Below, one piece after another: positions 1 to 64,000 of a stretch of DNA of 64,000 nucleotides. The notes beneath the pieces are model-generated. The model was not told the DNA's origin, made no database searches, and saw nothing but the letters and a program-made list of their open reading frames with translations. Position 1 is the stretch's first letter, and each line of letters begins with the position of its first letter. Origin of the DNA: Candidatus Eiseniibacteriota bacterium. GTDB lineage: Bacteria; Eisenbacteria; RBG-16-71-46. Where the stretch lies: contig JBBTLZ010000041.1 in the NCBI GenBank assembly GCA_038068435.1, positions 142 to 64,141 on the forward strand, written 5' to 3'. The translations under genes and the position numbers were made by a program.

Positions 1-40
1 CGTCGATGGCCGCGCCGGCAACGGACCCGCGGGGCAGCGC

Positions 41-361
41 GTGGCTGGCGACCGGGACATGGCCTCCTACCGCCGGTCGCGAGCGCGGCGCGAGGCGACG
101 CGGGCGGCGCGCGAAGCGTTTGCGTTGGAGAGAGAGCTTGGCGCGTGGGTCCGTCGCGCCGAGGTTGCGCGCGACTGGCGCGCGATTGCGCAGCGGACGA
201 GGGACGCAATCCTGCTCACGCCGTGCCGCCTGTCGGCCAGCCTCCACGGGGCGGACGCCCGCGTCATTGAGGCGACGTTCATGCACGCGCTTCGCGAGGC
301 GCTGACAAGTCTCGCGGACGGCAAGGATGTCTTGAAGGATGTCTTGGAGGAGGCGACATGA
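41..361 (+). CDS. Hypothetical protein (106 aa) of the island
   Basis: ORF track. Its stop overlaps the next start, and a GGAGG RBS for the following gene lies in its 3' end. Confidence 0.35.
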   Translation: MAGDRDMASYRRSRARREATRAAREAFALERELGAWVRRAEVARDWRAIAQRTRDAILLTPCRLSASLHGADARVIEATFMHALREALTSLADGKDVLKDVLEEAT

Positions 362-570
362 CTCCATCACAGATGGCCGCGGCGAGGGTGTCCGACCAGA
401 TCGTGCACGTCCTTGCGGCGGATTACGGCGTGACGCTAACCGGCCCAGCCGTGGAGCGCGTCCGGGAGCTGATTGCCGTCGAGTTTGCGGGCGCACTCGC
501 GCCGCCTGGCGAGGGCTCGAGAGTTTACGGCGCAGCCTACCGGCGCGGACTTCGGCCCGACCCCGAATGA
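358..570 (+). CDS. Hypothetical small protein (70 aa)
   Basis: ATG preceded by GGAGGAGG. Coupled to the upstream ORF (ATGA overlap). Confidence 0.35.
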   Translation: MTPSQMAAARVSDQIVHVLAADYGVTLTGPAVERVRELIAVEFAGALAPPGEGSRVYGAAYRRGLRPDPE

Positions 571-602
571 CAGCGCCGCACGCGCGGCGCAAAGGAGGAC
601 AA

Positions 603-1202
603 ATGATGCTCAGGCCGAAAACGCTCCAGGAAATCGAGGACGCGCACGCCCACGACACGAGCCGCGAACCGTTCGCGCCACCCGTGCGTGACGCATACGG
701 CACGCGCGTGGGCGTGGTGCTCGACCCGGCGCACTTTCCGCCGGAGGCGGCGCCGCCCGAAGGCGGAGAAGTCCCGGTGAAAGTGTTGACGGCATTCTGC
801 CTCGGCACCGACCCCACGGGCAAGACCACGGACGGTTGGCCTGGCCAAGTCTTGATGATGGAGGCAGTCCGCGCCCGCCGCCTCGCCCGCCTCGGATTCT
901 GCGAACTCATCGTGGATCGCGTGGCCGAAGCCGTGGCGAGAAAGGCCGCCGTGGCCGCGCGGATCGAAGCGGCGCAAGCGGCCGCGAACCCAGCGCCGCC
1001 GCCGCCACCACCGGCGCCGGTGGCCGAGCCCGGCCCAGAAGTCGAGACGCTGACCGTGCGCACGAGGAAAGCCTTTTGCCTCGGCGCCGGCCACGACGTT
1101 GAGGCCGGCGTGGTCATGCGGATGAGTGTCGAGGACGCCATCCGCCGGGTGAGCAGCGGTCTTGTGGAGATTGTCGAAGGGCCGGAGCCGGGGCCCGCGT
1201 GA
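603..1202 (+). CDS. Hypothetical protein (199 aa) with an internal duplication
   Basis: A strong RBS AAAGGAGGA lies 6 nt before ATG 603, inside the 287-aa track ORF 339..1202. Two related half-domains (..LTAFCLGTDP..GQVLMMEAVRARRLARLGFCELI / ..RKAFCLGAGHD..GVVMRMSVEDAIRRVSSGLVEIV) are separated by a poly-Pro/Ala linker. Confidence 0.5.
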   Translation: MMLRPKTLQEIEDAHAHDTSREPFAPPVRDAYGTRVGVVLDPAHFPPEAAPPEGGEVPVKVLTAFCLGTDPTGKTTDGWPGQVLMMEAVRARRLARLGFCELIVDRVAEAVARKAAVAARIEAAQAAANPAPPPPPPAPVAEPGPEVETLTVRTRKAFCLGAGHDVEAGVVMRMSVEDAIRRVSSGLVEIVEGPEPGPA

Positions 1203-1762
1203 GCGATATCTTGCGCGTCGCCATCCACGAAAGCGGTCATTGCGCCGGCGCGCTCGCGATGGGCGAACGGGTGGCGCTTGTCACGATCGTGCCCTCGGCC
1301 GGCATGCTCGGCCACGTGCTTCCCGCCGCGCTGCCGCCGGGCGTGCGGGTGGCAGGGCCGGCCGTGGAGCTGACGGCGCTGGAGCGCGGGCGGTGCGTGG
1401 CGGGCGCGGCATTCGTTTCGGCCTGTGGCGAGGCGGCCGAGCAGATGATATTCGGCGACGCGCTGCTGGGGCACGGCGACCGCCACGACGTGGCGGACGA
1501 CGCGGCGGACGTGCTGGACTTGCTCAAGATCGAGCCCGGCGTGTGGGCGCGTGCACTACACGAGGCGGCCGAGCGTTTCGTGCACGACGCCCACGAGCAG
1601 ATCGAGGTCCTAGCGGTTGGGCTCGTGCGCGAGCGCACCGTGACGGGCGCACGCGCGCTGGAGATCGTCGGCGGCCGACCGCCCGCGCCGGACTTGCGGG
1701 CGGTCCACGGCGCGATCGAGTTTTTCGCGGCGCGCCGTGCGCGTGCGCGGGCCGCGACGTGA
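1199..1762 (+). CDS. HExxH metallopeptidase-like protein (187 aa; motif VAIHESGHCAG, FtsH/ImmA-like)
   Basis: GTG start overlapping the upstream stop (GTGA). HEsGH zinc-binding-type motif near the N-terminus. Confidence 0.5.
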   Translation: MSDILRVAIHESGHCAGALAMGERVALVTIVPSAGMLGHVLPAALPPGVRVAGPAVELTALERGRCVAGAAFVSACGEAAEQMIFGDALLGHGDRHDVADDAADVLDLLKIEPGVWARALHEAAERFVHDAHEQIEVLAVGLVRERTVTGARALEIVGGRPPAPDLRAVHGAIEFFAARRARARAAT

Positions 1763-1972
1763 TCGAAAACCGGAGGGCGCGGCCGAGGGGCGCACGCCCC
1801 ACGACTCCAGCACCGTGCAACCCGGTGCGGGCCCACGCTGGCGGCGGTTGCGATGCGCGCCGTCAGCACCCTCCCCCATTGTGGCGGGAAACGCGCGGGC
1901 AACCGACTCGCGCGTGCAGACGTGGGGACATGTCGCCCGCCGATTACTTCAACTCTACGTGGGGGGTGACGC

Positions 1973-2641
1973 ATGAACATCGAAGTTTCGATTGACGCCG
2001 CAAAGGCCCTGCTGCGGCTGAGGCGGGGCGCCAACAGGATGGGCTATGCGGCCGTGACCGCGATCAACAAAACGGTACTCGCCGTGCAAGCAGCCGAAAG
2101 AGAGCGCGCCGCCCGCGTGTTCACGCTCCGCAAAAGCGACTTCATCCTGCGCCAGGTCGCGATCGTCAGGCCCTTTGCCAGCGTGGCCGCGGGGCGTTTC
2201 GAGGCCCGCGTCAGCGTGGGCCAGAAGCCGCGCTTGCTGCTGGGGCAGTATGAGACGGGCTTCACGCGCCAGCCGTTCAAGGGCAAAAACGTCGCGGTCC
2301 CCGTGCTGGGGGGCGCCCGGCCCACGCGCGAGGCGGCGGTCCCGGCCGAGCTGCGCTTCACGGCCCTACAGTTGCGCCGCCCAGTCACCGGCCGCCGTGC
2401 CCCGCGCAAGGCAGGCCCCGGCACCCCTCTGCGCCGCGGGTTGTTGCGCACGTTCATGGTGCCCGGCGCGGTGCTCCAGCGCGTGGGCAGGGGCGCCACG
2501 CGTGTCCTTTACGTTCTCGCGCGGCCCTTCCGCGTCGCCCCGCGGTTGGAGTTCTACCGCACTGCGCGGCGCGTGATCGCACGCGACTTTGCGCGCAACC
2601 TCAAGCGGCAGATCGACGAGACATTTGGGCGGCACGCATGA
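1973..2641 (+). CDS. Hypothetical phage-like protein (222 aa)
   Basis: ATG with an upstream G-rich RBS. Follows a 210-nt non-coding gap. Arg-rich C-terminus. Confidence 0.5.
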   Translation: MNIEVSIDAAKALLRLRRGANRMGYAAVTAINKTVLAVQAAERERAARVFTLRKSDFILRQVAIVRPFASVAAGRFEARVSVGQKPRLLLGQYETGFTRQPFKGKNVAVPVLGGARPTREAAVPAELRFTALQLRRPVTGRRAPRKAGPGTPLRRGLLRTFMVPGAVLQRVGRGATRVLYVLARPFRVAPRLEFYRTARRVIARDFARNLKRQIDETFGRHA

Positions 2642-2958
2642 CTCGGACCGTGCACCGCTGGGCGACACCGCTGGGCCGGTGGGTCGCCGACTACGGCGCC
2701 GGGCGCCTTGCGCACGACGTTGGCCTGGCCGTGCACGGCACACCGCTTGCGCCGGTCTGCATCTACCAATGGCTCGCCGGTACGCACGAGCCGCGGCCCG
2801 CGCACGCGCGGCAGATCGTCCGACTTTCGCGCGGCGCCGTGTCGTTCAGCGATGTTTACAGCGTCCGCGCGGCCGTCGCCGCGAAAATGGTCGCCACAGA
2901 TCGGCCAGGACGGGCGATCCCGGCCACGCGCGACCCAGGACACGTGGGCAAACCGTGA
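2638..2958 (+). CDS. Putative DNA-binding protein (106 aa, HTH-like)
   Basis: ATGA overlap with the upstream ORF. The segment LAHDVGLAVHGTPLAPVCIYQWLAG resembles an HTH recognition unit. Confidence 0.4.
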   Translation: MTRTVHRWATPLGRWVADYGAGRLAHDVGLAVHGTPLAPVCIYQWLAGTHEPRPAHARQIVRLSRGAVSFSDVYSVRAAVAAKMVATDRPGRAIPATRDPGHVGKP

Positions 2959-3119
2959 GCCCGCGTGACCGCCGACTCGGCAGCAAGCGCGAGCTGGAGC
3001 AGCGCGCACGTGAGCAGCAGGCCCGCCGGGCCGCACGCCGCGCAGCCCGTCGAGAGCGCCGCGAGCGCCGCGAGAACAAAGCGGCGGGTGCGGCCGGGGA
3101 GCCCGCCCATGCCTGAGCC
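2952..3119 (+). CDS. Small highly basic Arg/Glu-rich protein (about 55 aa). Speculatively Xis- or coiled-coil-like.
   Basis: GTG start inside the stop region of the upstream ORF. Translation is ..RAREQQARRAARRAARRERRERREN.. Part of track ORF 2589..3116. Confidence 0.25.
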
Positions 3120-3270
3120 CGTGGTCCGGCCCGCGCTCGGCACCAGCCCGGCCGACGTGGCGGCATGCCCGCGCGAGGCGCTGCCCGGCCTGCTGGCTGA
3201 ACTCGCTGCGCTTCAAACGGCCGTGGCGGCGGCTGAGAAAGCCCTTGAACTCGCGGCCGTGACCGGCTAG
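3110..3270 (+). CDS. Small hypothetical protein (about 53 aa)
   Basis: ATG overlapping the upstream TGA (ATGCCTGA). The in-frame C-terminal part of track ORF 2965..3270. Confidence 0.25.
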
Positions 3271-3281
3271 CTTTCTGCGCC

Positions 3282-3491
3282 ATGAAAGCCAAGCGCGCGG
3301 GGAAGCCAAAGCCCACCGGACGGCCACCACGGACGGACCGGCCGTGCGCGGTACACGTCCGGCTCCCCGGCGCGCTGCGGACCTGGCTGCGGCGCCGCGG
3401 GGCGGCTGAGGGGCGACCCGAGGGCGACGTGATCGCGACAGCATTGGAACGGTATCGGCAACAGGTCTCGCAGCGCAGGAGGGCAGGATGA
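3282..3491 (+). CDS. Putative ribbon-helix-helix (CopG/Arc-like) DNA-binding protein (69 aa)
   Basis: N-terminal basic tail, then VHVRLPGALRTWLRRRG...VIATALERY. This matches the RHH beta-strand plus two-helix pattern. Confidence 0.4.
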   Translation: MKAKRAGKPKPTGRPPRTDRPCAVHVRLPGALRTWLRRRGAAEGRPEGDVIATALERYRQQVSQRRRAG

Positions 3492-3904
3492 CCACGCATG
3501 AGGCGGCTGACCTGATTGAGCAGATGGCGAAGTCCCTGGAGGACGACCCGGCGCAGTTTCACATCGAGTTAGCAATCACCGGCACGCAGGTCAGCGTGCA
3601 CGGCGGGGGCACGGGTCTCAATGTTCAGACTACGGGAGGCGGGGCCGGGTCGAGGACGACGGGCTTCTCCAGCGTCGCATCGACCGGCGACGTGCGGATC
3701 ACCCAGGGCAAAGCCGACAGGGAGTTTCGTGCGCGCCTCCAAGAGGTCGTCGGGACGCTGCGGCAGATTGCGGCCGAACTCCGGGCCACGGCGCCTGACG
3801 GGAAGAAGATCGGCGGGTGGGTTCGCGGGCTTGCCGAATGGGTCCCGCTCGTCATCAGAACGCTGGTGCAGACGCTGACTGCCCAGCATGGGGGTGCGCA
3901 ATGA
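3488..3904 (+). CDS. Hypothetical protein (138 aa), Gly/Thr-rich middle
   Basis: ATGA overlap with the upstream ORF. ORF track. Confidence 0.45.
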   Translation: MTTHEAADLIEQMAKSLEDDPAQFHIELAITGTQVSVHGGGTGLNVQTTGGGAGSRTTGFSSVASTGDVRITQGKADREFRARLQEVVGTLRQIAAELRATAPDGKKIGGWVRGLAEWVPLVIRTLVQTLTAQHGGAQ

Positions 3905-3963
3905 AAGCACGCGGCACGGGCAGTATCTATCGCGGGCGCGCGCATCCGTAGGGGGAGGAAGCC

Positions 3964-4218
3964 ATGAGATTGCGAAGGCTCATGGAAGCGTTCATGCGCG
4001 GATACCGCAAGGCTCCGCCGCCGAAGCCGACACCGGAAAAGGAAGCGATGTCCGAGCGCGAAAAGGACCCGCTCTATGCCCCCCAGGTGGACGACATGGA
4101 CGCCTGGGACAATATCGGGTGCCTCTTCCAGTGGCTCTTCTTTGCAGCTCTGATGGCAGCCCTGGTGCTGATTCTGCTCGCTGTCGTCAAGTGGGCGTGG
4201 GGGACGTTGTTCTCCTAG
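3964..4218 (+). CDS. Small membrane protein (84 aa). It has a C-terminal TM helix and lower GC than its surroundings.
   Basis: RBS GGGGGAGGAAGCC before the ATG. C-terminus LFQWLFFAALMAALVLILLAVVKWAW is a TM segment. Visibly AT-richer codons. Confidence 0.45.
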   Translation: MRLRRLMEAFMRGYRKAPPPKPTPEKEAMSEREKDPLYAPQVDDMDAWDNIGCLFQWLFFAALMAALVLILLAVVKWAWGTLFS

Positions 4219-4255
4219 GCATGGTGGCCGTATCTCGGCCCGTAAGGAGGAAACC

Positions 4256-5458
4256 GTGACGGAGGAACGCAAGGCAGACCCGAAGGCGGAGAGCAAGAAA
4301 CCGGCACGCCGCGGGTTGGGCAGCGCGTACCGGCAGAAGCGCGTCATCGACGGGGAGCGGGTCGAGTGCGGCCCGTGGTGGGTCAAGTTCTACCACCGCG
4401 GCAAGGCGCATCGGGAATCGTCGCACTCGATGAAGGAAGCGGACGCGGTGCGGTTGCTCAAGAGGCGGTTAGGCGAGATGGGGGCCGGGAGGTTCGTGCC
4501 CGACGCCGACAAGGTCGCGTTCGATGACCTGGCAGCAATGATCGTGGCGGACTACGAGGCCAACGGGCGCCGGTCACTGCCCGGGCTCAAGAACTCCATC
4601 GAGCACTTGCGCGCAGCCTTCGGCGGGATGGCCGCCGTCGCGATCACCACGGACCGCCTGACGCGCTACGTGCGTGACCGCCAGAAGGAGAAGCCGCCCG
4701 CCGCGAACGCGACCGTCCGCAAGGAGCTGATGGCGCTGCACCGCGCGTTCACGCTCGCGGTCCGCGCCGGCCGGCTGATGCACGCCCCTGCGTTTCCCAC
4801 CATCAGCGTGTCCAACGTGCGGCAGGGCTTTTTCGAGGACGGGGAGCTTGAGGCCGTGCTCGCGCACCTCGCGCCGCAGTACACGGCCGTGGTCCTGTTC
4901 CTGGCCTGGACCGGCTGGCGCAGGGGCGAAGCCCTGGGGTTGCGGTGGCGCGACGTGGACTTCAAGGCGGGCACCGCGAGGCTGGAGCCGGGCACGACGA
5001 AGAACGACGAGGGGCGGACCTACCCCTTCGCGGCACACCCGGCGCTCGCGGACCTGCTGCGCCGGCAGCGGGAGTCCGCATCGCGCATCGAGCGCGAGCG
5101 TGGGCGCATCGTCAACGCCGTATTCCACGGCCCCGACGGGCGTGCGATCGCGGACTTTCACGACGCCTGGGAGGAGGCTCGCAAGGAGGCCGGGCTTCCC
5201 GGCCGGCTGATTCACGACTTGCGCCGCACGGCTGTGAGGAACCTGGAGCGTGCCGGCGTGTCCCGCTCCGTGGCGATGAAGCTGACGGGCCACAAGACGG
5301 AGAGCGTGTACCGGCGGTATGCGATAGTCTCCGAGGCCGACTTGGGCGAAGGGGTGGGGAAGTTGGCCGCCCTCCACGCGAGTTCGGGCAGCATTCGGGC
5401 AGCATTTCCCCCCGAGGCAGCCCCGAAAGCGGGCAGTGCTGACGGTGGTAACACTTAG
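4256..5458 (+). CDS. int: Tyrosine recombinase / phage-type integrase
   Basis: GTG start 7 nt after AAGGAGG. Catalytic signature residues are present (LRWRDV, IHDLRRTAV, GHKTESVYRRYAIV), giving R..HxxR..Y. Confidence 0.9.
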   Translation: MTEERKADPKAESKKPARRGLGSAYRQKRVIDGERVECGPWWVKFYHRGKAHRESSHSMKEADAVRLLKRRLGEMGAGRFVPDADKVAFDDLAAMIVADYEANGRRSLPGLKNSIEHLRAAFGGMAAVAITTDRLTRYVRDRQKEKPPAANATVRKELMALHRAFTLAVRAGRLMHAPAFPTISVSNVRQGFFEDGELEAVLAHLAPQYTAVVLFLAWTGWRRGEALGLRWRDVDFKAGTARLEPGTTKNDEGRTYPFAAHPALADLLRRQRESASRIERERGRIVNAVFHGPDGRAIADFHDAWEEARKEAGLPGRLIHDLRRTAVRNLERAGVSRSVAMKLTGHKTESVYRRYAIVSEADLGEGVGKLAALHASSGSIRAAFPPEAAPKAGSADGGNT

Positions 5459-5483
5459 GAAGGCAATGAAATGCGTGCGGTGC

Positions 5484-5578
5484 GGGAGCGAATGGGATCT
5501 GGTGGTCCCCGGGGACTTCAAATCCTGCGGTCGGGCGTCAGCGTCCGAGGTGGGTTCGATTCCCACGCGTTCCCGCCA
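5484..5578 (+). tRNA. selC: tRNA-Sec (anticodon UCA), 95 nt, CCA encoded
   Basis: The anticodon arm GGACTTCAAATCC is identical to E. coli selC. Long variable arm TCGGGCG-TCAG-CGTCCGA. T arm GTGGGTTCGATTCCCAC. An 8-position acceptor helix GGGAGCGA/GCGTTCCC, discriminator G, then CCA. Confidence 0.8.
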
Positions 5579-5593
5579 CTTCTGCTCGCGGCG

Positions 5594-6343
5594 GTGGTGG
5601 TCGTGAGCCTGGCGGCTGCGCCGGCCGGCGCGCAGCCGGCGTCCCCGCGGCCGGCTGCGGCGGATACCGCGGCCGGGATCGGCGTGGCCGGGGGCGACAC
5701 CGCCGCGGCGCCGGGCACGGAAGGCGCCGAATCCGGGGCCGGCGTGCGATCGGTGCCATCGGGTATCGCCGCGCGCGCGCCGCGGACACTGCCCGAACGG
5801 GCGCGCCTCGACCAGCCGCGCTGGGTGATGCTGCGCTCGTTGCTCGTCCCCGGCTGGGGCCAGGCGCACAACCACGCCTGGATCAAGGCCGCGCTGCTGG
5901 CCGCGGGCGACGGCTCGCTGCGCTGGCGGCTCGTGCGCGACGAGCGGCGGCTGAACGATCTGAGCGGGCAGGCGGTCGGCCGGCGCGCGGACCTCGCGGT
6001 CGCCGAGGTGCAGGTGGCGGCGGCGCAGGCCGAGCTCACCGCGGCGCAGGCGTCGGGCGATTCGGTGCGCATCGCGGCCGCCGAGGCGGCGCTGCTGGCG
6101 GCGAACCTGGGGCGGATCGGCGCCTCGGAGGCGTTCAACGACGTGGTCGGGGCGTTCAACACCCTGCTCGACGCCTCGACCAACCGGCGATGGCTCGCGG
6201 GGGGCGTGGTGATCTACGCCCTTCTGGACGCCTACGTCGACGCCCACTTCCGTACCTTCGACGTCGATTTCCGGTTCGACCCGGCGCTGCCCGGGGGTGG
6301 CAAGACCCCCGGCGTGCGCCTCCAGCTCAGGTGGCGGTTTTGA
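5594..6343 (+). CDS. Hypothetical secreted protein with a Pro/Ala-rich N-terminal region and C-terminal ...LQLRWRF
   Basis: Track ORF 5471..6343 overlaps the tRNA. The start is therefore probably one of the GTGs at 5594-5603 or further downstream, and is uncertain. Confidence 0.35.
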
Positions 6344-8148
6344 GCGACCCCCGCCTTGGCCACATCCGCAACTTCTGCATCGTGGCGCACATCGACCACG
6401 GCAAGAGCACGCTCGCCGACCGGCTGCTCGAGATCACGCACACCCTGACCCCGCAGCAGATGAAGGCGCAGGTGCTGGACGACATGGACCTCGAGCGCGA
6501 GAAGGGCATCACCATCAAGTCGCACGCGATCGCGATGGACTACCGGGCGCGTGACGGCCGGACCTACCAGCTCAACCTGATCGACACGCCGGGCCACGTG
6601 GACTTCACCTACGAGGTCTCGCGCAGCCTCGCGGCCTGCGAGGGAGCGGTGCTGGTCGTGGATGCCTCGCAGGGGATCGAGGCCCAGACGCTCTCCAACT
6701 ATCTGCTCGCCCGCCAGCAGGGGCTGGCGGTGGTCGGGGCCATCAACAAGGTCGACCTGCCTGTGGCCCGGCCCGACGACACCGCGCTCGAGATCGAGCA
6801 CGTGACCGGCATCCTGGCGGAGAAGGTGCTGAGGATCAGCGCCAAGACCGGGCTCGGTGTCGAGGATCTGCTGGAACAGGTCATCGCCGACATCCCGGCG
6901 CCGTCGGGAGACCCGGACGCGCCGCTGCGGGCGCTCATCTTCGATTCGAAGTTCGATCAGTACCGCGGCGTGGTCGCCGTGGTACGGGTCGTGGACGGCG
7001 CGGTGAGGCCGGGGGACGCGATCCGCTTCATCTCGACCGGCAAGCGCTACGAGGTGACGGAGGTCGGGCGCCTGCGGCTCAAGCTCGAGCCGCTCGAGGC
7101 GCTGGGCGCCGGCCAGGTGGGCTACGTGGTGGCGGGGGTCAAGACGGTCGCGGAGGCGCGCGTCGGGGACACGCTGGGGGCGGCCGACGCGGCCGACCTC
7201 GAGCCGCTCCACGGGTTCCGCGAGGTCAAGCCGATGGTGTTCTCGGGGCTCTATCCGATCGATTCCGAGCAGTACGACGCGCTCAAGGAGGCGCTCTCGA
7301 AGTTCCAGCTGAACGACGCCTCGCTGATCTACGAGCCCGAGACCTCGGTGGCGCTGGGGTTCGGGTTCCGCTGCGGCTTCCTCGGGCTGCTTCACATGGA
7401 GATCGTGCAGGAGCGCTTGCGGCGCGAGTACCAGATCGATCTCATCGCCACGACGCCGAGCGTCGAGTTCCATCTGCTGCTCGAGAATGGTGAGCTGCTG
7501 GTGGTGGACAACCCGAGCCAGATGCCGCCCGCCAACACGATCGCCACCATCGAGGAGCCGTACGTGCTGGCGCACGTCCTGACGCCCGCCGAGTTCATGG
7601 GCAACATCATGAAGCTGTGCCAGGACCGGCGCGGCGTGTTCGTGAGCCTCGATTATCTGGAGGAGAAGCGGGCGCGGGTCGCCTACCGGCTGCCGCTCGC
7701 GGAGATCGTCCTCGACTTCTACGACCGGCTCAAGTCGGTGTCGCGCGGCTACGCCTCGCTGGACTACGAGTACGACGGCTACCGCGCGGGTGACATGGTG
7801 AAGCTCGACATCCTTCTCAACGCGGAGACGGTGGACGCGCTCTCGACTATCGTCCATCGCGACAAGGCCTACGAGTGGGGGCGCGATCTGTGCGCGAAGC
7901 TCAAGGAGCTGATCCCCCGGCAGATGTTCCAGGTGGCCATCCAGGCCTCCATTGGCAGCAAGGTGATCGCACGCGAGACCCTCGGAGCCATCCGCAAGAA
8001 CGTGACCGCCAAATGCTACGGTGGCGACATCACGCGCAAGCGGAAGCTGCTGGAGAAACAGAAGGAGGGTAAGCGCCGTATGAAGCAGATCGGGACCGTC
8101 GAAGTGCCCCAGGAGGCGTTCCTGGCGGTGCTCAAGGTCGAGCGTTGA
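6340..8148 (+). CDS. lepA: Elongation factor 4 (LepA)
   Basis: [22 protein letters not shown] and the rest of the protein are diagnostic for LepA. A TTG start at about 6340 is chosen by N-terminal alignment; the track ORF extends to 6190. Confidence 0.93.
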
Positions 8149-8160
8149 CCGAGGAGACCC

Positions 8161-8775
8161 ATGGCGAGTAAGCCCCGTTCCATCGTCCGCGAGTACGTCG
8201 AAGCGGCACTGTGGGCGCTGATCATCACGCTGTTCCTGCGCGCGTTCGTGATCCAGGCGTTCCGCATCCCCTCCGAATCCATGAAGGACACGCTCCTGGT
8301 CGGCGACTTCCTGTTCGTGAACAAGTTCGAGTACGGCCCGAAGATGCCCTTCACGCACCTCCGCCTGCCGGGCCTGCGGCAGCCGAAGCGCGGCGACGTG
8401 ATCGTGTTCCAGTTCCCGCAGGATCCCAGCAAGGACTTCATCAAGCGCTGTGTCGCCACCGGCGGCGAGACGGTGGAGATCAAGAACAAACAGGTCGCCG
8501 TGAACGGCCGGGCGCTGAACGAGCCCTACACCATCCACACGGACCCGTCGGTCAAGCCCGCCGGCTACGAGTATCGCGACAACTACGGGCCGTACACGGT
8601 GCCGCCGGGCGAGCTCTTCATGATGGGGGACAACCGTGATAACTCGAACGACAGCCGCTACTGGGGCACGCTCGAGATGGACCTGGTGAAGGGGCGGGCG
8701 ATGTTCCTCTACTGGTCGTGGGACGGGGAGCGGAACTGGCCGCGCTGGAACCGCATCCTGCGCATGATCCGGTGA
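8161..8775 (+). CDS. lepB: Signal peptidase I
   Basis: SESMKDTL, GDNRDNSNDSRYWG motifs and an N-terminal TM. Classic lepA-lepB pairing. Confidence 0.9.
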   Translation: MASKPRSIVREYVEAALWALIITLFLRAFVIQAFRIPSESMKDTLLVGDFLFVNKFEYGPKMPFTHLRLPGLRQPKRGDVIVFQFPQDPSKDFIKRCVATGGETVEIKNKQVAVNGRALNEPYTIHTDPSVKPAGYEYRDNYGPYTVPPGELFMMGDNRDNSNDSRYWGTLEMDLVKGRAMFLYWSWDGERNWPRWNRILRMIR

Positions 8776-10076
8776 TGCCCACCGCATACCCTGCCGCCCA
8801 CGACCGGGCCGCGTCCCTCGAGGGGCCCGGGGCGTCCGCGCGCGCCGAGGCCCGCGTCGGACTCTACGTGCACGTGCCGTTCTGCGCGGTGCGCTGCGCC
8901 TACTGCGACTTCTCCAGCGGGACGCTGTCGGCGACGGCCGTGGAGCGGTATCTCGCCGGGATGGAACGCGAGGCGGCGTGGCGGGCACCGCAGGCGGAGG
9001 GTGTGGCGTTCACGTCGGTCTTCTTCGGCGGCGGCACGCCGTCGGCGTTCTCGGGCCGCCAATTTGCGCGCCTGTGGCGTGCGCTGCGATCGCACGTCAC
9101 CATCGCCCCGGGCGCCGAAATCACGCTCGAGGCCAATCCCGAATCCGTACGCCCGGCGCTGCTCGACGCGTGGGCGGCCGCCGGGGTCAACCGTCTCTCG
9201 ATGGGTGCCCAGAGCTTCGATCCGCAGGAGCTCTCGCGTCTGGGCCGCATCCACGACGCCGCCCGTCCGGGCGCGGCGTTCGCCCTCGCTCGGGCGCACG
9301 GCTTCCGGCGGCTCTCGCTCGATCTGATGTTCGGCTTCCCCGGGCACACCCCTGCCCGCTTCGCGGCCACGCTCGAGCGGGCGCTGGCCCTGGCGCCCGA
9401 ACACCTGTCGACATACTGCTTCATCCCCGAGGCGGGGACGCCGCTGGGCGACGAGGTCCTGCGCGGCGCAGCCGGGCTCCCGGACCCCGGGCAACAGGCG
9501 GACCTCTACGCGAGCCTGTGCGAGCGGCTCGCCGGCGGGGGCTTCGGCATCTACGAGACCTCGAACTTCTGCCGGCCGGGGGCTGAGGCGCGCCACAACC
9601 TGGTCTACTGGCTGCGGCGCGACTACCTCGGGCTTGGGCCCTCGGCCCACGGGCTGTGGCGCGGCGCGCGCTACGGGAACCACTACGGGATGGGGCGCTG
9701 GGCCGCGTCGCTCGAGGCGGATCGGGCCTGCGACACGGTCGAGCCCGAGAGCGCACGCTCGCGCGCGGACGAGATCGTGATGCTCGGGCTGCGCCTCGCG
9801 ACCGGGCTCGCCGCCGGCGATCACCCGCCGGCGCGCTGGGGCGAGGTGACGCGGCGCTACCGGTGCGCGTTCCGCGATGCGCTCGCCACCGGCCGGCTCG
9901 AACGCACGGCGGGCGGCGTGCGCGTCCCGCGCCGTCATCGATTCCTGGCCGACGATGTCATCGCCTGGCTGATGGCCGCCGCTGACCGCGACCCTTCCAC
10001 GCGCCGTGATGGCCGGGTGGCGGCGCGCGACGCGCGGGCCGCATTTGACAGCCCCGCGACGGCCTCTCTAACCTGA
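8775..10076 (+). CDS. hemW: Radical-SAM coproporphyrinogen-III oxidase-like protein (HemW/HemN family)
   Basis: CAVRCAYCDF (CxxxCxxC) radical-SAM motif. HemN-like C-terminus. ATG 8775 is in frame within track ORF 8718..10076. Confidence 0.85.
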   Translation: MPTAYPAAHDRAASLEGPGASARAEARVGLYVHVPFCAVRCAYCDFSSGTLSATAVERYLAGMEREAAWRAPQAEGVAFTSVFFGGGTPSAFSGRQFARLWRALRSHVTIAPGAEITLEANPESVRPALLDAWAAAGVNRLSMGAQSFDPQELSRLGRIHDAARPGAAFALARAHGFRRLSLDLMFGFPGHTPARFAATLERALALAPEHLSTYCFIPEAGTPLGDEVLRGAAGLPDPGQQADLYASLCERLAGGGFGIYETSNFCRPGAEARHNLVYWLRRDYLGLGPSAHGLWRGARYGNHYGMGRWAASLEADRACDTVEPESARSRADEIVMLGLRLATGLAAGDHPPARWGEVTRRYRCAFRDALATGRLERTAGGVRVPRRHRFLADDVIAWLMAAADRDPSTRRDGRVAARDARAAFDSPATASLT

Positions 10077-10081
10077 GCGCC

Positions 10082-11122
10082 ATGTCCCATCCTGCCTTCC
10101 CCGGCGCCGTGAGCCGCGAGGATCCCGAGCTCACCGATCGGCAGCGCGAGGTGTTCGTCGCCCTGGTGACGCTGCACGGCGACAGCGCGCGCCCGGTCGG
10201 CTCCGAATCGCTCGCCCATCGGGCCGGCATCCCGCTCTCGCCGGCGAGCATCCGCAATGCCCTGGCGGAGCTCGAGGGGATGGGCCTGCTGGCGCGGAGC
10301 CATGCGTCGGCCGGCCGCGTCCCGAGCGAGAGCGGCTACGACTTCCTGGTCCGCCATCTGCTCACGCCCGCCTCGCTGCCGCCCGAGCTGCTCACGCAGG
10401 TGGACGAGACGCTCCGCCGCTCCGCGCACGACGTCGAGCACCTGCTGGGCGAGGCATCGCGCCTGCTCTCCGAGCTCACGCACCAGCTGGGGCTCGCGCT
10501 GACCGCGTCGCTGGAGCACGAGCGCCTGGCCAAGCTCGAGCTGGAGCCGCTCGATGTGCGCCGGGTACTCATGGTCCTCGGCCTCGGCGGCGGAGCGGTG
10601 CGCACGCTGGTGCTGGAGTTGGACAGCCCGCTCGAGCGCAGCGAGCTGGAGGAAGTGGCGTCGGTGCTCCGCGAACGCCTGCTCGGTCGCGACCTCGCCG
10701 AGGTGCGCGACCGTCTGGCGGCCGACCCCGAGCTGGTGCGCCGCAGCGCGGTGCGCCTGGTGGCCCACTCGGCGGCGGCGCGGTGGGCACCGATGGGGCC
10801 GGCGGCGAGGTTCAGCGCCGGCGCGGGGCATATCGCCGAGCAGCCCGAGTTCGCCGGGCGTCCCCAGCTGGGTCCGCTGCTGCGGGTGGTCGAGAACGGT
10901 CCACCCCTCGACCGCCTGATGATCGAGGGCATCGAGGGCCATCCCGCGGTGCGGGTGGGCCTCGATGAGGACGTGGCGCTCAGCCGCTGCAGCCTGGTCA
11001 GCTACCCGCTGCCCGGCGAGCTGCGCGGGGCGGTCGGCGTGCTGGGGCCGCTGCGGATGGATTATGCGCGCGTGTTCTCGATCGTCGACGCCGTCGGCCG
11101 GCGCGTCGCTGAGCTGCTCTAG
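10082..11122 (+). CDS. hrcA: Heat-inducible transcriptional repressor HrcA
   Basis: N-terminal winged-helix LTDRQREVFVALV, and HrcA-family length and sequence. Confidence 0.88.
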   Translation: MSHPAFPGAVSREDPELTDRQREVFVALVTLHGDSARPVGSESLAHRAGIPLSPASIRNALAELEGMGLLARSHASAGRVPSESGYDFLVRHLLTPASLPPELLTQVDETLRRSAHDVEHLLGEASRLLSELTHQLGLALTASLEHERLAKLELEPLDVRRVLMVLGLGGGAVRTLVLELDSPLERSELEEVASVLRERLLGRDLAEVRDRLAADPELVRRSAVRLVAHSAAARWAPMGPAARFSAGAGHIAEQPEFAGRPQLGPLLRVVENGPPLDRLMIEGIEGHPAVRVGLDEDVALSRCSLVSYPLPGELRGAVGVLGPLRMDYARVFSIVDAVGRRVAELL

Positions 11123-11171
11123 TCCGGGCCGATCCGGGTCCCCGCCGGCGCTGGACGAGGTGTCCCACCCG

Positions 11172-11813
11172 ATGGACGATGTGAGCCGGAAGCCGCGCGG
11201 GCCGGACGCGGGCGGAGCGCCTGCCGGCTCGAGCGCGCCCGTGCCGGGAGCCACGCGTTCCGCCGCCAACGACGAGATCGAGGAGCCGCCGCCGGTGGAC
11301 CGCTGGGAGGAGGAAGGAGGCATCGTGGAAGAGCCACCCGCCGCGCCGGCCGTCGCCCCGGCCGCGCCGGACCCCGACTACAAGGACCGCTGGCTGCGCG
11401 CCGAGGCCGAACTGCAGAACTTCCGCCGCCGTGCGTCCCGCGAGTGGGAGGAAGGTCGTCGGATGGCGGAGGAGGGCGTGCTGCTCGAGATGGTGGCGGC
11501 GCTCGACGACCTGGATCGCGCGCTCGAAGCCGCCCGCTCCTCGGGTGGCTCCGGCGCCTGGATCGAGGGCGTGACGCTGGTCGCCCAGCGCCTGCGCGAC
11601 GGGCTCGCGCGCCGGGGCGTGACGGTCGAGGACCCGCTGGGACAGCCCTTCGACCCGGCCTTCCACGAGGCGTTGCTCGAGGTGGACGCACCCGCAGGCG
11701 CCGCTCCCGGCACGGTGGTGCAGGTGGCCCACAAGGGGTACCGGCGGGGGGAGCGCGCCCTGCGCGCGGCGCGCGTGGTGGTGGCGCGGACACCGGCCGG
11801 GAGCTCGGGCTAG
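11172..11813 (+). CDS. grpE: Nucleotide exchange factor GrpE
   Basis: KDRWLRAEAELQNFRRR ... GrpE signature. ATG 11172 is in frame within track ORF 10965..11813. Confidence 0.85.
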   Translation: MDDVSRKPRGPDAGGAPAGSSAPVPGATRSAANDEIEEPPPVDRWEEEGGIVEEPPAAPAVAPAAPDPDYKDRWLRAEAELQNFRRRASREWEEGRRMAEEGVLLEMVAALDDLDRALEAARSSGGSGAWIEGVTLVAQRLRDGLARRGVTVEDPLGQPFDPAFHEALLEVDAPAGAAPGTVVQVAHKGYRRGERALRAARVVVARTPAGSSG

Positions 11814-12953
11814 ATGGCGCGCCGCGACCTCTACGAGCTGCTCGGCGTGCCGCGTGATACGGGCGACGATGAGATCAAGAAGGCCTACCGCAAGATCGCC
11901 TTCGAGAGCCATCCCGACCGCAATCCCGGCGACAAGCCGGCGGAGCAACGCTTCAAGGACGCCACCGAAGCGTACGAGGTCCTGCGCGACCCGCAGAAGC
12001 GCGCCCAGTACGACCGCTTCGGCCATGCCGGGGTCGAGGGCGCGCCGGCCGGGGGCGGCTACGACTTCAGCGGCTTCGATCTCGCCGACGCGCTGCGGGC
12101 TTTCATGCGCGACTTCGGCGGGGAGGGCAGCTTCGAGGACCTGTTCGGCGCGCGCGGCCGCGCCGCCGGTCCGCGGCGCGGGGACGATCTGCAGGTGCGC
12201 CTGAAGCTCGGGCTGGAAGAGATCGCGACCGGGGTCGAGAAGAAGATCCGCGTCAAGCATCTCCACGCCTGCAAGGCGTGCGGTGGCCGGGGCGGGCGCG
12301 GCGAGAGCACCTGCACCCAGTGCGAGGGCCGCGGGCAGGTGCGGCACGTGCAGCAGTCGTTCTTCGGCCAGTTCGTGAACATCGCCACCTGCCCCCGCTG
12401 CCACGGTGAGGGGCGGATCATGCGCGAGCCCTGCCGGGAGTGCGGCGGCGACGGGCGCGCCGCCGAGAGCGAGACCATCGCCGTCAAGGTGCCCGCGGGG
12501 GTGTCGACCGGGAACTTCATCCCGCTGCGCGGCATGGGCGATGCGGGGCCGCGGGGCGGCCCCGCCGGCGACCTCATCGTGCTGATCGAGGAGAAGCCGC
12601 ACCCGGTGTTCGACCGCGAGGGGGACGACCTCAGACTCGACGTGCCGATCGGCTTCGCGACCGCGACGCTGGGGGGCAAGGTGGAGATCCCCACGCTCGA
12701 CGGCCCGCCCGCGACCATCGAGGTCGCCGCCGGGATGCAGAGCGGGCGCGTCGTGCGGGTGCGCGGGAAGGGACTCCCGGGCCTGCGCGGGGGGCGCGGC
12801 GATCTCCTCACGCGTCTCATCGTCTGGGTGCCGTCCAGGCTCAGTGCGGCCGAGCGCCGCCAGCTCGAAGAGCTGGGCCGTGGGGAGGGGCTGAAGCCGC
12901 CGCGCCCGGGGAAATCGCTGTTCGAGCGCGTGAAGGACACCTTTGCCGGCTGA
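11814..12953 (+). CDS. dnaJ: Chaperone DnaJ
   Basis: J-domain with HPD (ESHPDRNPGD), four CxxCxGxG zinc-finger repeats, and a C-terminal domain. Confidence 0.95.
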   Translation: MARRDLYELLGVPRDTGDDEIKKAYRKIAFESHPDRNPGDKPAEQRFKDATEAYEVLRDPQKRAQYDRFGHAGVEGAPAGGGYDFSGFDLADALRAFMRDFGGEGSFEDLFGARGRAAGPRRGDDLQVRLKLGLEEIATGVEKKIRVKHLHACKACGGRGGRGESTCTQCEGRGQVRHVQQSFFGQFVNIATCPRCHGEGRIMREPCRECGGDGRAAESETIAVKVPAGVSTGNFIPLRGMGDAGPRGGPAGDLIVLIEEKPHPVFDREGDDLRLDVPIGFATATLGGKVEIPTLDGPPATIEVAAGMQSGRVVRVRGKGLPGLRGGRGDLLTRLIVWVPSRLSAAERRQLEELGRGEGLKPPRPGKSLFERVKDTFAG

Positions 12954-13677
12954 CGCGGCACCCCCATTCCTGTTGGTGGCCGAGCTGCCCTCGGCCGGCG
13001 CGAAGCTGACGCTTCCGGAGGACGAGAGCCACTACCTCACGCGGGTCTGCCGTGTGCGCCCGGGCGAGCGGGCGACCGCCACCGACGGCCGCGGCGGTCT
13101 CGGCGTCCTGCGGGTACTGGAGGGCGGTCGCCGGGCGGTAGTCGAGGTCGAGTCGTGTGAGCGCGCGCGGCCGGCTCGCGCGGCCTGGGTGCTGGCGGGT
13201 GCCCCGGAGGGGGAGCGCGGCGACTGGATGGTCGAGAAGCTCGCCGAGCTGGGCGTCGCCGTGTTCCAGCCGATCGACTGCGAGCGCGGGTGCTGGGAAC
13301 GGATGAAGGGCCGGTCCGACCGCTGGCAGCGGCTCGCGGTGGCCGCCCTGCGTCAATCGCGCCGCCGCTTCCTGCTGGAGGTCCGGGCCCCGCAGTGGTT
13401 CGCCGAAGCCATGGCCGGGCTTCCGGCGGGGGCCGGATCCTGGCTCGCCGACGCCGCCGGGCCACCGGCGGCCACGCTCACACCTCCGCGGGAGGGGGTG
13501 GCGATCGGCCTGATCGGCCCGGCAGCGGGGCTCGCCCCCGCGGAGAGACAGGTCGCCGAGGCGAGGCATTTCCGGCCTATCTCCCTTTCGGATAGCCGCT
13601 TGCGTGCGGAGACCGCGGCCCTGGCATGGGCCAGCTGGTGGTCCGGAGGTGCGGCCGGAAGCCCTGCTCGCCCATGA
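12943..13677 (+). CDS. rsmE: 16S rRNA (uracil1498-N3)-methyltransferase RsmE
   Basis: RsmE-family sequence (PUA-like N-terminus, SPOUT C-terminus). Conserved position after dnaJ. TTG start. Confidence 0.75.
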   Translation: MPADAAPPFLLVAELPSAGAKLTLPEDESHYLTRVCRVRPGERATATDGRGGLGVLRVLEGGRRAVVEVESCERARPARAAWVLAGAPEGERGDWMVEKLAELGVAVFQPIDCERGCWERMKGRSDRWQRLAVAALRQSRRRFLLEVRAPQWFAEAMAGLPAGAGSWLADAAGPPAATLTPPREGVAIGLIGPAAGLAPAERQVAEARHFRPISLSDSRLRAETAALAWASWWSGGAAGSPARP

Positions 13678-13692
13678 CTCCGGCCGGTGGCC

Positions 13693-13721
13693 TTGACGAC
13701 CCGTCCACCCGGCCATAGACT
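13693..13721 (+). promoter_or_regulatory. Candidate sigma70 promoter TTGACG-N17-TAGACT for rpsU
   Basis: Hexamers with a 17-nt spacer in the AT-richer 150-nt gap upstream of rpsU. Confidence 0.4.
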
Positions 13722-13827
13722 GCGTTTGCTATTTTCGCGCGCATCCTGTCCCCGCGGCGCGAATCGTAGGTCGTGCACAGCCAGATCTTGATTTCTCAAC
13801 ATACTAGGGTGGAGAGGGGGCGATTCA

Positions 13828-14019
13828 TTGCCCGGCATCAGGGTGAAGGACGGCGAGTCCTTCGAGAGCGCCCTGCGCCGCTTCAAGAAGAAATGTGAGA
13901 AGGCGGGGATCCTTTCGGATCTGCGCCGGCATCAGCATTTCGAGAAGCCGAGCGAGCGGCGCAAGCGCAAGTTGAACGCGGCCAAGCGGAAGAACCTGGC
14001 CCGTCGACAGGAGAACTAG
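13828..14019 (+). CDS. rpsU: 30S ribosomal protein S21
   Basis: [28 protein letters not shown]... TTG start with RBS GGAGAGGGGG. Confidence 0.9.
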
Positions 14020-14066
14020 CGGAACTGGAGCTGCGACTGGGGCTGACCTGGCTGGACTGGACGCTG

Positions 14067-14615
14067 TTGGTCCTCGTCCTCCTGTTCGCGATCGGTGGTT
14101 TCCTGCGCGGCACCATCGCGCAGGTCTTCGTCGTTCTCGGCGTGCTCACCGGGTTGTGGGCCGCCGTCTTCGTCTCAGGGTGGGTCGGCACGCACTGGCA
14201 CGGCGCCCGGCCCGCCGTGGCGTTCCTGGCGTTGCGATGGCTGGTGGCCGCACTCGCCGGTCTGGCGGTGGCGGCACTCTTGCAATGGTGGGGCGACCGC
14301 CTCGGTAAGGCGGTGCGGGAGGGGCCGCTGGGTTGGCTCGACCGCGGCGGCGGTCTCGTGGTCGGGGCGGGTCTCGGCGCGATCGTCGGCTCATTCGTCC
14401 TGCTCGGCGCGCTCACGATCCAGCACCCGAGCGCGCCCGGGGTCGCGGTGGCGCACGCGCGCGTCGCGGCACCGGCGATGGGTGTGGCCGCGGAGGTGTG
14501 TTCCTTCGGCGAGGCGTATCTCCCCGGCAGCGGCTGGCTGAAGCAACGGTTCCTTGCGGCGAAGCGGCGCGCCGTCCGCATCCGCGAGAGCGGATCCCGG
14601 TCGAAGACGAGCTGA
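14067..14615 (+). CDS. cvpA: CvpA-family membrane protein
   Basis: N-terminal TM helices typical of CvpA. Conserved N-terminal residues (LTWLDWTLLVLV) lie upstream of the TTG at 14067, in frame, so the true start may be a CTG at about 14043. Confidence 0.7.
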   Translation: MVLVLLFAIGGFLRGTIAQVFVVLGVLTGLWAAVFVSGWVGTHWHGARPAVAFLALRWLVAALAGLAVAALLQWWGDRLGKAVREGPLGWLDRGGGLVVGAGLGAIVGSFVLLGALTIQHPSAPGVAVAHARVAAPAMGVAAEVCSFGEAYLPGSGWLKQRFLAAKRRAVRIRESGSRSKTS

Positions 14616-14640
14616 GACGGGACCGGAGCCGCCCGGGGGT

Positions 14641-16995
14641 GTGAGCGGCGTGGACGAGCATTCCCTTCGACTTCTCGAGTTCCATCGCGTGACCGCGGCG
14701 GTCGCGGAGCGTGCGGCGAGCGAGGTGGCGAAAGCCGCCCTCGCGGCGGCTCGTCCCATCCCCGCCGCGCGAGAGCGCGGGGAGGAGTGCGCGCGGCTGG
14801 CCGAGGCGATCCGTCGCGCCGGCGAGCCTGGCGAGTGGTGCTTCACCGGCGTGGGTCTGCTGGCCGGAGCGCTCGAGGGGCGGGGGCCGGAGCCGGCGCC
14901 GCTCGACGGGCCGGCGCTGGTGGGGGTGCTGGGGTGGCTCGAGGCGGGCGAGAGCACGCGCGACGCCTGGACGGGCGAGTCGCGCGCGCGCTTTCCCGCG
15001 CTCGCGAAGGTGGTGGACGCGGTGCCGGCGTTCGGTTCGTTGCGCGCCCGGCTCGCGGCCGCGCTCGACGGGGACGGCCGGCTTCGCGATTCGGCCTCGC
15101 CGGCGCTCCAGCGCCTGCGCGCCGAGCTGGCGGCGGGCGAGCAGCGACTGGCACAGCAGCTCGAGCGCTGGGCGGCGGGCTTCGGGGCGAACGCGTACGT
15201 GACGCGGCACGGCGACCGCTTCGTCGCGCTGGTGCCGGCGGCGGGCTTCCCGCGCCGCCGGGCGGTGGTGCACGACGTCTCGGGGAGCGGACAGTCGCTG
15301 TTCGTCGAGCCCCTCGAGGCGTGCGAAGCGAACAACCGGCTGCTGGAGGTGCGCGCGGCGGCGGGCGAGGAGGAGCGGCGCATCCTGCGGGAGCTGGCGC
15401 GCGCCGTCGCCGACGCGGGCGACGCGCTCCGGGCGCTGGAGGGGGCACTCGCGCATCTGGACGGTTTGCGGGCGAGGGCGCGCTGGGCACGCGAGTTCGG
15501 CGGCGCGGCGGTGACGCCGGGCGGGGAGCGGCTCCGGCTGCGGCGCGCGCGACATCCACTGCTGGCGATGGCGGAACGCCAGGGCGGGCGGGAGGTGGTG
15601 CCGCTCGACCTGGAACTGGGCGAGCCGGCGCGCGTACTGCTGGTGAGCGGCCCGAACATGGGCGGCAAGACGGTGCTGTTGAAGACCGTGGGGCTGATGG
15701 TGGCGCTGAGCCACGCCGGCTTCGCGGTGACGGCGGACGAAGGGAGCGCGGTGCCGGAGATCGCCAGCGTGGTGGTGGACCTGGGCGACGAGCAGTCGGT
15801 GGACCAGGGGTTGTCGTCGTTCGCGGCGCACCTCAAGGTGCTCGGGCGCATGGCCGGGGCGGCCGGCCCGGAGAGCCTGCTGCTCTGTGACGAGCTCGGC
15901 GCCGGGACCGATCCCGAGGAGGGCGCGGCCCTCGGTCGCGCGCTGATCGAGCACTTCGCCGGCCACGACGCCTGGTGCGTGGTGACCACGCACCTCGGCA
16001 GCCTCAAGCGCGTCGCCGGACAGGTGCCGGGGGTGATGAACGGCTCGCTCGAGTTCGACCAGGCCACGCTCAATTCGCGCTACCGGTTCCTGCCCGGGGT
16101 GCCGGGCGCGAGCCATGCGCTGTCGGTGGCCGAGCGGCTGGGCTTCCCGGCGCCCCTGCTCGCGCGCGCCCGCGCGCTGACCCCCGAGGAGACGCGCGCG
16201 CTCGAGCGGCTGATCGCCGAGCTGAACGAGACGAACCGCCGCACCGCCGCAGCGGCGGCGGCGCTGGAGACGGCGCGCGCCGAGGCCGAGCGCCTGGCGG
16301 GCGAGCACCGCGCGGCACTCGAAGCGTCGCGCACCAGCCTTGCCGAGCAGCGGCGTCGCGTCACGCGCGAGGGCGAGACGCTGCTCGCCCGCGCGCGCGA
16401 GCTGTGGCAGACGGTGCAGCGCGAGGCGCGGCGCGACGAGAAGACCCGTACCGACGCGGGCCGCCTGCGCGAGGAGATCCGCGCGCTGGAGCGCGAGCAC
16501 GACGCGCTGAGCGGCGCGGCCGAAGCGGCCGCAGCGCCGCCGCCGCCGGCCCTGGCGCCCGGGCAGCGGGTGCGGGTCGTGGACCTCGGCGTGGAGGCCG
16601 AGGTGGTGAGCGGCCCCGACGCTGAGGGCCGCGTACGGCTGCGGCGCGGGAGTTGGAACATCGAGAGCCACGCGAGCCGGCTGGCCGCGGCGGCGGCAAG
16701 CGCGGCCGAGCCGCGCCCGCTGGGCGGCACCTGGAGCCCAGCCGATGACGCACCGCCGCTCGAGGTGGACCTGCGCGGCATGGAGAGCGACGAGGCGCTG
16801 ACGGCGCTGGATGGCGGGCTCGACCGCGCGGTGCTGGCCGGGCTCTCCGAGCTGCGCATCGTGCACGGGATCGGGCGCGGCGTGCTGCGCGCCGCGGTGG
16901 AGCGACATCTGCGCGGCCATCCGCAGGTGGCGGGGCAGCGCGCGGGCCAGGTGGGCGAGGGCGGCCGCGGCGTGACCGTGGCGAGGATCCGGTGA
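14641..16995 (+). CDS. mutS2: Endonuclease MutS2 (MutS domain + C-terminal Smr)
   Basis: Walker A LLVSGPNMGGKTVLLK. C-terminal Smr (VDLRGM...LRIVHGIG). GTG start at about 14641 within track ORF 14554..16995. Confidence 0.85.
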   Translation: MSGVDEHSLRLLEFHRVTAAVAERAASEVAKAALAAARPIPAARERGEECARLAEAIRRAGEPGEWCFTGVGLLAGALEGRGPEPAPLDGPALVGVLGWLEAGESTRDAWTGESRARFPALAKVVDAVPAFGSLRARLAAALDGDGRLRDSASPALQRLRAELAAGEQRLAQQLERWAAGFGANAYVTRHGDRFVALVPAAGFPRRRAVVHDVSGSGQSLFVEPLEACEANNRLLEVRAAAGEEERRILRELARAVADAGDALRALEGALAHLDGLRARARWAREFGGAAVTPGGERLRLRRARHPLLAMAERQGGREVVPLDLELGEPARVLLVSGPNMGGKTVLLKTVGLMVALSHAGFAVTADEGSAVPEIASVVVDLGDEQSVDQGLSSFAAHLKVLGRMAGAAGPESLLLCDELGAGTDPEEGAALGRALIEHFAGHDAWCVVTTHLGSLKRVAGQVPGVMNGSLEFDQATLNSRYRFLPGVPGASHALSVAERLGFPAPLLARARALTPEETRALERLIAELNETNRRTAAAAAALETARAEAERLAGEHRAALEASRTSLAEQRRRVTREGETLLARARELWQTVQREARRDEKTRTDAGRLREEIRALEREHDALSGAAEAAAAPPPPALAPGQRVRVVDLGVEAEVVSGPDAEGRVRLRRGSWNIESHASRLAAAAASAAEPRPLGGTWSPADDAPPLEVDLRGMESDEALTALDGGLDRAVLAGLSELRIVHGIGRGVLRAAVERHLRGHPQVAGQRAGQVGEGGRGVTVARIR

Positions 16996-18755
16996 GCGCC
17001 GCCGGGCGGCCGCTGGGCCGCGGCGCGCCGCGCCTCGCCGACGACTGGGTGGAGCGCGTGCGCGCGGCGAGCGACGTCGTCGAGGTGATCGCCCAGACCG
17101 TGCAGCTCAAGCGGGTGGGACGCAACTGGACCGGGCTCTGCCCGTTCCACAAGGAGAAGTCGCCGTCGTTCTCGGTCAACCCCGACCGGCAGTTCTACCA
17201 CTGCTTCGGATGCAAGGCCGGCGGCGACGTGTTCCGGTTCGTGCAGGAGACGGAGAAGGTGGAGTTCCTCGAGGCGGTCGAGCTGCTGAGCCGGCGTGCC
17301 GGCATCCCGGTGCCGGAGCGACGCGCGGGCGAGCGGGCGGTGCGCACGCCGCTGCTGGACGCACTCGAACAGGCGGCGACCGCCTACGAGCAATGGCTCG
17401 CGGACCCGCAGCGCGGCCGTGCGGTCCGCGAGTACCTCGAGTCGCGCGGGATCGTGCACGAGACGGTGCGGGCGTTCCGGCTCGGGCTGGCGCCCGAGGG
17501 CTGGGAGAACCTGGCCGGCCGGCTGGTACCGCGCGCCGGCGAGGAGGTGCTGGTGCAGGCGGGACTGGCCATGCGGCGCGAGGGGAGGTCGGGGGTCTAC
17601 GACCGCTTCCGCGACCGGCTCATGGTGCCGCTCATCGCCCCGGGCGGGACGGTGGTGGGCTTCGGGGCGCGCGCGCTCGGCGACGAGCCGCCCAAGTACC
17701 TGAACTCGCCCGAGACGCCGGTGTACCACAAGGGGTCGTTCCTGTTCGCGCTCGAGGCCGCGCGCAGGAGCGCCGACGCCGCGGGCGAGATGGTGGTGGT
17801 CGAGGGCTACTTCGACGCGATTGCCCTCCATCAGGCGGGGCTCACGCACACCGTGGCGACCTCGGGCACGGCGCTCACCGCCGACCAGTCGCGGCTGCTG
17901 CGGCGCGCCGTACCTCGGGTGGCGCTGACCTACGACGGCGACGACGCCGGGCGGGACGCCATGATGCGCTCGCTTGCGGTGCTGCTGGCGGAGGGGCTGG
18001 AGGTGGTGGTGGTGGACCTGCCGCAGGGCGAGGATCCCGATACGCTGGTGCGGCGCGGCGGCGCCGAGGCCTGGCGCGCGCGGCGCGCGGCCGGCTACGA
18101 CCCGGTGGAGTTCATCCAGCGTCACGTGCTGCGCGCGGGCGGCGGCGCCGCGGCGGGCGATCCCCGCGAGCGGGCGCTGCAGGCGGTGGTGCGGCTCGCG
18201 GCCGAGGTGCGCGACCCGATCCGCGTGCGGTTGCTGCTCGAGCGCGCGAGCCAGGTGTTCGGTCTGCCCGAGTCCGTGCTGGGCCGGGCGGTCGGTATGC
18301 AGAAGGGCGGCCAGAGCACCGAGGCGCCGCTCAAGGCGGCGGTGCGCGAACAGCGGCGGGGCGAGAGCGAGCTGGAGCGGGCGCTCCTGCGTGCGCTGCT
18401 CCACGCGCCCGAGCAGCTCGAGGCGGCGCGGGCGAAGCTGAGCCCGGAGGATTTCCAGGACGCCGACTGCGCCTCGCTGGCGCGCTGGCTGTGGAGCGGC
18501 AGGGCGGACCTGCCCGAATCGGGGGTCGAGGGGGCGCTGGCGCGCGAGCTGGCGGCGAGCGGCGCTGGAGACAAGAACTGGTCAGCCGAGGCTGTTGGTG
18601 CGGCTCGCCTGATCCTGGAGCGGAAGCTCCTCCAGCGGCTGAAGGAACGAAAGATCCAATTGAGCCGAGCCCCTGACGGGCCGGACACATCGCGGCTGAT
18701 GGAAGAAGTGAACGAGCTGGCACGTACCTTGAAAGAGTTGAGCGCGCAGGGTTGA
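16992..18755 (+). CDS. dnaG: DNA primase DnaG
   Basis: Zinc-binding domain [31 protein letters not shown] domain. GTGA overlap with mutS2. Confidence 0.95.
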
Positions 18756-18795
18756 GCGGCCCGCGCGCGGGACGACGGATCACACGGGGGGTTCC

Positions 18796-20616
<1,821 letters not shown>

Positions 20617-20638
20617 AGGGGAACGACGCCCCGCTCGC

Positions 20639-20667
20639 TTGACACCCCCCGACCCCGATGCTAGAAA
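20639..20667 (+). promoter_or_regulatory. Candidate promoter TTGACA-N17-TAGAAA for the tRNA-Met/tRNA-Val operon
   Basis: Consensus -35, a 17-nt spacer and a near-consensus -10, about 40 nt upstream of tRNA-Met. Confidence 0.45.
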
Positions 20668-20708
20668 CACACGGCTTTTGGCGCACGGATGCATGCGCGC
20701 CCATCGCT

Positions 20709-20782
20709 GGGCCCATAGCTCAGCGGTCCAGAGCGGCCGGCTCATAACCGGCGAGACCCTGGTTCGAATCCAGGTGGGCCCA
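20709..20782 (+). tRNA. tRNA with anticodon CAT (elongator tRNA-Met, or tRNA-Ile2 if lysidinylated). Not an initiator (G1:C72 paired).
   Basis: Cloverleaf: acceptor GGGCCCA/TGGGCCC, anticodon loop CTCATAA, T arm CCTGGTTCGAATCCAGG. No encoded CCA. Confidence 0.8.
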
Positions 20783-20831
20783 TGAGTCCACGGCGCGGAG
20801 GCCGCGCGGACGCGCGGCGCACGGCCTCCGG

Positions 20832-20907
20832 GGGCGGATAGCTCAGCTGGCAGAGCACCAGGATCACAACCTGGGGGTCACAGGTTCGAGCCCTGTTCCG
20901 CCCACCA
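20832..20907 (+). tRNA. tRNA-Val (anticodon CAC), CCA encoded
   Basis: Acceptor GGGCGGA/TCCGCCC, anticodon stem CCAGG/CCTGG with loop ATCACAA, T arm ACAGGTTCGAGCCCTGT. Confidence 0.8.
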
Positions 20908-21112
20908 TCCATCCCGCGCGCCGTGGTCGTTCCGGCCGCGGGACGCCGCCTCGACCCGAGACCCGTGTGATACGCGGGAGGACCGGATGACGCTGGCACC
21001 GCCCCGAGATCGGAACCGCACCCACGCGCGACCGGGCACCTGCGCCCGGCCCGCGGCGCGCCCGCGCGGTCGCGCGCGCGACGGCCGCCGGGCCGCCGAC
21101 ACCCGCACGGGC

Positions 21113-21147
21113 GGGGACGTCATCACGACGTCCCCGTTCTTCGTTTG
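21113..21147 (+). terminator. Rho-independent terminator-like hairpin
   Basis: Perfect 9-bp stem GGGGACGTC/GACGTCCCC with loop ATCAC, followed by GTTCTTCGTTTG. Confidence 0.45.
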
Positions 21148-21873
21148 CGGAGCGCCGTGAACGACGAGCTCCAGACGCTCTGGGCGCTGCACGGACTCGA
21201 CGAGCGCCTGGTGACGCTCCAGACCGCGCTGGCGCGCTTCCCGGCGCAGCGGCAGAGCGTCGAGGAGCGGCTCGCCGGCGACCGCACCCGCCTCGAAGCG
21301 CTCAAGAAGGAGCTGGGCGAGTACCAGGTCCGGCGCCGCCAGATGGAGAAGGACATCGAGGTCCTGGTGGCTGAAGAGCGCAGGTTCCAGGGTCAGCTCC
21401 CGCTGGTGAAGAAGAACGAGGAGTACACCGCGCTCCTGCACGAGATCGCCGGCGCCAGGCAGAAGCGTTCCGACCGCGAGACCGAGCTGCTCACGCTCAT
21501 GGACGAGGAGGAGCAGCGCCAGGGCGAGAAGCCCGTACTCGAGAGGGCGCTGGCGTCGGTGGCGGCGGAGACCGCCGAACGCCTCCAGGCGTTCGGCGCC
21601 GAGGAGCAGGAGGAGCGTGGGCGGGTCGCCGCGGTCGAAGCCGAGCGCGCCACGCTGATGGCGCGCCTGACGGCGGCGACCAAGAGCCGCTACGAGCGCA
21701 TCCGCGCCTCGAAGGAGGGGCGCGCGGTGGTGCCGATCCAGAAGGGCGCCTGCGGCGGGTGCTACCGAGGCCAGCCGCCCCAGATGCTCCAGGAGGCGCG
21801 CCGCGGCGATCGTCTGCTCACCTGCGACGGATGCGGCCGACTCCTGATCTGGCCGCCCGACACGACCGGCTGA
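21145..21873 (+). CDS. Coiled-coil protein with a C-terminal C4 zinc ribbon (COG1579 family)
   Basis: Long heptad-like region, then CGGCYRG...(16)...CDGCGRLL (CxxC-N17-CxxC). Confidence 0.75.
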   Translation: MRSAVNDELQTLWALHGLDERLVTLQTALARFPAQRQSVEERLAGDRTRLEALKKELGEYQVRRRQMEKDIEVLVAEERRFQGQLPLVKKNEEYTALLHEIAGARQKRSDRETELLTLMDEEEQRQGEKPVLERALASVAAETAERLQAFGAEEQEERGRVAAVEAERATLMARLTAATKSRYERIRASKEGRAVVPIQKGACGGCYRGQPPQMLQEARRGDRLLTCDGCGRLLIWPPDTTG

Positions 21874-21922
21874 GCCCGGCGCCGTCCAACGGCGCCATCG
21901 CGACGTCCGGCGGAGGGTCCCG

Positions 21923-23392
21923 ATGACCGAGCCCCGCCCGAGCCCGCGGCGAGAGGACCTGCCGTTCCGTCGCATCGCGCTCGTCCTCAGCGGCGGCGGC
22001 GCGCTCGGCGCCTACGAGGTGGGCGTCCTCAAGGTGCTCGAGATGGCGGGCATCCGCCCCGCGATCCTGGCCGGGGTCTCGGTGGGTGCCGTCAACGCCG
22101 TGCTGTGGCTGGCCAATGGCTTCCGCACCGAGCCCCTCGTGCGCGTCTGGGCGGCGCTGCGCGCATCCAGCGTCGGGATGCGCTGGTTGACCCTGATGGT
22201 GCGCGCGCTGGGGGCCTTCGTCGCCACGCTCGCGGGGGTGCAGATCCTGCTGACGGTCGCCGGGTCCCACGAGCTGAGTCCGGGGATGCTCTTCCTCCGA
22301 CCCGACACCGGGCATTCCGAAGTGGAGGGAGCCGTGCTCGACGTGCTGGCGTGGCTGCTGGTGGCGATGCTGGGCGTGATCATCATCCGCGCCTCGCGGA
22401 GCGCCGAGGACTGGCTGGCGCGTCTCTCGTCTGCACGCGACCCGCACCGGCTGCATCGCTGGTACGGCTGGATGCTGGCGCTGGGGACGGCGGCGCATCT
22501 CGTCACCTGGGTGGCCGGGATCGCCTGGCCGCACCGCTTCAGCGCCTCGTTGCTGCTGGTCGGCGCGCTGCTCTGGGTCGCGAACCGCCCGGGGCGGACC
22601 GGCGACCGGACGCGGCGGCTGTTCCTGCGTTTTCTCCCCGAGACCGGGGGACGGGGACTCTGGGGCAGCCACGCCCGCCGGCGCGTCATCCAGCGCGTCG
22701 TGGCCGAGGGCGATCCGGGGGCCCTGGTGGGCGCGGAGACCCATCTCATCATCAGCGCCTGCGCGATCGGGAGCGGCCAGATGGGCTACTTCGTCAACTG
22801 GCCCGATCCGAGCGCGGCTTTCCGAGGGCGGATTGCCGCGTCGGTCGGCGAGGTGATCCCGCTGCGGACCCCCGAGGAGGTCATCGAGGCGGCGGTCGCC
22901 TCCTCGGCGATCCCGGTGGTTTTCGAGCCGGTGCGCGTGGGCGCGCGCGAGTTCGTCGACGGCGGAGTGTTCGCCAACCAGCCGCTGCACGCGGTGCTCG
23001 CGGACGACGCCGACGCCATCATCGTCGTGCTGGTCTCGTCGAGCGGCGGGCCGCCGAAACCGCGGCGCGAGCCGAATCTGCTCGAGCTGGCGGCGCGGCT
23101 GCTGGAGATCGCCAACTGGCGTGACCTGCAGGCCGAGCTGCGGGCGCTGCCCGCGGGGTGGTCCCCGGCGCCGCCGGCCGCGCGGCAGCCCGCGCGGGTG
23201 TGCGTAGTCGAACCCGATCGCGTCCTGCCGGGCGGTCTGTATGGATTCTCGCCCGGGAACGCGGCGGATCTCCAGCGTCTCGGCGAGCGCGACGCGCGGC
23301 GGGCCCTCGCGGCGGCGGGTTGGCTCGCCGACGCGGCGGCGGGGGCCGGCCAGTCTTCGGCCGCTGCTCCGCCGCCCCCGCCTGGCGCTTGA
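21923..23392 (+). CDS. Patatin-like phospholipase with an internal multi-TM insertion
   Basis: Oxyanion/nucleophile region LVLSGGGALGAYEVG...GVSVGA (GxSxG) near the N-terminus. The DGG motif (FVDGGVFANQP) comes about 290 aa later. Between them are 3-4 hydrophobic helices. Confidence 0.7.
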   Translation: MTEPRPSPRREDLPFRRIALVLSGGGALGAYEVGVLKVLEMAGIRPAILAGVSVGAVNAVLWLANGFRTEPLVRVWAALRASSVGMRWLTLMVRALGAFVATLAGVQILLTVAGSHELSPGMLFLRPDTGHSEVEGAVLDVLAWLLVAMLGVIIIRASRSAEDWLARLSSARDPHRLHRWYGWMLALGTAAHLVTWVAGIAWPHRFSASLLLVGALLWVANRPGRTGDRTRRLFLRFLPETGGRGLWGSHARRRVIQRVVAEGDPGALVGAETHLIISACAIGSGQMGYFVNWPDPSAAFRGRIAASVGEVIPLRTPEEVIEAAVASSAIPVVFEPVRVGAREFVDGGVFANQPLHAVLADDADAIIVVLVSSSGGPPKPRREPNLLELAARLLEIANWRDLQAELRALPAGWSPAPPAARQPARVCVVEPDRVLPGGLYGFSPGNAADLQRLGERDARRALAAAGWLADAAAGAGQSSAAAPPPPPGA

Positions 23393-23417
23393 GCGCGCAC
23401 GCGCGGTCGAGTATCTT
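23389..23417 (+). promoter_or_regulatory. Candidate promoter TTGAGC-N17-TATCTT for rnhA (predicts a leaderless or near-leaderless mRNA)
   Basis: The -10 ends 6-7 nt before ATG 23424, and no RBS intervenes. Confidence 0.35.
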
Positions 23418-23423
23418 CGCTCG

Positions 23424-23850
23424 ATGCCGGATCCCCCGTCGGGTTGCTGGACGCTGCGTTGCGACGGCGGCGCCCGCGGCAACCCGGGCCCCGGGGCGCT
23501 GGGCTACGCGCTCATCGACCCGTCAGGCCGCGAGGTGGACGCGCGCGGGGAGACGCTCGGGGTGGTGACCAACAACGTGGCGGAGTACCGGGCGCTGATC
23601 GCCGGGCTCGAGTCGGCGGCGCATCACCAGGCCGACCCGCTCACGGTGTGCATGGACTCCGAGCTGGTGGTGCGGCAGATGACCGGCGAGTACCGCGTCA
23701 AGCACGCGGGCCTGAAGCCCCTGCACGCCGAGGCGCGGCGGGCGGCGGGCCGGTTCGCGTCGGTGCGGTTCGTCGCCGTCAGAAGGGAGGACAACGCGCG
23801 TGCGGACCAGCTTGTCAACGAGACGCTGGACCGTGCGCTCGACACGAATT

Positions 23851-23867
<17 letters not shown>
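23424..23867 (+). CDS. rnhA: Ribonuclease HI
   Basis: RNase H fold motifs: CDGGARGNPGPGALGY, TNNVAEYRALIAGL, CMDSELVV. ATG in frame within track ORF 23241..23867. Confidence 0.85.
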
Positions 23868-24256
<389 letters not shown>

Positions 24257-24270
24257 TGAAGGACCGGCTG

Positions 24271-24297
24271 CGCCCGGCGGGATGCTCCCGCCGGGCG
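24271..24297 (+). terminator. Perfect 12-bp hairpin directly after rnpB (3'-end/terminator or processing structure)
   Basis: CGCCCGGCGGGA-TGC-TCCCGCCGGGCG. No U-tract follows. Confidence 0.3.
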
Positions 24298-24410
24298 GCT
24301 GCGCCGGGAGGTCCGCAGGTCATGGAGCCCTCGCCTGCCGGGGGCGGATCGCCGCGCGCCGCCGCACCGAGTCGTCCGGGCGGCGCTCCGCGCGCGGCGA
24401 TCCGCGTGTC

Positions 24411-24439
24411 TTGATTCGCCCGCGGGCGGCTGCTAGCGT
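24411..24439 (+). promoter_or_regulatory. Candidate promoter TTGATT-N17-TAGCGT for recJ
   Basis: Hexamers with a 17-nt spacer, about 50 nt upstream of the recJ ATG. Confidence 0.35.
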
Positions 24440-24487
24440 CGGCGCCGAGTCGATGCGCCACGCGTTCCTCCCCCCGACCCGGACTCC

Positions 24488-26200
24488 ATGATCGCCACGC
24501 CCGTCCCGACCCAGTGGGTGCTGCATCCCCGCTCGCAGCCGCAGCGGGCGCTCCTGCTCGCGCGCGAGCTGGGCGCACCCCCGGCGATCGGCCACACGCT
24601 GGTCAATCGCGGCCTGGCCGACGCGGCCGCGGCGCTGCGATTCCTCTCGCCGGCGCTGGACGACCTGCATGACCCGTTCCAGCTGCTCGGCCTCGACGCG
24701 GCGGTCGAGCGCATCCGGCGCGCCATCGAAGCGGGCGAGACCATCCTGGTCCAGGGCGACTACGATGTGGACGGCATCACCTCGACCTACATCCTCCACA
24801 CCACGCTGACGGAGCTGGGAGGCACGTCACGGTGCCGCATCCCGCACCGCACGCGGGACGGCTACGGCCTCTCGGTGGCGGCGGTGGAGGAGGCACGAAG
24901 TCTCGGCGGCACGCTGATCGTGACCGTCGACTGCGGCATCACCGCGGTCGAGGCGGTCGCGCGGGCGAAGACGCTCGGCATCGACACGGTCATCACCGAC
25001 CACCACGAGCCCTCCTCGGCCCTGCCCGACGCGTGCGCGATCGTCAACCCGCTGCGGCCGGGATGCCCGTACCCGTTCAAGTCCCTGGCCGGCGTCGGGG
25101 TCACCTATAAGCTGGTCGAGGCCCTGCTGCGCGGGCGCGGGCGCAGTCAGCGCGCGCAGGAGTTCCTCGACGTCGTAGCACTCGGCACCATCGCCGACGT
25201 GGTGCCGCTGGTGGGCGAGAACCGCATCCTCGCCACGCTCGGGCTCGAGCGGCTGAATCGCACGCGGCACCTCGGGCTGCGCGCGCTGCTCGAGCGCTGC
25301 GGTCTCGCCGGCCGGCGCGTGACCAGCGGCCAGATCGCCTTCGTGCTCGCCCCGCGCATCAACGCGGCCGGACGCATGGGCCACGCGGAGCAGGCGCTGC
25401 GCCTGCTGCTGGCGCGCGACGAAGGCGAGGCGCGCGCGTGCGCGGAGAGCCTCGAGGATGACAACGAGCGGCGGCGACGCTTCGACGCGACCGCCGCCGC
25501 CGAGGCCGCGGCCCGCGTCGAGCAGGAGCTGGGCTGGCCGGAGTGCGCCTCGATCCTCCTGTGGTCCGAGGACTGGCACCCGGGCGTGCTCGGCATCGTC
25601 GCCTCGCGCATGGTCGAGCGATTCCAGCGCCCGACGATCCTGGTGGCCCTCGACGGCGACCGGGGGCGCGGCTCGGGGCGCAGCCTGTCGGGTCTCGACC
25701 TGACGCGCGTGCTGGACGGCTGCGGCGATCTGCTCGAGGCTTACGGGGGGCATGCCCTGGCGGCCGGGCTGACGGTGACGCGCGACCGGCTGCTGGAGCT
25801 TCGCGAGCGGTTCGAGCGGCTGGTGCGCGAGCGCGCGAAGCCGGGGGATTTCGTGCGCCGCCTCGAGTTCGACGCCGACGTCTCGCTGGGCGAGTGCGAT
25901 GCCGGACTGGTGGAGTGGGTCGAGCGCCTGTCGCCGCACGGGCTCGGCAATCCCGAGCCGGTCTACCGGGTCGCCCGGGCCGAGGTCGACTCCGCCTCCG
26001 TGGTGGGCGGCGGCAAGCATCTTCGGCTCTCGGTGCGCGACCGGACCGGAAGCGCGGAGGCGATCGGCTTCGGGCTCGGCGGCCAGGCGGACGCGGTGCG
26101 GCGCGCCGGCGCGTGCGCGCTGGCGTTCGTGCCCACGCGCAACGAATGGAACGGCGTCTCGCGGATCCAGCTCAAGCTCAAAGGTGTGCAGCTGCCGTGA
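24488..26200 (+). CDS. recJ: Single-stranded-DNA-specific exonuclease RecJ
   Basis: DHH motifs (QGDYDVDGITST, DHHEP), DHHA1, and a C-terminal OB-like domain. Confidence 0.92.
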   Translation: MIATPVPTQWVLHPRSQPQRALLLARELGAPPAIGHTLVNRGLADAAAALRFLSPALDDLHDPFQLLGLDAAVERIRRAIEAGETILVQGDYDVDGITSTYILHTTLTELGGTSRCRIPHRTRDGYGLSVAAVEEARSLGGTLIVTVDCGITAVEAVARAKTLGIDTVITDHHEPSSALPDACAIVNPLRPGCPYPFKSLAGVGVTYKLVEALLRGRGRSQRAQEFLDVVALGTIADVVPLVGENRILATLGLERLNRTRHLGLRALLERCGLAGRRVTSGQIAFVLAPRINAAGRMGHAEQALRLLLARDEGEARACAESLEDDNERRRRFDATAAAEAAARVEQELGWPECASILLWSEDWHPGVLGIVASRMVERFQRPTILVALDGDRGRGSGRSLSGLDLTRVLDGCGDLLEAYGGHALAAGLTVTRDRLLELRERFERLVRERAKPGDFVRRLEFDADVSLGECDAGLVEWVERLSPHGLGNPEPVYRVARAEVDSASVVGGGKHLRLSVRDRTGSAEAIGFGLGGQADAVRRAGACALAFVPTRNEWNGVSRIQLKLKGVQLP

Positions 26201-28401
26201 ACGGCGCCGGCGGCCACCCCGAGCTGCGCGCGGCGCTAGTCGCCGAGCTCGAGGAGCGCGCCCAGAAGGTGGACCGCGACCGGGTCGGGGCCGCCTTCGA
26301 CTTCGCCGACCAGGCGCATGGCGACCAACGACGGGAGTCCGGACAGCCGTTCATCTCGCACGCGGTCGAGGTGTGCCGCATCCTGCTGGGCCTGCTCGAG
26401 ACCCGCCTGGACACCACGCTCGCCTGCGCCGCCCTGCTCCACGACGTGGTCGAGGACACCGCCATCACGCCCGCAGATCTCGAAAAGCGCTTCGGCAAGG
26501 AGGTGGCGGGGCTGGTCGAGGGGGTGACCAAGCTCTCGGGGCTCCACTTCGACAGCCGCGAGGCGGCGCAGGCCGAGAACTTCCGCAAGATGCTGCTGTC
26601 GATGTCGCGCGACCTGCGCGTCATCTTCATCAAGCTGGCCGACCGGCTGCACAACATGCGCACCATCGAATACCTGCGCGCGGACAAGGCGCAGCGGATC
26701 GCGGCGGCGACGCGCGACATCTACGCGCCGCTCGCGCACCGGCTGGGCATGGCGGGCATCAAGCGCGAGCTGGAGGACCTGTCGCTCAAGACCCTGGACC
26801 CGGTCGCCTACCAGGAGCTGGCGCAGCGGATCCAGGTGCGGCGCGAGGAGCGCGAGGCGTTCCTGGCCGAGGTGCGGGAACAGCTCCAGGACGGCCTGCG
26901 CGCCGCCGGCATCAAGGCCGAGGTGGCGGGGCGGCCCAAGCACTTCTACTCGATCCATCAGAAGATGCGCGCCGGCCGGCCGCTCGAGGACATCTACGAC
27001 CTGTTCGGCCTGCGCATCGTCACCCACACGCGCAACGACTGCTATCGCGCGCTCGGCGTGGTGCACGACCTGCTTGAGCCGGTGGGCGACCGGTTCAAGG
27101 ACTACATCGCCACCCCCAAGAGCAACATGTACCAGTCGCTGCATACGACGGTGCTGGCGCGCAACGGCGAGATGGTCGAGGTGCAGATCCGCACCCGCGA
27201 GATGCACCGCACCGCGGAGACCGGCATCGCCGCGCACTACGTCTACAAGCAGGGCGGTCGCGTGGACGAGGAGCTGGACGCCAAGCTCGGGGGCTTCGTG
27301 GCGCAGACCGCGGACTGGCAGAACACCGCCACCGACGACGAGTACATCGATTTCCTCCGCACCGCCCTCTACCAGGAGGAGGTGTACGTCTACACGCCGC
27401 GGCGCGAGCTGAAGCGGTTGCCCAAGGGCTCGACCCCGCTGGACTTCGCCTTCCTCATCCACACGCAGGTCGGCCAGCACACGGTGGGGGCACGGGTGAA
27501 CGGCGACCTCGTGCCGCTGCGCTACCAGCTCCGCAACGGGGATACGGTGGAGATCATCACCTCGCCGCAGGCCCAGCCCCACGAGGACTGGCTCAAGATC
27601 GCGCGCACGACCGGGGCACGCAGCAAGATCCGCCACTGGCTCCGCCAGGAGCGGCTCACCGACAGCGTGTCCCTGGGCCGCGAGATGATCGAGCGCGAGC
27701 TCAAGCGCCTGCGCATCAAGGCCGACGAGAAGGAGCTGGCCGAGGTCGCGCTCGGATTCGGCTGCAGCGATCTCGAGCAGATGTACGCGCGCTTCGCCGA
27801 GGGCTCGCTCTCGGTGACCACGGTGTTGCACAAGCTGAAGCCCGAGAAGGAGACCTTCGCCGAGCGGCTCGCGAAGGGGCCGCTCGAGGCGCTGGGAATC
27901 GGCCGCAAGCCCGCCGCCGGCATCCGCATCCAGGGTCTCGACAACGTCATGCTCCACTTCGCGCGCTGCTGCCAGCCGGTGCCGGGCGACCGCGTGATCG
28001 GCATCGTCACCCAGGGCCGGGGGGTGTCCGTGCATCGCCAGGACTGTCCGAACACCTTCGACGAGCGCGTGCCGCGCGAGCGCAAGGTGGCGGTCGATTG
28101 GGACGCCGGCCGCGGCGAGACCTTCCCGGTGCGCCTGGTCGTCTACGGCCAGGACCGGACCTCGCTGCTCGCCGACATCGCCAAGGCCATCGCGGCGACG
28201 CAGGTGAACATCCGGACGGCGGGGATGGCGAGCGAGGACCAGACCGCGCGCGGCGTGTTCGTGGTCGAGGTGCTACACCTGGCCAAGCTCCAGGAGGTGA
28301 TGGGGGCGATCCGCAAGGTGAAGGGCGTGACGCGCGTCGAGCGCCGCCAGCGCTTCATCAAGTCTGCGGCGCCGCCGCGCAAGGCGAGCGGCGGCGCGTG
28401 A
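26197..28401 (+). CDS. relA: Bifunctional (p)ppGpp synthetase/hydrolase (RelA/SpoT family)
   Basis: HD domain (FISHAVEV...HDVVEDT), synthetase (HFYSIHQKM...LFGLRIVT), TGS and ACT regions. GTG start overlapping the recJ stop. The track ORF 25543..28401 N-terminal extension is not real. Confidence 0.9.
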   Translation: MNGAGGHPELRAALVAELEERAQKVDRDRVGAAFDFADQAHGDQRRESGQPFISHAVEVCRILLGLLETRLDTTLACAALLHDVVEDTAITPADLEKRFGKEVAGLVEGVTKLSGLHFDSREAAQAENFRKMLLSMSRDLRVIFIKLADRLHNMRTIEYLRADKAQRIAAATRDIYAPLAHRLGMAGIKRELEDLSLKTLDPVAYQELAQRIQVRREEREAFLAEVREQLQDGLRAAGIKAEVAGRPKHFYSIHQKMRAGRPLEDIYDLFGLRIVTHTRNDCYRALGVVHDLLEPVGDRFKDYIATPKSNMYQSLHTTVLARNGEMVEVQIRTREMHRTAETGIAAHYVYKQGGRVDEELDAKLGGFVAQTADWQNTATDDEYIDFLRTALYQEEVYVYTPRRELKRLPKGSTPLDFAFLIHTQVGQHTVGARVNGDLVPLRYQLRNGDTVEIITSPQAQPHEDWLKIARTTGARSKIRHWLRQERLTDSVSLGREMIERELKRLRIKADEKELAEVALGFGCSDLEQMYARFAEGSLSVTTVLHKLKPEKETFAERLAKGPLEALGIGRKPAAGIRIQGLDNVMLHFARCCQPVPGDRVIGIVTQGRGVSVHRQDCPNTFDERVPRERKVAVDWDAGRGETFPVRLVVYGQDRTSLLADIAKAIAATQVNIRTAGMASEDQTARGVFVVEVLHLAKLQEVMGAIRKVKGVTRVERRQRFIKSAAPPRKASGGA

Positions 28402-28453
28402 GCCGGTCCCCGCGGCCGCGGGCCGTGCGCGGCGTCCGCGCGCGCGCGGACGC

Positions 28454-28948
28454 ATGAGGGCGCTCGTGCAGCGCGTCGCGCGTGCGCAGGTGAGCGTCGC
28501 CGGCCGCGTGGCGGGCGCCATCGACCGGGGACTGCTGGTGCTGCTCGGCGCCACCCACGCCGACCGCGGGGCCGACGCCGACTGGCTCGCGCGCAAGGTC
28601 GCCGGGTTGCGGGTGTTCGCCGACGACGCGGGACAGATGAACCTGGACCTGGCGTCCGCGGGCGGGCGGGCGCTGGTGGTGCCGCAGTTCACCCTCTACG
28701 GCGACACGCGCCGCGGCCGCCGCCCCGATTTCCTCGCCGCCGCCCGCCCCGAGCACGCCGAGCCGCTGTTCGAGCGCTTCTGCGCCACGCTCGCGGGCGA
28801 GGGGATCGGCGTGGAGCGCGGGGTGTTCCGCGCGCACATGGCGGTGGAGCTGCTGAACGACGGGCCGGTGACGCTGCTGATCGAGAGCCCGGCGTCGGGC
28901 GATGCAGGCGAGGGGCCTGCGGGGCCGTCGGGCGGGCGGGACGCATGA
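28454..28948 (+). CDS. dtd: D-aminoacyl-tRNA deacylase
   Basis: MRALVQRV...PQFTLYGD... Dtd family. Conserved position after relA. Confidence 0.88.
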   Translation: MRALVQRVARAQVSVAGRVAGAIDRGLLVLLGATHADRGADADWLARKVAGLRVFADDAGQMNLDLASAGGRALVVPQFTLYGDTRRGRRPDFLAAARPEHAEPLFERFCATLAGEGIGVERGVFRAHMAVELLNDGPVTLLIESPASGDAGEGPAGPSGGRDA

Positions 28949-29532
28949 GACGCGAACCGCTGTTCTGGCGGGGGGCGGGCGCGCTGGTGCTGGCCTCGGC
29001 GTCGCCGCGGCGGGTGGCGTTGTTGCGACAGGCGGGCGCAGTGTTCACCGTCGTGGATCCCGGACCCGACCGGGAGTGGCCGGGCGAGGCCGAGCCCCGA
29101 CACGGGGTGCGCGCACTCGCGCTCGAGAAGGCGCGACGGGTCGCGGCGCGGCGGCCGGGGCGCGTGGTGATCGGCGCCGACACCGTGGTGGTGCTGCGCG
29201 GCCAGCGGCTTGGTAAGCCCCGGGAGGCCGCGGAGGCGACGGCGATGCTGCAGCGGCTGCACGGGCGCACGCACGAGGTGTGGACCGGGATCGCCGTGGT
29301 CCGCGACGGCGAGGCGCGCACGGCCGCCGAATGCGCGAAGGTCCAGTTCGTCCGCATGGAGCCGGACGACATCGCGGCGTACGTCCGCACCGGCGAGCCG
29401 CTCGACAAGGCGGGCGCCTACGGTGTGCAGGGGCTCGCCGCCCAGTTCGTGCGCCGCGTCGAGGGCGATTACACCACGGTCGTAGGGCTGCCGCTCGCGC
29501 GCCTGCGGCAGGTGCTGCGCGATTTCGCCTGA
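28945..29532 (+). CDS. maf: Maf-like nucleoside triphosphate pyrophosphatase
   Basis: LVLASASPRR...GADTVVVL...VVGLPL motifs. ATGA overlap with dtd. Confidence 0.88.
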   Translation: MRREPLFWRGAGALVLASASPRRVALLRQAGAVFTVVDPGPDREWPGEAEPRHGVRALALEKARRVAARRPGRVVIGADTVVVLRGQRLGKPREAAEATAMLQRLHGRTHEVWTGIAVVRDGEARTAAECAKVQFVRMEPDDIAAYVRTGEPLDKAGAYGVQGLAAQFVRRVEGDYTTVVGLPLARLRQVLRDFA

Positions 29533-29858
29533 CCCGGGGCGGGCGCGGGCAATCCTCCTTGTCGTCCGCTCGCGGCCTCCACCAGGATGCCGCCCCTGGC
29601 GGCCCCGCCCGGCCGAGATCGAGCGACCGCTTCTTCGTCGGCCAGGGGGACGCCACGCGTGCCCACATCCGCCAGCATGTCCTCGAGCGGCTCGCCGTCC
29701 TCGCGGGCCCCAAGAAGGACATCGTCGAGAAGCTGTAAGCCGGTCCGGGCCCCAGGGCCATGGATGGTGCCGCGCGCGCGGGGACCCTTCCCGTCCTCCC
29801 GCGCCGCTCTTCCCGGCGATGCCCCGCGGACCGGGCGGCCGCGCCGATGGCCGCGTTC

Positions 29859-29888
29859 TTGACAGGGTCGCGAGCAGCGTGCTAGCGT
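29859..29888 (+). promoter_or_regulatory. Candidate promoter TTGACA-N18-TAGCGT for rplM-rpsI
   Basis: In the 470-nt gap after maf, about 115 nt upstream of the rplM ATG. Confidence 0.35.
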
Positions 29889-30004
29889 GCCGCGTTTCAA
29901 AAGGATAGCGGCGACCTCACCCGGCGTCTCGCGGCCCCGGAACACGGTGCCGCGTTCTGGCGTGCCCGCGGCATCGCCCGCGTGTAGCCCCGACGGAGGA
30001 ACGC

Positions 30005-30439
30005 ATGAAGACCTATACGGCCCGGCCGGACGACATCCACCGCCAGTGGCTCCTGGTGGACGCCGCCGGCAAGCCGCTGGGGCGGCTGGCGAGCCAGGTG
30101 GCGACGGTTCTGAAGGGCAAGCACAAGCCCATCTACACCCCGCACATGGACACCGGCGACCACGTGGTGGTGATCAACGCGGAGAAGGTCGCGTTGAGCG
30201 GCGCCAAGGCCACCGACAAGAGGTACTTCCGGCACACGATGTACCCGGGCGGCGCGCACTGGATCGGCATCCGCGAGCTGATGGCGAAGCACCCGGATCG
30301 CGTGATCACGCAGGCGGTGCGCGGCATGATGCCGAAGACGAAGCTGGGCCGGGCGATGCTGCGCAAGCTCAAGGTGTACGGGGGCTCCGAGCATCCGCAC
30401 GAGGCGCAGCAACCGATCGCCTGGCAGCCCAAGGCATGA
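30005..30439 (+). CDS. rplM: 50S ribosomal protein L13
   Basis: Full-length match to the L13 family ([11 protein letters not shown]...[12 protein letters not shown]...). Confidence 0.95.
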
Positions 30440-30458
30440 GGCGGGGACCGAGGAGACC

Positions 30459-30854
30459 ATGACGACGACCACGGACAAGTCGCGCACCGGCCGGCGCAAG
30501 GAAGCGGTGGCGCGCGTGCGCATGCTCCCCGGCACCGGCAGGATCACCATCAACGACCGCACGCCGCTCGAGTACCTGGCGCGCGAGACGCTCGCCAAGC
30601 ACGCGCTTCATGCCCTGACCGTGACCAACACCGTGGGCAAGTTCGACATCATCGCCCGCGTCCATGGCGGGGGGTTGAGCGGACAGGCGGGTGCCGTGCG
30701 GATGGCGATTGCGCGCGCGCTGCTCGCGCAGGACGAGACGTTGCGGGGCGTGCTGGGTCGCGAGGGTCTGCTGACCCGTGACTCGCGCATGAAGGAGCGG
30801 AAGAAGTACGGGCAGCCCGGCGCCCGCAAGCGCTTCCAGTTCAGCAAGCGCTAG
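30459..30854 (+). CDS. rpsI: 30S ribosomal protein S9
   Basis: S9 family, C-terminal ...GARKRFQFSKR. Confidence 0.95.
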   Translation: MTTTTDKSRTGRRKEAVARVRMLPGTGRITINDRTPLEYLARETLAKHALHALTVTNTVGKFDIIARVHGGGLSGQAGAVRMAIARALLAQDETLRGVLGREGLLTRDSRMKERKKYGQPGARKRFQFSKR

Positions 30855-30977
30855 AGCCGCCGAGCGACATCACACACGCCCCGACGGAGGCGCCCGGGGT
30901 CCCGACCGCATGCGGACGGGGGACGGCGCCGCAGTCGACGGACGGGGCGGAGGAACCAACCCCAGAGGAGGAACGCG

Positions 30978-31751
30978 GTGGCCGAGATCACCATGAAGAA
31001 CCTGCTCGAAGCGGGTGTCCACTTCGGGCATCAGACCCGGCGCTGGAATCCACGGATGAAGAGATTCATCTTCATGGAGCGCAATGGGATCTACATCATC
31101 GACCTGCAGAAGACGCTCAAGTGCATCCAGGACGCGCGGACGGCGATCGAGAAGGCCGTGCGCGGCGGCGGGCACATCCTCTGGGTCGCGACCAAGAAGC
31201 AGGCCAAGCAGGTGGTGGTCGAGGAGGCGACCCGGTGCGGGATGTTCTACGTCACGGAGCGCTGGCTGGGCGGGATGCTCACCAACTTCAAGACCATCCG
31301 CACCAGCGTCAAGCGGCTCAAGGAGCTCGACCGCATGGCGGCCGACGGCACCTTCGAGAAGCTCGCCAAGAAGGAGGTCGCGCGCCTCACGCGTGAGCGC
31401 CAGCGGCTGGAGTTCGCCTTCGCGGGCATCAAGGAGATGCCGGGCCTGCCGGCCCTGGTGTTCATCATCGACACCAAGAAGGAGAAGATCGCGGTGGCCG
31501 AGGCCAATCGGCTCGGTGTCCCGATCGTCGGCGTCGTCGATACCAACTGCGATCCCAGCCTCATCGACTATCCCATCCCGGGCAACGACGACGCGATCCG
31601 GGCCCTGCGCCTGTTCGCGGGTCTGGTGGCCGATACCGTGGTCGACGGGCGCGCGACCGCGCTCGAAGGCCGCGACCAGGAGACCGTGTCGTTCGGTGGC
31701 GAGGGCGTCGAGGGCGAGAGCGAGGCGGCGCCGACCGCGACCGTCCGCTAG
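30978..31751 (+). CDS. rpsB: 30S ribosomal protein S2
   Basis: [27 protein letters not shown]... GTG start with RBS GAGGAGGAA. Confidence 0.95.
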
Positions 31752-31822
31752 TCCGTCCAGCACCCGACCGCCCGCCCGTGCCCGGATGCGCGAGCGGGCG
31801 TTCCGACACCTCAGGGAGCCCC

Positions 31823-32419
31823 ATGCCGATCACCGCGGATCAGGTCAAGCAGCTCCGGGAGATGACCGGGGCGGGGATGATGGAATGCAAGAAGGCGCTG
31901 GCCGAGACCGGCGGCGACCTGGAGAAGGCGGTCGACGCGCTGCGCAAGAGCGGTGCGGCGAAGGCCGAGAAGCGCAGCGGGCGCACCGCCAACGAAGGGC
32001 GCGTGGACGCCTACATCCACCCGGGCAACCGGGTCGGGGTGCTGATCGAGGTGAACTGCGAGACGGACTTCGTGGCCCGCACCGACGAGTTCGGCGAGCT
32101 GGTGCGCAACATCGCCATGCAGGTCGCCGCCGCCGGCGCCGACTACGTGCGCCGTGAGGACGTCCCGGCCGAGCAGGTCGCGCGCGAGCGGGACATCCTG
32201 GCCGCGCAGGTGGAAGGCCAGGGCAAGCCGGCCACCATCGTCGCGAAGATCATCGACGGCAAGCTGAGCAAGTTCTTCGCTGAGGTGTGCCTGCTCGAGC
32301 AGCCTTACATCCGCGACGACAAGCGTACCGTGGCGGACATCGTCCAGGACGCGGCCTCGAAAACCGGGGAGAACATCGTCGTGCGACGCTTCGCGCGCTT
32401 CCGGCTCGGCCAGGAGTAG
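31823..32419 (+). CDS. tsf: Elongation factor Ts (short form)
   Basis: [24 protein letters not shown]...[15 protein letters not shown] in frame within track ORF 31778..32419. Confidence 0.92.
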
Positions 32420-32423
32420 ATCC

Positions 32424-33140
32424 TTGGCCGCGCGCTACCAGCGCATCCTGCTCAAGCTCAGCGGCGAGATCCTCGCCGGCGAGGGCGGTCACGGCATCCA
32501 CGAGCAGGTCATCGACGGGCTGGCGGAGGAGATCCGCGACGTGCACGCCCTCGGCGTGCAGGTCGGGCTGGTGCTGGGGGGCGGCAACATCTTCCGCGGG
32601 CTGGCGGCCAGCGCCCGCGGCATGGACCGGGTGGCGGCCGACTACATGGGCATGCTCGCCACGGTCATCAACAGCCTGGCGCTGCAGCACTTCCTCGAGC
32701 GCCGCGGCGTCTACACGCGGGTGATGTCGGCGATCGAGATGGCGCGGGTGTGCGAGCCCTACATCCGACGCCGCGCGGTGCGCCACCTCGAGAAGGGCCG
32801 GGTCGTCATCCTCGCTGCCGGCACCGGCAATCCGTATTTCACCACCGACACCGCGGCCGCGCTGCGCGCGATTGAGACCGGCGCGGACGTGATCCTCAAG
32901 GCCACCCGCGTGGATGGCGTCTTCAGCGGCGATCCGCTGAAGGACCCCTCGGCCACCTTCTTCCCAGAGATCAGTTATCTGGATATCCTGAACCGCGGTC
33001 TCAAGGTGATGGACTCGACCGCCATCTCGCTGTGCATGGACAATCGCCTGCCGCTGGTGATCTTCAACGTGGGCACCAAGGGCAATCTGCTGCGCGTCGT
33101 GCAGGGTGAGGCGGTGGGGACGCGCGTGGGAGAACGCTGA
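32424..33140 (+). CDS. pyrH: UMP kinase
   Basis: [11 protein letters not shown]...[16 protein letters not shown] start. Confidence 0.92.
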
Positions 33141-33143
33141 GCC

Positions 33144-33701
33144 ATGACGAACAAGATCCTGATGGACGCAGAAGACCGCATGAAGAAGGCACTCGAGGCC
33201 ATGCGCCGCGAGCTGTCGGGCATCCGGACGGGCAATGCGAGTCCGGCGCTGCTCGACACCGTGCGGGTCGACGCCTACGGGCAGACGATGTCGCTCAAGG
33301 AAGTGGGGCAGGTGAGCGCCCCGGAGCCGCGCCTGCTGGTGGTCCAGCCGTGGGACAAGGGCCTGATCAAGGCGGTGACGCGCGCCATCCAGCTGGCCGA
33401 GCTGGGCCTCAATCCCACCGATGACGGCGCGGTGGTGCGGGTCCCGATCCCGGCGCTCACCGAGGAACGTCGCAAGGACCTGGTCAAGCTGGTGGCGAGG
33501 CTGACCGAGGAGGGGCGCGTCCACGTGCGCCAGGTGCGGCACGACGTGAACAAGGACATCAAGCATCAGCAGGACGGCGGCGCGCTCGCGGAGGACGACG
33601 CCAAGCGCCTGACCGCCGACGTCCAGAAGCTCACCGACCGCTACATCGCCCTCCTCGACGAGCTGCTGAAGAAGAAGACCGCGGAAGTGATGGAGGTCTG
33701 A
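33144..33701 (+). CDS. frr: Ribosome recycling factor
   Basis: Full-length Frr family match. Confidence 0.95.
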   Translation: MTNKILMDAEDRMKKALEAMRRELSGIRTGNASPALLDTVRVDAYGQTMSLKEVGQVSAPEPRLLVVQPWDKGLIKAVTRAIQLAELGLNPTDDGAVVRVPIPALTEERRKDLVKLVARLTEEGRVHVRQVRHDVNKDIKHQQDGGALAEDDAKRLTADVQKLTDRYIALLDELLKKKTAEVMEV

Positions 33702-33730
33702 CTCCGACGGCGGTTGGACTCGGAGGACTG

Positions 33731-34462
33731 TTGCCGACCCGCACGCTGACCCCCGAGCAGCTAAAGGCCCGCGGCAACCTGCCGCGCCACATCGCGATCA
33801 TCATGGACGGCAACGGTCGCTGGGCGAAGGCCCGCGGCGTGCCGCGCCTGATGGGGCACCGCGCCGGGCGCGAATCGGTGCGCGAGGCGATCAATGGGTG
33901 CGTCGCCCTCGGCGTCGAGGTGCTGACCCTCTACACCTTTTCGACCGAGAACTGGAACCGCCCCGCGCGCGAGGTCAAGGCGCTCATGGCCATCCTGCGC
34001 CAGACGCTGCGCGCCGAGCGCCGCGAGCTGCGCGGGAACAACGTCAGGCTCCAGACCATCGGCCGGCCCGGGGACCTGCCGCGCGAGGTGGTGGCGGCGA
34101 TCGAGGAGACGCAGGAGTACCTGAAGGACTGCGACGGCCTGCTCCTCAACCTGGCGCTCTCCTACAGCGGTCGGGCCGAGATCATGGACGCGGTCCGGCG
34201 GCTGCTCGGCGAGCGGCCGGCGGCCGCGCGCATCGACGAGGCGTGCTTCGGGCGGTACCTGTACACGGCCGGCCTGCCCGATCCCGACCTGCTCATCCGC
34301 ACCAGCGGCGAGATGCGGATCTCCAACTTCATGCTCTGGCAGCTCGCCTATACCGAGCTGTGGATCACCGACACCCTGTGGCCCGACTTCCGCAGGCGCC
34401 ACCTCTACCAGGCGGTCGCCGACTTCCAGGGCCGCGAGCGGCGCTTCGGCCGGGTGGATTGA
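33731..34462 (+). CDS. uppS: Undecaprenyl pyrophosphate synthase (di-trans,poly-cis-decaprenylcistransferase)
   Basis: PRHIAIIMDGNGRWA...TLYTFSTENWNRP motifs. Confidence 0.92.
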   Translation: MPTRTLTPEQLKARGNLPRHIAIIMDGNGRWAKARGVPRLMGHRAGRESVREAINGCVALGVEVLTLYTFSTENWNRPAREVKALMAILRQTLRAERRELRGNNVRLQTIGRPGDLPREVVAAIEETQEYLKDCDGLLLNLALSYSGRAEIMDAVRRLLGERPAAARIDEACFGRYLYTAGLPDPDLLIRTSGEMRISNFMLWQLAYTELWITDTLWPDFRRRHLYQAVADFQGRERRFGRVD

Positions 34463-34464
34463 CG

Positions 34465-35367
34465 GTGCGGGAGGACGCGCGCCCCGCCGCGCCGGGAGGC
34501 GGTGCCTCGGCGGGGGCAGGCCGCGAGTCCTCCCCGTGGGCGCTCGCGTGGCGGATCGCGAGCGGGGTCGTGTTTGTGCCGGTGCTGGTGCTGCTGGCGC
34601 GCGCGGGCGGGATCGCGTTCTGGGCGTTCGTCGCGCTCGAGGTCACGCTCGGGCTCACCGAGTTCTACCGGATGATGCGCGGACGCGGCCTCAATCCCTT
34701 CCAGCCGCTCGGGATCGGCTCGGGGCTCGCGCTGCTGTGGGTCTCCTACCGGCCGCTCACCCCGCACGTGGGTTTCCTGATGACCGGCGTGCTGCTGCTG
34801 GTGCTGGCGCTCGAACTCCGTCGCCCCCAGGCGCGCCAGCGGGTCGAGGACATCGCGGTCACGAGCTTCGGGGTGCTGTACGTCGGCTGGCTCTCCGCCC
34901 ACTTCGTGCTGCTGCGCGAGCTCCCCTGGCAGGTCGGCCGCGGCTATGCTGATGGCGCTTCGTTCGTGCTGCTCGCGTTCTTCCTCACCTGGAGCTGCGA
35001 TACCGGCGCGTACACCGTCGGGCGGCTCTTCGGCCGCAACCGGCCGTGGACGCACATCTCGCCGCGCAAGTCGGTGGAGGGCGCGTTCGGCGGTCTGCTG
35101 TTCGCGGTGGCGGCCGCTTTCGTGGCGCGGCGCTGGTTCGCGCCGTACCTCGCCGTCCACGACGCCGCGGTGCTGGGGTTGCTGGTCGGCGTGTTCGCGC
35201 AGGTGGGCGACCTGGTGGAGTCGCTGCTCAAGCGCGACGCGGCCCACGCCGACTCGTCCGACTTCATCCCGGGGCACGGCGGCGTGCTCGACCGGTTCGA
35301 CAGCCTCTACTTCGCCGCCCCGCTGGTCTACTACTACCTGCAGATCGTGATTTTCGGCGTGCCGTGA
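34465..35367 (+). CDS. cdsA: Phosphatidate cytidylyltransferase
   Basis: Multi-TM. C-terminal CTP-transferase signature SLLKRDAAHADSSDFIPGHGGVLDRFDSLYFAAPLVYYY. GTG/TTG start at about 34459-34465. The track ORF 33898..35367 N-terminal extension is not real. Confidence 0.85.
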   Translation: MREDARPAAPGGGASAGAGRESSPWALAWRIASGVVFVPVLVLLARAGGIAFWAFVALEVTLGLTEFYRMMRGRGLNPFQPLGIGSGLALLWVSYRPLTPHVGFLMTGVLLLVLALELRRPQARQRVEDIAVTSFGVLYVGWLSAHFVLLRELPWQVGRGYADGASFVLLAFFLTWSCDTGAYTVGRLFGRNRPWTHISPRKSVEGAFGGLLFAVAAAFVARRWFAPYLAVHDAAVLGLLVGVFAQVGDLVESLLKRDAAHADSSDFIPGHGGVLDRFDSLYFAAPLVYYYLQIVIFGVP

Positions 35368-35369
35368 CG

Positions 35370-36521
35370 ATGAAGCGGATGGTGGTCCTGGGCTCGACCG
35401 GCTCGATCGGCGCGCAGGCGCTCGAGGTCGCCGGGGCGCACCCGGAGCGGCTCGCGGTGGCGGGTCTCGCCGCGGGAGGCTCGCTCGACCGGCTGTGCGA
35501 GCAGGCGCGGCGGCTGCGCCCCGGGGCGCTTGCGCTCGAGCACGCCGCCGATCCCGCCGCGGCGCGCGAGCAGCTCGCGCAGGCCTCGCCGGGGGCGCGG
35601 GTGTTCGTGGGCGCGGGCGCGGCGGTGAGCCTGGTCGCCGAGACCGCGTGCGACGTCGTGGTCAACGGCATCGTCGGTGCCGCCGGGCTCGCCGCCGCGC
35701 TCGAGGCGCTGGCGCGCGGCCGGCGGCTGGCGCTCGCGAACAAGGAGACGCTCGTGGTCGGCGGGTCGCTGGTGCGCGCCGCACTCGCGCGCGGCGGCGA
35801 GCTGGTGCCGGTCGACAGCGAGCACAGCGCCGCCCTCCAGTGCCTGGGTGGCCGGCCGCCGGCGGAGGTGGCGAGGCTCACGCTCACCGCGTCGGGAGGA
35901 GCGCTCCGCAGCCACGCGGACTGGCGGCGGGCCACCCGGGACGAGGTGCTCGCCCACCCGGTGTGGGCGATGGGCCGGCGGATCACGGTGGACTCGGCGC
36001 TGCTCTTCAACAAGGGACTCGAGCTCATCGAGGCGCACTGGCTGTTCGATCTGGGATGGGAGCGGCTCGACGCGGTGCTCCACCCGCAGGCGCGCATCCA
36101 CGCGCTGGTGGCGTTCACCGACGGCTCGCTGGTGGCGCAGGCGGCGGCGGCCGACATGCGGCTGCCGATCCAGCTCGCCCTGTCGTGGCCCGAGCACTGG
36201 CCGGGACCCATCGCCCCACCCGCGCCGCCGGCGCTCGCCGGGCTCTCGTTCGCCCCGATCGAGCCCGGGCGTCACCCGGCCTTCGACCTGGCGCTGGCGG
36301 CCGGGCGGGCCGGCGGGACGGCGCCGTGCGCCCTCAACGCCGCGGACGAGGTGGCGGTCGAGGCGTTCCTCGCGGGTCGCCTCGCACTCGGCGCGGTGCC
36401 GGAGGTGATCGCGCAGGTCATGGAGGCGCACCGCGTGGAGCCGATCGAGTCGCTCGACCAGCTGCGGGCGGTCGACGCCTGGGCGCGCGAAGAAGCGCGC
36501 GCAGGGGCGGCCCGGCGATGA
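35370..36521 (+). CDS. dxr: 1-deoxy-D-xylulose-5-phosphate reductoisomerase
   Basis: MKRMVVLGSTGSIGAQALEV...LANKETLVVGG... ATG in frame within track ORF 35046..36521. Confidence 0.92.
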   Translation: MKRMVVLGSTGSIGAQALEVAGAHPERLAVAGLAAGGSLDRLCEQARRLRPGALALEHAADPAAAREQLAQASPGARVFVGAGAAVSLVAETACDVVVNGIVGAAGLAAALEALARGRRLALANKETLVVGGSLVRAALARGGELVPVDSEHSAALQCLGGRPPAEVARLTLTASGGALRSHADWRRATRDEVLAHPVWAMGRRITVDSALLFNKGLELIEAHWLFDLGWERLDAVLHPQARIHALVAFTDGSLVAQAAAADMRLPIQLALSWPEHWPGPIAPPAPPALAGLSFAPIEPGRHPAFDLALAAGRAGGTAPCALNAADEVAVEAFLAGRLALGAVPEVIAQVMEAHRVEPIESLDQLRAVDAWAREEARAGAARR

Positions 36522-36624
36522 GCGCGCCGCGGCCGTCGCTGCCGGGCCGGTGGGGGACACGCGCCCGGGCGGCCCACGCTGCGGCGCCTGCGGGCGGCGG
36601 GGCGGCCCGCCGCCGGGTGATGCG

Positions 36625-37401
36625 ATGGAGGTGAGGGCCGCGGTGGTGGTCTCCACCTACGAGAACCCGCGCGCGCTGGACCTGGCGCTGCGGGCGTGGT
36701 CGCGCCAGCGTGTCGCGCCGGCGTGGGTGGTGGTGGCCGACGACGGGAGCGGCCCCGCGACGCGGGCGGTGGTCGAACGCTGGGGCGCGGTCCACGTCTG
36801 CCTCGATCACGGCGAGGGCTTCGGGAAGTGCCGCATGGTGAACGCGGCGGTGGCCCGCGCGCGCGCGCTGGGTGCCACCTGGCTCCTGTTCACCGACGGC
36901 GACTGCCTGCCCGCCCGCGACCTGCTCGCCCGCCATCTCGTCGAGTGCCGGCCGGCGCGCTTCGTCGCCGGCGGGGTGATCCGGCTGCCCCGCGAGGCCT
37001 CCGAGGCGCTGCGCGAGGACGACGTGGACGCGGGCCGCTTCGAGCGGATGGGTGGGAACAAGCCCCACTACGTGCTGCCGCGCCCGCTGGGTCACCTGCT
37101 GGACCGCATCCAGCCCCGGCGCGCGCCCTGGAAGGGCGGGAACTCGTCGGCCTCGCTCGACGACATCGTGCGGGTCGGCGGCTACGACCAGCGCTTCGGC
37201 TGGGGCCTCGAAGACAACGAACTGGGCGAGCGCCTCCGGAACGCCGGCGTGCGGGGCTTCTCGATCCGCTACACGGCGCCCGTCTATCATCTCTGGCACG
37301 AGCGCCCGTGGGTGGAGCCGGCCGCGATCATTCGCCACCAGGCGATGCTGGCCGCGACGCGGCGCACCCGCGCGACGTGGACCGAGCACGGCATCCGATG
37401 A
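36625..37401 (+). CDS. Family-2 glycosyltransferase
   Basis: VVVSTYENPRALDLALRAW...VVVADDGS...FTDGDCLPARD (DxD-type GT-A fold motifs). Confidence 0.75.
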   Translation: MEVRAAVVVSTYENPRALDLALRAWSRQRVAPAWVVVADDGSGPATRAVVERWGAVHVCLDHGEGFGKCRMVNAAVARARALGATWLLFTDGDCLPARDLLARHLVECRPARFVAGGVIRLPREASEALREDDVDAGRFERMGGNKPHYVLPRPLGHLLDRIQPRRAPWKGGNSSASLDDIVRVGGYDQRFGWGLEDNELGERLRNAGVRGFSIRYTAPVYHLWHERPWVEPAAIIRHQAMLAATRRTRATWTEHGIR

Positions 37402-37463
37402 AGGCGGGCCGCTGCCTGGCCGATGAATCCCGGAGGGTCGGAGCCGCTCCGGCCGCGCTCCGC

Positions 37464-37493
37464 TTGACGCCCCCGAAGGGGGCGGGTTAGCCT
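37464..37493 (+). promoter_or_regulatory. Candidate promoter TTGACG-N18-TAGCCT for rseP
   Basis: In the 120-nt gap before rseP. RBS AAAGGAG follows. Confidence 0.35.
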
Positions 37494-37519
37494 CCGCAAG
37501 TGCTTGGCCGCCAAAGGAG

Positions 37520-38896
37520 TTGCTGGTGATCCAGAACATGATCCTGCCGGGCGTTGTGCTGCTCGGGCTCGTCATCTTCGTCCACGAGCTGGGCCATTTC
37601 ATGGTGGCCAAGTGGCGGGGCGTCAAGGTGTTGAAGTTCTCGCTCGGCTTCGGACCCGCCCTGCTCCGGTTCACGCGGGGGGAGACCGAGTACCGGCTCT
37701 CCTGGATCCCGCTCGGCGGCTACGTCTCGATGGCGGGGGACGGTCCCAACGAGGACGGCTCGATGCCGATCGGCGACGAGCAGTTCCTGTCCCACCCCTG
37801 GTTCGGCCGGGCGCTCATCGCGGTCGCGGGCCCGGCGGCGAACCTGGTGACCGCCTTCCTGATCATGATGACCATCGGTCTGGTCGGGGTGACGTACCCG
37901 GACTACCCGAACGTGCTCGGGGCGCTGCCCGATACCAGCGCCGCCTACCGGGCGGGGCTGCGCGAGGGCGACCGGGTGACCGCAGTCGATGACACGCCGG
38001 TGGGGAGCTGGATCGCGATCTTCGTCACCGACAAGCTGAAGCCGGAGAAGCAGGACGCCGACTTCACCGCCAGCCGCGGTGATTCCGGCTTCACGATCCA
38101 CGTCGCCGCGGGCATGCGGAAGGCGTTCCTCGCCAGCCTCGACCGGCCCTCCGACCCGCCGGTGGTGGGCAACGTCGTGACCGGGATGCCCGCATACAAG
38201 GCCGGCCTCAAGGAACGCGACAGCATCCTCGCCGTGAACGGCACGCCGGTGAAGGTCTGGGACGACCTGCCGCGGGTGATCTCGTCGCAGACCGACCAGC
38301 CGGTCGTCCTGCGGGTCATGCGCGGCGGGCAGGTGTTCGACCTCACGGTGACGCCGGTCGATCCGGGCGGCGTCGGCGGCGCCAACGCGGGCCGCATCGG
38401 CATCGAGGCGCGACGCCTCGGCAACTATGTCGAGCGCTACCCGCTGTGGCGCTCGCTCCAGCTCGGCTTGCTCGCCACCGGCGACCTGGTGGTGAGCGTG
38501 TACCGCGGGATGTGGCTCACCGCCTCGCGGCCGCTCTATTACCGGGAGTATCTGGGCGGGCCCATGTTCATCGCCCAGGCCGCGAGCGAGCAGGCCCGGC
38601 GCGGCCTCGATGCCTATCTCCAGTTCCTGGCGATGATCAACGTCGCCATCATGGCGTTCAATCTGCTCCCCATCCCGGTGCTGGACGGCGGCCACATCAC
38701 GCTGGCGCTGCTCCAGGCGCTGCGCGGCCAGGCGATCTCCTACCGCACCTACGTCCGCTTCCAGAAGGTCGGGCTGGCGGTCATCGGTACGCTCTTCATC
38801 CTCATCCTGGCGAATGACCCGCTGCGCTGGCTGCAGCGGCAGCGTGCGCTCGACAAGGCTCCCCAGGAGGGCAAGGTTGCCCCGAACCCGCCCTAG
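37520..38896 (+). CDS. rseP: RIP zinc metalloprotease RseP (site-2 protease)
   Basis: HELGHFMVAK (HExxH) in TM1, PDZ region, and a C-terminal LDGG motif. Confidence 0.9.
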   Translation: MLVIQNMILPGVVLLGLVIFVHELGHFMVAKWRGVKVLKFSLGFGPALLRFTRGETEYRLSWIPLGGYVSMAGDGPNEDGSMPIGDEQFLSHPWFGRALIAVAGPAANLVTAFLIMMTIGLVGVTYPDYPNVLGALPDTSAAYRAGLREGDRVTAVDDTPVGSWIAIFVTDKLKPEKQDADFTASRGDSGFTIHVAAGMRKAFLASLDRPSDPPVVGNVVTGMPAYKAGLKERDSILAVNGTPVKVWDDLPRVISSQTDQPVVLRVMRGGQVFDLTVTPVDPGGVGGANAGRIGIEARRLGNYVERYPLWRSLQLGLLATGDLVVSVYRGMWLTASRPLYYREYLGGPMFIAQAASEQARRGLDAYLQFLAMINVAIMAFNLLPIPVLDGGHITLALLQALRGQAISYRTYVRFQKVGLAVIGTLFILILANDPLRWLQRQRALDKAPQEGKVAPNPP

Positions 38897-38909
38897 CGGC
38901 GTGCGAGGG

Positions 38910-40835
38910 ATGGCGACGGTGTGCCTGGCGCTCGTGGCCACGGCCGCGCTCCTCGGCCGGCCGGCCCGGGCCCAGGAGGATCTGCTGGGCGAGATCAGGA
39001 CGATCGCCGCGGTGCGCTTCGAGGGCCGGCACCGCGTAGGCGCTCGCGAGCTCCGCTCGGTGATGAAAACGCGGTCGTCCTCCCGCTGGCCATGGCGCGA
39101 GAAGCAGGCGCTGCGGATCGATTTCCTGCGCTCCGACAATCTGGCCATCCGCGACCGTTATCGCCACCACGGGTTCCTCGACGCCCACGTCGGTTACCGG
39201 CTCACCCCGTCGCGCGACTCGAGCCGGGTGGCGGTGACGTTCGTCATCCAGGAAGGCGAGCGCACGCGGGTGGCCGCGGTCACGTTCACGGGCGTGCACT
39301 CGCACCCGGAGGACCCGCTGCGCCGCAAGCTGCTGGCCCGGCCGGGCCAGCCGTTCGACCCGTTCGTGCTCCAGCTCGATACGCTCAAGATCTCCGAGCT
39401 CTACCAGGAGCGCGGCTTCCGGCCGCACGTCGTGGCGACGGCGCGCCGCGGCGAGGGGGCCGACTCGCTGCGCGTCCAGGTGAGCTTCGTGGTCGAGGAG
39501 GGGCCACAGTACCTGGTCGGCGAGGTCTACCTGTTCGGCTACCAGAAGGTGCAGGAGCGCCTCATCCGGCGCGAGCTGGTGTTGAAGCGTGACGACATCT
39601 ACCGCCGCTCGCGGATGGTGCGGTCGTGGGAGCGGCTCTACGACACGGGTCTCTTCAGCCAGGTCCAGATCTCGCCGATCGTCGATTCGACCCGCTCGCG
39701 GATGGAGTTCGAACTGCGGGTGCGCGAGCGCAAACCGCGCTGGCTCGACGCCGGCGTCGGCAGCGGCAGCGCCGAGCGCTTCCGGGCCACCGGTGAATGG
39801 GGCCACCGCAACGTGTTCGGACGCGGGTTCCAGGGGGCCCTGGCGACCCGCGTGGCGTTCAACGGCAGCGGCAAGTTCCTGCTGAGCCGCACCGAGCTGT
39901 CGCTGCTCGAGCCCTGGCTGCTCAGGACGCGCACCCGCGCGGTCGTCACGCCGTCGTACGAGCGGAGTGACGATCGCGCCGACGCCCGCTGGCTGGTGGC
40001 GCAGGAATCGCGCGGCGTCAAGTTCGAGGTGGGGCGCGAGATCAACCGCTTCAGCCGCGTGACCCTGGCCCAGAACAACGCCTGGGTCCACCAGGACCTC
40101 ACCCTGTTCGCCGACACGCTGGCCGCCCCGGTGCGGGACTCGCTCGAGCGCAGCATCGTGGCGCGCTACAGCACGCACAGCATCGCGCTCGGCGGCGTCC
40201 GGGACTTCCGCGACAATCCGCTCAACGCCACGCGCGGCTCCGTGCAGGCGCTCACCGGGGAGCTGGCGGGCGGCCCGCTCAAGGGGACCAGCAGCTTCCG
40301 CAAGGTGGTGTTCGTCTCGTCGTGGTACACGCCGTTCGCCAACGGGTGGGTGCTGGCGACGCGGGTGCGCGCCGGAGCGATCGACCCGACCGGTCACGCC
40401 CCGGCGTTCTCGATCGAGACCGAGGTGGACAGCGCGGTGGCCCGCGTGCCGCTGGGCGACCGCTTCCGGACCGGCGGGGTCAACTCGGTGCGCGGGTACA
40501 GCGAGAACTCGATCCCGCCCTCCGGCGGGCTCGCGCTGTTGCAGGCGAATGCCGAGCTGCGGATCCCGATCGCGGGGCCGTTCGGGATCGAGCTGTTCGT
40601 CGATGCCGGGAATGTCTGGGCGCGGCCGTCGTACATCAAGCTGCGGGACTTCACCCCGAAGGTGAGCCACGACCCGCTGACGCCCAACGAGGTCCGCTAT
40701 GTGTTCGGGATCGGCCCGCGCATCAACCTCCCGATCGGCCCGCTGCGTCTGGATCTGACCTGGAGCCTGCGTCCCTCACCGGGATCGTCGGCGCTGGTCG
40801 CCAAGCCGCAGTTCGCGATCGGACCTTCGTTCTAG
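38910..40835 (+). CDS. bamA: Omp85-family outer-membrane assembly protein (BamA/TamA-like, about 3 POTRA + 16-strand barrel)
   Basis: Signal peptide, POTRA-like repeats, a loop-6 RGY-type motif (VRGYSENS), and a C-terminal ...FAIGPSF. The bamA-like position after rseP and immediately before tamB. Confidence 0.8.
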   Translation: MATVCLALVATAALLGRPARAQEDLLGEIRTIAAVRFEGRHRVGARELRSVMKTRSSSRWPWREKQALRIDFLRSDNLAIRDRYRHHGFLDAHVGYRLTPSRDSSRVAVTFVIQEGERTRVAAVTFTGVHSHPEDPLRRKLLARPGQPFDPFVLQLDTLKISELYQERGFRPHVVATARRGEGADSLRVQVSFVVEEGPQYLVGEVYLFGYQKVQERLIRRELVLKRDDIYRRSRMVRSWERLYDTGLFSQVQISPIVDSTRSRMEFELRVRERKPRWLDAGVGSGSAERFRATGEWGHRNVFGRGFQGALATRVAFNGSGKFLLSRTELSLLEPWLLRTRTRAVVTPSYERSDDRADARWLVAQESRGVKFEVGREINRFSRVTLAQNNAWVHQDLTLFADTLAAPVRDSLERSIVARYSTHSIALGGVRDFRDNPLNATRGSVQALTGELAGGPLKGTSSFRKVVFVSSWYTPFANGWVLATRVRAGAIDPTGHAPAFSIETEVDSAVARVPLGDRFRTGGVNSVRGYSENSIPPSGGLALLQANAELRIPIAGPFGIELFVDAGNVWARPSYIKLRDFTPKVSHDPLTPNEVRYVFGIGPRINLPIGPLRLDLTWSLRPSPGSSALVAKPQFAIGPSF

Positions 40836-40844
40836 GAACCGGCC

Positions 40845-43800
40845 ATGAGCGAGCCCCGCGACCCCGGACCCCGGCCTCCCGAGACCCCCGAGCCCCCGCC
40901 CGGGCGCAAGCCCCACGGCCTCGCCGAAGAGCTGCGGCACGATCTCGAGGAGGTGGTCGAGCACGTCCCGCGCCCGATCCGCTGGACGGTCGGCAAGCTG
41001 GTGCGCCTGGTGGTGGTGTCGCTGGTCGTGCTGGTGGTGGTGCTGTTCGCCACCGCCGTGCTGTACGTGGCGAACCGGACCGAATGGGTGGCGCAGGAGC
41101 TGGCGCTGGTGATCAACCAGACACTGGCGAGCCGCAGCGACGTGGTGCTCGAGATCGCGGACATCAAGGGCAATCCGCTCACCGGCGTGCGCGTGCTCTC
41201 CCCGCGGGTCCGCTTCCGCGAGGGCGACGCGCCGCCCCTGCTGGAGGCGCCGGCGATGCGCCTGCGGTACCCGGCGTGGGCCCTGCTGACCGGAGGCCGG
41301 GGGCCCATCGTGATCGAGCTCGAACGCCCGGTCATCCGACTCGCGCGCGGCGAGGACGGGAAGCTCCGGCTGCCGGTCTGGAAGCCGGCGTCGTCCCGCG
41401 GCGCGCCGCGCACCCTCGACTTCGTGGTGCGGGTCCGGCAGGGCGCACTCCACACCCCGGACTCGATCGGGCACATCGAGGGACTCGACCTCGACGCGCT
41501 GGCGGCCACCGGGCGCCCGTCGCGGGTGGAGGTGCGCTCGCTGCGCTGGACGCTCGGCCCCTATGGCAGCGTGCTCGAGCGCTGCGCGTTCGATTATGCG
41601 GCCGGCGACAGTGCGCGGCTGCGGGTCACCGAGCTGCGCACCCGCGACCTGGCGCTGCGCGGACAGGCGGCCTGGAAGCCCGGCGTGGCGGACGTGAGCG
41701 CCCACCTCGAGCTGGAGCGCCTCCGCTGGCGCTGGCTCTCGCGCGTGCTCCAGCGCGGCGACCTCGACGTGGCGGGGGAGGGCCGCGGCGTGATCGCCGC
41801 GCGGGGCGGCCGCGCCCTGCAGGGCGAGTTCGCGCTCGGCGGCATCTGGGACAACCTCGCGGTCGACGCGCGGGGGGGGTTCGCGTGGCGCGACCGGCGC
41901 CTCCGCGTCGAGCCGTTGCTCGGCCGCTCGCGGGCGGGGGACCTGGACGGGGTAGTCACCTGGACGAAGCAGGGCTGGGAGATCGCCGCCGGGGTGCGCA
42001 AGGGCGATCCGTCGCGCTGGTCCATCATCGGCGTGCGGAAGTGGCCGGCCGGAGACCTCAACGGCCACTTCCGCTACAACGTGGACACGCGGGGCGTGCG
42101 CCACGCCCGGCTCGCGGCGCGTCTCACGGCCAGCGAGTGGACGGGCTGGCGTGCCGACAGTGGCACGGTGAGCGTCGATTTCACCCCGGTGGGGCCGGAC
42201 AGCTTCGCCGTGCACGCCCTGCGGCGCGGCGGCGAGATGACGCTTCGGGCGCTCTCGGACTCCACCGGCTGGCGCGGCGACTACACGCTCGCGCGCTTCC
42301 CGCTCGACGAGTGGCCGGATGGACGGGCGAGCGGGATACGCGGCACGCTCGCCACCGGGCGCGGCACGGCCGAGAGCCGGCAGGGCGGCCTGCGGGTCAC
42401 GGGGGCGCTCGACGGCGCCGTGACCGACTGGCTCGGCATCCATACCGCCCGCTGGCGCATGAGCGAGATGCACGGCGCGCTGCTGCCGGTGCCGGACCTC
42501 ACGGCGAACCTGCGTCTCGAGGATCTGTTCTTCCTGACGGTCCACTGGGACAGCGCGGGGGTGCCGATCCACGTCGGCGATGGGACGGTGGAGCTGCGGC
42601 GGCTCACGGCCGCCGCCGGGGACACGGTGCTGACCCTCGACGCGCGCGCCGAGTGGGACCGGGACGGCTGGCGGATGATCGCGGGCGCCGCCGAGGCGAG
42701 GAGCACGCAGTTCCACTGGACGGCGGACCCGCCGCTCCGGCTCTCGGGCGGCCCGCGCGGGGTGGACTTCGACCGGCTGATCGCGACCGACGGCGACGCG
42801 CGGCTGGTCATGGAAGGGCGCTGGGCCGGTCCCGGCGGCGGGTACGACTGGACCGGGCGCGCGGAGCGGCTGGACATGGGGCGCCTCGGCTTCCCCCGCG
42901 AATGGGATCTCGCGGGCCGCGCGGACGCCGAGCTGCGGGTGACCGGGGTCGCGGGCGACCCGCGCTGGGAGTTCCACGGACGCTGCCTCCAGCCCGGCAC
43001 CCGCGGCCACGCGGCCGATTCGCTGCGGGTCGTCGCCGGTGGGGGCCCCGGGCGACTCGAGCTGAGCGAGGTGCGCGGGATGCTCGACGGCGGCACGCTG
43101 TCGGTGAGCGGCGAGGTGACGGGCACCGCGCGCGCCTGGCCCGACACGCTCACCGGCTCCGGGGTGCTGCGCTGGATCGCCGATGCCTTGCGCTGGAACG
43201 GGATGCTGCGCCTCGACCGGCTGCCGCTCGACCGCCTGGAGCACATGGTGCCCGCCGCGCGTGCGTGGAAGGGCCGCGTGAGCGGGGCCCTCGAGGTCGG
43301 AGGGCGCCCGGGTGAGCCCACGCTCAGCTGGAACGCCGAGGCGGTGCCGCTCGCGTGGGGCGACTACCGCCTCGACGGTGCCGCCGCGCACGGCCGCTAC
43401 CGCGACGGGCGGCTGGAGGTGCCGGAGTTCCGGATGACGCGCGGCGGCGTGGTGTCCACGGTGAGCGGCTCGATGGCCGTCGGACTGGCACTGGGACGGC
43501 GACCCGAGCTGCCCGAGGCGCCGATGGACTGGCGTGTCGAGCTCCCGAACGGCGATCTCGCGCTGATCCCGATGTTCGTGCCGCAGATCGGCTCGGCGGC
43601 GGGACGGTTCGACCTCTCGGCCCGCCTCGGCGGCACCGCACGGCACCCGAACCTGGCCGGGACGGCGCGCATCCGCGATGGCATCGTCCGGATGGCCGGG
43701 CGCGAGGAGGTGCTGGAGGGCGTGAGCGCCGACCTGACGCTCGACGAGACCCGCATCACGCTCGACACGATGACCGCGCGGCAGCGCACGCGACAGGGCG

Positions 43801-44933
43801 CCCCCGGGCTGGTGAGCGCGCGCGGGGTGGTGGACCTCAAGGGGCTGACGCTCAAGGACTACCGGTTCGATCTCCACCTGCGTGACTTCACCGCGCTCGA
43901 ATCGGGCGTCTACGCGGCGCTCTTCGACGGCGACTTCGCGGTGACCGACGGGCGGAAGGTGAACGGCGCCACGCTGCCGCTGGTGGTCGGCAACGCCGAG
44001 CTGCGCCGTGCGGTCGTACTGTTCGACTTCGCCAACCAGAGCCAGGTGCAGCAGGTCGCGGCGGCGACGCAGCCGCTCTACTGGCTCTACCGTATCCAGC
44101 TCAACGCCACGGACAACCTGCGCTGGCAGCCGTCGGATGCGGACATCGAGTTCAGCGCCGACCTGAGGCTGGAACAGACGCCCGACTCGCTCATCGTCTA
44201 CGGGGACATGTCGGCCCTGCGGGGCAGCTATTACTATCTGAGCAGCAAGTTCAGGATGGACCGTGTCAACCTCACGTTCGACAACGTCGGCGGCGTCAAC
44301 CCGAAGCTGGACATCCTGGCGGTGACACGCGTGCCGAAGAGCGCCCTCACCGGCGGCAGGGGGCCGTCTCTGAGTTCGAGCGACGAGCGTGGGTCCGAGG
44401 ACATCACCGTGACCATCACCGGCCGCGCGAACGAGCCGGTGATGGAGTTCTCCAGCGAAAGCGGGGCCGACGAGCCCCAGGTCTTGAAGGCGCTGACCTA
44501 CGGTCCGGTGCTCACCGAGAAACCCGTCAGGGCCGGTGTGGACTTCGCAGACAACTGGGTGACCCGGAACTTGAACCGCCAGCTGTCGGACGACCTGTCG
44601 CGGGTCTTCCAGGGCTACCTGAGAGATTGGGAGCTGGCGCGCGAATCGGGCGGGCTGTTCCAGGGCGAGGGGGATGTCGTGCTGGGCGTTACCAGTCAGC
44701 TCACCCGCAAGATCGACCTCCGCTACCGGCAACGGCTGCCGGGATCCGCGCGGCCGACCGCGAACCTGACCACCACCCCCTTCGAGCGGGACGTCGCCGC
44801 CGAGTTCCGGATCAACCGGTTCTTCTACATCACCAGCGAGCTCATCCAGCGGCGCACGCTGACCAGCACCTCCGGGGCGGCGCCCACGGCCCCCGAGTTC
44901 AACCTCAACCTGAAGGCCCGGTGGGAGTACTGA
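40845..44933 (+). CDS. tamB: Translocation and assembly module subunit TamB (DUF490 C-terminus)
   Basis: N-terminal signal-anchor, very long beta-rich periplasmic span, and a conserved DUF490-like C-terminal region (...GDMSALRGSYYYLSSKFRMDRVNLTFD...). Confidence 0.85.
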   Translation: MSEPRDPGPRPPETPEPPPGRKPHGLAEELRHDLEEVVEHVPRPIRWTVGKLVRLVVVSLVVLVVVLFATAVLYVANRTEWVAQELALVINQTLASRSDVVLEIADIKGNPLTGVRVLSPRVRFREGDAPPLLEAPAMRLRYPAWALLTGGRGPIVIELERPVIRLARGEDGKLRLPVWKPASSRGAPRTLDFVVRVRQGALHTPDSIGHIEGLDLDALAATGRPSRVEVRSLRWTLGPYGSVLERCAFDYAAGDSARLRVTELRTRDLALRGQAAWKPGVADVSAHLELERLRWRWLSRVLQRGDLDVAGEGRGVIAARGGRALQGEFALGGIWDNLAVDARGGFAWRDRRLRVEPLLGRSRAGDLDGVVTWTKQGWEIAAGVRKGDPSRWSIIGVRKWPAGDLNGHFRYNVDTRGVRHARLAARLTASEWTGWRADSGTVSVDFTPVGPDSFAVHALRRGGEMTLRALSDSTGWRGDYTLARFPLDEWPDGRASGIRGTLATGRGTAESRQGGLRVTGALDGAVTDWLGIHTARWRMSEMHGALLPVPDLTANLRLEDLFFLTVHWDSAGVPIHVGDGTVELRRLTAAAGDTVLTLDARAEWDRDGWRMIAGAAEARSTQFHWTADPPLRLSGGPRGVDFDRLIATDGDARLVMEGRWAGPGGGYDWTGRAERLDMGRLGFPREWDLAGRADAELRVTGVAGDPRWEFHGRCLQPGTRGHAADSLRVVAGGGPGRLELSEVRGMLDGGTLSVSGEVTGTARAWPDTLTGSGVLRWIADALRWNGMLRLDRLPLDRLEHMVPAARAWKGRVSGALEVGGRPGEPTLSWNAEAVPLAWGDYRLDGAAAHGRYRDGRLEVPEFRMTRGGVVSTVSGSMAVGLALGRRPELPEAPMDWRVELPNGDLALIPMFVPQIGSAAGRFDLSARLGGTARHPNLAGTARIRDGIVRMAGREEVLEGVSADLTLDETRITLDTMTARQRTRQGAPGLVSARGVVDLKGLTLKDYRFDLHLRDFTALESGVYAALFDGDFAVTDGRKVNGATLPLVVGNAELRRAVVLFDFANQSQVQQVAAATQPLYWLYRIQLNATDNLRWQPSDADIEFSADLRLEQTPDSLIVYGDMSALRGSYYYLSSKFRMDRVNLTFDNVGGVNPKLDILAVTRVPKSALTGGRGPSLSSSDERGSEDITVTITGRANEPVMEFSSESGADEPQVLKALTYGPVLTEKPVRAGVDFADNWVTRNLNRQLSDDLSRVFQGYLRDWELARESGGLFQGEGDVVLGVTSQLTRKIDLRYRQRLPGSARPTANLTTTPFERDVAAEFRINRFFYITSELIQRRTLTSTSGAAPTAPEFNLNLKARWEY

Positions 44934-45091
44934 GAGCCCCTCCCGGGGCGGATCGCGGTAGGCGGGCCGACGCCCGGCCCCGCGTAGGCTAGAATGTCCG
45001 AACCCGGATCGGGGGTCGGCGTATTCAAAGGGGAGCACATCGCCCCCGGGCGTCAACCACGAAGGCCGGTCGCCAGGAAAGGATCATCCGC

Positions 45092-48000
45092 ATGAGCATG
45101 CTGAGGGGCGTGGCATGGGTCGCGCTGGCGTTCGCGGTCTCCGCCGTCACCCCGCGGGGGGCGGACGCGCAGTACTTCGGTCAGAACAAGGTCCAGTACC
45201 GTGGGTACGACTGGCGGTCGCTCACCTCGGATCATTTCGAGGTGTACTTCTACACCGGGCTCGACAGTCTCGCGCGCCGCACCGTGGACCTGGCCGAGAA
45301 GACCAACGCGATGCTGTCCGAGCGTATGGGCCACGCCCTCGGCCGTCGGGTGCCCATCATCCTCTACGGGTCCCACAACGATTTCTCCCAGACCAACGTC
45401 ACCCCCCAGCTGATCGATGCCGGCACCGGCGGCTTTACCGAGGCGTTGCGCAACCGCGTGGTCCTGCCGTTCACCGGGTCGTACGAGGACTTCCGCCACG
45501 TCGTGGTGCACGAGCTGACCCACGCCTACATGTTCGACATGCTGTACAGGGGCTCGGCGGCCTCGCTGATCGCGCGCCAGAGCTTCTTCTCGGTGCCCCT
45601 GTGGTTCGCCGAGGGCCTGGCCGAGTACTACTCGCTCGGGATGGATTCCAACGCCGAGATGTTCCTGCGCGACGGCGCGGTGGCCGGCTACCTGGCGCCG
45701 CTCCCGTATGGCGGCGGCTACCTGGTGTACAAGCAGGGCCAGTCGGCGCTCGCCTACCTGGTGGAGCGGCACGGCGAGGACCGCCTGCGTGACCTGTTGC
45801 AGCGCATCCGCGTCACCCGCAACTTCGACCGCGCGTTCCAGCGGAGCATGGGCCTGTCGGTCGAGCGCTTCGACGAGCAGTGGCGGACCTGGCTGCGCAA
45901 GACCTACTGGCCGACCGTGGCGACCAAGGAGAACCCGGAGGAGTTCGCCCGCCGGCTCACCGACCACCGGCGCGACGAGAGCAGCCTGAACACCTCGCCC
46001 TCCGTCTCGCCGCAGGGGGACCGCATCGCCTACTTCTCAGACCGCCGCCAGTACACCGACGTCTACCTGATGTCGGCGCTGGACGGAAAGGTCATGCGGC
46101 GCGTCATCCGCGGCGAGCGCAACGTCAAGTTCGAGAGCATCCCGTCGTTCCGCAGCGCGCTCACCTGGTCGCCCGATGGGAGCACGCTCGGCCTCACGGC
46201 CAAGTCCGCGGGCCGGGACGTGCTCTACCTGGTCTCGGCCAGGAACGGCCGGGTCGTGAAGCGCCTGGATCTCGATGTGGACGCCCTCTACTACCCGGCA
46301 TGGTCCCCGGTGTCCGATTCGCTGGTGGTCGTGGGGGTGAAGGACGGACGCTCCGACCTGTGGCTGGTCGATACCGGGACCGGAGCGGTGACGCGCCTCA
46401 CCGACGACACCTGGGACGAGAAGGAGCCCGCGTGGACCCCGGACGGCCGCACGCTCACGTTCTCCTCCGACCGGCTGGCGCCGCTCGTGCTGCATCCGCG
46501 GCGGCTCGAGCGGGGGTTCGGCACCTACGGCCTCTTCGACCTGGAACTCGCGAGCGGCCAGGTCAGGCGCGTGCTCGACACGCACGGTGACGACCACTCC
46601 CCGGCGTGGTCGCCGGACGGACGCAAGCTGGTGTTCATCACCGACCGGAGCGGCACCCCGAACATCTGCCTCTATGACCTGGCGGACAGCTCGATCACGC
46701 AGCTCACCGACGTGCTGGGCGGCGTGAGCAGTCTCTCGTGGTCGCGCGAGAACGACCGGCTGGTCTTCTCGGCGTTCAATCGGGGCGGCTTCGACGTGTT
46801 CGCGGTCAAGGAGCCACTCTCGATCGACGCGGTGGTGGCGCGCCTGCGGCGCCAGACGCCGCAGGCGGTGTTGAGTCTCGCCGCGGCCGCCCGAGAAGCG
46901 GAGCGCGATACCACGCCGCCGCCGCCCTCACTCGGGGCCCTGGCCGGCGCGTGGCCCGAGTCGCTGACGACGGTGACCGACACCCTGCGCACCGCCCGCC
47001 CGACCGACGAAGGGCCGATGACCATGGGCGGGCATGCCGATTCGTCGCGGGTGGCCGCGGAACGGCCGTTCGAGCCGCCGCCCTGGAGCGGTGGCCGGTT
47101 CCATCCGTATCCGGCGCCGCGCGACACCGTCCCGCGGCTGGTCGAGCGCACGCCGTTGGTCGAGCGCGGCGGCCCGTTCGCGCTCCCCGACTCGGTGCTC
47201 GACCAGCCGCCGGCGCGCTACAAGGTGAAGCTCGCCCCCGACTACGCGGGCGGCGGTTTCTACGCCGCCTCGAGCTTCGGCTTCATCGGCAGCACCCAGT
47301 TCCTGCTCAGCGACTTCCTCGGCGATCACAGCCTCTACATCGCCAGCGACGTCTTCAGCTCCTCGCTCCAGGAGACCAACGCGCTGGTCCTCTACAACTA
47401 CCTGCCGCGGCGCTGGGACTTCGGTGGCGGGCTCTTCCACTTCAAGAACTACTACTCTTCGCGGGTCACCACCCTCGGCGATGCGCTCGGCAGCCCGCGC
47501 CTGTTCTCCGAGCGCAACTTCGGGGCGCTCGTCAGCGCGTCGTACCCGTTCGACCGGTTCCGCCGCATGGAGTTGAACTTCACGCAGCTGTTCGCCGAGA
47601 TCCGGTTCTTCGACCCGCTGTTCGGCACGCCGCTGGAGCGGAAGTTCCAGTCGGTGTCGTCCCCCTCGGTGTCGCTGGTGGGGGACAACGCGCTCTACGG
47701 CTACTTCGGACCCGCGAACGGGCACCGCTACAACCTGACCTACAGCCCCTCCCTGCCGGTGTTCCCGAACGGGCTCTCCTACCACACCGTGACCGCCGAC
47801 ATCCGGCACTATTGGGACCTGACGCACGGCTACACGTTCGCGGTGCGGGGACTGGGCGGGTACAGCGCCGGTCTCGACCCGCGGACCTTCTTTGTCGGCG
47901 GCTACTCGACCCTGCGTGGCTTCGACGATTTCTCGCTCGAGGGCCGGCGGGTGGCGATCGGCAACGTCGAGTTCCGCTTCCCGTTCATCCAGCAGCTGGG

Positions 48001-48298
48001 TCTGGTCGGACCGGTGCCGCTCGGGGTCTTCAACCTGCGCGGGGCGGTGTTCGCGGACTTTGGCGCGGTGTGGGACGCGGGGGACCAGGTGCAGCTGAGC
48101 GTCATCTCCCGTGCTGAGAATGACCCGCTCTCCGCGCCGACGCCGCGCGGCGTGTTCAAGGGCGGCGCGTTCAGCTACGGCGCGGGCATCCGCACCGCGA
48201 TCTACTTCTTCATCCTCAAGGTGGACGCGGCCTGGAACACCGATTTCCGGACCAGCAGCACGCCACGCTGGCATTTCAGCGTCGGCCCCGAGTTCTGA
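45092..48298 (+). CDS. 1068-aa three-domain outer-membrane protein: peptidase-MA-like (HExxH...EGLAEY) domain, TolB-like PD40 beta-propeller, and an Omp85-type beta-barrel
   Basis: Signal peptide. VVVHELTHAY...WFAEGLAEYY (gluzincin-like). Six PD40-like repeats (SPQGDRIAYFSDR, SPDGSTLGL, TPDGRTLTFSSDR, SPDGRKLVFITDR ...). C-terminal GGYSTLRGFDDFSLEGRRVAIGNVEFRFP ... FADFGAVWDAG ... WHFSVGPEF. Confidence 0.85.
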   Translation: MSMLRGVAWVALAFAVSAVTPRGADAQYFGQNKVQYRGYDWRSLTSDHFEVYFYTGLDSLARRTVDLAEKTNAMLSERMGHALGRRVPIILYGSHNDFSQTNVTPQLIDAGTGGFTEALRNRVVLPFTGSYEDFRHVVVHELTHAYMFDMLYRGSAASLIARQSFFSVPLWFAEGLAEYYSLGMDSNAEMFLRDGAVAGYLAPLPYGGGYLVYKQGQSALAYLVERHGEDRLRDLLQRIRVTRNFDRAFQRSMGLSVERFDEQWRTWLRKTYWPTVATKENPEEFARRLTDHRRDESSLNTSPSVSPQGDRIAYFSDRRQYTDVYLMSALDGKVMRRVIRGERNVKFESIPSFRSALTWSPDGSTLGLTAKSAGRDVLYLVSARNGRVVKRLDLDVDALYYPAWSPVSDSLVVVGVKDGRSDLWLVDTGTGAVTRLTDDTWDEKEPAWTPDGRTLTFSSDRLAPLVLHPRRLERGFGTYGLFDLELASGQVRRVLDTHGDDHSPAWSPDGRKLVFITDRSGTPNICLYDLADSSITQLTDVLGGVSSLSWSRENDRLVFSAFNRGGFDVFAVKEPLSIDAVVARLRRQTPQAVLSLAAAAREAERDTTPPPPSLGALAGAWPESLTTVTDTLRTARPTDEGPMTMGGHADSSRVAAERPFEPPPWSGGRFHPYPAPRDTVPRLVERTPLVERGGPFALPDSVLDQPPARYKVKLAPDYAGGGFYAASSFGFIGSTQFLLSDFLGDHSLYIASDVFSSSLQETNALVLYNYLPRRWDFGGGLFHFKNYYSSRVTTLGDALGSPRLFSERNFGALVSASYPFDRFRRMELNFTQLFAEIRFFDPLFGTPLERKFQSVSSPSVSLVGDNALYGYFGPANGHRYNLTYSPSLPVFPNGLSYHTVTADIRHYWDLTHGYTFAVRGLGGYSAGLDPRTFFVGGYSTLRGFDDFSLEGRRVAIGNVEFRFPFIQQLGLVGPVPLGVFNLRGAVFADFGAVWDAGDQVQLSVISRAENDPLSAPTPRGVFKGGAFSYGAGIRTAIYFFILKVDAAWNTDFRTSSTPRWHFSVGPEF

Positions 48299-48331
48299 GC
48301 GCGGCGGTCGCCGCGACCGAGAGCCCCTCGA

Positions 48332-48360
48332 TTGTCCGTCGGGGGGCTTTCGGCTAGATT
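48332..48360 (+). promoter_or_regulatory. Candidate promoter TTGTCC-N17-TAGATT for uvrD
   Basis: Hexamers with a 17-nt spacer, about 45 nt before the TTG start of uvrD. Confidence 0.35.
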
Positions 48361-48405
48361 GCGGCCGTCCCCACGCGCCCACCGTCACCCGGAAGAACCC
48401 AGCCT

Positions 48406-50706
48406 TTGGAACCGTTCCCGGACCTCAATCCCGAGCAGCGCGCGGCCGTCGAGCACGCCGAGGGCGCCGTCCTGGTGGTCGCGGGGGCCGGCAGCGGCAA
48501 GACCCGCGTGCTCACCGCACGGGTCGCCCACCTGTTCGCGCGCGGCGTACCGCCGGAGGCGGTGCTCGCCTTCACCTTCACCAACCGCGCGGCGCGGGAG
48601 ATGCGGGAACGCATCGCCCGCACGCTCGGCGAGGCGGCGGAGCGCGTCTGGGTCGGGACTTTCCACGGCACCGGTGTGCGCATCCTGAGGCGGGAGACGC
48701 GGGCAGGGGCGGTGGACGGCCTGCGGGCGGAGTTCGTCATCTACGATCGCGAGGACCAGGAGTCGGTGCTGGGCGAGGTCGTGCAGGCGCTGGGGCTCCC
48801 GGAAGGAGCCCTTCGCACCGGTGAGGTGCTGCGGCGTATCGCCGACGCCAAGAACGCGCTGGTCTCCGCTGACGAGCTGGAACGACTGGCCGTGAGCCCG
48901 CACGAGCGCCGCATCGCCGAGTGCTACCGGCGCTACCAGCAGGCGCTCCGCGCGCAGGGGGCGCTCGACTTCGACGACCTGATCGCCGAGGTCGTGCGGC
49001 TGATGCGCGCCCGGCCCGAGGTGGCCGAGCGCTACCAGCGGCGCTTCCGCCACGTGCTGGTCGATGAGTACCAGGACACGAATCACGCGCAGTTCCGACT
49101 GGTCCAGGCGCTGGCGGCGGGACACGGGAACCTGTTCGTGGTCGGCGACGACGACCAGTCCATCTACGGCTGGCGCGGGGCGGACCTCTCGAACGTGCTC
49201 GACTTCGAGCAGGCATTCCCGGGTGCTGCCGTCATCCGGCTCGAGCAGAACTACCGGTCGACCGCCAACATCCTGCACGCGGCGAATGCCGTCATCGCCC
49301 ACAACCGCGACCGGAAAGGCAAGCGGCTGTGGTGCGAGCGCGAGGAGGGCGCCCGCCTGCGCTTCGTGCTGGCGGCCGACGAGCGGGACGAGGCGCGCAA
49401 GGTGCGCGCGTTCCTCGAGGCACGCCTGCGTCGGGGCGGGCGGCTCGACGAATGCGCGGTGCTCTACCGCACCAACGCGCAGTCGCGCGCGCTCGAGACC
49501 GAGCTGCGCCAGCAGGGGCTGCGCTACGAGATCGTGGGCGGCATCTCCTTCTATGCGCGCCGCGAGGTGAAGGATCTGCTCGCCTACCTGCGGCTGGCCG
49601 CCAACCCCGCCGACCGGGTGGCCTTCTGGCGCGTATGGAACACCCCACGGCGCGGGCTCGGCGACGCGGTGCGGGGGCGCCTCGAGGCGCGCGACGCCGA
49701 GCGGCCGCTGGAAGCACTGCGGGCCCTGGCGGCCGAAGGGGCGCTCAAGGGCGGCGCCCGCAGCGGCGCCGGGGCGTTCCTGTCGCTGATGGACGAGCTG
49801 CGGGCGGGCCTCGCCGCGCCCCCCGCCGAGCTGCTGCGGCTGGTGCTCGAGCGCACCGAGTACCTGCGCGTGCTGGACGAGAACGCGGAGGGGGAGGCCG
49901 GCGACCGGCGGGCGAACGTCGAGGAGCTGGTGGCGACGGCGGCGGAGTACCGACCGGCCGACGGGCCGGACGGCGTGCTGGGTTTTCTCGCCGAGACGGC
50001 ACTGCTCACCGACGCCGACCGTCTCGAGGAGGGCGCCGACCGCGTGCTGCTCCTCACCGCGCACAACGCGAAGGGCCTTGAGTTCCCGGCGGTGGTGGTG
50101 GCGGGCCTCGAGGAAGGGCTCTTCCCCCATGCCTCGGCGCTCGAGGAGCCGCGCCAGCTGGAGGAGGAGCGCCGCCTCTTCTACGTCGCGCTCACCCGCG
50201 CCCGGGACGAGGTGCTGCTCACCGCCGCCGCCTACCGGCGGCGGATGGTGCCGGGCGGCGCGTTCGTGGCCCGCGGCGGCCAGGTGTCGCGATTCGTCGA
50301 CGAGATCCCCGCCGAGCTCCTCGACCGCGAGGAGTCGCCGGTGATCGCATGGGCCGGGGCCGATTCGGGCTCCGGCCGATGGGCCGGGGATCCCCCTTCT
50401 GGGCGGGACCCGTCGCTTCGCTCCGGCCCCGGGGCACCCACGGCGCGCGAAGCGCGGCGTGGGTCGCGCGGGACCCCGGCCCTTCGCCCGGCGCATGACG
50501 CCAGGTCGGGTCCCGCCTACCGCACGACCGGGGCGCTGGCGCGCACCGTCGGGCGGGAGGTCTATCATGAGACCTTCGGCCTCGGGGTGGTGGTGATGGC
50601 CGAGGGCGAAGGCAGCGAGGTCAAGTTCTCCGTGCGCTTCGGCACCGTGATCCGCAAGGTGCTGGGGCGCTTCCTCACCGGAGGGGTCGATGTCGATCAG
50701 CCGTGA
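48406..50706 (+). CDS. uvrD: ATP-dependent DNA helicase (UvrD/PcrA/Rep family)
   Basis: Walker A AGAGSGKTRVLT, helicase motifs I-VI, and a C-terminal UvrD-C/Tudor-like tail. Confidence 0.92.
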   Translation: MEPFPDLNPEQRAAVEHAEGAVLVVAGAGSGKTRVLTARVAHLFARGVPPEAVLAFTFTNRAAREMRERIARTLGEAAERVWVGTFHGTGVRILRRETRAGAVDGLRAEFVIYDREDQESVLGEVVQALGLPEGALRTGEVLRRIADAKNALVSADELERLAVSPHERRIAECYRRYQQALRAQGALDFDDLIAEVVRLMRARPEVAERYQRRFRHVLVDEYQDTNHAQFRLVQALAAGHGNLFVVGDDDQSIYGWRGADLSNVLDFEQAFPGAAVIRLEQNYRSTANILHAANAVIAHNRDRKGKRLWCEREEGARLRFVLAADERDEARKVRAFLEARLRRGGRLDECAVLYRTNAQSRALETELRQQGLRYEIVGGISFYARREVKDLLAYLRLAANPADRVAFWRVWNTPRRGLGDAVRGRLEARDAERPLEALRALAAEGALKGGARSGAGAFLSLMDELRAGLAAPPAELLRLVLERTEYLRVLDENAEGEAGDRRANVEELVATAAEYRPADGPDGVLGFLAETALLTDADRLEEGADRVLLLTAHNAKGLEFPAVVVAGLEEGLFPHASALEEPRQLEEERRLFYVALTRARDEVLLTAAAYRRRMVPGGAFVARGGQVSRFVDEIPAELLDREESPVIAWAGADSGSGRWAGDPPSGRDPSLRSGPGAPTAREARRGSRGTPALRPAHDARSGPAYRTTGALARTVGREVYHETFGLGVVVMAEGEGSEVKFSVRFGTVIRKVLGRFLTGGVDVDQP

Positions 50707-50989
50707 CGATGTGCGGAAGATCGCCGAGCTGGCGCGGCTCGAGATCGCCGAGGATCGCATCGAGCGCATGGCGCGCGAGCTCTCGGCGGTGCTCGATTAC
50801 GCCGCGTCGCTCGGGCAGCTCGATCTGCAGGGCTGCGAGCCCACCGCCTTCGCGCCGGCGGAGGCCCCGCTGCGCGAGGACGGCCTCGACGAACGGCGGC
50901 TCACTCCCGAGATGGCACTGGCCGCCGCACCCGAGGCGGAGCAGGGCTTCTTCTTGGTGCCACCGATCGTGGAGAACCTGAACCCGTGA
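50690..50989 (+). CDS. gatC: Asp/Glu-tRNA(Asn/Gln) amidotransferase subunit C
   Basis: GatC family (VRKIAELARLEI...). Overlaps the uvrD 3' end by 17 nt. Confidence 0.9.
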   Translation: MSISRDDVRKIAELARLEIAEDRIERMARELSAVLDYAASLGQLDLQGCEPTAFAPAEAPLREDGLDERRLTPEMALAAAPEAEQGFFLVPPIVENLNP

Positions 50990-52488
50990 GCGCGGCGCGC
51001 GAGGCCTGGCGTCTCCCGGCCACGGCGCTGGCCGCGCGCGTGCGCGCCGGCGAGCTGAGCGTGGCCGAGGCGGTCGAGTCGGGCTGGGAGGGTCCGGCGG
51101 CGCAGTGGGAGGCCGAGGTCCACGCCGTCGCCCACGCCGATGCCGCCGCCCGCGCCGCGGGGGCCGCGGCCGCACAGCGTGCCCCGCGGCCGGGTCCGCT
51201 GCAGGGCGTGCCGGTGCTGGTGAAGGACAACCTCTGCACCACCGACTTCCCGACCACCTGTGCCTCGCGCGTGCTGGCGGGGTACCGGCCGCCGTACGAC
51301 GCCACCGTCATCCGGCGGTTGCGCGACGCCGGCGCGGTGGTGACGGGCAAGGGCAACATGGACGAGTTCGCGATGGGTTCGTCCACCGAGTACAGCTGCT
51401 ACGGCCCGACCCGCAACCCCTTCGACCTCGAGCGCGTGCCCGGGGGGTCGAGCGGCGGGCCGGCGGCGGCCGTGGCCTACGGGCTGTGCCCGCTGGGCCT
51501 CGGCTCCGACACCGGCGGCTCGGTGCGGCAGCCGGCCGCGTTCTGCGGCGTGTTCGGGCTCAAGCCCACCTACGGCCGGCTGTCGCGCTACGGCCTGGTC
51601 GCGTTCGGCTCGTCGCTCGATCAGGTGGGGATCTTCGCGCGACACGCGGGTGACGCGGCGGCGGCCTACGCCGCGCTCGCGGGGCCCGACCCGCACGACG
51701 CCACGACGCGCCTCTCGCCCGCGCCCGATGTCTGGCGCTGGGAGCACGGTGTGCGCGGGCTCCGCTTCGGGTGGCCGGCCAACCTGTGGCGGGAGGGGGT
51801 GGAGCGCGAGGTGATCGAGGGTCTCGAGGAGGCGGCGGCCTCGCTCGAGCGGGCCGGGGCGCAGCGCGTGCCGTTCGACTTCCTGCCCGGCGGCTACGCG
51901 GTCGCCACCTACTATTTGGTCGCCACCGCCGAGGCCAGCTCCAACCTGGCGCGCTTCGACGGTGTGCGGTACGGGTTCCGGCACGCCGACAGCCCCGACG
52001 TGCGTGCGCTCTACACGCGCACCCGCAGCGCCGGCTTCGGACCCGAGGTGCAGCGCCGCATCCTTCTCGGCACCTACGCGCTCTCGGCCGGCTACTACGA
52101 CGCCTACTATCTCACCGCGCAGCGCGCCCGCACGCGCATCCGGCGCGAGTACCAGGCCGCGTTCATGCGCTGCGATCTCATGATGATGCCGGCCTCGCCG
52201 ACGCTGCCGTTCCGGCTGGGGGAGAAGACCGAGGATCCGCTCGCCATGTACCTGAGCGACATCTTCACCATCGGCGCCAACCTGGCCGGCATCCCGGGCC
52301 TCACCGTCCCAGTCGGCCTCGCCGCCGGGAACGGTCGTCCGCCGCTGCCGCGCGCCGTACAGCTCCTGGGACCCGACGATTCGGAGCCGGTGCTGCTGGC
52401 CGCCGGACGGGCGCTCGAGGTGCGGGGCGACGAGGCGCGGCTCGGGCGGGAACACGAGACGGAGTTCGCATGGCCTACGAAGCAGTGA
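50986..52488 (+). CDS. gatA: Glutamyl-tRNA(Gln) amidotransferase subunit A
   Basis: Amidase signature GGSSGGPAAAVA...GSDTGGSVRQPA. Confidence 0.93.
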   Translation: MSAAREAWRLPATALAARVRAGELSVAEAVESGWEGPAAQWEAEVHAVAHADAAARAAGAAAAQRAPRPGPLQGVPVLVKDNLCTTDFPTTCASRVLAGYRPPYDATVIRRLRDAGAVVTGKGNMDEFAMGSSTEYSCYGPTRNPFDLERVPGGSSGGPAAAVAYGLCPLGLGSDTGGSVRQPAAFCGVFGLKPTYGRLSRYGLVAFGSSLDQVGIFARHAGDAAAAYAALAGPDPHDATTRLSPAPDVWRWEHGVRGLRFGWPANLWREGVEREVIEGLEEAAASLERAGAQRVPFDFLPGGYAVATYYLVATAEASSNLARFDGVRYGFRHADSPDVRALYTRTRSAGFGPEVQRRILLGTYALSAGYYDAYYLTAQRARTRIRREYQAAFMRCDLMMMPASPTLPFRLGEKTEDPLAMYLSDIFTIGANLAGIPGLTVPVGLAAGNGRPPLPRAVQLLGPDDSEPVLLAAGRALEVRGDEARLGREHETEFAWPTKQ

Positions 52489-53927
52489 TCGGCCTGGAGT
52501 GCCACATCCAGCTCAACACCCGCAGCAAGATGTTCTGTGGGTGTCCGGCGGAGTTCGGTGCGGCGCCCAACTCGAACGTGTGCCCGGTGTGCCTGGGGCT
52601 CCCCGGCGCGCTGCCGGTCACCAACCGCGCGGCGGTGGACGCCGCCGTGCGCCTGGGCCTCGCCCTCGGCTGCCAGATCCGGTCCGAGAGCGTGTTCGCG
52701 CGCAAGCACTACTTCTACCCGGACATGCCGAAGAACTACCAGATCACGCAGTACGACCGCCCGCTGTGCGAGGGCGGCGCCCTGCCGGTGCGCATCGGCG
52801 AGGAGACCCGCGCGTTCGAGCTGATCCGCGTGCACGCCGAGGAGGACACCGGCAAGTCCTTCCACCCCGAGCGCTACGGCGATCGCCAGGTGTCGCGGGT
52901 GGACTTCAATCGCGCCGGTGTGCCGCTGCTCGAGCTGGTGACGCGACCGGTGTTCCGCGAGCCGCCCGAGTGCGCGGCGTTCCTGGTCGCGCTGCGGCGG
53001 CTGGTGCGCTGGCTGGGGATCTCGGACGGCGACATGGAGAAGGGGCAGCTGCGCTGTGACGCCAACGTGAGCATCCGGCCGGTCGGGGACGAGGCGTTCG
53101 GCACCAAGACCGAGCTCAAGAACCTCAACTCGATCAAGGGCGTCGAGAAGGGCCTCACCGCGGAGATCGCCCGCCAGCACAAGGTGGTCGGATCCGGTGG
53201 CACCATCGAGCAGGCGACGCTCCTCTACGACGCCGACCACGACAAGCTGGCGATCATGCGCTCGAAGGAGTACGCACACGACTACCGCTACTTCCCGGAG
53301 CCCGATCTGCCGCTGCTGCGCGTGGACGCGGCGTGGCTGGCCACCGCGCGCGAGCGGCTGCCGGAGTTGCCGTGGGCGCGCGCCGAGCGGTTCGTGAGCC
53401 GCTACGGGCTGCCGGCCTACGATGCCGGGATCCTCTGCGACCAGCGCGAGCTGGCGGACTACTACGAGACGATGGCCGCGCGCGTGGACGGCAAGCTCGC
53501 CAGCAACTGGGTGATGACCGAGGTGCTGCGGGTGCTCAAGGAGCGGGACGGGTCGCTGGCCGACTGGAGCGCGCGTGTCCCGGCCGAGCGGCTCGCAGGG
53601 TTGCTGTCGCGCGTCGCCTCGCGGGAGCTGCCGGGCCCGCTCGCCAAGCAGGTGTTCGGGTGGATGGTGGACGAGCCGGGTGATGTGGACGAGCTGCTCG
53701 GGCGCCACGAGGTCAAGGTCAGGTCGTCCAACGAGGACCTGGCCCCGCTCGTGCAAGCGGCCATCGACGAGAACCCCGGCCCGGTAGCCCAGTACCTCGG
53801 GGGCAAGACCGCCACGCTCGGTTTCCTCGTCGGGCAGGTGATGAAGAAGAGCGGGGGACAGGCGGTCCCGCAGACCGTCAAGGAGCTGCTCGAAGCCGAG
53901 CTGGCGAAGCGCTCCCCCGCGCGCTGA
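52470..53927 (+). CDS. gatB: Asp/Glu-tRNA amidotransferase subunit B
   Basis: MAYEAVIGLECHIQL...CGCPAEFG...CPVCLG. ATG in frame within track ORF 51771..53927. Confidence 0.92.
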   Translation: MAYEAVIGLECHIQLNTRSKMFCGCPAEFGAAPNSNVCPVCLGLPGALPVTNRAAVDAAVRLGLALGCQIRSESVFARKHYFYPDMPKNYQITQYDRPLCEGGALPVRIGEETRAFELIRVHAEEDTGKSFHPERYGDRQVSRVDFNRAGVPLLELVTRPVFREPPECAAFLVALRRLVRWLGISDGDMEKGQLRCDANVSIRPVGDEAFGTKTELKNLNSIKGVEKGLTAEIARQHKVVGSGGTIEQATLLYDADHDKLAIMRSKEYAHDYRYFPEPDLPLLRVDAAWLATARERLPELPWARAERFVSRYGLPAYDAGILCDQRELADYYETMAARVDGKLASNWVMTEVLRVLKERDGSLADWSARVPAERLAGLLSRVASRELPGPLAKQVFGWMVDEPGDVDELLGRHEVKVRSSNEDLAPLVQAAIDENPGPVAQYLGGKTATLGFLVGQVMKKSGGQAVPQTVKELLEAELAKRSPAR

Positions 53928-53993
53928 AGGCGGGTACCCGGGCGCGGCGACGCGCGTGCGCACGGCCCGTCGGCGGACGCCCTCCGGGCGCGG

Positions 53994-54019
53994 CGCTCGT
54001 CCTGCGCGCTCGTCCTGCG
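53994..54019 (+). repeat. Tandem direct repeat 2 x 13 bp (CGCTCGTCCTGCG) abutting the purD -35
   Basis: Seen directly in the sequence: ...GGCGCTCGTCCTGCGCGCTCGTCCTGCGCGCTTGACC... Confidence 0.5.
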
Positions 54020-54022
54020 CGC

Positions 54023-54051
54023 TTGACCCCCCTCGGGTCGGTGGCTAGAGT
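54023..54051 (+). promoter_or_regulatory. Candidate promoter TTGACC-N17-TAGAGT for purD (predicts a leaderless or short-leader mRNA)
   Basis: The -10 ends about 7 nt before the GTG at about 54059, which matches the conserved PurD N-terminus. Confidence 0.35.
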
Positions 54052-54058
54052 GGCGCCC

Positions 54059-55390
54059 GTGGGCGGCAGCCATCGCATCCTGATCGTGGGGGGTGGGGGG
54101 CGCGAGCACGCGCTCGCGTGGCGGCTGAGCCGCGACCCGGACGTGGAGAGGGTGACGGTGGCGCCCGGGAACGACGGCATCGCCCGTTCGTTCCGCTGTC
54201 ATCCCGTGCGCGAGTCGGACGCCGCCGCTCTCCTCGATCTCTGTCGCGCCGAGCGCGTCACCCTCGCGGTCATCGGTCCCGAGGCGCCGCTGGCCGCCGG
54301 CCTTGCCGACTCCCTCCGCGCCACCGGTGTCGCGACCTATGGCCCCGGCCGCGAGGCGGCTCAGCTCGAGGCGAGCAAGTGGACCGCGAAGCAGGTGATG
54401 GAGGAGGCCGGGGTCCCCACCGCGCGCGCCCGCGCGTTCGATTCGGTCGCCGCCGCGCGCGCCGCGCTCGACGCGTTCGGCCCCCCCTGGGTGATCAAGG
54501 CGGACGGCCTGGCCTCCGGCAAGGGCGTGCTCGTGACCGACACCCGCGACGAGGCGGAACGGTTCCTCGTGGCGTGTCTCGAGCAGGATCGCTTCGGCGG
54601 GGCCGGCCGGCGCGTGATCCTCGAGGAGTTCCTTCGCGGCCAGGAAGCCTCGCTGATGGCGGTGTGCGACGGGGAGCGATTCGTGCTCCTGCCCGCGGCG
54701 CGGGACTACAAGCGCGCCTACGACGGCGACCGCGGTCCGAACACCGGCGGGATGGGCGCCTGCGCGCCGAGCCCGGGCGTGGACGCCTCACTCGAAGGCG
54801 TCGTCGGGGAACGGATCGTCCGGCCGGTGCTCGAGGCGATGGCGCGAGGTGGCACGCCCTACCGCGGCACGCTCTACGCCGGCCTCATGCTCACCGCGGA
54901 TGGCCCCAGGGTGGTCGAGTTCAACTGCCGCTTCGGCGATCCCGAGACCCAGGTTGTGCTGCCGCTCATCGAGGGTTCGTTCGCCCGTCTGCTCGCGGGC
55001 GCGGCGACCGGGCGGCTGGAGGCGGCGACGGTCGGGCGTGGCGAGGGCGCGGCGGTCTCGGTGGCAATCGTGGACGAGGGCTACCCCGTGTCGGTTGCGG
55101 GTGGCGGCACGGTGGAGGGCCTCGACGCCTTGATGCGACGCGAGGACCTGATGGTCTTCCACGCCGGTATCGCGCACACGGGCGCGACCTGGCAGTTGGT
55201 CGGCGGACGCGCGCTCCACGTGGTGGCGCGCGCTGCGGCCCGCGAGGACGCGCGCGCGCGGGTCTATGACGGCCTCGCGTCGCTGGGCGGGCGTGGTTGG
55301 CGCTGCCGCTCGGACATCGCGGCCACGCCGGGGGCGGAGGCCGTCCCGGGGCGGGCGCACGCGGGAGCGGCGGAGGGCGGGCGGGCGTGA
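54059..55390 (+). CDS. purD: Phosphoribosylamine--glycine ligase
   Basis: HRILIVGGGGREHALAW... ATP-grasp. The start is chosen among GTG 54041/54050/54059 by N-terminal conservation. Confidence 0.85.
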   Translation: MGGSHRILIVGGGGREHALAWRLSRDPDVERVTVAPGNDGIARSFRCHPVRESDAAALLDLCRAERVTLAVIGPEAPLAAGLADSLRATGVATYGPGREAAQLEASKWTAKQVMEEAGVPTARARAFDSVAAARAALDAFGPPWVIKADGLASGKGVLVTDTRDEAERFLVACLEQDRFGGAGRRVILEEFLRGQEASLMAVCDGERFVLLPAARDYKRAYDGDRGPNTGGMGACAPSPGVDASLEGVVGERIVRPVLEAMARGGTPYRGTLYAGLMLTADGPRVVEFNCRFGDPETQVVLPLIEGSFARLLAGAATGRLEAATVGRGEGAAVSVAIVDEGYPVSVAGGGTVEGLDALMRREDLMVFHAGIAHTGATWQLVGGRALHVVARAAAREDARARVYDGLASLGGRGWRCRSDIAATPGAEAVPGRAHAGAAEGGRA

Positions 55391-56037
55391 ACGTGATGAA
55401 GGTGGATCCGGAGAACCCGGACGAGAGCGTGTTGCTCGAGGCCGCCGAGGCGGTGCTGCGGGGCGGTGTCATCGCCTTCCCGACCGACACCCTCTACGGG
55501 CTCGGCTGCTCGCTGTTCGACGTCTCGGCGGTCGAGATGGTGGCGCGGCTCAAGCGTCGCGATCCGTCGCTGGCCGTCATCTCGCTCATCCCCGAGCCGC
55601 GGCAGGTCTACGGGCTGGCCCGGGACGTGAGCGAGGTCGCCCAACGCCTGATGACGCGGTTCTGGCCTGGGCCCCTGTCGCTCATCTTCCAGGCCGCAGC
55701 GATCGTGCCGGCGCGGGTCCGCGGCGCGGGCGGGACGGTGGCGTTGCGCTGCCCTCGGGACACGCTCTGCCAGCGCCTGCTCGACCGCATCGGCGGGCCC
55801 GTGGTTTCGAGCAGCGCGAACCTGTCGGGTCAACGGCCGGCCCAGACCGCCGAAGAGGTCGTGCGCATCTTCGGCAACCAGCTCGATCTGGTGATCGACG
55901 GCGGGCCGCGCCACGGCGGCCTGTCGTCGACGCTGGTGGACGTCAGCGGCCCGCGCCCGCGCCTGCTGCGACGCGGCGTCATCGAGTGGTCGGCGGACCT
56001 CGGCGATTTCGAGGACGCGACCGGGGGCGCTGATTGA
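55387..56037 (+). CDS. tsaC: L-threonylcarbamoyladenylate synthase (TsaC/YrdC domain)
   Basis: VIAFPTDTLYGLGC...SSANLSG. GTGA overlap with purD. Confidence 0.85.
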   Translation: MNVMKVDPENPDESVLLEAAEAVLRGGVIAFPTDTLYGLGCSLFDVSAVEMVARLKRRDPSLAVISLIPEPRQVYGLARDVSEVAQRLMTRFWPGPLSLIFQAAAIVPARVRGAGGTVALRCPRDTLCQRLLDRIGGPVVSSSANLSGQRPAQTAEEVVRIFGNQLDLVIDGGPRHGGLSSTLVDVSGPRPRLLRRGVIEWSADLGDFEDATGGAD

Positions 56038-56070
56038 CGACCCCCGGCACCGCATTTATCCTTGAGGCGC

Positions 56071-56562
56071 ATGTCTCCCGCCGATCCGGTCTTCCGCGTC
56101 CTGCTGGTCTGTACCGGGAACACCTGCCGCAGTCCGATGGCGGCGGGGGCACTGCACAGGGCGCTCGGGACGGACGTCGACCGCATCCGGGTCGAATCGG
56201 CGGGCACCGCCGCCTGGGAGGGTCAGCCGGCCACCGAGCCATCGCTTGGTGTGGCGGCGCACGCGGGGGTGGACCTGGGCGGGCACCGCTCGCGCCGGGT
56301 GACGCCCGCGATGGTGCGCGCGGCGGATATCGTGCTGGTGATGGAGCGCGGGCATCTGGCCGCGGTGCGGGCACTCGGTGCGGACCCCGACCACACGCAC
56401 GTGCTGAGCGAATGGCCGGCCCCGGGGGAGCCGGGGTTGGAGATCAGCGACCCGTTCGGGGCCTCGAACGAGGCCTACGAGGAGTGCTGGCGCCGCATCC
56501 AGCATCATCTCGAGCGGGTGCTGCCCATCATACGAGACGCGTCACGCGCACGCTCGACCTGA
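56071..56562 (+). CDS. Low-molecular-weight protein-tyrosine phosphatase (or ArsC-type LMW-PTP fold)
   Basis: P-loop VLLVCTGNTCRSPMAAG (CX5R). ATG 56071 is preferred over TTG 56062. Confidence 0.8.
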   Translation: MSPADPVFRVLLVCTGNTCRSPMAAGALHRALGTDVDRIRVESAGTAAWEGQPATEPSLGVAAHAGVDLGGHRSRRVTPAMVRAADIVLVMERGHLAAVRALGADPDHTHVLSEWPAPGEPGLEISDPFGASNEAYEECWRRIQHHLERVLPIIRDASRARST

Positions 56563-56596
56563 GCCGCCGGGCGCACCGATCCCTTCAGCGAGGTGG

Positions 56597-57562
56597 ATGA
56601 TGGCTCTCACCAAGGTGAGCAAGATCTGGATGAACGGGAAGTGGGTGCCGTGGGACGACGCGAAGATCCACATCCTCTCCCACGTCGCGCACTACGCCTC
56701 CAGCGTGTTCGAGGGCATCCGCTGCTACGACACCAAGCGTGGCCCCGCCATCTTCCGGCTCGACGAACACATGGACCGGCTCATGTACTCCGCCCGCATC
56801 TACCGGATGGAGCTGCCGTTCACGCGCGACCAGATCCGTCAGGTGTGCCTCGATGTGGTGGCGATCAACGACCTGAAGCAGTGCTACCTCCGCCCGCTCG
56901 TCTACCGCGGCTACGAGAACCTGGGTGTCAACCCGTTCGGCTCGCCGGTCGAGGTGGCGGTCGCTGCGTTCCCGTGGGGCCAGTACCTGGGTGATGACGC
57001 GCTCACCAAGGGGGTCGCGGTCAAGATCAGCTCGTGGTGGCGGATCTCGCCCAACACCCTTCCCGCGATGGCGAAGGCGTCGGCGAACTACATGAACTCG
57101 CAGCTCATGAAGATGGAAGCACTCGTGGACGGCTACGACGAAGCGGTGGCCCTCGACGTGCACGGGTTCGTGAGCGAGGGGAGCGGCCAGAACCTCTTCG
57201 CGGTGGTGAAGGGCGACCTCCTGACCCCGCCGCTCCACAGCAGCGTGCTGGCCGGGATCACCCGCGACTCGGTGATGACGCTGGCGCGCGAGCTGGGCTA
57301 CCGGGTGCGCGAGGAGGTCATGCCGCGCGAGATGCTCTACATCGCCGACGAGGTGTTCCTGGCCGGCACCGCGGTGGAGGTCACGCCGGTGCACTCGGTG
57401 GACCGGATCGCGGTGGGCGACGGCAAGCCCGGCAAGGTGACGCGCGCCATCCAGGAGGCGTTCTTCGGTCTGGTGCGCGGCCAGCAGCCCGACCGCCACG
57501 GCTGGCTCACCGCGGTGCCGCAGCCGGCGACCGCGTCGGGCGCGGTTGCGCGGCGGCCCTAG
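56597..57562 (+). CDS. ilvE: Branched-chain-amino-acid aminotransferase
   Basis: PLP fold-type IV family; full-length match. Confidence 0.9.
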   Translation: MMALTKVSKIWMNGKWVPWDDAKIHILSHVAHYASSVFEGIRCYDTKRGPAIFRLDEHMDRLMYSARIYRMELPFTRDQIRQVCLDVVAINDLKQCYLRPLVYRGYENLGVNPFGSPVEVAVAAFPWGQYLGDDALTKGVAVKISSWWRISPNTLPAMAKASANYMNSQLMKMEALVDGYDEAVALDVHGFVSEGSGQNLFAVVKGDLLTPPLHSSVLAGITRDSVMTLARELGYRVREEVMPREMLYIADEVFLAGTAVEVTPVHSVDRIAVGDGKPGKVTRAIQEAFFGLVRGQQPDRHGWLTAVPQPATASGAVARRP

Positions 57563-57566
57563 GCGG

Positions 57567-58027
57567 ATGCGCGTCGCCATCGGCGCCGATCACGCCGGCT
57601 ACCCGCTCAAGGAGCGGCTCAAGCACGAGCTGGCGCGGCTCGGTCATGAGGTCGCGGATGTGGGCACCCACGCGCCCGAGCCGCCCGTGGACTACCCCGA
57701 CTTCTGCTTCCCGGTCGCCGAGCGCGTGGCCGATGGCCGCGCGGACCGTGGCATCGTGCTGGGCGGGAGCGGGATCGGCGAGGCGATCGCGGCCAACAAG
57801 GTCGCCGGCGTGCGCGCCGTGGTGGTCACCAGCGACGAGACCGCGCGGCTCACGCGCCTCCACAACGACTCGAACGTGCTGGCCCTGGGTGGGCGCACGA
57901 ATGCTCCCGAGGACGCCGTCCGCTGGCTGTCCATCTGGCTCGAGACGCCCTTCGAAGGTGGACGGCACCTGCCGCGGCTCAAGAAGATCGCCGACTACGA
58001 GAGTGCCCACCATCCGGCCCGCCCGAG

Positions 58028-58031
<4 letters not shown>
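57567..58031 (+). CDS. rpiB: Ribose-5-phosphate isomerase B
   Basis: [16 protein letters not shown]...[18 protein letters not shown]... RpiB/LacAB family. Confidence 0.88.
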
Positions 58032-59287
<1,256 letters not shown>

Positions 59288-59468
59288 GACCCCGGTCGCG
59301 CCGTACGCGCGCCGGCGTGTCGCCCTGCCGAAGCCTGCCGCAGGCGTCCCCGGTGCGTCGGGGCTCCCGGGCCGTGCGCCGCGCGGCGCCCAGCGTGGAA
59401 GTTGCACGGCGGTGGTCGGCCGCGCTCTGAAATCGCGTTCAAGCCGCCCGGGGATCGGCTGCGGCGCA

Positions 59469-59975
59469 ATGGGTTACGGGAAGAGCCCAGGTGTCCCCGG
59501 TGGCACCGAATCTGCTCTCCACACCCGGACCCGGCCCAGTCCCCCGACCCTCGAAGGCACCGTGCTCGACTCTCCCTTCATCTGGCTGCTCGCCATCCGG
59601 CTCCCCTCGCTCTTCACCGGCCGGGCGCTCCATCGCGCCGCGCTCCACGCCACCGCGGCCGGAGCGTCTCCCGCCGCCGAGGCGCTCTTCGAGCGGGCCG
59701 CGGAGCATTACCGGATGGAGCTCGAGGTCGAGGCGCTGGCGCGCCTGCGCGTCCACCAGCTCATCGCCCGGGTGCGCGCGTCGCGCGATCCCCGCCGCGA
59801 CGCCGCGATGTGCCTCGAGGTCGAGCAGCGGCTCACCCGGCTCGCGCGGATCGAATCCCTGGTCGCACCGTTCGAGCTGGTGCCGGCGAGCCGGCTGCTC
59901 GCCAGCTGCGTGCTCGACCCGCTGAATCACGCACCCGCGGCGGGTGCGCCGGGCGCGATCCACGAAGCGGCCTGA
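59469..59975 (+). CDS. Hypothetical protein (about 168 aa), Arg/Ala-rich
   Basis: In-frame ATG within track ORF 59232..59975. No recognisable motif. Start uncertain. Confidence 0.3.
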   Translation: MGYGKSPGVPGGTESALHTRTRPSPPTLEGTVLDSPFIWLLAIRLPSLFTGRALHRAALHATAAGASPAAEALFERAAEHYRMELEVEALARLRVHQLIARVRASRDPRRDAAMCLEVEQRLTRLARIESLVAPFELVPASRLLASCVLDPLNHAPAAGAPGAIHEAA

Positions 59976-60071
59976 CCTTCCCGCGCCACCGCGCGCCGCG
60001 GTCGCCGGGCGGCCGGACGCCGCCGGTCCGCGCGCCGGGCTCCATCCTCGACGCCTCCCGCCCGGCCACGA

Positions 60072-60100
60072 TTGGCCGCCGCACGGGGCTTCGCTATACT
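60072..60100 (+). promoter_or_regulatory. Candidate promoter TTGGCC-N17-TATACT for the moxR operon
   Basis: Good -10 TATACT, about 100 nt upstream of the moxR ATG. RBS AGGAAGGAA. Confidence 0.4.
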
Positions 60101-60208
60101 GCCGCAGGCCTTGCGCAGCGTCGCACGGGGTGACCGGCCGCTGAACGATCACGCCGTGCGGCTCGCGGGCGCGTCCGCCTGCCTCCATCCGGCACGAGGA
60201 AGGAACCC

Positions 60209-61194
<986 letters not shown>

Positions 61195-61195
<1 letters not shown>

Positions 61196-62079
61196 TGCAG
61201 ACCGCGGAGCTGCTGCGCAAGGTCCGCCGACTCGAGATTCGCAGCCGCCATCTGGTCGAGGATCTGTTCGCCGGCCACGCCGAGAGCGTCTTCAAGGGAC
61301 GCGGGATGGAGTTCGAGGAGGTCCGTCCCTACGTCCCCGGCGACGAGGTGCGCGACATCGACTGGAACGTCACCGCGCGCCTGGGGCATCCCTACGTCAA
61401 GCGGTTCGTCGAGGAGCGCGAGCTCACCGTGCTGCTGGTGCTCGACGTCTCGCGCTCGATGCGCTTCGGCACCGCCGGGCAGGAGAAGCGCGAGCTCGCC
61501 GCCGAACTGTGCGCGGTGCTGGGCTTCGCCGCTCTTCGCCACGACGACCACGTGGGGCTGGTGCTCGCGGGCGAGCGGGTCGAGCACTTCGTGCCGCCGG
61601 CGCGCGGGCGCAGCCACGTGCTGCGGCTGCTGCGCGACGTGCTCGACGCCACCCCGCGAGCGGGCGGGACACGGCTCGGAGAGGCGGCGCGCTTCGTGCT
61701 CCGCACTACCCACCGGCGCAGCGTGGTGTTCTGGATCTCCGATTTCGAGGACACCCTCGACCCGCGCGACTGGCGGGTCCTCGCGCGCCGTCACGAGCTG
61801 ACCGCCCTGATCACCCGCGACCCGCGCGACGAGGCGCTGCCGGCGGTGGGCTGGGTCGAGGTCGAGGACCTGGAGAGCGGTGAGCGGCGGCTGGTGAACA
61901 CCTCGAGCCGCCGCGCGCGCGAGGCCTACCACGCCCGGGCGCGCGAGCAGCGGCGTCTCGCCGAGCAGGCCCTCAAGCGCGCGCGGGTGCCGATGGTCGA
62001 GGTGCGCACGGATCGCTCGTACCTGCCGGTGTTGCTGCGCTTCTTCGCCGCGCGCCGGCGGGGGCGGAGCGCGGCATGA
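61195..62079 (+). CDS. DUF58 protein (vWA-fold partner of MoxR)
   Basis: LLVLDVSRSM (MIDAS-like DxSxS) and the DUF58 family N-terminus. TGATG coupling to moxR. Confidence 0.85.
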
Positions 62080-63122
62080 GGGTGGCGGCGCGATCGCGGC
62101 TCGCCGTCGTCGCGCTGGCGATGACCGGGCTCGGCACCGCCCCGGCGCCGTGGGCCGCCACCGCGGCGCCCCCGGCGACGACGGTCGCGTCGCCGCTGCA
62201 CACCTCGCGACAGCCCTACCGCGTCCGCGTCGGCGTGCGTCCCGGGGTGGTCGAGCTCGGCCAGCAGGTCGCCTACCGCGCCGGCGTGACCGATGGTGGG
62301 GAGGGGACGATCCGCCTGCTACCGCCCGAGTCGGAGGGGGCCTTCACGTGGGGGACGCCGAGGGTCTACAGGCGGCAGGGCTGGCGCCGCCGGCCCGAAC
62401 GCCAGCCGTACGCGCGCTACCGGGTCTGGAGCCTCGACACGATGGGGATCGAGGTGCCGCTCCAGGCGTTCGCGCTCGGGCGGCTCTCGATCCCGGGACT
62501 GCGCCTCGAGATCGACGACGGCCGCGGGCCACGCATCGTCCGGCTGCCGACGGTGACACTGACGGTCGTGCCCGTGCTCTCGGCGGCAGACAGCAACGCC
62601 GATTTCCGCGCCGTCCACGGCCCGCTCGCGGCGCCGTGGTGGGAGCGCGTGCCCTGGACGTGGGTGATCCTGGGGTTGCTGGGTGTGGCGGCAATCGTCG
62701 CGCTGATGGTGTGGCGGCGCCGGCGCCGCCGCGCTCCCGCCGCCGCGCCCGTCACCCGGCCGGAGGCCCGCGACCCGCTGGTCGAGGCGCTGGCGGCGCT
62801 GGCGGCCCTGCGCGGACTGAACCTCCCCGAGCACGGCCGCTTCGCGGAGCACGCGTTCCGGCTCGGTCAGATCCTGAGGCGCTATCTCGAGGCGGTGACG
62901 AGGACCACCCGGCCCGGTGACACCACGCCGGAGCTGGTCGCCCATCTCCGCCAGGCGGGGCTCGAGCCGGACGACCTGGCGCTTCTCTCGGGTCTCCTGC
63001 GCGCCTGGGACCAGGTCAAGTTCGCGCGCGAGCCGTTCACGCTCGACGAAGCGATCCGCGCCGAGCGCGCGACCGAGGACTTCCTGCGCCGGCCGGCGGC
63101 GGCGGCGGAGAAGGCGGCCTGA
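62076..63122 (+). CDS. Hypothetical membrane protein (signal peptide, central TM helix followed by poly-Arg, cytoplasmic C-terminal domain); a Bat-operon third-gene-like position
   Basis: ATGA overlap with the upstream gene. TM PWTWVILGLLGVAAIVALMVW-RRRRRR. Conserved position between DUF58 and the VWA gene. Confidence 0.6.
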   Translation: MRVAARSRLAVVALAMTGLGTAPAPWAATAAPPATTVASPLHTSRQPYRVRVGVRPGVVELGQQVAYRAGVTDGGEGTIRLLPPESEGAFTWGTPRVYRRQGWRRRPERQPYARYRVWSLDTMGIEVPLQAFALGRLSIPGLRLEIDDGRGPRIVRLPTVTLTVVPVLSAADSNADFRAVHGPLAAPWWERVPWTWVILGLLGVAAIVALMVWRRRRRRAPAAAPVTRPEARDPLVEALAALAALRGLNLPEHGRFAEHAFRLGQILRRYLEAVTRTTRPGDTTPELVAHLRQAGLEPDDLALLSGLLRAWDQVKFAREPFTLDEAIRAERATEDFLRRPAAAAEKAA

Positions 63123-64000
63123 TGCGCTGGGACGCGCCGTGGGCGCTGCTCGCCCTGCTGGTGCTGCCGCTGCTCGCCTGGCGCGGGCGCCGGGAGGTGG
63201 CGAGGACGGCGGCGGTGCTGTGGGTCCGGGTGGAAGGGGCATGGGCGGCGGGGCTCACGGCGCTGCCGCTGCGCGCGGTCGCCCTGCTGCCGTGGCTGGC
63301 GCTCACGATCGCATCGCTGGCGCTCGCCCGCCCGCAGCAGGGGCTGCGCCAGAGCGAGACCGAAACGCGCGGTGTGGACATCGTACTGGCGCTCGACGTC
63401 TCGCCCAGCATGCGGGCCGAGGACTTCCGCCCGCGCAACCGCCTGTTCGTGGCCAAGGAGACGGCGCGCGAGTTCGTCCGCCAGCGTTCGCACGATCGCA
63501 TCGCGCTGGTGGCGTTCGCGGCCACCGCCTTCACCCAGTGTCCGCTCACCCTCGACCACGCGGTGCTGGGCGAGCTGCTCGACGGGCTCGACTTCGGGAT
63601 GGCCGAGGACGGGACCGCGATCGGCATGGGGCTCGCGACCGCCGTCGCGCGCCTGAAGGAGAGCCAGACGCCGAGCAAAGTGGTGGTGCTGCTCACCGAC
63701 GGGCAGAACAACCGCGGCGCCATCGATCCACTCACCGGCGCCGAGCTGGCGCACGCGCTCGGGATCCGGGTCTACACCGTGCTGGTGGGCCGCGGCGGCG
63801 TGGTGCCGGTGCCGGTCGATGATCCGGTCTTCGGACGACGCGTCGAGATGGTACGGATGGAGGTGGACGAGGGGGCGCTGCGCGAGATCGCGCGCCGCAC
63901 TGGCGGGCGGTTCTACCGCGCCCTCGACCCGGACGCGCTGGCCAGCATCTACGCCGCCATCGACCGGCTCGAGCGGGCGCCGATCCGCTCGATCGAATAC
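63122..64000 (+). CDS. BatA-like von Willebrand factor A domain membrane protein (partial; runs off the window end)
   Basis: ATG overlapping the upstream TGA. Two N-terminal TM helices. MIDAS VLALDVSPSM ... LLTDGQNN. No stop before position 64000, so it is absent from the ORF track. Confidence 0.75.
   Translation, partial: MRWDAPWALLALLVLPLLAWRGRREVARTAAVLWVRVEGAWAAGLTALPLRAVALLPWLALTIASLALARPQQGLRQSETETRGVDIVLALDVSPSMRAEDFRPRNRLFVAKETAREFVRQRSHDRIALVAFAATAFTQCPLTLDHAVLGELLDGLDFGMAEDGTAIGMGLATAVARLKESQTPSKVVVLLTDGQNNRGAIDPLTGAELAHALGIRVYTVLVGRGGVVPVPVDDPVFGRRVEMVRMEVDEGALREIARRTGGRFYRALDPDALASIYAAIDRLERAPIRSIEY

Follow-up and report, generated by a model that had tools for sequence, protein, structure and literature searches.

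The first 5.5 kb of the stretch of Candidatus Eisenbacteria DNA analysed here (64 kb, referred to as the window) form the right-hand part (positions 1-5522, + strand) of an integrative element of 10,025 bp. With a probability of about 0.88, this 10-kb element is phage-related and sits in the anticodon loop of tRNA-Sec, the front half of the gene having been replaced by the copy that the element brought. The left 4.5 kb lie outside the window and are visible in a near-identical public contig (L001, 84-4586; 5 mismatches in an overlap of 8,450 nt), the positions of which are converted into window positions by subtracting 4586. This leftward extension, which had been proposed in a preliminary description of the DNA, revealed the missing att site.

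tRNA-Sec, att sites and the empty site

The right-hand end of the element and the adjoining host DNA carry the following features:

5471-5522, + strand: element-borne attR segment, 13 nt of leader and tRNA-Sec positions 1-39; repeat of L001 32-86 (84% identity)
5484-5578, + strand: chimeric, structurally intact tRNA-Sec (ARAGORN), anticodon TCA at 5518-5520
5509-5522, unstranded: common core CCGGGGACTTCAAA, 14 nt, consisting of the 5' strand of the anticodon stem and the 7-nt anticodon loop
5523-5578, + strand: native 3' part of tRNA-Sec, 100% identical to the 3' half in the related contig L142 and followed by host DNA into DUF5683 and lepA

The tRNA was called in agreement by ARAGORN and Rfam (RF01852, 72.2 bits, threshold 47 bits; 73.2 bits for the uninterrupted gene of L142). 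As described previously, it starts exactly 25 nt after the integrase stop on the same strand (ORF end 5458, stop codon included). Direct repeats of the front half of tRNA-Sec, at L001 32-86 and 10057-10111, mark the two ends of the element; the former was found by searching for repeats shared with positions 5450-5600. These 55-nt repeats are 84% identical and extend from leader position -13 to tRNA position 42. The distal copy, attL, is the displaced 5' half of tRNA-Sec, ending with the anticodon loop, and is located 10,025 bp upstream, just past the selD stop; no second tRNA was called by Rfam or ARAGORN. The core CCGGGGACTTCAAA shows no difference between attB, attL and attR, and the match stops exactly at the 3' edge of the loop; judging from these alignments, the crossover must fall somewhere inside the 14 nt. 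The same boundary was found in L004, L020 and L086, and the repeat of L004, the second element, is a 42-mer without mismatches that stops on the final base of the anticodon loop. The core is an ordinary anticodon-loop sublocation, which disposes of the earlier suggestion that it might be unusual.

An empty site is present in the related metagenome contig L142, in which selD is followed by an intact tRNA-Sec, DUF5683 and lepA. In the native locus, tRNA-Sec begins about 25 nt past the selD stop. L001 1-86 and window 5583-8200 map 58 nt apart in L142 and flank the intact gene, the 5' half of which is identical to attL (100%) and the 3' half to attR (100%). Host DNA downstream of the tRNA is 88.7% identical to L142 across 2,630 nt; no same-species empty site was found, this relative providing the best one. 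The upstream gene was assigned as SelD (TIGR00476, 346 bits), and selD adjoins tRNA-Sec in 47 of 75 loci. Integrases of this family are absent from 43 of the 45 metagenome tRNA-Sec loci having at least 1.5 kb of upstream sequence.

The element-borne 5' half differs from the native allele (L142, attL) at five tRNA positions, including compensatory changes in the D-stem and A5>G, and occurs as the native allele at other Eisenbacteria loci (e.g. L129 and L130). The direction of replacement, with the native 5' half displaced, follows because, opposite the native 3' strand, position 5 forms an A5-U pair in the attL allele but G5.U in the chimera, and because the D-stem differences between the two alleles, as read from the sequences, are compensatory. 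In attP, the integrase stop codon is followed directly by a copy of the leader of tRNA-Sec and of its 5' half, anticodon loop included; this site recombined with the chromosomal tRNA-Sec within the core. In attR, the 5' half of the element and the native 3' half make up the intact chimeric tRNA-Sec; attL retains the displaced native 5' half beside selD. Among the options offered in the preliminary description, the one in which the element carries or reconstitutes the tRNA was borne out: the 5' half is supplied by the element, and its native counterpart lies 10 kb upstream.

It is highly improbable that a complete tRNA-Sec was carried as cargo by an element that integrated upstream of the host gene or replaced it, the tRNA not being the attachment site. 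The 5' half and the leader adjoining int are of the element type, but the distal copy comprises the 5' half only, and the reading is effectively refuted by the 3' half, which is the native L142 allele continuous into host DNA, and by the repeat identity, which in each of two independent elements ends precisely where the anticodon loop does. The chance that int and tRNA-Sec are neighbours by coincidence, with the true attachment site elsewhere, is next to nil. In a table of 89 integrases of the family, for which a tRNA was sought within 600 nt of the integrase stop, none was found for 47; but all four integrases of the Sec clade lie 24-34 nt upstream of a tRNA-Sec on the same strand, and both the empty site and the att repeats are resolved to single bases. 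Coincidence is refuted by the attB/attL/attR triad, and the earlier option that the tRNA is not the integration site falls likewise.

Integrase, candidate arm sites and proposed recombination

The last gene of the element and the repeats within it are as follows:

4256-5458, + strand: tyrosine integrase, 400 aa (PF00589, 63 bits, cutoff 27.1 bits; phrog_1, 1e-50)
5384-5405, + strand: TCGGGCAGCAT twice in tandem within the 3' end of int; candidate arm-type sites (P arm) for integrase binding

The integrase is intact and has all catalytic residues (R222, K249, H320, R323, H346 and Y355). The AF2 model (pLDDT 87.5) has an N-terminal three-stranded sheet with a helix, and Foldseek ranks lambda Int in its full length first (1z1b_A; 369 aligned columns, E 3e-8), with 16-18% sequence identity in structural alignments; according to the model, the protein is of the lambda-Int-like three-domain architecture. 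The 11-nt repeat TCGGGCAGCAT occurs on both sides of the core. No exact copies beyond the tandem pair were found in the 64-kb window, and three more tandem copies lie just within attL (L001 198-230); the observed count was reached by 0 of 200 shuffles. L004 carries TCGGGCAGCAT at the same positions (count reached by 0 of 100 shuffles), and L188 and L183 have variant repeats at the corresponding place. As in lambda attP, short direct repeats lie to either side of the core, here at about 100-150 nt, and a small HTH protein is the candidate excisionase. The P-arm repeats of the present element differ from those of lambda in lying within the integrase coding sequence, and their binding is proposed by analogy.

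The protein would be a lambda-type heterobivalent tyrosine integrase, with the arms of the anticodon stem as its core-binding sites and strand exchange spanning the 7-nt loop. Its N-terminal domain may bind the TCGGGCAGCAT repeats, located about 95-125 nt to the left and 115-147 nt to the right of the attP core, and the likely excisionase is the excisionase-like HTH_17 protein, the gene for which lies in the left half. As all DNA upstream of the tRNA, like its 5' half, is now element-derived, tRNA-Sec would be transcribed either from an element-borne promoter around the place where int ends or by transcripts of the unidirectional gene array that continue past int, its last gene; a scan around the junction of integrase and tRNA gave no sigma-70-type promoter and no terminator.

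The element is unlikely to be a fixed, immobile remnant, that is, a domesticated island from which tRNA-Sec now simply draws its 5' half and its expression signals. All four assemblies containing this integrase hold the integrated state, a search of IMG/VR for the attP junction of an excised circle gave 0 matches, a same-species empty site is lacking, and several positions beyond the core differ between attL and attR. These non-core differences, however, are expected from a foreign allele in attP and not from decay; attL and attR have the same core, the full-length integrase retains every catalytic residue, the arm repeats are exact on both sides, and an excisionase-like gene is present. Moreover, most relatives have an empty site, and the insertion is therefore evolutionarily recent and patchy. 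Neither a degenerate integrase nor related genomes with the same genes at this locus, normal GC and codon use and no att repeats, which had been named beforehand as evidence against an island, were found.

Gene content and type of element

The local GC dip reported in the preliminary description is present but weak (0.702-0.706 for the element; 0.722 +/- 0.012, minimum 0.692, for 5.5-kb windows in the rest of the stretch), and host stretches show dips equal to it. GC3 gives a clearer signal, with 0.75-0.89 for ORFs of the element versus 0.88-0.94 for three host genes. ORF calling reproduced the eleven small + strand genes that end in the integrase, with stop-start overlaps of 4 nt at four junctions, and searches of Pfam, NCBIfam and PHROGs placed none of the small ORFs in a housekeeping family, also as described. 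The ten ORFs preceding the integrase are:

1-361 (ORF 41-361), + strand: 3' part of a small-terminase-like gene; full gene L001 4423-4947, 174 aa
358-570, + strand: 70-aa ORF, no assigned function; called in the public L001 annotation, no family match
603-1202, + strand: 199-aa ORF, no assigned function; called in L001, no family match
1199-1762, + strand: 187-aa ORF with HExxH motif (IHESGH); weak Peptidase_M41 match (E 4.5e-4) under the curated cutoff
1973-2641, + strand: 222-aa phage-shared gene (phrog_1924, E 2.6e-11)
2638-2958, + strand: 106-aa phage-shared gene; weak repressor-like similarity (phrog_35, E 1.3e-3)
2965-3270, + strand: 101-aa ORF, no assigned function, no matches; public call shorter (3109-3270)
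3282-3491, + strand: 69-aa ORF, no assigned function; absent from the public annotation, weak tblastn match to L183
3488-3904, + strand: 138-aa ORF, no assigned function, no matches
3964-4218, + strand: 84-aa ORF with hydrophobic C-terminus, no assigned function, no matches

The 187-aa ORF possibly encodes a metallopeptidase-like regulator, as its motif suggests. Homologues of the 222-aa gene (42-44% identity) are present in phage contigs of 40-44 kb (L195 and L196), and the phrog_1924 label "minor tail protein" is doubtful because the L196 homologue sits among early genes. The 106-aa gene has homologues adjoining the 222-aa homologue in L195 and also in L196. The cargo also includes DnaB-N-like and helicase-like replication proteins. 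No capsid or tail gene was detected in the 5.4 kb, as had been noted, but the claim did not hold for terminases: ORF 41-361 matched phrog_57 "terminase small subunit" (fragment, E 1.2e-9; full protein, 1.3e-17, residues 7-171 of 174), with no Pfam match. In the element as a whole, no capsid, portal, large terminase, tail or conjugation genes were detectable.

This cargo, in which replication proteins are combined with a TerS-like protein and a pair of genes also found in tailed phages, and the lack of detectable virion and conjugation genes tentatively suggest a phage-satellite-like element. Counting for this reading are the completeness at about 10 kb, the intact att sites and integrase, the TerS-like gene and the phage-shared genes; counting against it are the co-directional arrangement of all genes, the roughly one half of the ORFs to which no function could be assigned, and the sister element L004, which has no TerS-like match. 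The earlier suggestion of a satellite/PICI-like or defective element fits in size, att/int integrity and phage-related genes, and is weakened by the gene directions and by the fact that no helper phage or excised form was seen. PICIs and other phage satellites similarly comprise about 10 kb, an integrase, a replication module and a TerS-like gene, have no virion structural genes and integrate site-specifically. In the canonical PICI layout, int is located at one end beside a divergently transcribed repressor pair; here, in contrast, all genes are co-directional and int is last. Of the PICI traits, the analysis identified neither a helper nor capsid-redirection genes, nor a cos or pac site.

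An integrative plasmid-like or mobilisable element, not phage-related in lifestyle and having only the integrase-att module in common with phages, is a somewhat doubtful reading. It is favoured by the varied cargo of integrase relatives (L006 has a Replic_Relax protein; L004 has a DnaB/AAA_25 helicase and no TerS match) and by the lack of capsid, portal and TerL in the window element. On the other hand, the element has a TerS-like protein (1.3e-17), the two-gene cassette is shared with tailed-phage contigs of 40-44 kb, integrase relatives occur in IMG/VR viral contigs of 35-58 kb, conjugation genes, among them those for a relaxase and T4CP, were not detected, and the elements delimited by att repeats tend to be close to 10 kb long, 7 of the 11 measuring 9.5-11.1 kb.

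Orientation in the integrase family and in known systems

For the phage-related element in tRNA-Sec, the family table provides the context of its orientation. Where a tRNA lies within 600 nt of the stop, 28 relatives are convergent with it (usual orientation) and 11 co-directional (reversed). Close relatives of the integrase are associated with tRNA-Leu, Phe or Arg in the usual orientation, and other clades (Lys, Leu-TAG) are likewise reversed; the reversed state occurs in several clades. In seven usual cases the att repeats extend from tRNA positions ~29-33 (46 in L049) to the 3' end; in four reversed cases they cover positions ~0 to 38/39, the block running, as here, from the 5' end to the loop.

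tRNA-Sec (selC) is also targeted by the LEE, SHI-2 and PAI-I islands of Enterobacteria, which integrate at its 3' end. Filamentous prophages of P. aeruginosa of the Pf-tRNA-Sec type have the same target gene and likewise a tyrosine integrase, and their HTH_17-type excisionase is comparable to the candidate in the present element, but their attP is a 27-bp T-arm-to-CCA segment, the tRNA 3' end is used and the element lies 3' of the tRNA. Here, the crossover falls inside the anticodon loop, and tRNA-Sec has the element on its 5' side. A reversed-orientation tDNA island has reportedly been described. Known islands of this type agree with the present one in lying 5' of the regenerated tRNA, to which the element gives the 5' portion and the upstream DNA, in having a displaced 5' fragment upstream of the tDNA in direct orientation, and in containing a tyrosine integrase; the host phylum (Eisenbacteria) and the target (tRNA-Sec) are different here. 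In anticodon-loop integrases (Williams 2002 classification, via Islander), the identity block always takes in the whole 7-nt loop and reaches one end of the tRNA, and the stem arms can act as inverted core sites, as is proposed here.

The geometry had been recognised in the preliminary description as atypical, the element lying 5' of tRNA-Sec, and had been treated as possibly new; it belongs to a documented minority class (Islander; Krupovic et al. 2019). In the Islander database, 159 of 3,919 islands are of the reversed target orientation ("5' tDNA fragment" class) and 2,083 are anticodon-centred (sublocation "A"); 5'-distal recombination was called "considerably less frequent" by Krupovic et al. 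(2019). Reversed insertion is an uncommon mode, yet already on record, and within this integrase family it is not rare, being found in 11 of the 39 tRNA-linked members.

Gene content and extent of the element

Eleven ORFs, all on the + strand, occupy window 1-5458, with 4-nt stop-start overlaps at four junctions. The array ends, as the preliminary description had it, in a tyrosine recombinase gene (int), the stop of which lies exactly 25 nt before a tRNA-Sec gene on the same strand. Int was matched by PF00589 (63 bits) and phrog_1 (1e-50), and the catalytic residues R222, K249, H320, R323, H346 and Y355 were all present and invariant across 30 aligned relatives. NCBIfam Xer and integron models scored far below their cutoffs, which places a non-Xer integrase inside the interval. 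The tRNA-Sec gene was called by both ARAGORN and Rfam (72.2 bits against a threshold of 47 bits).

The left half was recovered from a 13-kb contig of a Candidatus Eisenbacteria MAG (L001; GCA_964365695.1, CAYIRT010000042.1), which encodes a protein identical to Int. L001 shows 5 mismatches to the window in 8,450 nt and reaches 4,586 nt further left (window position = L001 position - 4586). The length of the element from core to core is 10,025 bp.

Features of the element
Left-half gene 1, L001, co-directional with int: ORF of 311-374 aa
Left-half gene 2, L001, co-directional: ORF of 91 aa
Left-half gene 3, L001 1509-1853, co-directional: HTH_17 excisionase-like protein
Left-half gene 4, L001, co-directional: DnaB-N-terminal-like protein
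Left-half gene 5, L001, co-directional: protein of 580 aa with a match (phrog_29234, 2.8e-80) to phage primase/polymerase families in their helicase-like C-terminal part
Left-half gene 6, L001, co-directional: ORF of 80 aa
Left-half gene 7, L001, co-directional: full TerS-like gene, 174 aa
Window 1973-2958, + strand: adjacent 222-aa and 106-aa genes
Window 4256-5458, + strand: int
Window 5484-5578, + strand: tRNA-Sec

The GC content of the window is about 72%. A local GC dip had been reported over the element; it is not distinctive (0.70 against 0.722 +/- 0.012 for the remainder of the window), host regions are equally low, and as a sign of foreign origin it was rejected because it falls inside host variation. 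In the element ORFs GC3 is 0.75-0.89; three host genes (lepA, lepB and a radical-SAM gene) have higher values, 0.88-0.94.

Searches of the element for capsid, portal, large terminase, tail, lysis and conjugation genes came up empty, a provisional result since about half of the ORFs could not be assigned a function. An NCBIfam search of the cargo genes added nothing, and PDB sequence searches with the 580-aa and 222-aa proteins gave no significant match. The earlier claim that capsid, tail and terminase genes are absent stood for capsid, tail and large terminase; the first ORF of the window is nevertheless the 3' part of a small-terminase-like gene. The suggestion of a satellite/PICI-like or defective element was likewise upheld in part: it is a complete integrated element of about 10 kb, with int, an excisionase-like gene, a replication module (DnaB-N-like and helicase-like), a TerS-like packaging gene and no detected structural or lysis genes, but its gene order does not match that of canonical PICIs. 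The canonical PICI layout has int beside a divergent repressor pair; here all called genes lie on one strand and int is last.

Homologues of the 222-aa and 106-aa genes were found in contigs of 40-44 kb that also carry RcGTA-type tail genes and a large terminase of the GpA type (L195 9741-10690; L196 7237-7548 and 10001-10702), and phages of this type are possible relatives of a helper phage. The phrog_1924 label 'minor tail protein' for the 222-aa family was not adopted; it looks unreliable because the L196 homologue lies among early genes. Int relatives occur in IMG/VR contigs of 35-58 kb and in several of about 10-11 kb. Six such 'viral' contigs (L197, L198, L202, L203, L205 and L217) measure only about 10-14 kb, near the size of the att-delimited elements, and may be complete small elements, not fragments. 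Att repeats delimit 11 elements, seven of which measure 9.5-11.1 kb. No TerS match was obtained in the sister element on L004, a contig with a second insertion at tRNA-Sec. The gene content fits a phage-satellite-like lifestyle, which the element may have.

Attachment sites and replacement of the tRNA-Sec 5' half

With the window alone, a repeat search could not find the att partner, since the distal site is in sequence further left; L001 supplied it. The leftward extension proposed in the preliminary description thus yielded a 55-nt direct repeat of 84% identity (L001 32-86 and 10057-10111). The right copy consists of a 13-nt leader and tRNA-Sec positions 1-42, and the left copy is a lone 5' half: the intact tRNA-Sec lies at L001 10070-10164 and is preceded on its strand by the 5' fragment (L001 45-83), an arrangement that fits the 5'-fragment configuration of Islander. 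At attL no tRNA was called by Rfam or ARAGORN. Both copies share an exact 14-nt block, CCGGGGACTTCAAA, which comprises the 5' strand of the anticodon stem and the complete anticodon loop; directly after the loop the copies diverge.

The empty site was sought by scanning metagenome contigs with the 3'-side sequence of tRNA-Sec, which returned 107 loci. The closest of these, L142, is 88.7% identical at the nucleotide level over 2,630 nt downstream of the tRNA. Sequences corresponding to L001 1-86 and to window 5583 onwards are only 58 nt apart in L142, around one intact tRNA-Sec, so the comparison with an insert-free relative bore out an insertion. The L142 gene ending 27 nt upstream of the tRNA is selD (TIGR00476, 346 bits), and L001 opens with the last 20 nt of selD. 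An integrase of this family was present in two of 45 loci with at least 1.5 kb of upstream sequence, both times immediately upstream and co-directional, and the other 43 were empty. Given these and the L142 site, the locus is as a rule unoccupied, and what separates the two cores, 10,025 bp, is an insertion.

The tRNA-Sec gene follows selD within 200 nt in 47 of 75 loci. The order selD, tRNA-Sec, DUF5683, lepA is kept in 47 of 75 metagenome loci. The DUF5683 ORF of the window, like the public gene call (window 5471-6343; L001 10057-10929), starts upstream of tRNA-Sec and runs through it; homology to relatives sets in only from residue ~95-115, which makes a miscalled start codon probable, with the true gene beginning downstream of the tRNA.

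The tRNA-Sec of L142 is 100% identical to attL in its 5' half and 100% identical to attR in its 3' half. The two repeat copies differ at five tRNA positions, and the D-stem changes are compensatory (GGGATC/GGTCCC vs GAGGTC/GGCCTC). A5 of the left copy pairs with U of the 3' acceptor strand, whereas G5 of the right copy gives a G.U pair, which identifies the left copy as the original partner of the present 3' half. The 5' half at attR thus differs from the native allele and the 5' half at attL is the native allele: element-borne sequence replaces the 5' part of the tRNA-Sec gene. Chromosome and element recombined within the 14-nt core, the element giving the 5' half. The chimeric tRNA-Sec is intact, at 72.2 bits vs 73.2 bits for the native gene.

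The predicted junctions are GGTGGTCCCCGGGGACTTCAAACCCGATCTTGCCGCGCATG for attP and GGTGGCCTCCGGGGACTTCAAATCCTGCGGTCGGGCG for attB. A search of IMG/VR for the attP and attL junctions gave 0 matches, and neither an excised form nor a same-species empty site was seen. Two independent Logan contigs, L002 and L003, stop at one and the same base of the anticodon loop (window 5518); their interpretation as an attP/attR branch was rejected, and the ends are not evidence of excision, because a k=31 de Bruijn branch (k assumed) predicts that base. Position 5 is the sole difference between the element allele and the native tRNA-Sec of other species, and 5 + 30 gives position 35, which is window 5518.

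The locus belongs to a known minority class of integration; new are the host phylum and the sublocation on tRNA-Sec. Pf-tRNA-Sec prophages have the same target, but their attP is a 27-bp segment from the T-arm to CCA. The enterobacterial selC islands also use the 3' end of tRNA-Sec. Neither type of 3'-end selC island (Pf-tRNA-Sec or LEE-type) matches the present one, in which the core lies in the anticodon loop and the element 5' of the gene. All features by which Islander recognises an island were found: an integrase inside, an intact tDNA with a cognate 5' fragment, a length inside the 2-200 kb limit and an uninterrupted target in relatives. Of the 3,919 islands in the Islander database, 159 carry a 5' tDNA fragment and 2,083 have an attP centred on the anticodon; integration replacing the 5' part of a tRNA gene was described, as later papers cite it, by Zhao and Williams (2002). 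A search of the available literature found no paper joining Eisenbacteria with prophage and integrase.

Integrase architecture, arm-type repeats and target orientation

In the AF2 model of Int (pLDDT 87.5), an N-terminal three-stranded sheet (strands 22-31, 34-47 and 50-55) and a helix (61-76) precede the core-binding and catalytic domains. Against the PDB, full-length lambda integrase was the top match of the model (1z1b_A, E 3e-8, 369 aligned columns). As modelled, Int has at fold level the three-domain architecture of the lambda-type heterobivalent integrases.

The closest homologue of Int (64% identity) is encoded on L004, a 967-kb Eisenbacteria contig. The synteny is that of the window (int, tRNA-Sec 34 nt downstream, DUF5683, lepA, lepB onwards), and the cargo is different. 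An exact 42-nt repeat is located 10.9 kb upstream in L004; it begins 2-3 nt ahead of the tRNA and stops with the final base of the anticodon loop.

Tandem copies of the 11-mer TCGGGCAGCAT are confined to the neighbourhood of the att sites of L001, at 9970-9991 (window 5384-5405, within the 3' end of int) and at 198-230, just inside attL; its count was reached in 0 of 200 shuffles. L004 carries it at the same distances (-97, -86 and -75 from the tRNA start) and again about 120-140 nt inside attL. The variant CGGGCACCAT is present twice at the same place in L188, and L183, which is more distant, has two copies of another repeat, GGGGGATAC. Translation of the repeats (window 5380-5410 and L001 190-235) gives the peptide SSGSIRAAF in the C-terminal tail of Int and in the long left-end ORF; this similarity is a by-product of the DNA repeats. 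On a circular form, the core would have these repeats to both sides, at a distance of ~95-125 nt in one direction and 115-147 nt in the opposite one, a layout like that of lambda-type attP. By analogy with lambda-type integrases and anticodon-loop att sites, the anticodon stem arms would act as inverted core sites and the 7-nt anticodon loop as the overlap region; the N-terminal domain would bind the 11-mers as arm sites. The HTH_17 protein would be, again by analogy, the directionality factor; Pf prophages have documented excisionases of the HTH_17 type.

A scan of GTDB species genomes gave 80 loci with Int relatives at 44-57% identity in many phyla. Orientation was assessed from ARAGORN tRNA calls within 600 nt after the int stop, and 11 loci were verified by repeats. 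The usual geometry, with the tRNA on the opposite strand, was found 28 times (Leu-TAA 12, Leu-CAA 11, Phe 3, Arg 2), and the reversed geometry, with the tRNA on the same strand, 11 times (Sec 3, Leu-TAG 3, Lys 2, Arg 1, Met 1, Leu-TAA 1). In seven usual cases the repeat extends from tRNA position ~29-33 (46 in L049) to the 3' end; in four reversed ones (two Sec, Lys in L020 and Leu-TAG in L086) it starts at the 5' end and stops at position 38 or 39. The block ends on the last loop base in L001 and L004 (position 39) and in L020 (position 38), and one base past the loop in L086 (position 39). The complete anticodon loop lies inside the repeat in every case, and the tRNA-derived arm adjoins the int stop.

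In a rough NJ tree without bootstrap, the Sec integrases group together, and the other reversed groups fall in clades of their own amid relatives of usual orientation. The reversed orientation is verified by att repeats in at least three clades, and the tree suggests up to five. The pairs L034/L065 and L036/L073 were not counted as proven flips, the upstream sequence being too short or no repeat being found. The integrases of L034 (703-1896, tRNA-Arg-TCT +) and L065 (9662-11077, tRNA-Arg-TCT -) are NJ sisters of opposite orientation and, if confirmed, would represent a very recent flip.

Two side observations concern other tRNA genes. A Verrucomicrobia element at tRNA-Leu(CAA) (L007 8971-11206, and L015) has, within ~10 kb, two tandem integrase genes, two Terminase_4 genes, a Peptidase_S78 prohead protease and a TMP_2-like protein; it resembles a satellite that forms capsids, or else a reduced prophage. 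On the + strand of the window, tRNA-Met(CAT) and tRNA-Val(CAC) lie 48 nt apart at 20708-20907.

Expression of tRNA-Sec and significance

The insertion parts tRNA-Sec from selD and from any native upstream signals, so that the tRNA would now have to be expressed from the element. Transcription could arrive by read-through from the unidirectional gene array ending in int, or could start at a promoter overlapping the 3' end of int. A scan of the int-tRNA junction found no terminator between the two genes. No full sigma-70 consensus was found in L001 9700-10300, promoters of Eisenbacteria being uncharacterised; three of the four Sec elements have an AT-rich -10-like hexamer 11-12 nt ahead of the tRNA (TGAAAT, at about 5467-5472 in the window, TAAAAT or TAGATT). 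Read-through from int and an element promoter are equally possible.

Native loci of several Eisenbacteria lineages (L089, L099, L102-L105 and others) carry an extended -10-like motif, TGTGCTAyyT, about 20 nt upstream of tRNA-Sec; the motif is missing from loci where selD ends no more than ~30 nt before the tRNA, for example L142. This suggests two modes of native expression, from an own promoter or by co-transcription with selD. The selD of L142 (560-1648) has an in-frame TGA at the SelD active-site loop (..ACAG*ASKLGP..), and SelD, which produces selenophosphate, therefore appears to be a selenoprotein itself, dependent on tRNA-Sec.

The locus provides a base-resolved attB/attL/attR case of replacement of a tRNA gene 5' half, in a candidate phylum without cultured members, and makes tRNA-Sec a target at the anticodon loop as well as at its 3' end. 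Its practical message concerns tools for finding islands and prophages: those that search the 3' side of tRNA genes alone would miss or mis-bound about a quarter of the tRNA-linked members of this integrase family. The int, attP and attB sequences are defined well enough for testing as a recombination tool.

A joint reading, to which we give a probability of only about 0.3, is that a widespread anticodon-loop integrase family has flipped its orientation repeatedly and that its selC-specific Eisenbacteria clade splits a conserved selD-selC unit, leaving host tRNA-Sec expression hanging on transcription of the element. Should transcription of tRNA-Sec truly come from the element, the locus would be a clear example of how a mobile element can take over the expression of a single-copy gene that selenoprotein synthesis requires. 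Were the joint reading true, the dependence would extend to the selenoproteome, including SelD, and would amount to a built-in dependence of the host or to a regulatory coupling of element activity with selenium metabolism.

Follow-up and report, generated by a model that had tools for sequence, protein, structure and literature searches.

We analyzed a window of 64,000 nucleotides (the whole stretch of DNA considered here) from a Candidatus Eiseniibacteriota bacterium. On its plus strand, an ORF with an ATG start (45092..48298, stop included) encodes, according to the ORF list and its translation, a protein of 1068 aa. The features of the locus are the following, residue numbers being those of this protein:

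38814..40835, plus strand: BamA-like POTRA and Omp85 protein, 673 aa, directly after rseP (Pfam)
40845..44933, plus strand: TamB, 1362 aa (Pfam TamB PF04357, 90.7 bits)
44934..45091, plus strand: 158-bp gap between tamB and the gene (alignment with loci L001 and L006)
45092..48298, plus strand: complete peptidase-propeller-Omp85 gene (ORF, GC3, full-length homologues)
45092..45169, plus strand: Sec signal peptide, residues 1-26 (read from the sequence)
45170..45916, plus strand: gluzincin (clan MA) zinc-peptidase domain, residues ~27-275
45176..45199, plus strand: conserved motif FGxNKVxY at the mature N-terminus, residues 29-36 (alignments)
45509-45523, plus strand: candidate catalytic HExxH motif (HELTH), residues 140-144
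45611-45628, plus strand: EGLAEY (residues 174-179) of the motif WFAEGLAEY, with the candidate zinc ligand Glu174
45947..46816, plus strand: six-bladed PD40/TolB-type beta-propeller, residues ~286-575 (Pfam, phmmer, model)
46817..47224, plus strand: disordered Pro-rich linker, residues ~576-711 (pLDDT, composition, length survey)
47225..48295, plus strand: 16-strand Omp85-type barrel, residues 712-1068 (Pfam, model, Foldseek, motifs)
48318..48352, plus strand: 15-bp GC-rich hairpin with a weak U-tail, just past the stop (RNA fold)

The GC3 of the ORF (0.94) is typical for real genes of this window, which has 70% GC. More than 100 homologues are full-length with the same single ORF, and the full-length relatives share 59-89% identity; this conservation rules out that the 1068-aa ORF results from a frameshift or a gene fusion artefact. 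The first-pass annotation had read three domains in one secreted-type protein, and both Pfam and an AlphaFold2 model bear this out: Peptidase_MA_2, PD40 and Omp85 (PF01103) were recovered in the predicted order, all above gathering scores, and the expected propeller and 16-strand barrel are both present in the model (mean pLDDT 74.6, pTM 0.51). Given this pTM and a disordered linker, the orientation of the domains relative to each other is unreliable in the model. The signal peptide ends with A-D-A and has no lipobox Cys, its cleavage site being placed by the AxA rule. The FGxNKVxY motif follows; across 42 diverse members, it does not vary at G30 and N32 and reaches at least 90% conservation at F29, K33 and Y36, and the segment has low pLDDT in both structure models.

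The Peptidase_MA_2 match covers residues 72-269 (46.2 bits, cutoff 32.4), within an alpha/beta domain that spans residues ~40-272 in the AlphaFold2 model. The HExxH motif, a downstream Glu as zinc ligand and a thermolysin-like fold, which characterize the clan MA gluzincins, are all found, and Tyr213 is a further candidate catalytic residue. The motif pair HExxH...EGLAEY had been correctly noticed in the first-pass annotation, but with a spacing of 27 residues; EGLAEY in fact lies 29 residues after His144. H140, E141, H144, E174, E178 and Y213 do not vary among 42 members that share only 29-59% identity, indicating that the active site is under selection. The candidate active-site residues also align with the zinc site of collagenases. 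Judged by the invariance of this site across very divergent members, the zinc peptidase is very likely active. The domain shares only 13-16% identity with M9 collagenases, M30 lugdulysin/hyicolysin and M1 aminopeptidases, gluzincins that carry other accessory domains and are secreted or cytosolic instead of barrel-anchored; the Pfam M9 model stays below its cutoff on the 1068-aa protein (22.4 against 26 bits). Its nearest solved folds are those of the secreted collagenases and lugdulysin, which would be just as compatible with an extracellular role, a point we count against the periplasmic location proposed below. A homologue search with the peptidase domain only returned chiefly short fragments, and detected the domain in Latescibacterota, Krumholzibacteria, Zixibacteria, Gemmatimonadota, Fibrobacteria and Verrucomicrobia.

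The second domain scores 83.2 bits against PD40 (cutoff 20.9), and the model displays 24 strands forming six four-stranded blades over residues 286-572. It resembles the TolB structures (phmmer E 1e-16; Foldseek TM(target) ~0.52), with which the 1068-aa protein has in common a six-bladed PD40 propeller. The TolB N-terminal alpha/beta domain is however missing, and the TolB model TIGR02800 covers only the propeller, with 134.4 bits for a cutoff of 343, so that an identity as TolB was rejected. As this propeller is most similar to TolB, the protein could be imagined as a TolB-like tether or remodeller of the envelope, in which the propeller would bind a Pal/OmpA-type protein and the metallopeptidase would act on peptidoglycan peptides or outer-membrane lipoproteins, so that outer membrane and cell wall would be coupled. 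MurA catalyzes the first committed step of peptidoglycan synthesis, and murA is located directly upstream of the gene in 19 of the 80 loci compared; the linker, too, would be able to span the distance to the peptidoglycan layer. Nevertheless, the domain and the score that are characteristic of TolB are lacking, the peptidase fold matches protein or peptide hydrolases and not known murein peptidases, and nothing points to a Pal partner, which makes such a coupling highly doubtful.

Between the propeller and the barrel, residues 605-681 have a pLDDT below 50 and the linker contains 16% Pro. It was found in all 42 members examined, with variable sequence and length (75-191 aa). A long linker that is always present although its sequence is not conserved is consistent with a tether.

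The C-terminal part matches PF01103 over residues 773-1068 (65.9 bits, cutoff 24) and forms 16 long strands between residues 715 and 1065 in the AlphaFold2 model, similar to BamA barrels by Foldseek (E 3e-12, TM(target) ~0.6). It contains the loop-6 motif TLRGF (940-944), the beta-13 motif F987-A-D989-F-G991 and the C-terminal Phe1068, which align with VRGY, FVDAG and PSF of the neighbouring Omp85 protein; among 42 members, R942 never varies and G943 is conserved in at least 90%. Both the barrel and the motifs expected for the Omp85/TpsB superfamily are thus found, and the protein resembles BamA and TamA by its 16 strands, its loop-6 (V/L)RG(F/Y), its beta-13 FxDxG and its C-terminal aromatic residue. 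BamA and TamA carry POTRA domains, whereas we detected neither a PF07244 match in the 1068-aa protein nor a POTRA-like fold between propeller and barrel in the model, in agreement with the earlier proposal that a protease and a propeller replace them. An identity as BamA or TamA was rejected, the curated models being far under their cutoffs: TIGR03303 (BamA) matches only the barrel, with 43.2 bits for a cutoff of 297. The barrel is only 24% identical to that of the BamA-like neighbour, and a barrel-only search for the nearest Omp85 outside the family yielded nothing but fragments of family members.

An enzyme placed N-terminal to such a barrel could be displayed at the cell surface in a type V-like manner, the linker threading the barrel or a hybrid barrel being formed, and the module would then digest external proteins for nutrition. 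In solved Omp85 structures, the loop-6 and FxDxG motifs hold loop 6 in the lumen, and the barrel retains both of these lid-lock motifs. The contexts of the gene, described below, are made of housekeeping envelope genes and not of nutrient-uptake loci. Moreover, PlpD, the Omp85 protein that serves as the model for surface display, keeps its N-terminal enzyme domain in the periplasm, and its authors consider it energetically unfavourable for a domain that is already folded to cross an Omp85 barrel (PMC11116518). We therefore regard surface display as unlikely.

Upstream of the gene, Pfam confirmed the Omp85-tamB pair reported in the first-pass annotation. The 38814..40835 product contains three POTRA and an Omp85 domain (148.8 bits) and reaches 244 bits with TIGR03303, under the cutoff of 297; it follows the genes rpsB-tsf-pyrH-frr-uppS-dxr-GT2-rseP and thus occupies the canonical bamA slot after rseP. 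The link to BAM/TAM that had been drawn from this pair holds for 12 of the 80 loci, with the order rseP-bamA-like-tamB, which is conserved only in Eisenbacteria and Krumholzibacteria-like genomes, but not elsewhere: apart from the murA loci, about 24 of the 80 show a context made of an hldE-like gene, a TamB-like gene and RNase R. In this last order, that of Ignavibacteria/Bacteroidota, the TamB-like gene lies two genes upstream with RNase R in between. All three recurrent contexts concern envelope biogenesis, which supports the envelope role proposed below; about 25 of the 80 loci lack all of them, which we count against it.

A tamB or TamB-like gene is consequently found upstream in two independent gene orders (~36/80 loci), and at locus L064 the gene comes immediately after rseP, in the slot usual for bamA. 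Together with the functional Omp85 motifs kept by the barrel, this would suit an alternative outer-membrane partner of TamB/BamA, the barrel being an insertase or a lipid-transfer terminus with TamB and the protease-propeller substituting for POTRA as the substrate-handling unit. TamB docks on POTRA domains, which are absent here, and an Omp85 protein that bears them already adjoins tamB in the window; furthermore, the unrelated RNase R gene intervenes in the Ignavibacteria/Bacteroidota order, and many loci have no TamB nearby. Such a partnership with TamB thus appears very improbable.

The gap between tamB and the gene contains the element GCTAGAATG (44988-44996), conserved in close relatives in the alignment with L001 and L006, within which TAGAAT (44990-44995) is a possible -10 box. 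The only other copy of the GCTAGAATG motif in the window is located upstream of uvrD (48406..50706, plus strand), the real downstream gene. The conservation of this element and its second copy suggest that the peptidase-propeller-Omp85 gene may have its own promoter. A purine-rich ribosome-binding site is present at 45075-45083. RNA folding of the 158-bp gap revealed no significant hairpin after tamB, so that read-through from tamB into the gene is possible. The gap is thus compatible with a separate start as well as with the co-expression that the first-pass annotation had considered probable. Past the stop, 48299-48352 folds at -38.7 kcal/mol (z = -4.8), and the hairpin at 48318..48352 is likely a transcription terminator; a consensus scan for sigma-70 and intrinsic terminators around the gene gave nothing usable. 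The minus-strand ORF 48385..50769 was rejected as a gene since it has no Pfam match and the plus-strand uvrD occupies the region.

These data directly support the architecture, the folds, the conserved catalytic residues, the broad distribution and the envelope gene contexts. Our best reading, to which we give a probability of roughly 0.45, is that the protein is an outer-membrane-tethered periplasmic metallopeptidase dedicated to envelope protein turnover. Sec would export the protein, and its C-terminal 16-strand Omp85 barrel would insert into the outer membrane, chiefly to anchor the protein there and perhaps also to offer a docking site. Both termini of Omp85 barrels face the periplasm. 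From this established topology and the PlpD precedent, we infer that the peptidase is periplasmic, and the flexible tether of ~135 residues would hold the M9/M1-like zinc peptidase and the TolB-type propeller in this compartment. The peptidase, predicted from its sequence to be catalytically competent, would be packed beside the six-bladed propeller, which may bind substrates or limit access to unfolded chains, as in propeller-containing peptidases; since the model does not place the domains reliably relative to each other, gating by the propeller is an analogy only. The substrates, like the location and the propeller role, are inferred: near the outer membrane, the enzyme would trim or degrade envelope proteins that are unfolded or mis-assembled, in a housekeeping role of envelope maintenance. 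Without POTRA, there is no known route for the barrel to take substrates or to bind TamB, which we count against this turnover model.

This metallopeptidase model resembles PlpD and the patatin-like Omp85 proteins ("type Vd") in having an enzyme domain N-terminal to an Omp85 barrel. PlpD, however, carries a lipase and one POTRA, has a short helical linker and forms dimers, while the 1068-aa protein combines a metallopeptidase with a propeller, has no POTRA and contains a long disordered linker. A functional analogue of the proposed role is BepA, a periplasmic zinc HExxH protease of the M48 family with a TPR domain, which docks on BAM and acts at the site of outer-membrane assembly. The quality-control role suggested in the first-pass annotation is plausible. 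In a further reading, the subfamily would be a self-contained quality-control device for outer-membrane proteins whose barrel captures stalled or mis-folded beta-barrels at its lateral seam or docks beside BamA-TamB, a tethered, propeller-gated zinc peptidase degrading the captured substrates from the periplasm and FGxNKVxY possibly being a docking strand. We consider this device improbable; if real, it would do the work of BAM plus BepA in a single fused protein that lacks POTRA.

The first-pass annotation could match the architecture to no described family, which proved to be wrong. Judged by its domain architecture, the gene is a member of the "WD40-like" Omp85 subfamily defined by Heinz & Lithgow 2014 (PMC4104836), who proposed a BAM-related role for it. 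Their Table S2 gives PF07676 repeats plus PF01103 for the members, and Table S3 lists for each a BamA/TamA barrel match, a TolB match and a "best aminopeptidase hit"; their text covers the propeller alone, as a "BamA-BamB fusion", the peptidase appearing in the supplementary table only. WD40-like Omp85 is also listed among the conserved subfamilies flagged as uncharacterised and worth study (PMC11116518). A literature search for a functional study of the peptidase-propeller-Omp85 architecture found none, and in a 2025 paper on the Bacteroidota BAM neither a peptidase nor a propeller subunit is mentioned. A genome scan with a 10-sequence alignment identified relatives in at least 532 species genomes (Eisenbacteria, Zixibacteria, Ignavibacteria, Bacteroidota and others), with full-length homologues in an Ignavibacterium album MAG and in Calditrichales and Bacteroidetes genomes. 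The architecture is thus already catalogued and widespread, which largely amounts to the outcome that the first-pass annotation had named as refuting its proposal.

The locus is therefore an ordinary subfamily member from an uncultured Eisenbacteria genome and leaves existing knowledge unchanged. To the 2014 catalogue, our analysis adds an invariant zinc-peptidase site, a constant disordered tether and recurrent envelope-biogenesis neighbours, which together turn the outer-membrane protease role into a concrete, testable hypothesis. As in the WD40-like subfamily, PD40 (PF07676) precedes a PF01103 barrel in the 1068-aa protein and POTRA is missing, a feature that also marks the Metallo and noNterm subfamilies (PMC4104836). 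An aminopeptidase/collagenase N-terminus, a TolB-like propeller and a BamA/TamA-like barrel are likewise found in both, and Ignavibacterium, Caldithrix/Calditrichales and Bacteroidetes are common to the subfamily and to the relatives found here. The architecture is thus identical, and the 1068-aa protein represents it in Candidatus Eisenbacteria, a phylum absent from the 2014 sampling.

The ORF that the first-pass annotation placed at 45092..48298 (+) is present, starting with an ATG and encoding 1068 residues, with a third-position GC of 0.94 that matches the other real genes of the window (overall GC roughly 71%), almost all of which lie on the + strand. A partial protein labelled Candidatus Eisenbacteria is 99% identical to its product. 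The best full-length homologues belong to that phylum too, which places the window in an uncultured Eisenbacteria genome. Judged by third-position GC, the + strand carries 41 of the 42 confidently coding ORFs of the window, with a cumulative GC skew that climbs almost monotonically; the whole 64 kb is strongly co-oriented, probably within one replichore.

Three domains had been proposed for this protein (a zinc peptidase, a propeller and an Omp85 barrel), and Pfam recovered them in the predicted order, each above its gathering score, while finding no POTRA domain. The AlphaFold2 model, built with 59 homologues as input (mean pLDDT 74.6), displayed both the 16-strand barrel and the six-bladed propeller expected by the annotation.

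Features of the gene product
Signal-peptide helix (AlphaFold2)
Residues about 40-272: alpha/beta peptidase domain (AlphaFold2)
Residues 72-269: Peptidase_MA_2 (Pfam, 46.2 bits, gathering cutoff 32.4)
Residues 286-572: propeller, 24 strands in six four-stranded blades (AlphaFold2)
PD40 (Pfam, 83.2 bits, gathering cutoff 20.9)
Residues 605-681: disordered stretch (AlphaFold2)
Residues 715-1065: barrel of 16 long strands (AlphaFold2)
Residues 773-1068: Omp85, PF01103 (Pfam, 65.9 bits, gathering cutoff 24)

The signal peptide is of the Sec type. In the PDB, Foldseek found BamA barrels as matches for the barrel (E about 3e-12, TM(target) about 0.6) and TolB as a match for the propeller (TM(target) about 0.52). 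A TolB-like role, in which the protein would couple the cell wall with the outer membrane, is improbable. NCBIfam gave sub-threshold matches only (TolB, 134 bits vs a cutoff of 343; BamA, 43 bits vs 297), and no curated protein-naming model covers the protein. In an alignment with the neighbouring Omp85, which bears POTRA domains, the barrel motifs TLRGF (940-944), F987-x-D989-x-G991 and the C-terminal Phe1068 fall opposite VRGY, FVDAG and a C-terminal Phe. The two barrels share 24% identity and are old paralogues rather than products of a recent duplication.

Among 1.84 billion cluster representatives searched, 1609 proteins matched at E <= 1e-30. Nearly all of the best 150 (those down to E 1e-128) have 930-1190 residues and align from about residue 25 across the propeller into the barrel. 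Among 42 representatives with 29-59% identity to the query, invariant residues include H140, E141, H144, E174, G175, E178, Y213 and R942, while G943, F987, D989 and most positions of a motif at the mature N-terminus, FGxNKVxY, are at least 90% conserved. As read from the sequence, the zinc-peptidase site is intact and strongly conserved. The segment joining propeller and barrel (75-191 residues, median about 128) is present in every member surveyed, acidic or Pro-rich, and never conserved in sequence. PF26549 and PF26550 occur in the precomputed Pfam lists of family members and, judged from their occurrence in fragments, sit in or near the propeller region.

Scanning one genome per GTDB species turned up at least 532 encoded relatives, of which the best 80, all full-length, come from Eisenbacteria, Zixibacteria, Ignavibacteria, other Bacteroidota, Krumholzibacteriota, Latescibacterota, Calditrichales, Marinimicrobia, Fidelibacterota and Poribacteria; the N-terminal domain alone as query also retrieved Gemmatimonadota, Fibrobacteria and Verrucomicrobia fragments. 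In an unclassified bacterial MAG (L044, 17257-18708) and in a Latescibacterota locus (L054, 17364-18839), the full-length gene is followed, about 4 kb downstream, by the gene of a second protein that clusters with the family (roughly 485 aa, probably propeller-only).

The gene order in the window is rpsB-tsf-pyrH-frr-uppS-...-dxr-glycosyltransferase-rseP, followed by the POTRA-bearing omp85, tamB, the gene of interest, uvrD and an amidase gene, in agreement with the Omp85-tamB pair annotated directly upstream.

Features around the gene of interest
37520..38896: rseP ORF
38814..40835 (+): longest ORF of the POTRA-bearing omp85
40845..44933 (+): tamB
44988-44996: GCTAGA(A/T)TG, first copy, about 95 nt upstream of the gene of interest
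45092..48298 (+): gene of interest
48318-48352 (+): perfect 15-bp GC-rich hairpin between its stop codon and uvrD
48353-48361: GCTAGA(A/T)TG, second copy, about 45 nt upstream of the uvrD start

The rpsB-tsf-pyrH-frr-uppS-dxr-rseP cluster is classic, and the slot after rseP is canonical for bamA. Being directly after rseP, the POTRA-bearing gene thus occupies the bamA slot, and the pair looks like the BamA-TamB arrangement reported for Borrelia. The POTRA domains of its protein probably number four, not five, since the protein counts only 673 aa and its BamA-model match begins at model position 147. The longest Omp85 ORF and the rseP ORF share 83 bp, and translation of Omp85 probably begins at a start codon further downstream.

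The gap between tamB and the gene of interest is 158 bp, and no significant hairpin was found after tamB by RNA folding (z = -0.07). The element GCTAGAATG is kept in the two closest loci (L001 and L006) amid otherwise diverged sequence. This conservation, and the fact that the only other GCTAGA(A/T)TG in the 64 kb, also intergenic, precedes uvrD, suggest a -10-like promoter element, which may be of a type belonging to the Eisenbacteria lineage. The hairpin before uvrD (54-nt stretch 48299-48352, -38.7 kcal/mol, z = -4.8) is terminator-like in its predicted fold; a consensus terminator scan missed it because its U-tail is weak. The gene of interest may have its own promoter in addition to read-through from tamB.

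Across the best 80 of the related loci, rseP-omp85-tamB-X-uvrD (X being the relative) was found in 12, each Eisenbacteria or Krumholzibacteria-like. In one further, divergent Eisenbacteria genome (L064, 8008-12385, 38% identity), the gene takes the usual bamA position immediately after rseP, and the contig terminates inside it. About 24 loci, from Ignavibacteria/Bacteroidota, carry within the 1-10 kb upstream a PfkB kinase, a cytidylyltransferase, a 1500-aa TamB-like protein (NCBIfam TamB, 52.9 bits, sub-threshold; weak DUF748 match) and RNase R, then X. The kinase and cytidylyltransferase are hldE-like (ADP-heptose synthesis). murA is directly upstream in 19 loci (Zixibacteria/Ignavibacteria), where the gene represents a second paralogue type, and roughly 25 show none of these contexts. 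The TamB link recurs in two different gene orders and is not universal; that the protein acts as an alternative TamB/BamA partner has a low probability.

The protein thus combines a Sec-type signal peptide, a zinc-peptidase site, a TolB-type propeller, a long flexible linker and an Omp85 barrel bearing the functional motifs of its family, in envelope-biogenesis contexts. An Omp85 barrel has its N- and C-terminus on the periplasmic side. PlpD was shown to keep its enzyme domain in the periplasm (PMC11116518), and on these two grounds the peptidase-propeller module would most likely be suspended in the periplasm on its tether. There, near the outer membrane, its task would be the breakdown of unfolded envelope polypeptides, and the propeller would bind substrates or filter them, by analogy with other propeller-containing peptidases; we give this reading a probability of about 45%. 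Display at the cell surface in a type V-like manner is unlikely. It is favoured by the collagenase-like fold and the passenger-like linker; against it stand the precedent of PlpD and the lid-lock motifs of the barrel.

No functional study of this architecture was found in the literature searched, and the metalloprotease, WD40-like and patatin-like subfamilies "have not been well characterized" (Hanson et al. 2024, PMC11116518). To what is known of the family, this locus adds incremental information only. Homologues bear generic database names ('Tol biopolymer transport system component', 'BamA/TamA family outer membrane protein', 'PD40 domain-containing protein'). The architecture, which the first-pass annotation could not match to a described family, is already catalogued: the ten subfamilies of the Omp85/TpsB superfamily include a 'WD40-like' or 'WD40-Omp85' one (Heinz & Lithgow 2014, PMC4104836), whose Table S2 holds 62 proteins having PF07676 repeats with or without PF01103, with members from, among others, Caldithrix, Rhodothermus, Ignavibacterium, Chloroherpeton, Anaeromyxobacter, Sorangium and many Bacteroidetes. 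Among later publications, PMC5582053 cites WD40-Omp85 and PMC11358297 refers to the subfamily by its 'WD40 and peptidase domains'. The peptidase-propeller-Omp85 architecture is thus known and widespread, and the gene product adds a new member, from Eisenbacteria, to the WD40-like Omp85 subfamily.
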